A stretch of 64,000 nucleotides of DNA, from positions 59,085-123,084 of the forward strand of contig CALXWZ010000002.1 of NCBI GenBank assembly GCA_944392555.1, in the 5' to 3' direction. The translations under genes were made by a program, and so were the position numbers. The notes below the pieces were generated by a model. The model was given only the letters and a program-made list of their open reading frames with translations. It was not told where the DNA came from and made no database searches. Source of the DNA: an uncultured Alphaproteobacteria bacterium (GTDB lineage Bacteria; Pseudomonadota; Alphaproteobacteria; CAAHEQ01; UBA3637). Within the stretch, counting starts at the first letter, position 1. Every line of letters begins with the position of its first letter. Positions 1 to 64,000 of the stretch are shown here, piece by piece.

Positions 1-81
1 GCAGACGATGATGCGCAAGAAAATCCGCACATTTTAGATACGGACGCTTATCGGGAAATGGAAAAGCGCCTATCTTCATAA
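1..81 (+). CDS. 3' end of an unidentified CDS (partial; ...ADDDAQENPHILDTDAYREMEKRLSS*), convergent with ffh
   Basis: Open frame 1 from the window edge to TAA at 79-81. No family recognised. Confidence 0.25.
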   Translation, partial: ADDDAQENPHILDTDAYREMEKRLSS

Positions 82-142
82 TGAATAGATATTTCTTTTG
101 ATGTGCCGATATCGGCAAGGGTGAAGGGTGTTTGCCCAATCC

Positions 143-1594
143 TTATTTCTTAAACCGACTTAAAAAACTATTTGCACCGCCGAAAGCACTGTTCATCGGA
201 ATGTTCGCCAGGTCGGGCATCGGTGAACCGCCCATTAACCCGTTCATCTTCTTCATCATACCCATCATGCCAAGTGGTCCCATTTTTTTAAGCTGTTTCA
301 TTACGGTTGCCATTTGCTCGTATTGTTTGAGTAAACGATTCACATCGCTTACGGATACACCTGCACCGTTTGCGATTCGTTGCTTGCGCGAGGCTTTTAA
401 TATGTCGGGATGACGGCGTTCGTAGGGTGTCATGGATAAAATAATGGCTTCTTGGTGTTTGATGATTTTATTATCAATGTTGGCTTTATCAATTTGATTT
501 TGCATTTTGGAAAGTCCCGGAATCATTTTCATAATCCCTTTAATATCGCCCATTTTATTGATTTGGCGCAGTTGGGCAAGCATGTCGTTCAAATCAAACT
601 GTCCGCTCATCATGCGTTCGGCCGTTTTTTGCGCTTCTTCTTGATTGATTTTTTCCATCGCCGTTTCAACAAGCCCTACAACGTCGCCCATGCCTAAAAT
701 GCGGTCGGCAATGCGTTTTGCATCAAACACTTCCAAAGCCTCGGCTTTTTCCCCGACTCCCAAAAACTGAATCGGTGTTCCCGTTACGGCGCGCATGGAG
801 AGCGCGGCACCGCCCCGCGAATCGCCGTCTATGCGGGTGAGAATCGTGCCCGTAATACCGACTTTTTGATTGAATTGTTCGGCGATATTAACGGCGTCTT
901 GCCCGATGAGTGCGTCAATAACAAGAAGTGTCTCCGCCGGATTGGATATGTCGCGGATTTTGATAATTTCATTCATCATTTCTTCATCAATATGGAGTCG
1001 TCCCGCCGTATCTAAAATCAATACGTCATACGCGCCGTCTTTGGCAGTTTGCAAAGCGCGCTTGGTAATATCAATCGGCTGTTGTTTAGCCACAATCGGC
1101 AAAACATCAAATTGATTCTTGCTCCCGAGTTCTGCCAACTGTTCCTGTGCGGCCGGACGATAAACGTCCAGCGATGCCGTCAAAACTTTTTTTTCGTCTT
1201 TTTGGAGGCGTTTGGCAAGTTTGGCGCAAGAAGTTGTTTTCCCGGAACCTTGCAAACCCACCATTAAAATCACGTTCTGCTTGTGCGGTAAAAGCGCCAG
1301 CGGTTTGGATTCGCCGAGCAGGGCAACCAGCTCATCGTGAACGATTTTAATAACTTGTTGCGCGGGGGAAACAGACTTAATGATTTGTTCGCCGACGGCT
1401 TTCTCCTTTACCGTTGCGATGAAGGATTTAACAACGGGCAAAGCCACATCAGCTTCCAAAAGGGCTATTTTAATTTCGCGCATGGTTTCGTCAACGGCAG
1501 TTTCCGTTAAAATACCGCGACGGGTTAACTTATCAAAAACCGCATTTAATCTTTCCGATAATCCTGTAAACATTTGTGCCTGCTTTCGTTTCAA
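143..1594 (-). CDS. ffh: Signal recognition particle protein Ffh (SRP54)
   Basis: 483 aa. SRP54 N domain, GTPase Walker A GLQGSGKTT, and Met-rich M domain at the C-terminus (MGPLGMMGMMKKM). Confidence 0.95.
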   Translation of the reverse strand: MKRKQAQMFTGLSERLNAVFDKLTRRGILTETAVDETMREIKIALLEADVALPVVKSFIATVKEKAVGEQIIKSVSPAQQVIKIVHDELVALLGESKPLALLPHKQNVILMVGLQGSGKTTSCAKLAKRLQKDEKKVLTASLDVYRPAAQEQLAELGSKNQFDVLPIVAKQQPIDITKRALQTAKDGAYDVLILDTAGRLHIDEEMMNEIIKIRDISNPAETLLVIDALIGQDAVNIAEQFNQKVGITGTILTRIDGDSRGGAALSMRAVTGTPIQFLGVGEKAEALEVFDAKRIADRILGMGDVVGLVETAMEKINQEEAQKTAERMMSGQFDLNDMLAQLRQINKMGDIKGIMKMIPGLSKMQNQIDKANIDNKIIKHQEAIILSMTPYERRHPDILKASRKQRIANGAGVSVSDVNRLLKQYEQMATVMKQLKKMGPLGMMGMMKKMNGLMGGSPMPDLANIPMNSAFGGANSFLSRFKK

Positions 1595-1965
1595 AATAAT
1601 TGTATAAAAATGATGATTGTTGCCATTATATAGATAAAGAAGCGAAAAGTCAAACGCGAAGTGCGAGGTGGTAATGCAGAGAGAAAGCGGGGAGATAAAA
1701 GCGTGTTGCCGTCGGTTGGTTGTCGGGTGAGTAGAAAACCAAAAGACGGTTTGATTACGAAATGCGTCAGATTGGTCTTATAAATCCGATAAGTAAAACA
1801 AAAAGGGCGATTTACTCCCTAAAATGGTAGAATGCGTATCAAGCAAAATTAGGTAATAAGGGGCAAAAAAAAGACCCGATACAAGCCCAAAAGGATAATT
1901 TGAAAAGCCAAATGTTTCCGATACGAATTCCTTAATAAAAAATTAAAAATGATTCAAAAAAACAC

Positions 1966-1994
1966 TTGACATCAACATAAAATGACTGTATTAT
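1966..1994 (+). promoter_or_regulatory. sigma70-like promoter TTGACA-17-TATTAT upstream of tRNA-Trp/secE/nusG
   Basis: TTGACA at 1966-1971, 17-nt spacer, TATTAT at 1989-1994, about 65 nt upstream of tRNA-Trp. Confidence 0.55.
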
Positions 1995-2059
1995 AACACA
2001 ACCCATATAAAGTGGGCGGGTGTTGCTTTTGGTAAAAGGCGTTGCCCAAAGAAGTGTTT

Positions 2060-2135
2060 AGGGGTGTAGCTCAACTGGTAGAGCGTCGGTCTCCAAAACC
2101 GAAGGTCGCGGGTTCGATCCCTGCCGCCCCTGCCA
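2060..2135 (+). tRNA. trnW: tRNA-Trp (anticodon CCA)
   Basis: 76-nt cloverleaf. Acceptor stem AGGGGTG/CGCCCCT, anticodon loop CTCCAAA, T-arm GGTTCGATCC, 3' CCA encoded. Classic position upstream of secE-nusG. Confidence 0.9.
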
Positions 2136-2152
2136 ATAGAGAAGAGGAAGAA

Positions 2153-2341
2153 ATGAAAACATCACCGGCACAATTTGTGCGCCAAGTTAAACAAGAGATT
2201 GCCAAGATAACATGGCCGGCTCGTGCCGTTGCCATGCGCGGAACAATAACGGTTATTGTTATGAGTGTTGTGTTGGCGGCGTTTTTGTTGGTTGTAGATA
2301 TGTTTTTTGCCGGTGCAATTCAATATGTGTTAAAGTTTTAA
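2153..2341 (+). CDS. secE: Preprotein translocase subunit SecE
   Basis: ATG at 2153 after the tRNA. 62 aa with a single C-terminal TM helix (ITWPARAVAMRGTITVIVMSVVLAAFLLVVD). Conserved tRNA-Trp/secE/nusG order. The ORF-track start at 2042 runs through the tRNA and is rejected. Confidence 0.7.
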   Translation: MKTSPAQFVRQVKQEIAKITWPARAVAMRGTITVIVMSVVLAAFLLVVDMFFAGAIQYVLKF

Positions 2342-2353
2342 GGGGTAAATAAG

Positions 2354-2881
2354 ATGGCTATTCGCTGGTACATTGTTCACACATATTCGGGATTTGAAAA
2401 CAAAATTGCCGAATTTATCAAAGAACAGGCAGAAAAGAAGGGTATGCAACATCTGGTAGAAGATGTACTTGTGCCGACGGAGCAGGTTGTATCGGTGCGC
2501 AACGGGGCCAAAGTGGAAACGGAAAGAAAATTTTTCCCGGGATATGTGTTGGTTAAAATGGAAATGACGCCGGAAACATGGCATTTAGTCAGTAGCACGC
2601 CGAAAGTAACGGGATTCTTGGGCGGTAAGAAACCGGTTCCGATGACACAAGCCGAAGCCGATCGAATTTTACATCAAGTTAAAGAAGGTGTTGAAAAACC
2701 GAAAACGGCCGTTGTTTATGAAGCGGGTGAACAGATTGTTGTGTGTGATGGTCCGTTTGCGTCGTTTAACGGGGTTGTTGAAGAAGTGGATGCCGAAAAA
2801 GAAAGATTGAAAGTATCTGTTTCAATTTTTGGGCGTCAAACACCGTTGGAATTGAATTATACACAGGTAAAAAAGGCGTAA
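2354..2881 (+). CDS. nusG: Transcription termination/antitermination factor NusG
   Basis: 175 aa. N-terminal NGN (WYIVHTYSGFENK) and C-terminal KOW (GEQIVVCDGPFASFNGVVEEV). Confidence 0.92.
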   Translation: MAIRWYIVHTYSGFENKIAEFIKEQAEKKGMQHLVEDVLVPTEQVVSVRNGAKVETERKFFPGYVLVKMEMTPETWHLVSSTPKVTGFLGGKKPVPMTQAEADRILHQVKEGVEKPKTAVVYEAGEQIVVCDGPFASFNGVVEEVDAEKERLKVSVSIFGRQTPLELNYTQVKKA

Positions 2882-3003
2882 GTGCCGAAAGGGTTTTAAA
2901 AGGAGATAGAATCAATCCGTATTTCCTTTTTCTTGTGGCAGATAAGCCATTATCGAACCACAAACTTCAAATCAGGATTGAACAATATAATTGAGGTCAA
3001 AAA

Positions 3004-3432
3004 ATGGCAAAGAAAGTAATCGGCTTTATCAAACTTCAAATTGAAGCGGGTAAAGCGAATCCGTCGCCTCCGGTCGGGCCGGCTTTGGGTCAAAGAGGCT
3101 TAAACATTATGGAATTCTGTAAAGCGTTTAATGCTAAAACGCAAAAAATGGAACCGGGCACACCGATTCCCGTTATCATTACGGCTTATGCGGACAGAAC
3201 ATTTACGTTCGTGACGAAATTACCTCCGGTCAGCTATTTAATTAAGAAAGCAGCCGGTGTTAAGAGCGCGTCCAAAGAACCGGGTCGTAAGAAAGTAGCA
3301 AAGATTACAAAAGAACAAGTCAAAGCAATCGCAACGGAAAAAATGCCGGATTTGAACTGTCACACGGTTGAAGCGGCAATGGAAATGGTTGCAGGTCAGG
3401 CACGTTCAATGGGTATTGAAGTAGCGGAGTAA
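3004..3432 (+). CDS. rplK: 50S ribosomal protein L11
   Basis: 142 aa. [17 protein letters not shown] motif. Synteny nusG-rplK-rplA. Confidence 0.95.
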
Positions 3433-3436
3433 GAAA

Positions 3437-4126
3437 ATGAAATACGGAAAAAGATTAAAGAAAGCTTACGAAACTGTTGATACCGCAAAAGTGTATGACA
3501 TTGACGAAGCTGTAAAAGTAATTAAAGAAAATGCAACGGCAAAGTTTGATGAAACGGTAGATATTGCTGTTTCATTGGGTGTTGATCCGCGTCAATCGGA
3601 CCAAATGGTTCGCGGTGCGGTTTCATTGCCGGCCGGCACGGGTAAAACATTAACGGTTGCCGTGTTTGCCAAAGGGCCGAAAGCGGAAGAAGCGAAAAAA
3701 GCAGGTGCCGATATCGTCGGAGATGAAGATTTGATGAACGATATTATGGCTGGTAATATTAACTTCCAACGCTTAATCGCAACGCCGGATATGATGGGTG
3801 TTGTCGGTCGTTTAGGTAAAATTCTCGGACCGAAAGGCTTGATGCCGAACCCGAAACTCGGAACAGTAACGATGGATGTGGCGGAAGCCGTTAAGGCTGC
3901 CAAAGCCGGCCAAGTTCAATTCCGTGTTGATGCGGCAGGTATCGTGCATGCCGGTATCGGAAAAGTGAGCTTTGACGATGCAAAAATCAAAGAAAATGCA
4001 ATTGCTTTTGTGAAAGCATTATCGGCTTTAAAGCCGGCTTCTTCCAAAGGCGTATATTTGAAACAAGTTGCTTTGAGCACAACTCAAGGTATCGGCGTAA
4101 AAGTCGCTGTTTCAAGCGTTGCATAA
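3437..4126 (+). CDS. rplA: 50S ribosomal protein L1
   Basis: 229 aa. Typical L1 sequence, 4 nt after rplK. Confidence 0.95.
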
Positions 4127-4385
4127 GAAATTCGTTTGCCACCTCCGATAAGGGGGTGGCAAATGCCTGTCCGAGACTGACGGCGCTTATCATGGGATAA
4201 GATTAAAGGAAAGCATTCCGCCATCATAGACAGAAAGTAAATCAGTTATTCCGGTTGGAAAAAATGATGTTTCTGGACAGGAAAGAGTGGGTGAAGGAAT
4301 TATTTGAAAGCAAATAACCTAAGCCTGTGTGGAAACCAAAAAAGTAAAAAGAAATTTTTATTTTTTTAAAAGCGGAGACAATATC
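4127..4385 (+). promoter_or_regulatory. Putative rplJ (L10) leader / autoregulatory 5'UTR
   Basis: About 260-nt non-coding gap between rplA and rplJ, as in the L10-L12 autoregulatory leader of other bacteria. No structure computed. Confidence 0.35.
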
Positions 4386-4874
4386 GTGAAACGTGAAGAA
4401 AAACAACAAGTTATCTCTGAAATGAAAGACGTTTTCAATACGGCCGGTCTTGTCGTTGTTGCAATTAACAACGGTATCTCTATGGCTGAAACGACGGAAT
4501 TACGTCGGAATGTTTTGAATGACGGAGCAAACTATCGTGTCGTTAAAAACCGTTTAGCTAAATTGGCTCTTGCCGGAACGCCTTGCGAAGCAATGGCCGA
4601 CTTATTGGTCGGTCCGACGGCTTTGGCATATTCAACGGATGAAATTTCCGCTGCCAGAGCAGTTTGCAAGTTAGCCAAAGCAAGCGATAAGTATGAAATT
4701 GCCGGCGGTATCATGAACGGCAAACGCATTGATGCAAAAGAAGTCAATGCGTTGGCAACATTACCGTCTTTGGACGAATTGCGTGGCAAACTTATCGGCT
4801 TGTTGCAAGCACCCGGCGGGCAATTGGCTCGTGTTACAAAAGCTTATTCGGAAAAAGAACAAGCTGCGGCTTAA
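4329..4874 (+). CDS. rplJ: 50S ribosomal protein L10 (the true start is probably GTG near 4386, with the ORF-track 5' extension being leader sequence)
   Basis: L10 family sequence begins about at VKREEKQQVISEMKDVF. Position between rplA and rplL. Confidence 0.9.
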   Translation: METKKVKRNFYFFKSGDNIVKREEKQQVISEMKDVFNTAGLVVVAINNGISMAETTELRRNVLNDGANYRVVKNRLAKLALAGTPCEAMADLLVGPTALAYSTDEISAARAVCKLAKASDKYEIAGGIMNGKRIDAKEVNALATLPSLDELRGKLIGLLQAPGGQLARVTKAYSEKEQAAA

Positions 4875-4929
4875 TTTTATCAACCAGTGGGCAATAGCCC
4901 GAAGTATTTAAAATTTTTAGGAGAAAAAA

Positions 4930-5295
4930 ATGACTGATTTAAATAAAATCGTAGACGAATTATCGGCATTGACAATCATGGAAGCTGCCGAATTATCAAA
5001 AATGTTGGAAGAAAAATGGGGCGTATCCGCCGCTGCTCCGGTTGTTGCCGGTGCTGTTGCCGGTGCTGCCGCTGCCGAAGAAAAAACAGAATTTGATGTA
5101 ATTTTGGTTGATGCAGGCGCCAACAAAATCAATGCTATTAAAGAAGTTCGCACAATCACAGGCTTGGGCTTGAAAGAAGCCAAAGACTTGGTTGAAGGTG
5201 CTCCGAAAGAATTGAAGAAAGGCGTTTCAAAAGAAGAAGCCGAAAAAATCAAAAAGCAATTAGAAGCAGCCGGCGCGAAAGTCGAATTGAAATAA
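4930..5295 (+). CDS. rplL: 50S ribosomal protein L7/L12
   Basis: 121 aa. Ala-rich hinge and C-terminal [12 protein letters not shown] motif. Confidence 0.96.
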
Positions 5296-5560
5296 TTTTA
5301 TTTCAAAAAACATCAATCGGGTCGCATCAATTTGAGCAAAATTGGTGTCGACCCTATTGAAGTCATATAAGGTAAGGGGTTTATTTTGGTGAGCAAGCGC
5401 ATCATAATAGCCTCAAAAGCCAAGAAAAAAGACGATTTCGCCTGAGGTTATGCAAGGCAAAAGAAATCGCATAGAAAAAAAGAGTTAGGGTTCCGATTCC
5501 CGATAATCGGAAAAAGGTACCGGTTCCTGTTAATCGGAGAAAAAACTATTTTTAGGGGAA

Positions 5561-8500
5561 GTGCAGATGATCAAATCCGAAACCAATCGCAGAAGAGTTC
5601 GCAAAAACTTCGGTAAAATCGATCCGGCAGTTGAAATGCCGAATTTGATTGATGTTCAGACAAGTTCATATAAAGAGTTTTTACAATGGGGTGTGCCGGT
5701 TGAAAAACGGCAGGATACGGGGTTGCAAGAAGTATTCAAGTCTGTTTTCCCGATTCATGATTTTGCCGGACGCGGTGATTTAGAATTTATCAAGTATGAA
5801 CTTGATACGCCGAAATTCGATGTTGATGAATGTTTGAAGCGGGGTTTAACGTATGCGGCTCCCGTGCGGGCGACTTTGCGGTTAGTCGTGTGGGATGTAG
5901 ATGCTACGACCGGCACACGTTCGATTCGCGATATTAAAGAACAAGATGTATATATGGGCGATTTGCCGTTGATGACGGAAAAAGGCACATTTATCGTTAA
6001 CGGAACGGAACGTGTTGTCGTTTCACAGATGCACCGCTCCCCGGGTGTATTCTTTGACCATGATAACGGTGAAACGCATTCATCGGGTAAATATCTGTTC
6101 AGCGCTCGGATTATTCCGTATCGCGGTTCGTGGATTGACTTTGAATTTGATGCTAAAGATTTGATTTACGTGCGGATTGACCGCCGTCGGAAATTGCCGG
6201 CATCGTCTTTATTGTATGCGCTTGATAATGACGAAACGGAAAAGAAACGCGCCGAGGCAAAAGAGGATGGGCGCACGCTGGACAGCAGTGAAGTAGAAGG
6301 TATGAGCAAAGAAGATATTTTAAATTACTTCTACGAAAAGGTTGTCTTTACAAAAGATAAAAAAGGTTGGAAGACGGCTTTTGTTCCGGCACGCATGAAA
6401 GGCGTCAAACTCACGCACGATTTGGTAGATGCCAAAACAGGTAAAGTGGTTGCCGAAGCAGGCGAAAAGTTAAATCTCGGCAAAGTGAACAAATTAGCTC
6501 GTGAAGGTTTGGAAGAATTCCGCGTGATGCCGGAAGAATTGCTCGGACGTTTTGTTGCCGTTGATTTCGTGAATGAAAAAACGGGCGAAGTGGTTATGGA
6601 AGCCGGCAATGAAATCACGGAAGATGATTTGGAAAAATTGAATGAACTCAAAATTAAAGAGTTGCCGATTTTGCATATTGATTACGTCAACGTCGGACCG
6701 TATATCCGGAACACATTGGTTGCCGATAAAAATACAACGAGAGAAGAAGCGTTGATTGATATCTATAAAATCATGCGCCCGGGTGAATTGCCCGTTGTTG
6801 AAACGGCAGACGCGTTATTCCAAGGGATGTTCTTTGATTTGGATAGATACGATTTATCGGCCGTCGGTCGTGTAAAAATGAATGCACGGTTGGGTATTGA
6901 TTCAAACTTGGTGCCGGATTCCGTTCGTGTGTTACGCAAAGAAGATATTTTAAAGATTTTAAAAACACTTGTTGAAATTAAAGACGGAAACGGACAAGTG
7001 GACGATATTGATAACCTCGGCAACCGCCGTGTGCGTTCCGTGGGTGAATTGATGGAAAATCAATATCGCTTAGGTTTGTTGCGGATGGAAAGAATGATTC
7101 GCGAAAAGATGACGTCAACGGAAATCGATTCGGTTATGCCGTATGATTTAATCAATGCGAAGCCGTTATCGGCTGCCGTACGGGAATTCTTTGCTTCATC
7201 GCAATTATCGCAATTTATGGATCAAAACAACCCGCTTTCCGAAATTACGCACAAACGGCGTTTATCGGCATTGGGTCCGGGCGGGTTAACGCGGGATCGT
7301 GCCGGTATGGAAGTGCGTGACGTTCACCCGACACATTACGGACGGATTTGTCCGATTGAGTCGCCGGAAGGGCAGAACATCGGTTTGATTAACTCGCTTT
7401 CCACGTTTGCAAAAGTGAACAAATACGGCTTTATTGAAACACCGTATCGTAAGATTATTGACGGCAAAGTTTCGGAAGAGGTTGTTTATTTATCTGCCAT
7501 GGAAGAAGCCAATCACACGATTGCACAGGCAAACGCTAAACTGAATGAAAAAGGCGAGTTCTTGGAAGATTTAGTAACGGCACGTCATGCGGGTGAAGTT
7601 GTTTTGGCCAAACCGGAAGAAATTGACTTGATTGACGTTTCGCCGAAACAAGTTGTGTCGGTTGCCGCCTCGTTGATTCCGTTCTTGGAAAACGATGACG
7701 CAAACCGTGCTTTGATGGGATCTAACATGCAACGTCAAGGCGTGCCTTTGTTGCATAATGAAGCACCGCTTGTCGGAACGGGTATGGAAGCAGCCGTGGC
7801 TAAGGATTCAAAAGCCGCCGTTGCCGCAAAACGTGCCGGTGTGGTTACACAAGTGGATTCCTCGCGTATTGTCATTCGCGCAACGGATGAATTAAGCACA
7901 ACATCGTCGGGTGTGGATATTTATACATTGGAGAAATTCCAACGCTCCAACACGGGAACGTGTATGACACAAGAACCGCTCGTTCATACGGGTGATAAGG
8001 TTGAAAAAGGCGAAATTATTGCAGACGGTCCGTGTACGGAACTCGGCGAGTTGGCGCTCGGACGCAACGTATTGGTTGCCTTTATGCCGTGGAACGGATA
8101 CAACTATGAAGACTCTGTGTTGATTTCGGAACGAATCGCGCAAGACGACGTGTTTACATCCATTCACTTGGAAGAATTTGAAGTGGTTGCTCGGGATACA
8201 AAACTCGGACAAGAAGAAATTACACGGGATATTCCGAATGTTGGTGAAGAAGGATTAAAGAATCTGGATGAAACGGGTATCGTTTACATCGGTGCCGAAG
8301 TGAAAGCCGGAGATATTTTGGTGGGTAAAGTAACACCGAAAGGTGAAACGATTATGACACCGGAAGAAAAACTCTTGCGCACGATTTTCGGTGAAAAGGC
8401 TGCCGATGTGAGAGATTCTTCTTTGCGTGTTCCGCCGGGAGTATTCGGAACGGTCATTGACGTGCGTATTTTCACGCGTCGCGGAATTGAAAAAGATGAA

Positions 8501-9745
8501 CGCGCTTTGGCGATTGAACAAGCCGAAATCAATCGGTTAGCCAAAGACCGTGATGACGAAAAAGCTATTATTCAAGGCAGTTTCTATGATCGGATTCGTT
8601 CGTTGATGATTGGGCAAAAAGTTGCCAAAGCGGAAGGATTTACATCGGGAACGGTTTTGACGGAAGATAACTTGAAAGATGTTGCCAACTACAACTTGCG
8701 CAAAATCAGCGTTCAAGATGACGCTGTGATGACGCAGATTGAAGAATTGATTGCAACACTCAATCAAGCCGAAAAAGAATTGCAGGAAAAATTTGAAAAT
8801 CGTGTTGAAAAATTGCAACGCGGTGACGAAATGATGGCCGGCGAATTGAAGAAAGTAAAAGTCTTCATCGCAACGAAACGGAAATTGCAACCGGGTGATA
8901 AAATGTCCGGTCGTCACGGAAACAAGGGTGTGGTTTCACGGGTCTTGCCGGTAGAAGATATGCCGTATACGGAAGACGGCACACCGATGGATATTGTGTT
9001 GAATCCGTTGGGCGTTCCGTCGCGTATGAACGTGGGTCAGATTTTGGAAACACACTTGGGTTATGCTTGTCGCGAACTCGGCCGTCAAATCGGAACGGTG
9101 GTTGATGAGATTAAAGCACAACATGCCAAAGTGGAAGACTTGCGTGCGAAATTGAAAGATGTCTATGGTGATCGCGAATACAACCGTCATATCGCCGATA
9201 TGGATGATACGCAAGTGTTAGCAATGAGTGAAAACTTGAAGAAGGGTGTGCCGATTGCAACACCGGTCTTTGACGGGGCGCATCAGGAAGACATTAATGC
9301 CATGCTCAAAAAGGCCGGTTTGGATGAATCGGGGCAAGTGACACTGTATGACGGCTTGACGGGTGAACCGTTTGACCGCAAGGTGACAATCGGATACATG
9401 TATATGTTAAAATTGCACCACTTGGTTGATGAAAAGATTCACGCTCGTTCAATCGGACCTTACAGCTTGGTCACGCAACAACCGCTCGGCGGTAAAGCCC
9501 AGTTCGGTGGTCAGAGATTTGGTGAAATGGAAGTGTGGGCACTTGAAGCATACGGGGCAGCCTACACCTTGCAAGAAATGTTAACGATTAAATCCGATGA
9601 CGTTTCGGGCCGTATCAAAGCTTACGAAACGATTATCCGCGGTGATAATAATTTTGAAGCGGGTATTCCGGAATCGTTCAACGTGTTAGTGAAAGAAATC
9701 CGTTCACTCGGACTTGACATTGAATTGAACCAAAACGAAAAATAA
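5561..9745 (+). CDS. rpoB: DNA-directed RNA polymerase subunit beta
   Basis: 1394 aa with conserved RpoB blocks (e.g. [28 protein letters not shown]). Confidence 0.98.
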
Positions 9746-9807
9746 TTTCAACGGAGAAAGGCGATGATCGCCTTTCTCCCGCACCAATAAAAAACGAGGT
9801 ATAGACT

Positions 9808-12800
9808 ATGAATGATTTGATTACGACTTTCGGACAAGTGGCATCACCGCAAACATTTGATGATATTCGCATTTCCATTGCATCACCGGAAAAAATCCGT
9901 GAATGGTCGTTTGGTGAGGTGACACGACCCGAAACAATAAACTATCGGACATTTAAGCCGGAGAAAGACGGTTTGTTCTGTGCAAAAATTTTCGGACCGG
10001 TAAAAGATTACGAATGTTTGTGCGGTAAATATAAGCGGATGAAATATCGCGGGATTACTTGCGAAAAGTGCGGTGTGGAAGTGACATTATCCAAAGTGCG
10101 CCGTGAGCGGATGGGACATATTGAATTGGCTTGTCCGGTAACGCATATTTGGTTTTTAAAATCCTTGCCGAGCCGTATCGGTACGCTTTTGGATATGATG
10201 TTAAAGAGCTTGGAAGCCGTTTTGTATTTTGAAAAATACATTGTGATTGAGCCGGGTTTAACATCATTAAAACAACATGATTTATTAAGCGAAGAACAAT
10301 ATCAAGCCGCATTGGAAGAATACGGCGAAGATGCATTCCGCGTGGGAATCGGGGCCGAAGCAATCAAAGAAATGCTTTCGCAAATTGATTTAAATGCCGA
10401 AGCAACGCGTTTACGCGCCGAGTTGATTGGCACAACTTCCGATATGAAACGCAAGAAGATTGTTAAAAAATTAAAATTGGTAGAAGCCTTCTTGGAATCC
10501 GGATCACGTCCGGAATGGATGGTGTTGGATGTGTTGCCGGTGATTCCGCCCGAATTGCGTCCGCTCGTGCCGTTGGATGGCGGTCGGTTTGCCACATCTG
10601 ACTTGAATGATTTGTATCGTCGGGTTATTAACCGCAATAATCGTTTGAAACGGTTATTGGAATTACGGGCACCGGAAATCATTATTCGCAACGAAAAGAG
10701 AATGTTGCAAGAAGCCGTTGACGCGTTGTTTGATAACGGTCGTCGCGGTCGGGCCGTTGCCGGTATCAATAAGCGTCCGCTCAAATCTTTGGCAGATATG
10801 CTGAAAGGTAAGCAAGGTCGCTTCCGTCAAAACTTGCTCGGTAAACGTGTGGATTACTCCGGTCGTTCGGTGATTACGGTGGGTCCGGAATTGATGTTGC
10901 ATCAATGCGGGTTGCCGAAGAGAATGGCTTTGGAATTATTTAAACCGTTTATTTATTCAAAATTGGAACAACGCGGATTGGCAACAACCATTAAAGCCGC
11001 AAAGAAAATGGTGGAAAAAGAAAAGCCGGAAGTTTGGGATATTCTTTCCGAAGTGATTCGGGAACACCCTGTTTTGTTAAACCGTGCGCCGACATTGCAC
11101 CGCTTGGGTATTCAAGCCTTTGAACCGGTATTGATTGAAGGTAAAGCCATTCAGTTGCACCCGTTGGTTTGTACGGCATTTAACGCCGACTTCGACGGTG
11201 ACCAGATGGCCGTGCACGTTCCGTTGTCGTTAGAAGCACAATTGGAAGCACGGGTATTGATGATGTCAACCAACAACATTTTATCACCGGCCAGCGGAAA
11301 GCCGATTATTGTGCCGACGCAGGATATTATTTTGGGCTTATACTATCTTTCCATGGAACGCGACGGCGAACCGGGCGAAGGAATGGTGTTCTCTGGTCCG
11401 CAAGAAGTGGAACATGCGTTGTTTGAAAAAGTTGTTTCGTTGCACGCCAAAATCAAAGTGCGCTTGACGATTATGGATGATGACGGACAAAAGAGAACTA
11501 AAATTGTTTCAACAACGCCGGGCCGTATTAAATTGGCTGCCATCTTGCCGGATAACAGCAAGATTCCGTTCAGCTTAATGAACCGCCTGATTCGTAAGAA
11601 AGAGGTTTCGGAAATTATTGATGCCGTTTACCGTTATTGCGGACAGAAAGAAACATGTATCTTTGCCGACCGCGTAATGGGATTGGGTTATCGCCAAGCT
11701 GCTTTGTCGGGTATTTCATTCGGTAAAGACGATTTGATTATTCCGGAAGCCAAAAAAACATTATTGGCCGAAACAAAAGCCAAAACGGCGGAATACGAAC
11801 GGCAATATCAAGACGGTTTGATTACGCGTTTGGAAAAATATAACAAAGTGGTTGATGCTTGGGCGAAGTGCACGGATGATATTTCCGATGCGATGATGAA
11901 AGAAATTTCAAAAACAGAGCCGGGCAAGCCGATTAACTCCGTTTACATGATGGCTCACTCCGGTGCGCGTGGTTCTGCCACACAGATGCGTCAGTTAGCC
12001 GGTATGCGCGGTTTGATGGCTAAACCGAACGGTGAAATTATTGAAACGCCGATTACGTCCAACTTCAAAGAAGGCTTAACCGTTATGGAATACTTTAACT
12101 CCACGCACGGTGCTCGTAAAGGTTTGGCGGATACGGCTTTGAAAACGGCTAACTCCGGTTATTTGACACGGCGTTTGGTTGATGTTGCCCAAGATGCCAT
12201 TATTACGATGGAAGATTGCGGAACGGAAAACGGTATTACGATTCAACCGATTATTGAAGGCGGTGATGTGATTGCCACAACCGGTGAACGGATTTTGGGT
12301 CGCACGGCTGCCGAGGATATTAAAGATCCGACAACGGGCGAAATCATTGTGCCGAAAAATAAATTGATTGATGAGTATGATGTTGAGAAAATTGATGCCG
12401 TCGGCGTTGAATCGGTGAAGATTCGTTCCGTGTTGACTTGTGAAGCCGAGAACGGTATCTGTGCCGCTTGCTACGGTCGTGATTTGGCGCGCGGAACGCC
12501 GGTGAACTTGGGTGAAGTTGTCGGTATTATCGCTGCACAATCCATCGGTGAACCGGGTACGCAGTTAACGATGCGGACATTCCACGTCGGTGGTACGGCA
12601 CAAAAGGGCGCCGAACAATCCAGCATTGATGTGGGCTTTGATGCCAAAGTCAGATTGACAAACTGCAACGTTATTGAAGATTCCAAAGGTGATAAGATTG
12701 TGTTATCACGGAATTGCGAAGTTTCGTTGTTGGATGCCAATAACCGCGAAAAAGCACGCCACAAATTGCCTTATGGTGCGAAATTGATGGTTGAAAACGG

Positions 12801-22378: not shown

Positions 22379-22492
22379 TCGCTTCCCCGTCCGTCGTAAA
22401 TACCATTCATACTTTTAAAATAATACATAAAGTATTATTGGTGTATTTTACACGGGATATATGTTTCTTGTCAAGTGCTTTTTTGCTGTTCA

Positions 22493-25400
22493 CTATTGAA
22501 ATAAACGAGATAAAATGCCCGGGGTGATGGAAGAGAGCGGATTGAATTTGACAACGGGTTGTGTCGGTGTTCCCGATAAATCGTATTGCACACCCATCAA
22601 TCCGCCGTTCGGTGCATTTCGGAACAGTTCCCCGATGATGGGAATGCGTCCCGGTAATGAGTTGACGGCGTAAGCAGGGATGACGGAGCCGGATAGTTTT
22701 AGTGCATTTAAGGAAGCTTTCCCCGCAAATGTAATCCCTAATGAGGTGCCGTATAATACACCATCATTAACTTTGAGATGTAATACAGGTGATAATTCAA
22801 ACGGAATTGACCCGTTTGAAAAGGTGAGTTCTTTCCCTCGTAGAGCGTCCACAATCCCTAAAATGGTTAGGGCTTGCGTAATAAATCCCGGATTTTTAAA
22901 GTTTAAATTTTGTATGGTAACCGTGCCGTTAATTGTGCCGTTCTCAGACTGTGTGGCGGAAAGCATGGTTTTACCTTTGGCAAATTCACTTGAAAAGTTT
23001 AAACGATTTAAAAAGTCACCCGTATCATTAACCAGCCCGTCCAGCTTATTTGTTTTGCTCGTTAGGTTTAAAGAAATGGCATCGTTCCCTTGCGCAAAAA
23101 TAAACAAGTTTTTCCATGTGAATCCCGAACGTTTTGCTTTAACGGAAACTTTCTTTAACGGGGCCTTTGGATTTAAAGTGAGTGTGTCCATAGATACATC
23201 TATATCCACCGCAGGTGGCGGAGCAGGCAGGTTGACGGATGTCGGAATATCCTCTTCAATGGGTGTCGGCATCTGTTTTTTGAAATACGGCGTATTTTTT
23301 AATTCCGTCATAAGCCAAGATTTTCCTTTGAGGCTTAATGCAATATCTTTTTTATCGTTAAATGAAAGCATGGCCGAAAAATCCGTGCCGGGCGCTTGCA
23401 CCTTGTTCAGTGTGAGGTTTGTTTTTGTTTTTTCGGCTTGCCATAATCCCTCAATATCCAGCGCTTTTTGATCGGCGGATAATGAAAATCTTGCCATGTT
23501 TGCGGTGCCTGTTTCATCTAAAAATAATTCGGCATTTAAAGATGCGGGAACTCCGCTGACCTTGGTATATGCTACCGGATACAGCATTAATTCGGCTTGT
23601 TTTAAATCTGCATTGATTAAAATGTTTGCCGTTTTATTTTTACTCTTTTGATAAATCACATTACCAGCTATATTGCCGATTAAATAATCGGATACATCAG
23701 CAAAATACGGCTTGAAGAATAAATCCGTTACCGTGCCCGAAACGGTATAAATGCTTTGTGTCGGCTTTTCATCGGTGGGTAAGAAGAATTCTTCCCATTT
23801 GATTTGCAAAGGAATGTTATTATATTTTCCCGTGCCTTGCAGTGCCAGACTTTCGTTGTTAACAAGTAATCCGAATGCCGCTTCTTTCAGACTGATTGCG
23901 TTATCAGCTGATTGCACTTCGGCGTTAGAGACCGATGCTTTAACATCCACAATAACATCTTTTGCCGTCAGTGACTCCGTTAGCGGAAATTCCAATGTGG
24001 CTTGACCGGCAATGTTTCCTTTCACTTTGCTCGGATCAATTTCAAAGCCGGAAAGCAGTGTTAACGGCTCTTCATTAATCAGTGCCAGAATTTCATTTGC
24101 GGGGCCGTCAACATCCAATTCAATCCGCGCATGTGATAAATCGGCTTGTAAATCGGTTAAATAAACATTGCCGGCTAAGAGCCGAATGTTGTTAATTTGT
24201 CCCCTATCGGCAAAAATTTCGACTTTATCGGGATACAACATCACTTTCCCGCCCGCATTTTGAATCGGTTGCATCGGATGAAGATAGTCAACGGTTGTAT
24301 CCTTAAAATCAATATCACCGATTAAATCCGAAATTTCCTCGCCCGTAAAATAAAGTGTAAACAGCGCCGTTGTTGCCGTTCCCGTTTGAAGATTTTCTTT
24401 AACCCACTGATGTGCGTCGGGTCCGAGTGAGGCCGGCCAGACGGAGGGCACTTCTTTCATCGGAATATTATTCATACGCGCATTCAAGGTTGTTTTGACT
24501 AAATTAAAATTGTTCTCATCTAAAAAGGAACCGATTCCGGCAACTTTAATATCAACATCTGCCGTTAATCCCGTTGTTAAAGAAACTTTAATCGGTTGAA
24601 TTTCAAGCGCATTCAAGTTTTCCGAAAATGAACCGGTTGCCACGAGTTTTTCCACGGGATAAATCGTTTCCAGCGGTTCCGGTAATTGAACACTGCCCGG
24701 TTCAACCGTCCCGACCGTGAACGTCAATGCTTTGAACGCATTCCGCCAATGTTTGCGCCCTTCGGCAATATCCAGTGAGCCGTTGATTTCGCCTCGGAGC
24801 AAAATTTTAAGTCCGTCCAATAATGGCACAACTCGCTCAAATCGGCTGAGATTTACCCGATCATAAAAAATATCAAACTCAATTGTTCGTGCCAATGAAT
24901 TATAAAGCAGATTGCCCTTGAACGCCATTAAATCGCGCCCCATGCGAACAGCTGTATCCACATCTACATGGTATTGCGTGAAGCGACTGCGACGCAGGGC
25001 AAAATTCAGTTGCGGAATTAAAATGGTGCGCCCCGTTTTTTCATCATTGATAATTACCGATGCTTTATTAAACGTAATTCTGCGGAATTTTAAAACCATA
25101 TCGGCAAATTTATGAATATCGTGCACAATGAGAGCCTTATTCGGTTTAACGGATTGTGCCGATTGTTGTTTATTTTCGGTAGAAACGACGGGCTGGTTTG
25201 CGGATGAGGTTGAGTTGGGGGTTGTTGCATTTTGTGCGCTCACGGGGGCTTGTGCCGATTGCGGTAAATTGTCTTCGCTTGTTTGCAAACGGTTTTCCGT
25301 AGTTGTGATTGCCTTTTCGGCAGTTGTTTCTTTAACGGATGTATCGGAAGCCGTCAAGTCGGCCGAATCCGTGCCGGTTAATAATAATTGCTCATCTTTT

Positions 25401-25807
25401 GTCAGGATTAATTGCAACAGCGGTTCATCTACCTGTATGGACGACGGCATATAATTCAGCGTTAATAACGGCATTAAACCGTAAGATAAGCGCACGCGCG
25501 GTAAATCCAATATTAACTCTTCATTTTTGCCGAGAAGCGCCATATTTTTAACGGAAATATGAAATAAGCCGGCGCGTGTCATCCGAGCGGAAAGACGCAC
25601 GGAATCGGCCTCTATTTTAATTTGGCTGTTTTCGGGTAACACATATTTTTGGATTTCGGGAACCAAAAAGGTTATATCCAGCGGATGCGTGCTCAATCGC
25701 CAAAATAAAAATGAGAGGCAAAGTAAACCTAAAACCAAACCAATAGCGATCGTTCGGTATAAAATTTTCCATAACAGAAAACACCATTTACCGCATTTTT
25801 TTATCAT
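22493..25807 (-). CDS. Large envelope protein, AsmA/YhdP-like (1104 aa), with an N-terminal TM anchor
   Basis: N-terminal hydrophobic anchor (IAIGLVLGLLCLSFLFWRL), then a very long beta-rich periplasmic region. The size and composition resemble AsmA/YhdP/TamB-family proteins. No catalytic motifs. Confidence 0.5.
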   Translation of the reverse strand: MIKKCGKWCFLLWKILYRTIAIGLVLGLLCLSFLFWRLSTHPLDITFLVPEIQKYVLPENSQIKIEADSVRLSARMTRAGLFHISVKNMALLGKNEELILDLPRVRLSYGLMPLLTLNYMPSSIQVDEPLLQLILTKDEQLLLTGTDSADLTASDTSVKETTAEKAITTTENRLQTSEDNLPQSAQAPVSAQNATTPNSTSSANQPVVSTENKQQSAQSVKPNKALIVHDIHKFADMVLKFRRITFNKASVIINDEKTGRTILIPQLNFALRRSRFTQYHVDVDTAVRMGRDLMAFKGNLLYNSLARTIEFDIFYDRVNLSRFERVVPLLDGLKILLRGEINGSLDIAEGRKHWRNAFKALTFTVGTVEPGSVQLPEPLETIYPVEKLVATGSFSENLNALEIQPIKVSLTTGLTADVDIKVAGIGSFLDENNFNLVKTTLNARMNNIPMKEVPSVWPASLGPDAHQWVKENLQTGTATTALFTLYFTGEEISDLIGDIDFKDTTVDYLHPMQPIQNAGGKVMLYPDKVEIFADRGQINNIRLLAGNVYLTDLQADLSHARIELDVDGPANEILALINEEPLTLLSGFEIDPSKVKGNIAGQATLEFPLTESLTAKDVIVDVKASVSNAEVQSADNAISLKEAAFGLLVNNESLALQGTGKYNNIPLQIKWEEFFLPTDEKPTQSIYTVSGTVTDLFFKPYFADVSDYLIGNIAGNVIYQKSKNKTANILINADLKQAELMLYPVAYTKVSGVPASLNAELFLDETGTANMARFSLSADQKALDIEGLWQAEKTKTNLTLNKVQAPGTDFSAMLSFNDKKDIALSLKGKSWLMTELKNTPYFKKQMPTPIEEDIPTSVNLPAPPPAVDIDVSMDTLTLNPKAPLKKVSVKAKRSGFTWKNLFIFAQGNDAISLNLTSKTNKLDGLVNDTGDFLNRLNFSSEFAKGKTMLSATQSENGTINGTVTIQNLNFKNPGFITQALTILGIVDALRGKELTFSNGSIPFELSPVLHLKVNDGVLYGTSLGITFAGKASLNALKLSGSVIPAYAVNSLPGRIPIIGELFRNAPNGGLMGVQYDLSGTPTQPVVKFNPLSSITPGILSRLFQ

Positions 25808-26803
25808 TTATATGCCTCCCAACCGACATAACCAAAGAAATCCATAACACAATACCCCGGCACCCAATGGCGCCGCTAACCAAGAAATAATTACTTTCCC
25901 GACGATTTTCAATTTAAGTCCGTCAATTCCCTTTGCAACCGCCACACCGATAATAGCGCCGATAACGGCACATGTCAACGGCACGGGAACGAGCGGGACA
26001 GAGGGTAAAGATAAAGCGGAAAGAATATTTTTAAGTTCAACGCTTGAAAATAAAAAAAGTGTTTGCGCCGATGCTAAAACGGCAATTAACGCCTCGGTGG
26101 GCGAGAGTGGAAACATCCCTGAACTGATTGTTTTAATAACGCGTTTATCTGCCAACAAAAATCCGACCCCGATACCGAGACAAGCGGTAAAAAATAAAGC
26201 TGTTTCGGAAAAGTAATGAAGCGTTATGTAGGGTCCGATTAAACTGCCGATATTGTTTGCCCCGAAAGAATAAGCCGAAAAACCACCGATTAATAATAAC
26301 CCCGTTCGAATGAGGGAATCTCGCCGAAATAACCTTATCGGATATTTTTTGAGTAATAAACGCAATAGGCGAAATAAGATAAAAGCAATAAATCCGGCAA
26401 TTAACGGCGTGTAAATCCAGGCCAAAAATGTTTTGGTGATTAAGTCAATCGGCAACGTTTGCCCGTAAAACAGATTCCAGCCGATATAAGCCCCCGTTGT
26501 CGTTTGCGTTAATGAGGCCGGCACACCGCACAGACTTAACAGCATCATCATGGCACCGGCACTGATACTAATCAAAAGCGCATCCGATAATTGTGTGATA
26601 TATCCGAGACCGCTTACGTTATGAGTTGTTGCCTCTCCGCTGATAAGAGCTCCCAGCAAAACGCATACACCTGCCGTGCCGACGCAGACGTGAAACGGCA
26701 ACATCCTTGTTCCGATAGCAGAGCCAAACAGGTTGCTTAAATTATTACGGCCGAGTGTCCATGCCAAAAATAAAACGGCAGCCAATGTCAACACAAACAT
26801 CAT
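25808..26803 (-). CDS. pit: Inorganic phosphate transporter, PiT (PHO4) family
   Basis: Two PHO4 signature repeats, GRNNLSNLFGSAIGT and GANNIGSLIGP. Polytopic membrane protein, translationally coupled to the upstream DUF47 gene. Confidence 0.75.
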   Translation of the reverse strand: MMFVLTLAAVLFLAWTLGRNNLSNLFGSAIGTRMLPFHVCVGTAGVCVLLGALISGEATTHNVSGLGYITQLSDALLISISAGAMMMLLSLCGVPASLTQTTTGAYIGWNLFYGQTLPIDLITKTFLAWIYTPLIAGFIAFILFRLLRLLLKKYPIRLFRRDSLIRTGLLLIGGFSAYSFGANNIGSLIGPYITLHYFSETALFFTACLGIGVGFLLADKRVIKTISSGMFPLSPTEALIAVLASAQTLFLFSSVELKNILSALSLPSVPLVPVPLTCAVIGAIIGVAVAKGIDGLKLKIVGKVIISWLAAPLGAGVLCYGFLWLCRLGGI

Positions 26804-27471
26804 AGCGAATGTTTCACCGCCATAATTGTTAAAACATCTGCAACATCTTCGGCAATATCCGAAATTTTTTCAATGTTGTAAATGAATTCTTTGAGTTGAA
26901 TTTGTCGGGCCAGAGAAATATCCTGCCGTTCATACACGCGTTTTTTTAAATGAAATGCTTGTTTATCAACCAAATGCTCAAATTCACAAACACGCCTCGT
27001 ATATTCGCCGACTCCCTGCCCGCCGAAAAAGGCGCGCACGCCGGAAATTAAACTATCGGCGCATTCTAAATCCGTATGAACCATTTTTAATAAATCTTCA
27101 TGCAAATCGGCAGATAATTCCGGTTGCTCAATTGAAACAATAAGCAAATTTGATTGATACTTGTTGATGATTTTATCGCATCCTTCCGCCAGTTTTAGTA
27201 TATCGGAGCGCATATCGGGTAAAATCATATACTCATACATATCGTTTTCAATCTCGCGCCGATAAGAATCGTTTTGTGATTCCAATTCGGAAACGCGGTC
27301 ACGTAAGTTAATAAAATCGGCAGAGGCTTTTTCGTGTGTGTAAATATCCATAGCCTGTTCGTATAATACGCCGGCCTGAACGATATTAAGTAAAAATGCC
27401 GTGATTTTTTCTTCCAATTTCTGCGTGCGTTTAAAAATGTTTCTGCCAAAGATTGAAACGCTTGTTTTCAC
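26800..27471 (-). CDS. PhoU-like DUF47 family protein (Pit accessory protein)
   Basis: About 220-aa helical protein immediately upstream of and overlapping the PiT gene, the classic DUF47-PiT pair. Confidence 0.6.
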
Positions 27472-28590
27472 TGCTTTTCCTCCTTGGATTCGGTGGTGTT
27501 TTTTCCTGCCAGAGAGGCGCGCATAAAGGCATTTAAATCCCCATCCAACACACCGCTTGTATCGGAAGTTTCATATCCCGTTCGCAAGTCTTTAACCATT
27601 TGATAGGGTTGTAATACGTAAGAGCGAATTTGATTGCCCCAGCCATTATCGCCTTTGGATAAATCAAGGGCTCCTTGTGCTTCGCGCCGTTTTTGCAATT
27701 CTACTTCATAAAGCCGTGAGCGAAGCATCTGCCAGGCTTCGTCTTTATTCTGAAATTGCGAACGCCCTGTTTGACTTTGCACGACAATACCCGTGGGAAT
27801 ATGCGTAATTCGCACGGCGCTTTCCGTGCGGTTAATGTGTTGCCCGCCGGCACCCGATGCCCGAAAGACATCTATCCGACAGTCGGCCGGATTAATATCA
27901 ATTTGAATAGATTCATCAACAACCGGATAAACCCAAACCGAGGCAAAACTGGTATGGCGTCGGGCATTGGAATCAAACGGCGAAATCCGCACTAACCGAT
28001 GCACGCCCGATTCATATTTGAGCCAACCGTAGGCATTCTGCCCGCTGATTTTGAGTGTTGACGATTTAATGCCCGCTTCTTCCCCGATGTTTTCTTCCAA
28101 AAGGGCTACGGAAAAACCGTTTTTTTCCGCCCAACGCATATACATGCGTCGGAGCATATCGGCCCAATCTTGTGATTCCGTTCCGCCGGCACCGGCATGA
28201 ATTTCTAAAAACGCATCATTTGAATCGCCTTCTTCCGAAAGAAGACTTTGCAATAACGCTTCTTCCACAACATCATCCAGCGCAATGAATTGCGCTTCGC
28301 TTTCGGCAATTAACTCTTGTTCGTTTTCGCTTTCTGCCAGCGAAATCATTTCATACGACTCATTAATTTGATTCATTAAATCGCGTAATGAATCAATTTT
28401 ATCGGCAAGACGCGTTCTTTCGCTGACGAGTTTTTGCGCTTTTTCGGGATTGTTCCATAAATCGGGATCGGAAGTTAAGGAATCCAACTCTTCTTTTCTT
28501 AATAGAGCATTATCCCAGTCAAAGACGCTCCTTCAACAGCCGAACGGCTGTTTGATATTTATCGTGTAAAGAAAGTATTTCTGCTTTCAT
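27468..28590 (-). CDS. prfB: Peptide chain release factor 2, with programmed +1 frameshift (ORF1 28590-28519, then +1)
   Basis: Minus strand reads ATG-AAA-GCA...AAG-GAG-CGT-CTT-TGA-C, with an SD-like AAGGAG 3 nt before the CTT TGA C shift site. The downstream frame continues [27 protein letters not shown] into the 339-aa ORF. GGQ motif [10 protein letters not shown] present. Confidence 0.92.
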
Positions 28591-28757
28591 CTGTTATCCT
28601 TCTGTTTGTTTTATACTATTTTTTATAACTGCGTTATGTTAACATATTTCAATTCGTTTTGGTAGTTTTTTTAGCAAAATCATCAAAAAAAGTCAACATC
28701 GGGTTTTTTGTGTTTTTAAATAGTGAGCTATTTTAGATTGTTATAGATCAATAAAAG

Positions 28758-29891
28758 TTATTGTTTATTTTGTAAAACAAAGGTGTTTGTTTGCCCGACA
28801 CGCACAAAAGTTTCATTCGATTTAGTGAGTTCCCATATAACTGTAAAAAAGTTTTTGCCAGATTCATCGATAAAAGCGCATTCCGTATGTTTTATGGCTC
28901 GGCACAACCGGTTATTTTTTCTATCAACCAAAATATAATCGTTCCAGCGCGGATGTTTAAAGAAAAGAGCTTCCGTTTGTATTTGCCCGCATAGATTCAT
29001 TGTGCCGACTTTTTGCGTAAAGCGGTTAAAAGCATTTGGGAAAGTTGTTATAAATGATTTAAAAATTTCACAAGTGTTTGAGGGCGTTGTTCTTAATCCT
29101 ATTTCAGCATAAACACTTTTTTGAATTTTTATAGAATTGGCTTCTCCCGCACGGTAATATTGAGTAGGATTAGAGGTGTGATACCGAACCAAAGTTAAGG
29201 GAATAACCGGTAAAATGCGTTCAATACGTCCGCCTTTTCTCATAATTTGCATGTAAAAATCCCAATCTTCCGCAGAAATATAATGCGGATTGAATTGAAT
29301 TTGGTGGCGGTTAATAAAATTTGCGCGAACGAATGAACCGATATGGGCTACTGAACGCCATGATATCTCATATAATGGTATACGCGCGGAAAATAATTTT
29401 TTTTGATTATTGATAAGTTGATAATATTTGATATTAGTGAACCCGACAACCGCTTGCGGATTTTTTTCCATAAAACGCACGCCCGTTTCAAGCCAATAAG
29501 GATAAGCTGTATCATCGCTATCCAAAAAAGCAATATATTTTCCGCGAGCAAGAGAGAGCCCTTTGTTGCGTGCAATGGAAACACCGCTGTTTTGTTTGAG
29601 TTGGTAGAAGCGAATGCGTTTATCTGTTTCGGCCATTTTTTGAATAAGTTCTGCGGAGTTGTCCGTAGAGCCGTCATCAATAACAAGCACCTCAAAATTT
29701 GAATAGGTTTGATTCAATACGGATTGGATGGCTTGTTCAACAAAGTCGGCTCGATTGTAGGTTGGAATAACAACGGAAACCAACGGTGTTTTAGGGAAAG
29801 AAAAATACAAAAGAATATAACAGGCAATCCCGATAAAAATATATTTTATCGTTCGCTTGCAGAATATATTTTGTTTAACATGTAAACGCAT
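28758..29891 (-). CDS. Family 2 glycosyltransferase
   Basis: VSVVIPTYNRADFVEQAIQSVLNQTY...EVLVIDDGSTDNS is the classic GT-A/GT2 N-terminal signature, and a DSDD motif is present. N-terminal TM helix. Confidence 0.75.
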   Translation of the reverse strand: MRLHVKQNIFCKRTIKYIFIGIACYILLYFSFPKTPLVSVVIPTYNRADFVEQAIQSVLNQTYSNFEVLVIDDGSTDNSAELIQKMAETDKRIRFYQLKQNSGVSIARNKGLSLARGKYIAFLDSDDTAYPYWLETGVRFMEKNPQAVVGFTNIKYYQLINNQKKLFSARIPLYEISWRSVAHIGSFVRANFINRHQIQFNPHYISAEDWDFYMQIMRKGGRIERILPVIPLTLVRYHTSNPTQYYRAGEANSIKIQKSVYAEIGLRTTPSNTCEIFKSFITTFPNAFNRFTQKVGTMNLCGQIQTEALFFKHPRWNDYILVDRKNNRLCRAIKHTECAFIDESGKNFFTVIWELTKSNETFVRVGQTNTFVLQNKQ

Positions 29892-31266
29892 TTTTAGCTA
29901 ACCCTGCCAGAGAAGTTTCTTTATAAGCTTCGGAAAGATTTTTGCCTGTTTCAAACATTGTTTTGATGGCACTGTCTAACGTAATTAAGTGATTCCCGTT
30001 TCCGCGCAGGGCAAGCCGAGCAGCGTTAACAGCTTTAACGGCACTGATGGCATTGCGCTCAATGCAAGGAACTTGCACATAACCGCAAACAGGATCGCAT
30101 GTAAGCCCTAAATGATGCTCTATGGCAATTTCGGCGGCATTTTCAATTTGTTGATTTGTGCCACCCATAGCTGCGGTTAATCCGGCTGCTGCCATGGAGC
30201 AGGCAACACCTACTTCCCCTTGACAGCCCACTTCTGCGCCTGAAATAGAGGCATTTGTGCGATACAAACTGCATATAGCGGAGGCTGTTAATAAAAATTC
30301 GCCGATACCGAGTGCTACGTCAAACGGCGATTTTTTAGAGGCAAATCGTTCGTAATATCGCAAGACGGCTGGAATAATGCCGGCAGAGCCCATGGTCGGG
30401 GCGGTAACGATTTGTCCGCCACAGGCATTTTCTTCCGCTACGGCAAAAGCCCAAAGATTAATCCAATCCACAATCATCAGCGGGTCTTCATCATTGCTGT
30501 AAAATTTTTCCTCTAACCGACGAAAAATAATCGGCGCCCTGCGTATGACTCCCAGTCCGCCCGGTAATTCGCCCTCCGTAACGGAACCGCGTTCAATGGC
30601 CTTGTCCATTACCGCAGTGATTTTAGAAAGACGATTTTTTACTTCTTCAAATGTATGCAGAGATTCTTCGTTTTGCATAACAACTTGGGCAATGCGTAAG
30701 TTATTATCTCGGCATTGTTGCATCAATTCCGCACACGTATCAAACGGGTACGGCACATGATGCTGAACGGATTTTGTTTGCCCAAATTCGTCTTGACGCA
30801 CAACCGTTCCGCCACCGATGGAAAAATAAATTTCTTCTTTTAATAAATTGCCGTTTTTATCAAAGGCTTGAAATTTCATCCCGTTCGGATGTTCGGGCAA
30901 AAAGGTTTGTTTATCCAAAAGAATATCTTTTTCCATATCAAACGAAATCGTTTGGCGGTGATTTAAGCAAATTTGTTGGGATTGGCGAACGGCGCCGATG
31001 TAGTCTTGCTCTAAATCCATGGTATCGGCTTCTAATCCCATTAAGCCATAAACAACGGCATTCGGTGTGCCGTGTCCGATACCTGTTAATGCAAGCGATC
31101 CATACAGTGTTGTTAAGACGCGTTGAACGGTATTCTGATTTTCTTGACTTGTTGAGTTTGTCGTTATGGTTTGCGCAAAGCGTCGAGCAGCGCGCATCGG
31201 CCCGACAGTATGTGAACTGGATGGGCCGATTCCGATAGAAAAAATATCAAATAAACTATGATACAT
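29875..31266 (-). CDS. sdaA: L-serine dehydratase (L-serine ammonia-lyase), single-chain Fe-S type
   Basis: 463 aa. N-terminal [27 protein letters not shown] is the conserved SdaA beta-domain start. Cys-containing alpha domain. Confidence 0.85.
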
Positions 31267-31454
31267 AGTAATCCTTTTTGAATAACAAAGCCGGTGGCGT
31301 TAAGCCGAATATGTTGCACAGTTTATCAGCTATTTTTTAATAATTTGCTAACAAGCGATAATTTATACATCAATTTGTGTGCAAGAAACGGTAAAGATTT
31401 ATCTCTTGCAATGATAAAAGATGTATCAGCGTGCCACAATATAAGCTTTTTTTG

Positions 31455-32258
31455 TTAATCGGCACGTTGTTGGATAGCTCGTAATGTTCTTGTTCTATAT
31501 AAGCGCGCCATGCTATCATTTAATAACCCGCTACGGCGAATATATTTTCCTTTTATTTGTGCGCCGGATTCAAACAATAATTTAAACCCGTCGCTGTTTT
31601 TTCCTTTAACGGCAGAATACATATACCATTTATCGTGTTCATCGTTTTTCCCGGGGAGCAATTCGGGTTGCATTAAAAACACATATTGGATAAGGGGGGT
31701 GTTTTCTGCCCGATGAAATAATAAAGCAACCGTTTTTGCATCAGCCCGCATGCCTCCTTCTTCCATCTGAACAAATAAGGTTGCCAGTTCCTTATGCGTA
31801 TAGGGGGCATTTTCTTTCGGTTCAAACGCTAAATTTTTAGCAAGTGCATAGAGTGGGTTGACGCGGTTAATGGCCGGACGAATGTTCTCTTGATTTTGAT
31901 AAAGATACGGCATGAGAACAGCATTTTTTAATTGCTTTGAAATAAAAGCAATATCCGTTGGCGATGAGTTAAATCCGGCTTTATGCAGAGTGATATATAA
32001 TTGAGCCAATCGGTTATCGGCGTCCGGTTGTGCCAGTTTTTGAGCCAGTTGACGCATCACATGAGATTCTTTAAACGGTTTATAAGTTGTAAGCTCGGAA
32101 TGTTCTTTCAATATTTGAACGGCTTTTTCGTTTTCACCTTTTTCCAAGGCTTGAGAAAATGCTTCCGTTTGGGAATCTAATAACTTTCTCTTTGCTTGTG
32201 CTTGTATGCGTTTTTTTCTGTTTCCCGTTATAAAATCGATTATTGTTGTTAAAATCAT
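31455..32258 (-). CDS. Hypothetical protein (267 aa)
   Basis: Long ORF, no family recognised. Confidence 0.5.
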   Translation of the reverse strand: MILTTIIDFITGNRKKRIQAQAKRKLLDSQTEAFSQALEKGENEKAVQILKEHSELTTYKPFKESHVMRQLAQKLAQPDADNRLAQLYITLHKAGFNSSPTDIAFISKQLKNAVLMPYLYQNQENIRPAINRVNPLYALAKNLAFEPKENAPYTHKELATLFVQMEEGGMRADAKTVALLFHRAENTPLIQYVFLMQPELLPGKNDEHDKWYMYSAVKGKNSDGFKLLFESGAQIKGKYIRRSGLLNDSMARLYRTRTLRAIQQRAD

Positions 32259-32472
32259 GTAGGCTCCTTTAATAAAAACAATTTATGGTATCACAGTTTT
32301 ATGAAAAAATCAACAAATTTATTTTATGTCGGCACAGTGCATATTTCGCAAGAAAAAGCAACGGAATAAAAAACAAAAAATTATTTTGTAAATTTTTTCT
32401 TTTTTTGCTGGCGAACGCAGAAAATCGTGCCATAATCAATTCATTTGCAAGTTTTAACCAAAGGAGTAAAGA

Positions 32473-32703
32473 ATGGCAGAAAAAGTTGTGAATTATGAAG
32501 TATCACGGGATCGTCCGAATATGAAAAAGCCGTTAAGTTGGCATAAGGAGTATTATGAAACACGGCAATTAATGGTTGAGGCGATTAAAGAGGCCTGTCC
32601 GGAATTGTATAAGGTTGCTTGTCAGACAAAAGCAGAAGGATTAAAACAAATCAATATGCGCGTAATGGCAGAGCAACAATGTTCGAGTGGTCGTTCCATG
32701 TAG
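32473..32703 (+). CDS. Small hypothetical protein (76 aa)
   Basis: Strong RBS AAGGAG 8 nt upstream of the ATG. Followed at 32761-32800 by a stem-loop plus a T-run. Confidence 0.4.
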   Translation: MAEKVVNYEVSRDRPNMKKPLSWHKEYYETRQLMVEAIKEACPELYKVACQTKAEGLKQINMRVMAEQQCSSGRSM

Positions 32704-32760
32704 GGATGCCGGTCTTGACGATTGTCAGTAAGTCAAGAGCAGGGCGTAATTATAGAAATC

Positions 32761-32800
32761 ACCCCGCTGTTTTGGTAACGGCGGGGTTGATTTTTGGCGA
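32761..32800 (+). terminator. Putative intrinsic terminator after the small ORF
   Basis: ACCCCGC/GCGGGGT 7-bp GC-rich stem, 13-nt loop, then TGATTTTTGG. Confidence 0.45.
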
Positions 32801-33022
32801 CAGTTGATTTTAGATAATCATTAAATTCTTTTGTTCGGCTGTTAAGATCTTTGCGGTATAATCGGATACTGAAGAATTAACCGCTCGAACGGGAAGAAGT
32901 TTATTTGCTTATATCGCCAAGCACGCAATTACTATAACGGATTACCGCTTTTTAAATAACCACATTTCGCCTGATAGACACGGAATTTTATCCATCACCA
33001 AAGTTCGCTAATTGATTCATTT

Positions 33023-33112
33023 ATATCATCGCACGCCACAACAAGTTGCAGTTCTTTCTATATCGCACGCCATAACAAGTTGCAGTTCTTTCAGTATCGC
33101 ATGCCATCAGTA
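33023..33112. repeat. Imperfect direct repeat, about 35 bp x 2.5 (TATCGCACGCCAyAACAAGTTGCAGTTCTTTC), intergenic
   Basis: Copies at 33023-33058 and 33061-33094, with a partial third at 33095-33112. Confidence 0.7.
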
Positions 33113-33204
33113 GCGATATTGTTTGTTAACGGACGCAAAACATCATTCGGCGATAAAACCGTTTAACTGATTTGTTCGCATGGCTCGGCAGATATTGCAA
33201 AGAA

Positions 33205-44397: not shown

Positions 44398-45737
44398 TGC
44401 AAAAGATGAAGCAATTTTTATCTGGTATCATAATGGTGTTCGGTGTTGTCGGTTGGGTGATGACGGCGCAGGCCGAACTGCGGATAGACGTGAGCGGGGC
44501 TCATTCGGAACCGTTGCCGTTTGCCATGCCGAATTTATTTAATACTGATGGTTCTCGGTCAAGTTTCGGGGCGGATATTACGGAAGTTGTCGTGGCGGAT
44601 TTGGAGCGTTCGGGTTTGTTTCGGTATATCAATCCCGATGCTTATATTCAAAAATTTAATTCAATCAATGAACGCCCGAATTTTCAGGATTGGCAAGCCA
44701 TAAAGGCACAGGTATTGGTATACGGAACAATTCGCGAAAGCGGTGATAACGTGACGGTTTCATTTAGAATTTGGGACGTGTTTGCTCAAAAACAAATGGA
44801 TGCAAAATCATTTACCGTGCGATCGGATTCATGGCGCAAAATTGCCCACATGCTCGCCGATAAAATCTATGAACGTGTAACGGGTGAAACGGGATATTTT
44901 GATACACGGATTGTCTTTATTTCGGAAACGGGCGGACAAGGGAATCGCACCAAACGGTTAGCGATTATGGATCAAGACGGCGAAAACGTTTCCTATTTAA
45001 CAAGCGGACGGGATATTGTTTTAACACCGCGGTTTTCGCCGAATATGCGTGAAATTACGTATTTTTCATATCAAGACGGTAATCCGAAAGTGTATTTAAT
45101 GGATTTGAATACGCGAGATTCAAAATTAGTCGGCAATTTCCCGGGGATGACATTTGCGCCTCGCTTTTCGCCCGACGGCAATCAATTAATTATGAGTCTG
45201 TCCAATCGGGGTAATTCGGATATTTATACATACGATTTACGCACACATGCCAAAAAGCGGTTGACGAATCATCCATCCATCAATACATCGCCCAGCTACT
45301 CGCCGGATGGTAGTCAGATTGTTTTTAACTCGGATAGAGGCGGTAATCAACAACTCTATATTATGAATGCCGATGGATCCAACGCGCATCGGATTACGTT
45401 CGGGAAAGGCACGTATGCAACACCGGTTTGGTCCCCGCGCGGAGACTATATTGCCTTTACGAAAATTCATCAAGGGCAATTCCATATCGGCGTGATTAAG
45501 CCGGATGGTTCGGGTGAACGGTTGATAACGAACGGCTTTTTGGTAGAGGGGCCGACATGGGCGCCGAACGGACGCGTGCTGATGTTCTATCGTCAAAATC
45601 GGTCGGATAGATACGGCAACGGCGGAACGGCGAAGTTATACACGATTGACATAACGGGGTATAACGAACGCCAGGTATTAACACCGCATGACGCTTCCGA
45701 TCCGGCATGGTCGCGGTTATTGCACCCGACGGATTAG
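44397..45737 (+). CDS. tolB: Tol-Pal system beta-propeller protein TolB
   Basis: Signal peptide. N-terminal TolB domain and C-terminal WD40-like beta-propeller repeats ([22 protein letters not shown]). Confidence 0.92.
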
Positions 45738-45777
45738 CGGTTATGTGGCTGAATATCGTAGAGTAAATAAATAAAAG

Positions 45778-45808
45778 GGAACGGTGAGAAGCCGTTTCTT
45801 TTTATTTA
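45778..45808 (+). terminator. Putative intrinsic terminator after tolB
   Basis: GGAACGG/CCGUUUC stem (one G-U pair), 7-nt loop, then TTTTTATTT. Confidence 0.5.
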
Positions 45809-45948
45809 ATCAAACAATAACGATTTAAAAAAAATTATCTTGTTTTTTAAGACGAGTGCAAAAAGTGATTTTGGACGAAAAAAAAGTTTGATTTTTGAAA
45901 AAAAAAGACGTATAAGAAAAAAAGAGTTCATTTTCAAAGGAGAGGTGT

Positions 45949-46608
45949 ATGAAAAAATTACTTTGTATCGGAGTTGCTTTAACGTTGTTATCGGCATGTT
46001 CAACGTTTGAGCCGGATTTGGATAAAGCAGCCGAAGAACGGGCTGAAAATCGCGCGGAAATTCGCAATGCAATCGGTTGCCAATTTGCAAACGATCATGA
46101 TGCCTACCGCCGTTGCTTGATTTCAACTTATGAACACAATAAGCCGAAAACATTTACAACCGCACAAGATTGCTCGGGTCAACCGGTAGTTGTCGTGAGT
46201 AGCGGAAAGACACAAGGAATGGTTTATGCGGACGGTGTGATTACACAAGCCGGTTCAACACAAACGACGGCAACAACACAAGTTCCTGTTCACCAATTAT
46301 CGGCAGTGCCGTGTGGAACGCAAGCAGGCGATTGTTTTTATACAACACAAGAATTATATGAAGCCCAAGTGGCTCCGTGCACAACATGTGCCCCGAAACA
46401 AGTTGTTGTTGAACAACCGAAAATCGTAACGGTAGAGCAAACGGAAACGATAGAGGAAAAACCGGTAGAGGTAGTTCCTGCACCGCAACCGTTGCCGGAT
46501 AAGACATGGTGGGAAACATATCAAGAAGAAAAACAACCTGTGAAACCGACGGTTGTTTGTCCGTGTCCGGATCCGAATGATCCGTGTCCGCAATGTGTGA
46601 CAAAGTAA
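45949..46608 (+). CDS. Cys-rich lipoprotein (219 aa) at the position where pal is expected
   Basis: Lipobox LLSAC. 14 Cys, including a C-terminal CPCPDPNDPCPQC. No OmpA-like peptidoglycan-binding motifs seen. Confidence 0.65.
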   Translation: MKKLLCIGVALTLLSACSTFEPDLDKAAEERAENRAEIRNAIGCQFANDHDAYRRCLISTYEHNKPKTFTTAQDCSGQPVVVVSSGKTQGMVYADGVITQAGSTQTTATTQVPVHQLSAVPCGTQAGDCFYTTQELYEAQVAPCTTCAPKQVVVEQPKIVTVEQTETIEEKPVEVVPAPQPLPDKTWWETYQEEKQPVKPTVVCPCPDPNDPCPQCVTK

Positions 46609-46620
46609 TTTATGTTTCAA

Positions 46621-46651
46621 AAGGCTTGCTCATCGGCAAGCCTTTTTTATG
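46621..46651 (+). terminator. Rho-independent terminator
   Basis: AAGGCTTGC/GCAAGCCTT 9-bp stem, 6-nt loop, then TTTTTTAT. Confidence 0.8.
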
Positions 46652-47038
46652 ATAAGAAGACAATTATTCTGACCGGTAGTTCTGCAAGTCTTGTAATGGT
46701 AAGTAGTAAAAATCCTTTAAAAACTAATAAGGATTTACAGGAAATTAAAACATAATCATAAGAGATTTGAAATACAATAACAGAAAAACTTTATTTTTTA
46801 TTTGGAATACGGCAAAAAATGTATTTTCATAAAAAAGCGGACTCTACAAAAAGGTCCGTCTAGATGATATAGTATAAAGGGGATTATAACAGAAAAATTT
46901 TGTTGTGCAAGAAAAAAAATAAATGTAGAATAGCGCTGAAAAAATAGGGAGTTAAGTAAAATTCACACATAGGGAGCCAACCAATCATCAAAGCCCTCTA
47001 CATAAACGGACGTTTATGTAGAATGGGGAGAAGAAAAA

Positions 47039-50000
47039 TGAATATAAAACAAATACTTAACTTGGCTTCTTTTTATGCAAAAAAAGTAAAAAGCGGGGAA
47101 TTTGAAGCGAATCGCGCAAAACAAGGGATAAAATCAGCGAATCAAAATAGCTTTACGCGCTTGAAAAATAATCAAAAAGCAGGATTTTCAGCAGAATTAC
47201 AAACGCAACGTGGATTGGATGGTTTGCGCGGGTTGCATGGATTTGGCGGATTAAGGAATGTGCGCGGATTAAGAGGCGCGCGCTTGGCCGAATACGGGCG
47301 GAGTATGGTAGAAATGCTGGGCGTGCTGGCGGTGATTGGGGTCTTATCGGTTGCGGGAATGATGGGCTATCGGTATGCAATGGATAAATATCGGTCAAAC
47401 GATATTATCTATGAAGTGAATCTGCGCAATCGGGATACATGGCATAAATATCAGCTGAAAGGCTTGCCCGAAAATGAAGATATGTTGAATGAATGGGCAG
47501 AATATACGTCAACGGGTTTTCCGATAGGGGTTTATTTACGGTCAACGGATATGTTTGATGTGCAAGTAGATGATGTGCCGAGTCGGGTATGTTTAAATGT
47601 GTTAAATACAAATTTAGAGGGGCCGTTGCTGATATGGGTGCCGACGGGAGAAGATGAAAAACAACTGTTTGACGGCACCAATGCCGAAGAGTTGTGTCAA
47701 TACGGGGAAGAAGATGCCGAGAATGTATCTATTGTATTTACAACGAGTTTAAGTCAATACGGCGCGGAACTCGGGAATGGAGAAGCCGTGGATGAGAACG
47801 GTCGGCCCATGCGCTATTGTTTAGATGACGGAGATTGCACGGGGACGTGCGAACGATGCGGAAGCGATTATAAATGCGAGTCCACGTGTCCTGACGCAAC
47901 ACCGATATGCAGTGCCACGCAAGGGAAATGCGTGCGATGTGAAGTAAACGATGATTGCCCCATCAATCAAATCTGCAACGAAGCGACGAATGAGTGCGAA
48001 GAAATCCCCGAAGCATGTGCGGAAGATGAGTTTCGGAGCCGGAACGGGGCGTGTATTCCATGCTCACATCCGTCTAATGTGATAATTAACGGAGATGAAA
48101 CGTTCGGAGCAGACAAAGCGACGGGTGCGGAGTTATGTGCAAACTGTGCGAACGAGGGAACGGCGCGCAAGTTAGAAACGGCGGGGGATACAACGTATTG
48201 CTCCTATACCTGCACAAAGGGCATTAGCGTGCAAGCCTCGAATGGTTCTTGTCAGCCGTGTTTTGATGAAAGCGGTAATCCAACCACGAATACTTTTTTT
48301 ATTGATGCCGGAACAGAATCGCGTTCGCAATGTTTAGCCTGCGGTAATCGGGAATGGATACAATTTGATAATAACCACTTTTGTTTTCCTAAATTGGAGT
48401 GCTCCGATAATCAATTTGCAGGATATGGAGAAACAAGGTATCAAAATACCGAGCCAAGATGTCGTGATTGTTCAGATTCAATAAAACGCTCCAGCTTATT
48501 TTATCATGCCTTTTCAGGACCAACCAGTTTGCAAAAATTAAAAGATATGTGCGATGCGTGCACGAATCGGTATGTGTGGGACGATGTGTGTTTTCAAAAA
48601 TGCGAACAACCTGATGAAAATAGTGAAGAAAGCACGATTTGTTTAACTGACCCAGGTAATGAAAAGTGCAAACGAAAGTGGCAAAATGCGTATGGTGATT
48701 GTTTTGATTGTGATGCTCTCGGCGTTAATACAACGTTGACTTATTATGTTTCAAGTGTCAATCCCGAATGGGAGGAACTATGCGAGAAGTGCGGTCGGCA
48801 AGTTGTAGACGGCGGCTATTGTGCACCAAAGCAAAATACATGCGGTACCGGGAAAATTATGGACGTCAGCGGTAATTGTGTTGCGTGTGATTCTGCAACC
48901 GTTGCAACGATTGTATCAGATGAGGTTTCCGGTTGCACGGCGTGTAATACGGATGGCAAAGAATTACGCTGGGTTGTTCGTGTAACAACATCAGGGGGAA
49001 CTGCTTTACAGTGCATGAAAAAATGTGGCGAGGGTCAATTTCAAAATAGTAGCGGAGGGTGTGTTGATTGTTCAACAACATCAGCTGTTTCTATTGGAAG
49101 AAGTCCGGATTTAACTAATTTATGCACACAATGTCCCACGCCGAATGAAAGATTTATTCCATTGATTGAAACAACCTTTTGCGGGCTTAAAACATGTCCT
49201 GAAGAAACATTTCATACGTATGTTGGTTCATGCGCTTCATGCGATACCCCAGGACGACAGCCTATATATGGGTTGACAGCAGAGCAAGAAGCAGAATGCG
49301 AGGCGTGTGGAAATAGAATTAATCTAGGTGGTTGTGTGCTCATTAACCCAGGCGTAAGTGGTGTATGCAACAGTGTTGAAAATGGGGAACACGAAGATTA
49401 TCCGGCAGGTGATGGCGTCTTTTTCAGAGATTATTATGGTAGTTGTCAGCGTTGTGATGATCCGAAAACGTATAGTCCGAGTAGTATAGCACAATGCAAG
49501 AGTTGCGGAAACCGAAGAGTAGATGGTTGGTGCGCTTACGGGCTCTGCACAGATGGCTCTACATTCCTCAATGTGAATAATCAATGTATCAGTTGCACAA
49601 CCTCATCCAGAACCGAGATTGATAACACGATAACTTCCAAAGATTCTTGTATGGCGTGCGATAATAAACGCGTTATGACGGCGGAAGATACCAGCGGTGC
49701 TACCAAAGCCTATTGCGTGAATGATTGCTTTGGGCAACTCCAAAACGTGAACGGTCAATGCGGAGGTAGTTCGTGGGGTAATTTTGAAATCGGAAGTGAT
49801 GAAACATCAAAAAGCATGTGTCGCGATTATGACCGTGTTGTATATAGTAAAGTAAACGGCGACCAGACGAAGTGGTATTGCTCTTCTGCGCCGAGAGACG
49901 GCTATTTTATCAACATCAACGGCGGATTAAGCAGTTGCACAAGCGGATCAACGGAAATCCCCGATAGCAATGATGCACGGAATTTATGTCTGGCTTGCTC

Positions 50001-50058
50001 TACCGCACAACGCACCGTTGTTGAAAAAGACGGGCGCTTTTATTGCGAAAAAAGTTGA
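47039..50058 (+). CDS. Very large Cys-rich modular protein (about 1006 aa) with a type-IV-pilin-like N-terminal hydrophobic segment
   Basis: GGGGAGAAG RBS before the ATG at 47039. The segment G|RSMVEMLGVLAVIGVLSVAGMMGYRY resembles a class III (prepilin) signal with E at +5. It is followed by about 10 degenerate modules of the form C-x2-C-[GNDT]-N-[RK]...C...C. About 90 Cys in total. Confidence 0.75.
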
Positions 50059-50437
50059 TTTGGGAAGAATAATCATTGCTCATATCAAACACACCGCGCC
50101 GAAAGCCGGTTATGCTGAATATAATGTTATATATGGGGCGAAAATTTTTAGTCGAAAACCCCTGTGCCGTGTGTTGAAGATCAGAGGTATCATGTTCACT
50201 TTCTACGGTATGATTGTTTTGTTATGGATTGAGGGAAAGTCGTATGTTATGCAAAGGGGCGCCCTATTGACAGATTAAATATGTATCATTGGTAGCATAT
50301 CGATACGGTAAGGTTTATTGCAATAGCACTTTTAAAATAACCAAGAACGGGTGCGGGGTTCAAAAAATGCTTGACGCGCTTTAAAAGAAAACGTAAACTA
50401 ATCACAAAGAAGCGCCAATAATAAGGAATACAAAATT

Positions 50438-52717
50438 GTGTTGAGAATAAAAGCAAAAAAACAGTTGCCGCCGTTATCCGATAAAGTCGTGCATGACCGA
50501 CTGTTAAAAAGTATTCGTCGCACAATTCGCAAGTCCGGCATATCGGCCGATGAAAAAATTAAAATCATTGTTTCTTTAATTGTTGAAACGGGCGGTGTTG
50601 ATGTTTGCTCTTGCTATGTGGTGCGTCCGGGCGATGTGTTGGAGTTATACGCAACAAAGGGCTTGGACGAACGGGCTGCACATGAAACATTTTTACGGGT
50701 GGGAGAAGGGCTTGTCGGCGAGATAGCGCTGAAACGTAAACCGCAAGCCTTTGATGATATTTGGAATCACGCCAGCTTTGTTTATAAACCCGAAACGGGC
50801 GAAAAAGCATTTCAATCATTGGCCGGTGTGCCGATTATGCAAGATAATGTGCTGTTGGGTGTATTATGCGTTCAAACGGTTGAAAGCATTACGTATCCGC
50901 CCGCTTTTTTGGAATTGCTTTCGGTCATCGCCATGGCATTATCGGGGATTGTTGCCGCTATTGCAACGGGTAGCGTGGAAAAGAAAATGATTGGCGGACA
51001 GCAACATAAAAAATTTGAAGCAACCAAAATCATTGCGGGTATTGCTTTGGGGCGGGCATACGTTCATAAACGCGTGGCGCTCGGCAAGGTGTTGGCCAGT
51101 AGCACATCGCGCGAAACAAAGCGCTTGGAATCCGCCATAAAAACGGTTGAAACGGAAATCAATCATTTAGTATCAAAGCCGAATATGTCGGACGAACAAA
51201 AAGGTATTTTGGAAACATACCTGATGTTTATGCGCGATAAAGGCTGGCAAAATAAAATGATTAAGTCAATCGGCGAGGGATTGACGGCCGAAGCCGCCGT
51301 GCAACGGGTATGTGGCGAAATTGCCGAGCGGATGCGTCTGATGACGGATACTTATATCAAAGAACGTATCCATGATTTTCAAGATTTATCCAATAGGCTT
51401 ATGCGCCACTTGCGGGGCGAACAAATCGTTTCTACGGGGAAATTGCCGAAAAATACGGTGCTGGTTGCCAAAAGTTTAGGGCCGGCCGAATTGTTGGATT
51501 ATGATATTACGCGCATTAAGGCAATTGTGTTGGAAGAGGGTTCTCAAACCATGCACGTTGTGATTGTGGCGCGTTCGTTTAATATTCCGGTTGTTGCAGG
51601 TATACGCAATATATCGGAAATCGTGCAAAATGATGATGTATTGGGTGTTGATGCCGATAACGGATTTTTATATGTAAATCCCTCCGATGAAGTTTTGGAC
51701 GATTTTGAAACAAAAATTAAAGTTCAACGCCGATTGCAAACCAGGTTGGCGCAGTTAAGCGAATTACCCGCCGTTACTACGGACGGAGTTGAAATTTCTT
51801 TGAATATCAATGCCGGCTTGTCTTCGGATTTAATCAACGCCAAAGCCTCGTTGTTTGACGGTATCGGCTTATACCGAACGGAATTGCCGTTTATGTCGTC
51901 CGAGCAGTTGCCGGATATTCATGAGCAAACGCAAATTTATCGGCGCGTGATACAAGAAATGAAAGATAAACCCGTTGTGTTCAGAACATTGGATATCGGC
52001 TCCGATAAAGTGTTGCCGTATTTTGAAAACAGGGGCGAGAAAAATCCGGCGATGGGCTGGCGTTCCATTCGGATAACGTTGGATCGGCGCGCTATTTTAC
52101 GCGGTCAGTTGCGTGCCTTTATTCGGGCGTCGGCGCAACGGGAATTACATATTATGTTCCCGATGATTACCAATGTTGATGAGTTCAGGCAAGCCAAACA
52201 AACGCTTGATTTTGAATTGGCACGGGAAAAAGAAAAGGGAAACGCGTTGCCGAAAGCGGTTAAAGTCGGCACGATGTTGGAAGTCCCGTCAGTATTATTT
52301 CAGTTGGAGGAATTGGTAAAAGAAGTTGATTTTATTTCAATCGGAACGAATGATTTGGCGCAGTTTTTATTTGCGACGGACAGGAGTAATCCGATAATTT
52401 GGACAAGGTATGATACACTCTCGCCGGCATTTTTAAAAATGCTCAGATACGTGCATGAAGTTTGCGCGAAAGCAAATGTGCCTTGCTCCATTTGTGGGGA
52501 GATGGCATCAAGACCGCTCGAATGTGTGGCATTGATTGGACTTGGCTACAAGAAACTTTCAATGAATCCGAGCGCTCTCGGTATGGTTAAAGCCGTTGTG
52601 CGATCCATGAATCAAAAGCAAACGGAATCTTTTTTAATGCGTCATTTGTCGGATACGGTTGAAACATTAAGACCGCTCTTGCAATCATACGCGATTGATC
52701 ACGATATATTTATATAA
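50438..52717 (+). CDS. ptsP: Phosphoenolpyruvate-protein phosphotransferase PtsP (EI-Ntr) with an N-terminal GAF domain
   Basis: GAF-like N-terminus. PEP-utilising enzyme motifs (GGxxxH region, SIGTNDLAQF, catalytic Cys in SICGE). The exact start (TTG at 50438 or nearby) is uncertain. Confidence 0.9.
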   Translation: MLRIKAKKQLPPLSDKVVHDRLLKSIRRTIRKSGISADEKIKIIVSLIVETGGVDVCSCYVVRPGDVLELYATKGLDERAAHETFLRVGEGLVGEIALKRKPQAFDDIWNHASFVYKPETGEKAFQSLAGVPIMQDNVLLGVLCVQTVESITYPPAFLELLSVIAMALSGIVAAIATGSVEKKMIGGQQHKKFEATKIIAGIALGRAYVHKRVALGKVLASSTSRETKRLESAIKTVETEINHLVSKPNMSDEQKGILETYLMFMRDKGWQNKMIKSIGEGLTAEAAVQRVCGEIAERMRLMTDTYIKERIHDFQDLSNRLMRHLRGEQIVSTGKLPKNTVLVAKSLGPAELLDYDITRIKAIVLEEGSQTMHVVIVARSFNIPVVAGIRNISEIVQNDDVLGVDADNGFLYVNPSDEVLDDFETKIKVQRRLQTRLAQLSELPAVTTDGVEISLNINAGLSSDLINAKASLFDGIGLYRTELPFMSSEQLPDIHEQTQIYRRVIQEMKDKPVVFRTLDIGSDKVLPYFENRGEKNPAMGWRSIRITLDRRAILRGQLRAFIRASAQRELHIMFPMITNVDEFRQAKQTLDFELAREKEKGNALPKAVKVGTMLEVPSVLFQLEELVKEVDFISIGTNDLAQFLFATDRSNPIIWTRYDTLSPAFLKMLRYVHEVCAKANVPCSICGEMASRPLECVALIGLGYKKLSMNPSALGMVKAVVRSMNQKQTESFLMRHLSDTVETLRPLLQSYAIDHDIFI

Positions 52718-52720
52718 GGA

Positions 52721-53455
52721 ATGAACATGAAAACAAAAGCAATAATTTTAGGGGCCGGAATGGGTACACGTATGGGAGGCACATTCCCGAAGGTATTAAG
52801 CAAAATTTGCGGACAACCGATGATTTCCATTTTGCTGGATACGGTGAAAAAAACGGGTGTGGATGAGATTACGGTTGTAATCGGTCCGGATATGGATAAT
52901 GTGAAGCAAGTGGTTGCCCCGTGCAAAACGGTTATTCAATATGAACGGCTCGGAACGGCGCATGCGGTATTGGCGGCTGAAAGCGAAATTGAGCCGTTTG
53001 AAGGCTGTGTATTGATATTATTTGGTGATCAACCGTTATTCTTGCCCGAAACGATAGAAAAGATGAAAGAAAAATGTTTGGCAGGTGCCGATGTGGTTGT
53101 GTTGGGATTTATTCCGACGGATGCACGCCGATACGGTCGGTTGGTGATGGGGGAAGACGGATTGGATGCTATTGTGGAATATAAAGATGCAACCGATGCA
53201 CAGCGAGCGATTAAGTTATGTAATTCGGGTGTGATGTGTGTCAACGGCAAGTATTTGCTGCCGTTGTTGAAGCAAATCGGAAATGATAATGCGGCGCATG
53301 AATACTATTTGACGGATATTGTGGCATTGGCAAAAAAAGCCGGTTTGAAACGTGATGTGGTGATCGGGGATGCAGATGAATTGCACGGTGTTAATACGCC
53401 GGAAGAGTTGGAGTTGGCGGAAGCCATCTATAAAAAGAGGATGAATATATGCTGA
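52721..53455 (+). CDS. GlmU-like sugar-1-phosphate nucleotidyltransferase, uridyltransferase domain only (244 aa)
   Basis: AIILGAGMGTRM, VEYKDATDAQRAI and YYLTDIVALA closely parallel the GlmU N-terminal domain (VEHKDATDEQRQI, YYITDIIALA). No left-handed beta-helix acetyltransferase domain follows. Confidence 0.7.
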   Translation: MNMKTKAIILGAGMGTRMGGTFPKVLSKICGQPMISILLDTVKKTGVDEITVVIGPDMDNVKQVVAPCKTVIQYERLGTAHAVLAAESEIEPFEGCVLILFGDQPLFLPETIEKMKEKCLAGADVVVLGFIPTDARRYGRLVMGEDGLDAIVEYKDATDAQRAIKLCNSGVMCVNGKYLLPLLKQIGNDNAAHEYYLTDIVALAKKAGLKRDVVIGDADELHGVNTPEELELAEAIYKKRMNIC

Positions 53456-53679
53456 AAACAATCTGGATTGTTTTTTGGATAACAGTGTTGATAACGGGAT
53501 TTTGCGTGTTGGTGGGATACTTTTCATCAGAGCATATAACGGCGCGGTGCAGTGAGGGATTGATAGATTGTTTAACGGCTTCGGCAGGCGAGTCGTTTTG
53601 GGTGAAAATAAAAGATGGATTTATTTGTGTTTACACGAATGTTATCTGTGTTTTTAAAGAAATTGGAGAATCATTTTGA
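53449..53679 (+). CDS. Small hypothetical membrane protein (76 aa)
   Basis: One predicted TM helix (IWIVFWITVLITGFCVLVGYF). Overlaps both neighbours by a few nt, consistent with translational coupling. Confidence 0.35.
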   Translation: MLKTIWIVFWITVLITGFCVLVGYFSSEHITARCSEGLIDCLTASAGESFWVKIKDGFICVYTNVICVFKEIGESF

Positions 53680-54737
53680 TGAGTAATGTTTTTTTATTGG
53701 CGGATATCGGTGGCACACACGTGCGATTTTCAACTTATGACGGAGCAAAAACATCACAATCCGAAAAATACAGGACGCGCGAGTTTTTCACGTTTGAAGA
53801 CGCAGCAAAAGCGCATATTCAAAAGCATAACTTAACGGTTTCGGGTATGATTATCGGCGCAGCGGGAATACGGCAAAACAATGTGGTTAAACTAACAAAT
53901 TGCCCGTGGGTCATTGATATGGCTGTCTTGAAAGAAGCCTTTAAAATAGAAACAGTTATTCTATTAAATGATTTTACGTTGCAGGGATTGGGTATTTTAA
54001 GTTGCGCTCAAGAGGATTATATTCAAATCGGCGCACCGGAAGGGGCTTTGGCGTTTCAAGAAGCGCCGAGCGGACCGCGTGCGGTTATCGGCGCCGGAAC
54101 GGGATTGGGTGTTTGCTTTTTAGTTGCCGATAATAATAACCGTTATCAGGTGTTTGAATCGGAGGGCGGACATTTGACAATTTCCGGCAGTTCGGTTGCA
54201 TTGCGTGCCGTTATAGCCAAGGCAAACGAAAAATTACCGCACGTATCGTTTGAGCGGTTGGTTTCGGGGACGGGACTATTGTTGTTATATCAAGTTGTCG
54301 GTGAAAATTATGCCGAATGGGCGGAAAGTGTTTTTTCGGAAGAAATCGTGCAAATGCAACGGGCATGGTCCTACGTGCAGGCAACGGCGGGCAGTGATAA
54401 ATGGCAACCGGTTTCGGCACCGCCCGAAATCACGGCTTTGGCAGAACAGGGAAATGAAATTGCGTTGATGACGTATTGGCTCTTCTTTGAGTTTTTGGGC
54501 GTATTTTGTTCCGATATGGCATTAACGATGAAAACAACCGGTGGGGTCTATTTGGTCGGTGACTTATTGGCTCAACCGTTTATTTCGCGCCTGTTGCGTG
54601 ATTCGTTTATGCGGAACACATTTGAAAGCAAAGGCCGATTTAGGGATTTCTTACATCGGATTCCGACGGTTCTTGTGATTCGCAAAGATATTCCGCTTTA
54701 CGGATTGGAGCATATTGCGCAAAGCGTATGGAAATAA
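53676..54737 (+). CDS. glk: Glucokinase
   Basis: N-terminal LLADIGGTHVRFS ATP-binding motif of the Glk family. 353 aa. Confidence 0.85.
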   Translation: MMSNVFLLADIGGTHVRFSTYDGAKTSQSEKYRTREFFTFEDAAKAHIQKHNLTVSGMIIGAAGIRQNNVVKLTNCPWVIDMAVLKEAFKIETVILLNDFTLQGLGILSCAQEDYIQIGAPEGALAFQEAPSGPRAVIGAGTGLGVCFLVADNNNRYQVFESEGGHLTISGSSVALRAVIAKANEKLPHVSFERLVSGTGLLLLYQVVGENYAEWAESVFSEEIVQMQRAWSYVQATAGSDKWQPVSAPPEITALAEQGNEIALMTYWLFFEFLGVFCSDMALTMKTTGGVYLVGDLLAQPFISRLLRDSFMRNTFESKGRFRDFLHRIPTVLVIRKDIPLYGLEHIAQSVWK

Positions 54738-54926
54738 TATCGGCTATTGTTTGAATAAATTGCAGAGCGATTTCTTTTAGGTTGCCGTTTCCGAACAATA
54801 TGTTAAAAGCAATAACAAGATGTTTATACGCGCATCATAAAGAATCCGATAAAACCCGTCTTTGGAAAAAAGACGGGTTTTTTAATTACGTGAACGCGCG
54901 CGCATTATATCAGTCGGTGTATGTCG

Positions 54927-64000: not shown

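Follow-up and report, generated by a model that had tools for sequence, protein, structure and literature searches.

Gene start and upstream region

The window (i.e., the whole 64-kb stretch of DNA that was analyzed, from an uncultured gut alphaproteobacterium) encodes at 47038–50058 on the forward strand a modular pilin-like protein of 1006 aa that begins with MNIKQ. The open reading frame itself spans 47023–50058 (+; 1011 aa), and the residue numbering of this longer version is used for all domains. Its first ATG (47023) reads ATA in two paralogous/orthologous loci (L001 and L007), and the conserved SD sequence GGGAGAAG together with the ATG at 47038 marks the gene start, one nucleotide before the position given in the original prediction (47039), which was right about a length of approximately 1000 aa. 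The start at 47038, giving a long leader, was preferred because the palindrome-SD-ATG block is conserved and the indels across paralogues preserve the frame. A TTG at L88 (preceded by AAGAGG) and a GTG at V80 were rejected as the main start; internal initiation may take place as well. Orthologues show 72–88% identity and share the synteny tolB-lipoprotein-X-ptsP. An exact-sequence look-up of the protein returned no existing record.

The upstream lipoprotein gene (45949–46608) is terminated by an intrinsic-terminator-like hairpin with a T-run at 46610–46655 (+), which consists of an inverted repeat with 20-nt arms and a 6-nt loop (GGCTTGC...GCAAGCC), followed by T6. The upstream terminator noticed earlier is thus real as an inverted repeat, and it was absent from the list of the consensus terminator scan; the gap before the gene measured about 415–430 bp instead of the 370 bp given with it. 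Just upstream of the SD lies a perfect palindrome with 12-nt arms (46997–47022, +; TCTACATAAACG-GA-CGTTTATGTAGA), which persists in the orthologue and in paralogues despite diverged flanks (0 expected by chance), was found in L001, L002, L007, and L026 only, and represents a candidate operator or 5'-UTR hairpin. An invertible promoter was also considered and rejected, as no inverted repeats flank the 5' region.

Leader peptide

The leader (47038–47298, +) comprises 87 residues, is basic (19 K/R vs. 5 D/E), contains a variable (G-L-x-G)n tract, ends with E-Y-G, and was predicted to be disordered in the structure model (pLDDT < 30). Its length is far beyond that of known prepilin leaders, which speaks against a pilin. 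Leaders within the family range from 6 to ~140 aa and those of its own clade from 70 to 107 aa, so that neither the gene nor its clade has the short hydrophilic leader (typically under 30 aa) of classical prepilins; many paralogues carry leaders of only 6–20 aa (e.g., MQTKFNEIG|RS). Substitutions in the leader are evenly distributed over the codon positions (10/11/10) and affect 19 codons nonsynonymously and 5 synonymously, with the frame kept. The pilin domain is under purifying selection, whereas the leader sequence evolves nearly unconstrained, a combination that matches the expectation for a discarded leader. The leader is presumed to be cytoplasmic and removed at G|R.

Class III-like signal and pilin domain

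The leader is followed by the motif G-RSMVEMLGVLAVIGVLSVAGMMGYRY, in which the glycine is residue 92 (Gly-1), with Glu at +5 and Tyr at exactly +24. The earlier proposal of a pilin-like motif with these three residues was hence confirmed, at a distance of 87 residues from the true start. By definition, the leader of a class III signal has Gly or Ala as its last residue, immediately ahead of the hydrophobic stretch (PMC10191384), a position taken here by Gly92. The downstream segment RSMVEMLGVLAVIGVLSVAGMMGY (47299–47370, +; Glu+5, Gly+14, Tyr+24) corresponds to the hydrophobic alpha1-N of pilins, which has 20–25 residues and usually a Glu at +5, and matches the pilin/pseudopilin consensus at E5, V9, A11, I12, I13, G14, L16, and Y24. 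An alignment of the motif with E. coli GspG is in register (33% over 42 aa), and sister variants have GRTLLEMLAVLAIIGVLS where GspG has GFTLLEIMVVIVIIGVLA. Seven positions (G-1, R+1, E+5, L+7, A+11, L+16, and Y+24) are invariant among 184 distinct relatives, and Gly92 is likewise invariant in 57 aligned homologues.

Neither the protein nor its N-terminal domain gave a match in scans against Pfam and NCBIfam, with none of the N_methyl (PF07963) and TIGR02532-type models appearing at E ≤ 1, and a PDB sequence-profile search returned the Geopilin N-terminus at a non-significant E of about 0.3. For small paralogues and relatives, PF07963 was the top Pfam match, in register and below the threshold (11–16 bits vs. 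21.2). The silence of the curated pilin models weighs against a pilin, as do Arg at +1 and Glu at –3, which are not usual residues for a prepilin site.

A complete type IV pilin fold was modelled for residues 93 to ~250 (47299–47772, +), composed of a 49-residue alpha1 helix (95–143) and a beta-sheet, with invariant cysteines at positions 190 and 225. The long alpha1 helix packs on the antiparallel beta-sheet in the manner of the pilin 'lollipop', and the closest structural matches of the domain are type IVb pilins. The type-IV-pilin-like N-terminal helix proposed earlier was therefore understated, as the model predicts an entire pilin domain, and the class of architecture to which it belongs had already been described. 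No other copy of the pilin motif or of the cysteine module occurs within the 64-kb window; an ORF at 32473–32703 ending with ...SSGRSM* was considered as a broken pilin start and dismissed as a coincidence, having no continuation in any frame.

Cysteine-rich region

The pilin domain is followed by a 12-cysteine linker segment (residues 256–330; 47788–48012, +), non-homologous to the downstream modules (hhalign probability 2% or less vs. every module), and then by eleven homologous cysteine-rich modules of 47–80 aa each (residues 331–1011; 48013–50055, +). These modules follow the pattern C-x2-G-x-F-x4-G-x-C-x2-C ... strand ... helix-C-x2-C-(G-N-R)-beta-hairpin-C, are mutually homologous (hhalign probability 84–98% for most pairs), and were modelled with a pLDDT of mostly 85–95. 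At least 10 degenerate modules, each with CxxC-[GNDT]-N-[RK], had been described; the number held with eleven modules, and the shared signature did not, since CxxC-[GTD]-N-[RK] is present in only five of them (plus one CxxCGRQ). The cysteines amount to 78, fewer than the roughly 90 first estimated, include 21 CxxC motifs, and are invariant or nearly so among the 57 homologues.

The modules have no relative in PDB, Pfam, or NCBIfam, and a PDB profile search with the module yielded only non-significant zinc-finger-type matches (E about 0.1–0.7). No profile or fold match was found to furin-like, EGF, laminin-EGF, or Giardia VSP repeats. In other proteins, the same module follows an ordinary Sec signal peptide, and because of this it was read as extracytoplasmic; the cysteine-rich rod is most likely locked by disulfides.

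Paralogous family

The gene is one of a repertoire of dozens per genome. The unannotated family defined by the N-terminal module comprises more than 7,100 clusters, and every match that carries an organism name belongs to uncultured Alphaproteobacteria, mostly MAGs from animal guts. At least 22 copies were found within ~0.2 Mb of a single MAG, and every sampled member named by a source is annotated as 'hypothetical protein'. Tandem arrays of pilin-sized paralogues (120–150 aa), which consist of the pilin unit and nothing else, are located in L080 (16025–18203) and L087 (10001–11774), the latter adjoining a DsbA-like thioredoxin gene. All members examined keep Glu5, a residue that known tip-capping minor pilins lack (PMC10191384), and this uniformity counts against a pilin placed at the tip. 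The Pfam scan of the paralogue-rich locus L084 recognized housekeeping genes only. Nothing relevant was retrieved from the literature, either on the motif strings or on pilins of gut Alphaproteobacteria.

Assembly machinery

Motif searches by regular expression (Walker A, A24 peptidase, GspF, secretin, and Flp) gave no match across all loci. These strict expressions overlooked an ATPase of the window (Walker A = GPTGMGKTT), which was recovered by tblastn with E. coli GspE (E 5e-15) at 33205–34659 on the reverse strand. It is a divergent, orphan member of the T2SSE family (PilT/ComGA/GspE-like) that scores 105.8 bits with PF00437 and at best 119 bits with an NCBIfam model (PilT/PilU; cut-off 319), far below every curated subfamily cut-off. 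The gene is conserved in the lineage, where it lies beside rimP-nusA-infB in L075, L093, and L094, and it is the only candidate for type-IV-filament machinery that was found. What connects it to the pilin family is circumstantial, namely co-occurrence only.

Neither the A24 motif nor a tblastn query with E. coli GspO revealed a prepilin peptidase in the 64-kb window and ~1.3 Mb of related loci, and no GspF/PilC platform or secretin was detected across the window and the related DNA (1.34 Mb). None of the about 95 loci has a family member beside assembly genes, and the neighbourhoods of eight family members and of two ATPase homologues contain no pilus operon. These absences, as well as the orphan state of the ATPase, count against a type IV filament. 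The host is a diderm, given that the window contains genes for TolQ, TolB, and an outer-membrane beta-barrel protein.

Proposed role and alternative explanations

Taken together, the gene product is likely to be a modular type IV pilin, i.e., a subunit of a type-4 filament, and is probably displayed there as an adhesin or variable surface protein. In favour of this reading are the invariant motif and its in-register alignment with GspG, the nearly unconstrained leader, the short leaders of many paralogues, the tandem pilin-sized paralogues, the extracytoplasmic setting of the cysteine module, and the T2SSE-family ATPase. In such a scheme, the basic 87-residue leader would stay in the cytoplasm while the RSMVEML...GY segment enters the inner membrane as alpha1-N, and a prepilin-type peptidase would cut after the glycine (E-x-G|R). 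The ~155-residue pilin head and the ~760-residue cysteine-rich rod would fold outside the cytoplasm, the rod most likely stabilized by disulfides. Once pulled out of the membrane, the subunit could join a filament in which the small 120–150 aa paralogues probably form the shaft. The eleven-repeat rod would then lie at the tip of the filament or close to it, and may serve there in adhesion or as a variable surface module that resists proteases. A mature subunit of ~920 residues is very bulky for a filament, an observation that runs against this scheme.

A broader version of the modular pilin reading, which we put forward only tentatively as it is itself rather unlikely, is that uncultured gut Alphaproteobacteria possess a lineage-specific, unrecognized type-4-filament system. 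This would combine a class III signal of non-canonical form (E-x-G|R-S-M-V-E), missed by current pilin models, fully dispersed genes, and dozens of giant modular pilins with a novel cysteine repeat, and could serve variable adhesion or immune/protease evasion as a bacterial counterpart of the CxxC-rich variant surface proteins of gut parasites.

The protein could also work inside the envelope, either as a pilin-like subunit of a periplasm-spanning pseudopilus or non-surface type-4 filament (T2SS-like or Com-like), or as an inner-membrane-tethered periplasmic protein with a pilin-derived anchor. In line with this, the host is a diderm, no secretin or pilus operon was found near any member, the N-terminus is closest in sequence to the pseudopilins GspG, GspH, and GspJ, and the sole ATPase found is short and PilT/ComGA-like rather than a canonical PilB. 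We nevertheless regard a periplasmic role as unlikely, since a set of dozens of divergent paralogues in each genome, whose ectodomains are hypervariable, fits exposure to the environment better than a housekeeping role in the envelope, the best structural matches are the true surface pilins CofA and TcpA, and a rod of eleven modules and ~760 residues would likely outreach the periplasm.

Less probable still is a rod in which the paired CxxC...CxxC motifs form Cys4 zinc-ribbon-like metal sites instead of disulfides, which would make it a metal-stabilized or metal-binding structure suited to the anoxic gut. The CxxC-x(15-25)-CxxC spacing and the anaerobic lineage (Fe-only hydrogenase in L084) agree with such sites, and the only sequence-level PDB matches of the module profile were to the zinc-ribbon or zinc-finger proteins eIF5, eIF2-beta, GATA, and SBP; these matches, however, are non-significant (E 0.1–0.7), the module is always extracytoplasmic, after a pilin-type or Sec-type N-terminus, each module has six cysteines and the total of 78 is even, and a DsbA-like gene neighbours the small-pilin array. 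Finally, an ordinary uncleaved signal anchor or internal TM helix in a generic cysteine-rich membrane or secreted protein unrelated to type IV filaments would account for the lack of curated pilin signals and of a peptidase, for the very long N-terminal extension, and for the occurrence of the same module behind plain Sec signals, and yet is highly improbable, as the invariance of G-1, E+5, G+14, and Y+24 in more than 180 members far exceeds the needs of an anchor, the 120–150 aa paralogues are bare pilin units, and the lineage conserves a T2SSE-family ATPase.

Few surface machines of prokaryotes are as widespread as type IV filaments, whose versatility is believed to owe much to modular pilins. 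If the protein is a modular pilin, the class would be extended to subunits of ~1000 residues with eleven grafted repeats. The family shows that thousands of pilin-like genes in a common uncultured gut lineage escape the standard pilin signatures. The repeats appear, from a confident model, to adopt a new cysteine-rich fold with no solved relative, and a prepilin peptidase of unusual specificity is predicted from the invariant E-x-G|R site. In case these proteins are displayed, their large and variable set would be a candidate system for host interaction or antigenic variation in Alphaproteobacteria of animal and human guts.

Comparison with known systems

The architecture was initially thought to be undescribed, which is only partly correct: modular pilins, in which another module is grafted onto a pilin module, have already been described (PMC8179133), while the effector module found here and its size are new. 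In Streptococcus sanguinis, the graft is a vWA module in PilB and a lectin module in PilC (Raynaud et al. 2021, PMC8179133). The present protein is built in the same way, as a pilin domain (93 to ~250) with a class-III-type N-terminus is followed by a bulky non-pilin part, namely ~760 aa of cysteine-rich modules that are also found behind Sec signals, and this part is presumably presented by a filament. It differs from the S. sanguinis pilins in that the graft is not a known domain but a series of eleven unannotated cysteine-rich repeats (~760 aa), the N-terminus escapes IPR012902/PF07963, the host is a diderm alphaproteobacterium, and dozens of genes per genome are placed among housekeeping genes with no pil locus.

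Type IVb pilins, among them CofA and TcpA, are the best structural neighbours of the protein; their class, with the large minor pilins CofB and TcpB, is marked by a specific fold and size, a long leader, and genes that lie together with those of the machinery. Identity to them is only 13–16%, the extra domains are unrelated, and the long leader found here is about three times longer than theirs; in addition, the genes of this family are scattered and no type IVb machinery was seen. The T2SS pseudopilins GspG, GspH, and GspJ share the N-terminus in register (G|FTLLEIMVVIVIIGVLA vs. G|RSMVEMLGVLAVIGVLS, or G|RTLLEMLAVLAIIGVLS in family variants), but the protein departs from them by the absence of a gsp operon, by having no likeness past alpha1-N, by the Arg at +1, and by its huge C-terminal extension.

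In terms of gene numbers, a possible parallel is offered by lineage-specific expansions of prepilin-like proteins in other phyla, e.g., the N_methyl + DUF1559 families of Planctomycetes, which have tens to hundreds of scattered genes with a pilin-type N-terminus; these are recognized by N_methyl models and lack cysteine-rich repeats. The CxxC-rich variable surface proteins of eukaryotic parasites (Giardia VSPs), together with furin-like/EGF repeats, offer an analogy only: they are likewise rich in cysteine, mostly as CxxC, contain a G-x-C-x2-C hairpin motif, and form a large paralogous repertoire in which a conserved anchor is combined with a variable ectodomain in a gut habitat.

Pilin module and class III signal-like motif

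The gene on the plus strand at 47023-50058 encodes 1011 aa when counted from its first ATG, and the pilin-like N-terminal helix claimed for its product in the original prediction was borne out as part of a complete pilin module. In an AF2 model built from an alignment of 57 sequences (mean pLDDT 80.4), residues 95-143 form a 49-residue helix that belongs with an alpha/beta domain reaching approximately residue 245, in which the Cys190/Cys225 pair is invariant. When this model was compared with the PDB by Foldseek, the type IVb pilins CofA and TcpA were recovered (probability 1.00, target-normalised TM 0.46-0.51).

Gly92 (1011-aa numbering), just ahead of this helix, precedes RSMVEMLGVLAVIGVLSVAGMMGY. 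Across 184 distinct N-termini pooled from two homology searches, Glu-3, Gly-1, Arg+1, Ser+2, Met+3, Glu+5, Leu+7, Gly+8, Ala+11, Ile+13, Gly+14, Leu+16, Ser+17, Gly+23, and Tyr+24 were invariant or nearly so, and eight positions matched the canonical pilin/pseudopilin N-terminus (E5, V9, A11, I12, I13, G14, L16, and Y24). Out of eleven Gsp proteins tried, E. coli GspG gave the best alignment with the window protein, in register and with 33% identity over 42 aa, and family variants from other MAGs have G|RTLLEMLAVLAIIGVLS where GspG has G|FTLLEIMVVIVIIGVLA (tblastn E ~4e-4 in a 1.3-Mb database). The curated N_methyl model did not match the window protein; it scored 11-16 bits on its relatives, below the cut-off of 21.2, yet was their top match and correctly placed. 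In a class III signal peptide, the leader closes with Gly or Ala and a hydrophobic stretch of 20-25 residues comes next, frequently carrying Glu5 (PMC10191384); the window protein has this leader end, hydrophobic stretch, and Glu5, with Arg+1 and Glu-3 as atypical residues. Elsewhere in the window, a 76-aa ORF (32473-32703, plus strand) ends in SSGRSM and a stop codon and resembles the start of the motif; it was rejected as a broken pilin start, as no frame continues it, and was judged a coincidence.

Gene start, leader, and neighbourhood

The 5′ regions of the gene, its orthologue (locus L001), and two paralogues (L007 and L026) were aligned. The first ATG (47023) is ATA in L001 and L007, whereas all four regions, despite diverged sequence further upstream, share a near-identical block made of a palindrome, the Shine-Dalgarno sequence GGGAGAAG, and the 47038 ATG; for this reason the true start is 47038 (MNIKQ..., 1006 aa). 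The palindrome, TCTACATAAACG-GA-CGTTTATGTAGA (46997-47022), is perfect, with 12-nt arms immediately 5′ of the SD and ATG. It is kept only in the orthologue and paralogues of the clade (L001, L002, L007, and L026) and may be an operator or a 5′-UTR hairpin common to this gene family.

From this start the leader is 87 aa long (70-107 aa in the clade), strongly basic (19 K/R vs. 5 D/E), and predicted to be disordered (AF2 pLDDT < 30); in the rest of the pilin family it usually has 6-20 aa, e.g., MQTKFNEIG|RS or MMTNENG|RS. The length range in the clade results from a (G-L-[RSNH]-G)n tract (window 47200-47290, 18-nt periodicity, TRF score 47) with a copy number that varies among orthologues and paralogues. 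Substitutions in the leader are spread evenly over codon positions (window vs. L001, L007, and L026): relative to L001 they amount to 10/11/10, with 19 nonsynonymous and 5 synonymous codon changes, and the pilin domain directly after the leader has 5/3/18, with 16 synonymous and 5 nonsynonymous changes. Because this pattern ignores codon position, the leader sequence appears barely constrained. Its frame and the SD-ATG are preserved despite the sequence drift, and a segment that is translated and then discarded, or merely cytoplasmic, would fit these data. Translation could possibly start internally, nearer to the motif, at a TTG at L88 that is preceded by AAGAGG.

The neighbours are housekeeping genes (upstream ruvB, tolQ, probable tolA, and tolB; downstream ptsP, a nucleotidyltransferase, and glucokinase), in the same order around the 86%-identical orthologue P0001. 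An AT-rich spacer of about 415-430 bp separates the pilin-like gene from a hairpin with a T-run (46610-46655) at the end of the upstream lipoprotein gene (45949-46608, plus strand). The lipoprotein gene lies directly 3′ of tolB, the normal place of pal, and encodes 219 aa with 13 cysteines and a C-terminal CPCPDPNDPCPQC; its product gave no OmpA domain and no Pfam match, and a counterpart exists at the equivalent position in L001.

Cysteine-rich modules

The window protein contains 78 cysteines and 21 CxxC motifs, with nearly all cysteines invariant or ≥ 90% conserved among homologues of 32-88% identity. A 12-Cys segment (residues 256-330), distinct from the repeats, precedes eleven modules of 47-80 aa each (residues 331-1011) that share a plan: C-x2-G-x-F-x4-G-x-C-x2-C as a beta-hairpin, then a strand, a short helix closing in C-x2-C (followed by G/T/D-N-R/K in five modules), and a beta-hairpin with the sixth cysteine; the final two modules retain four cysteines. 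Pairwise hhalign of the module sub-alignments placed most pairs at a probability of 84-98%, whereas comparisons with segment 256-330 reached ≤ 2%.

When 1.84 billion representative proteins were searched exhaustively with the module profile, only 341 clusters were recovered. A canonical pilin-type N-terminus (G-[RK]-x-x-x-E) was present in 45 of the 130 new matches, and several more had near variants (GRTMTEML or GRSMTEML). Other module proteins, among them P0250 (2262 aa), P0322 (2474 aa), P0254, and P0256, start with an ordinary Sec signal peptide and have no pilin module, and the named module-bearing proteins come from Alphaproteobacteria MAGs. Given these N-termini, the few clusters, and their taxonomy, the module is, judging from sequence, an extracytoplasmic, lineage-restricted repeat without known relative, and its occurrence in Sec-signal giants implies that it is mobile. 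Disulfide formation is favoured for the cysteines over the rival reading as Cys4 metal sites. Another Sec-signal protein in the window (21059-22378, minus strand; 439 aa, 32 cysteines, TTTSP(L/I) repeats) did not match the module HMM and is unrelated to it.

Family size and distribution

The full-length protein had 112 listed homologues, none functionally annotated, and a scan with one genome per species gave at least 557 related loci. All listed loci belong to uncultured MAGs, most with names indicating animal or human gut (ruminant, rabbit, Hadza), and the label is Alphaproteobacteria for nearly all of them. Two bins (loci L042 and L049) bear the label Lactobacillales, as does P0495, a homologue of the ATPase described below, although the bins are not necessarily identical; bins and contigs with this label are probably mis-binned or mislabelled Alphaproteobacteria. 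At least 22 members occur in ~0.2 Mb of one MAG (SIG53), and 7,130 clusters matched a 131-aa member used as query (E ≤ 1e-3).

Small members (120-150 aa) consist of a leader, alpha1, and ~90 residues with 2-4 cysteines and occur in tandem arrays, e.g., four genes each with leaders of 6-9 aa at L080 16025-18203 and L087 10001-11774, the latter followed by a DsbA-like Thioredoxin_4 gene (11976-12572). As their size equals that of major pilins, they are natural candidates for the shaft of a putative filament. In other members the pilin module is fused to different Cys-rich regions, such as those with teneurin-type EGF-like matches in P0106 and P0109.

Related MAGs also encode mTERF, Mito_fiss_Elm1, and ankyrin repeats, which are eukaryote-typical domains, and Fe-only hydrogenase (L087 19165-20241; L095 17237-18184; L084 13004-14446 and 18467-19219), which points to life under anaerobic conditions, possibly in association with a host or a protist. 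The window itself contains two adjacent BspA-type leucine-rich repeat proteins of ~1040 aa (14266-17373 and 17545-20703, plus strand) with the common N-terminus S-x-[KR]-x-VLS-x-IGMLD-x-PDIE-x-IVRYAG and no recognisable signal peptide.

Candidate assembly machinery

No pilus operon was present at any family locus examined, the members being dispersed among housekeeping genes, and motif searches for assembly machinery gave no match. A GspE-related gene was detected in the window (33205-34659, minus strand; tblastn with E. coli K-12 Gsp proteins, E 5e-15), while homologues of GspF, the prepilin peptidase GspO, and GspD were not found in the window, which covers ~64 kb of its source genome, or in the other ~1.3 Mb of related DNA. 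This orphan ATPase matched PF00437 (T2SSE) with 105.8 bits and carries a Walker A motif (GPTGMGKTT), an Asp box, a His box (STIHATS), and a Pro/Ala/Ser-rich N-terminal region of 220 aa. Its best NCBIfam match was PilT/PilU (119 bits vs. a cut-off of 319), followed by ComGA, DotB, GspE, and PilB, and it scored far under all curated subfamily cut-offs. Its homologues number more than 2,254. The gene is conserved across the lineage, being oriented divergently to rimP-nusA-infB in L075, L093, and L094 and adjoining recA in L095.

Interpretation and comparison with known pilins

The best-supported reading is that of a modular type IV pilin sensu Raynaud et al. 2021 (PMC8179133), in which an N-terminus of class III signal type leads into a pilin head resembling type IVb, with copies of a new Cys-rich repeat grafted on as the effector region. 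By analogy with type-4-filament biology (PMC10191384), the protein would be inserted via SRP/Sec with the basic leader inside, cleaved at G|R, folded oxidatively, and extracted and polymerised via alpha1-N and Glu5. Such a bulky protein, a paralogue repertoire this large and divergent, and life in the gut suggest display at or near the tip and an adhesive or variable-antigen role; a role in a non-surface pseudopilus or in the envelope is a rival to this. A plain signal anchor is unlikely, as the pilin fold and the invariance of the motif count against it.

The general architecture of a pilin module with a grafted module is already known. What is new here is an effector repeat related to no profile or fold, its scale (eleven repeats in a protein of ~1000 aa), a non-canonical signal by which a family thousands strong escapes current annotation, the leaders of 70-107 aa, and the wholly dispersed gene organisation.
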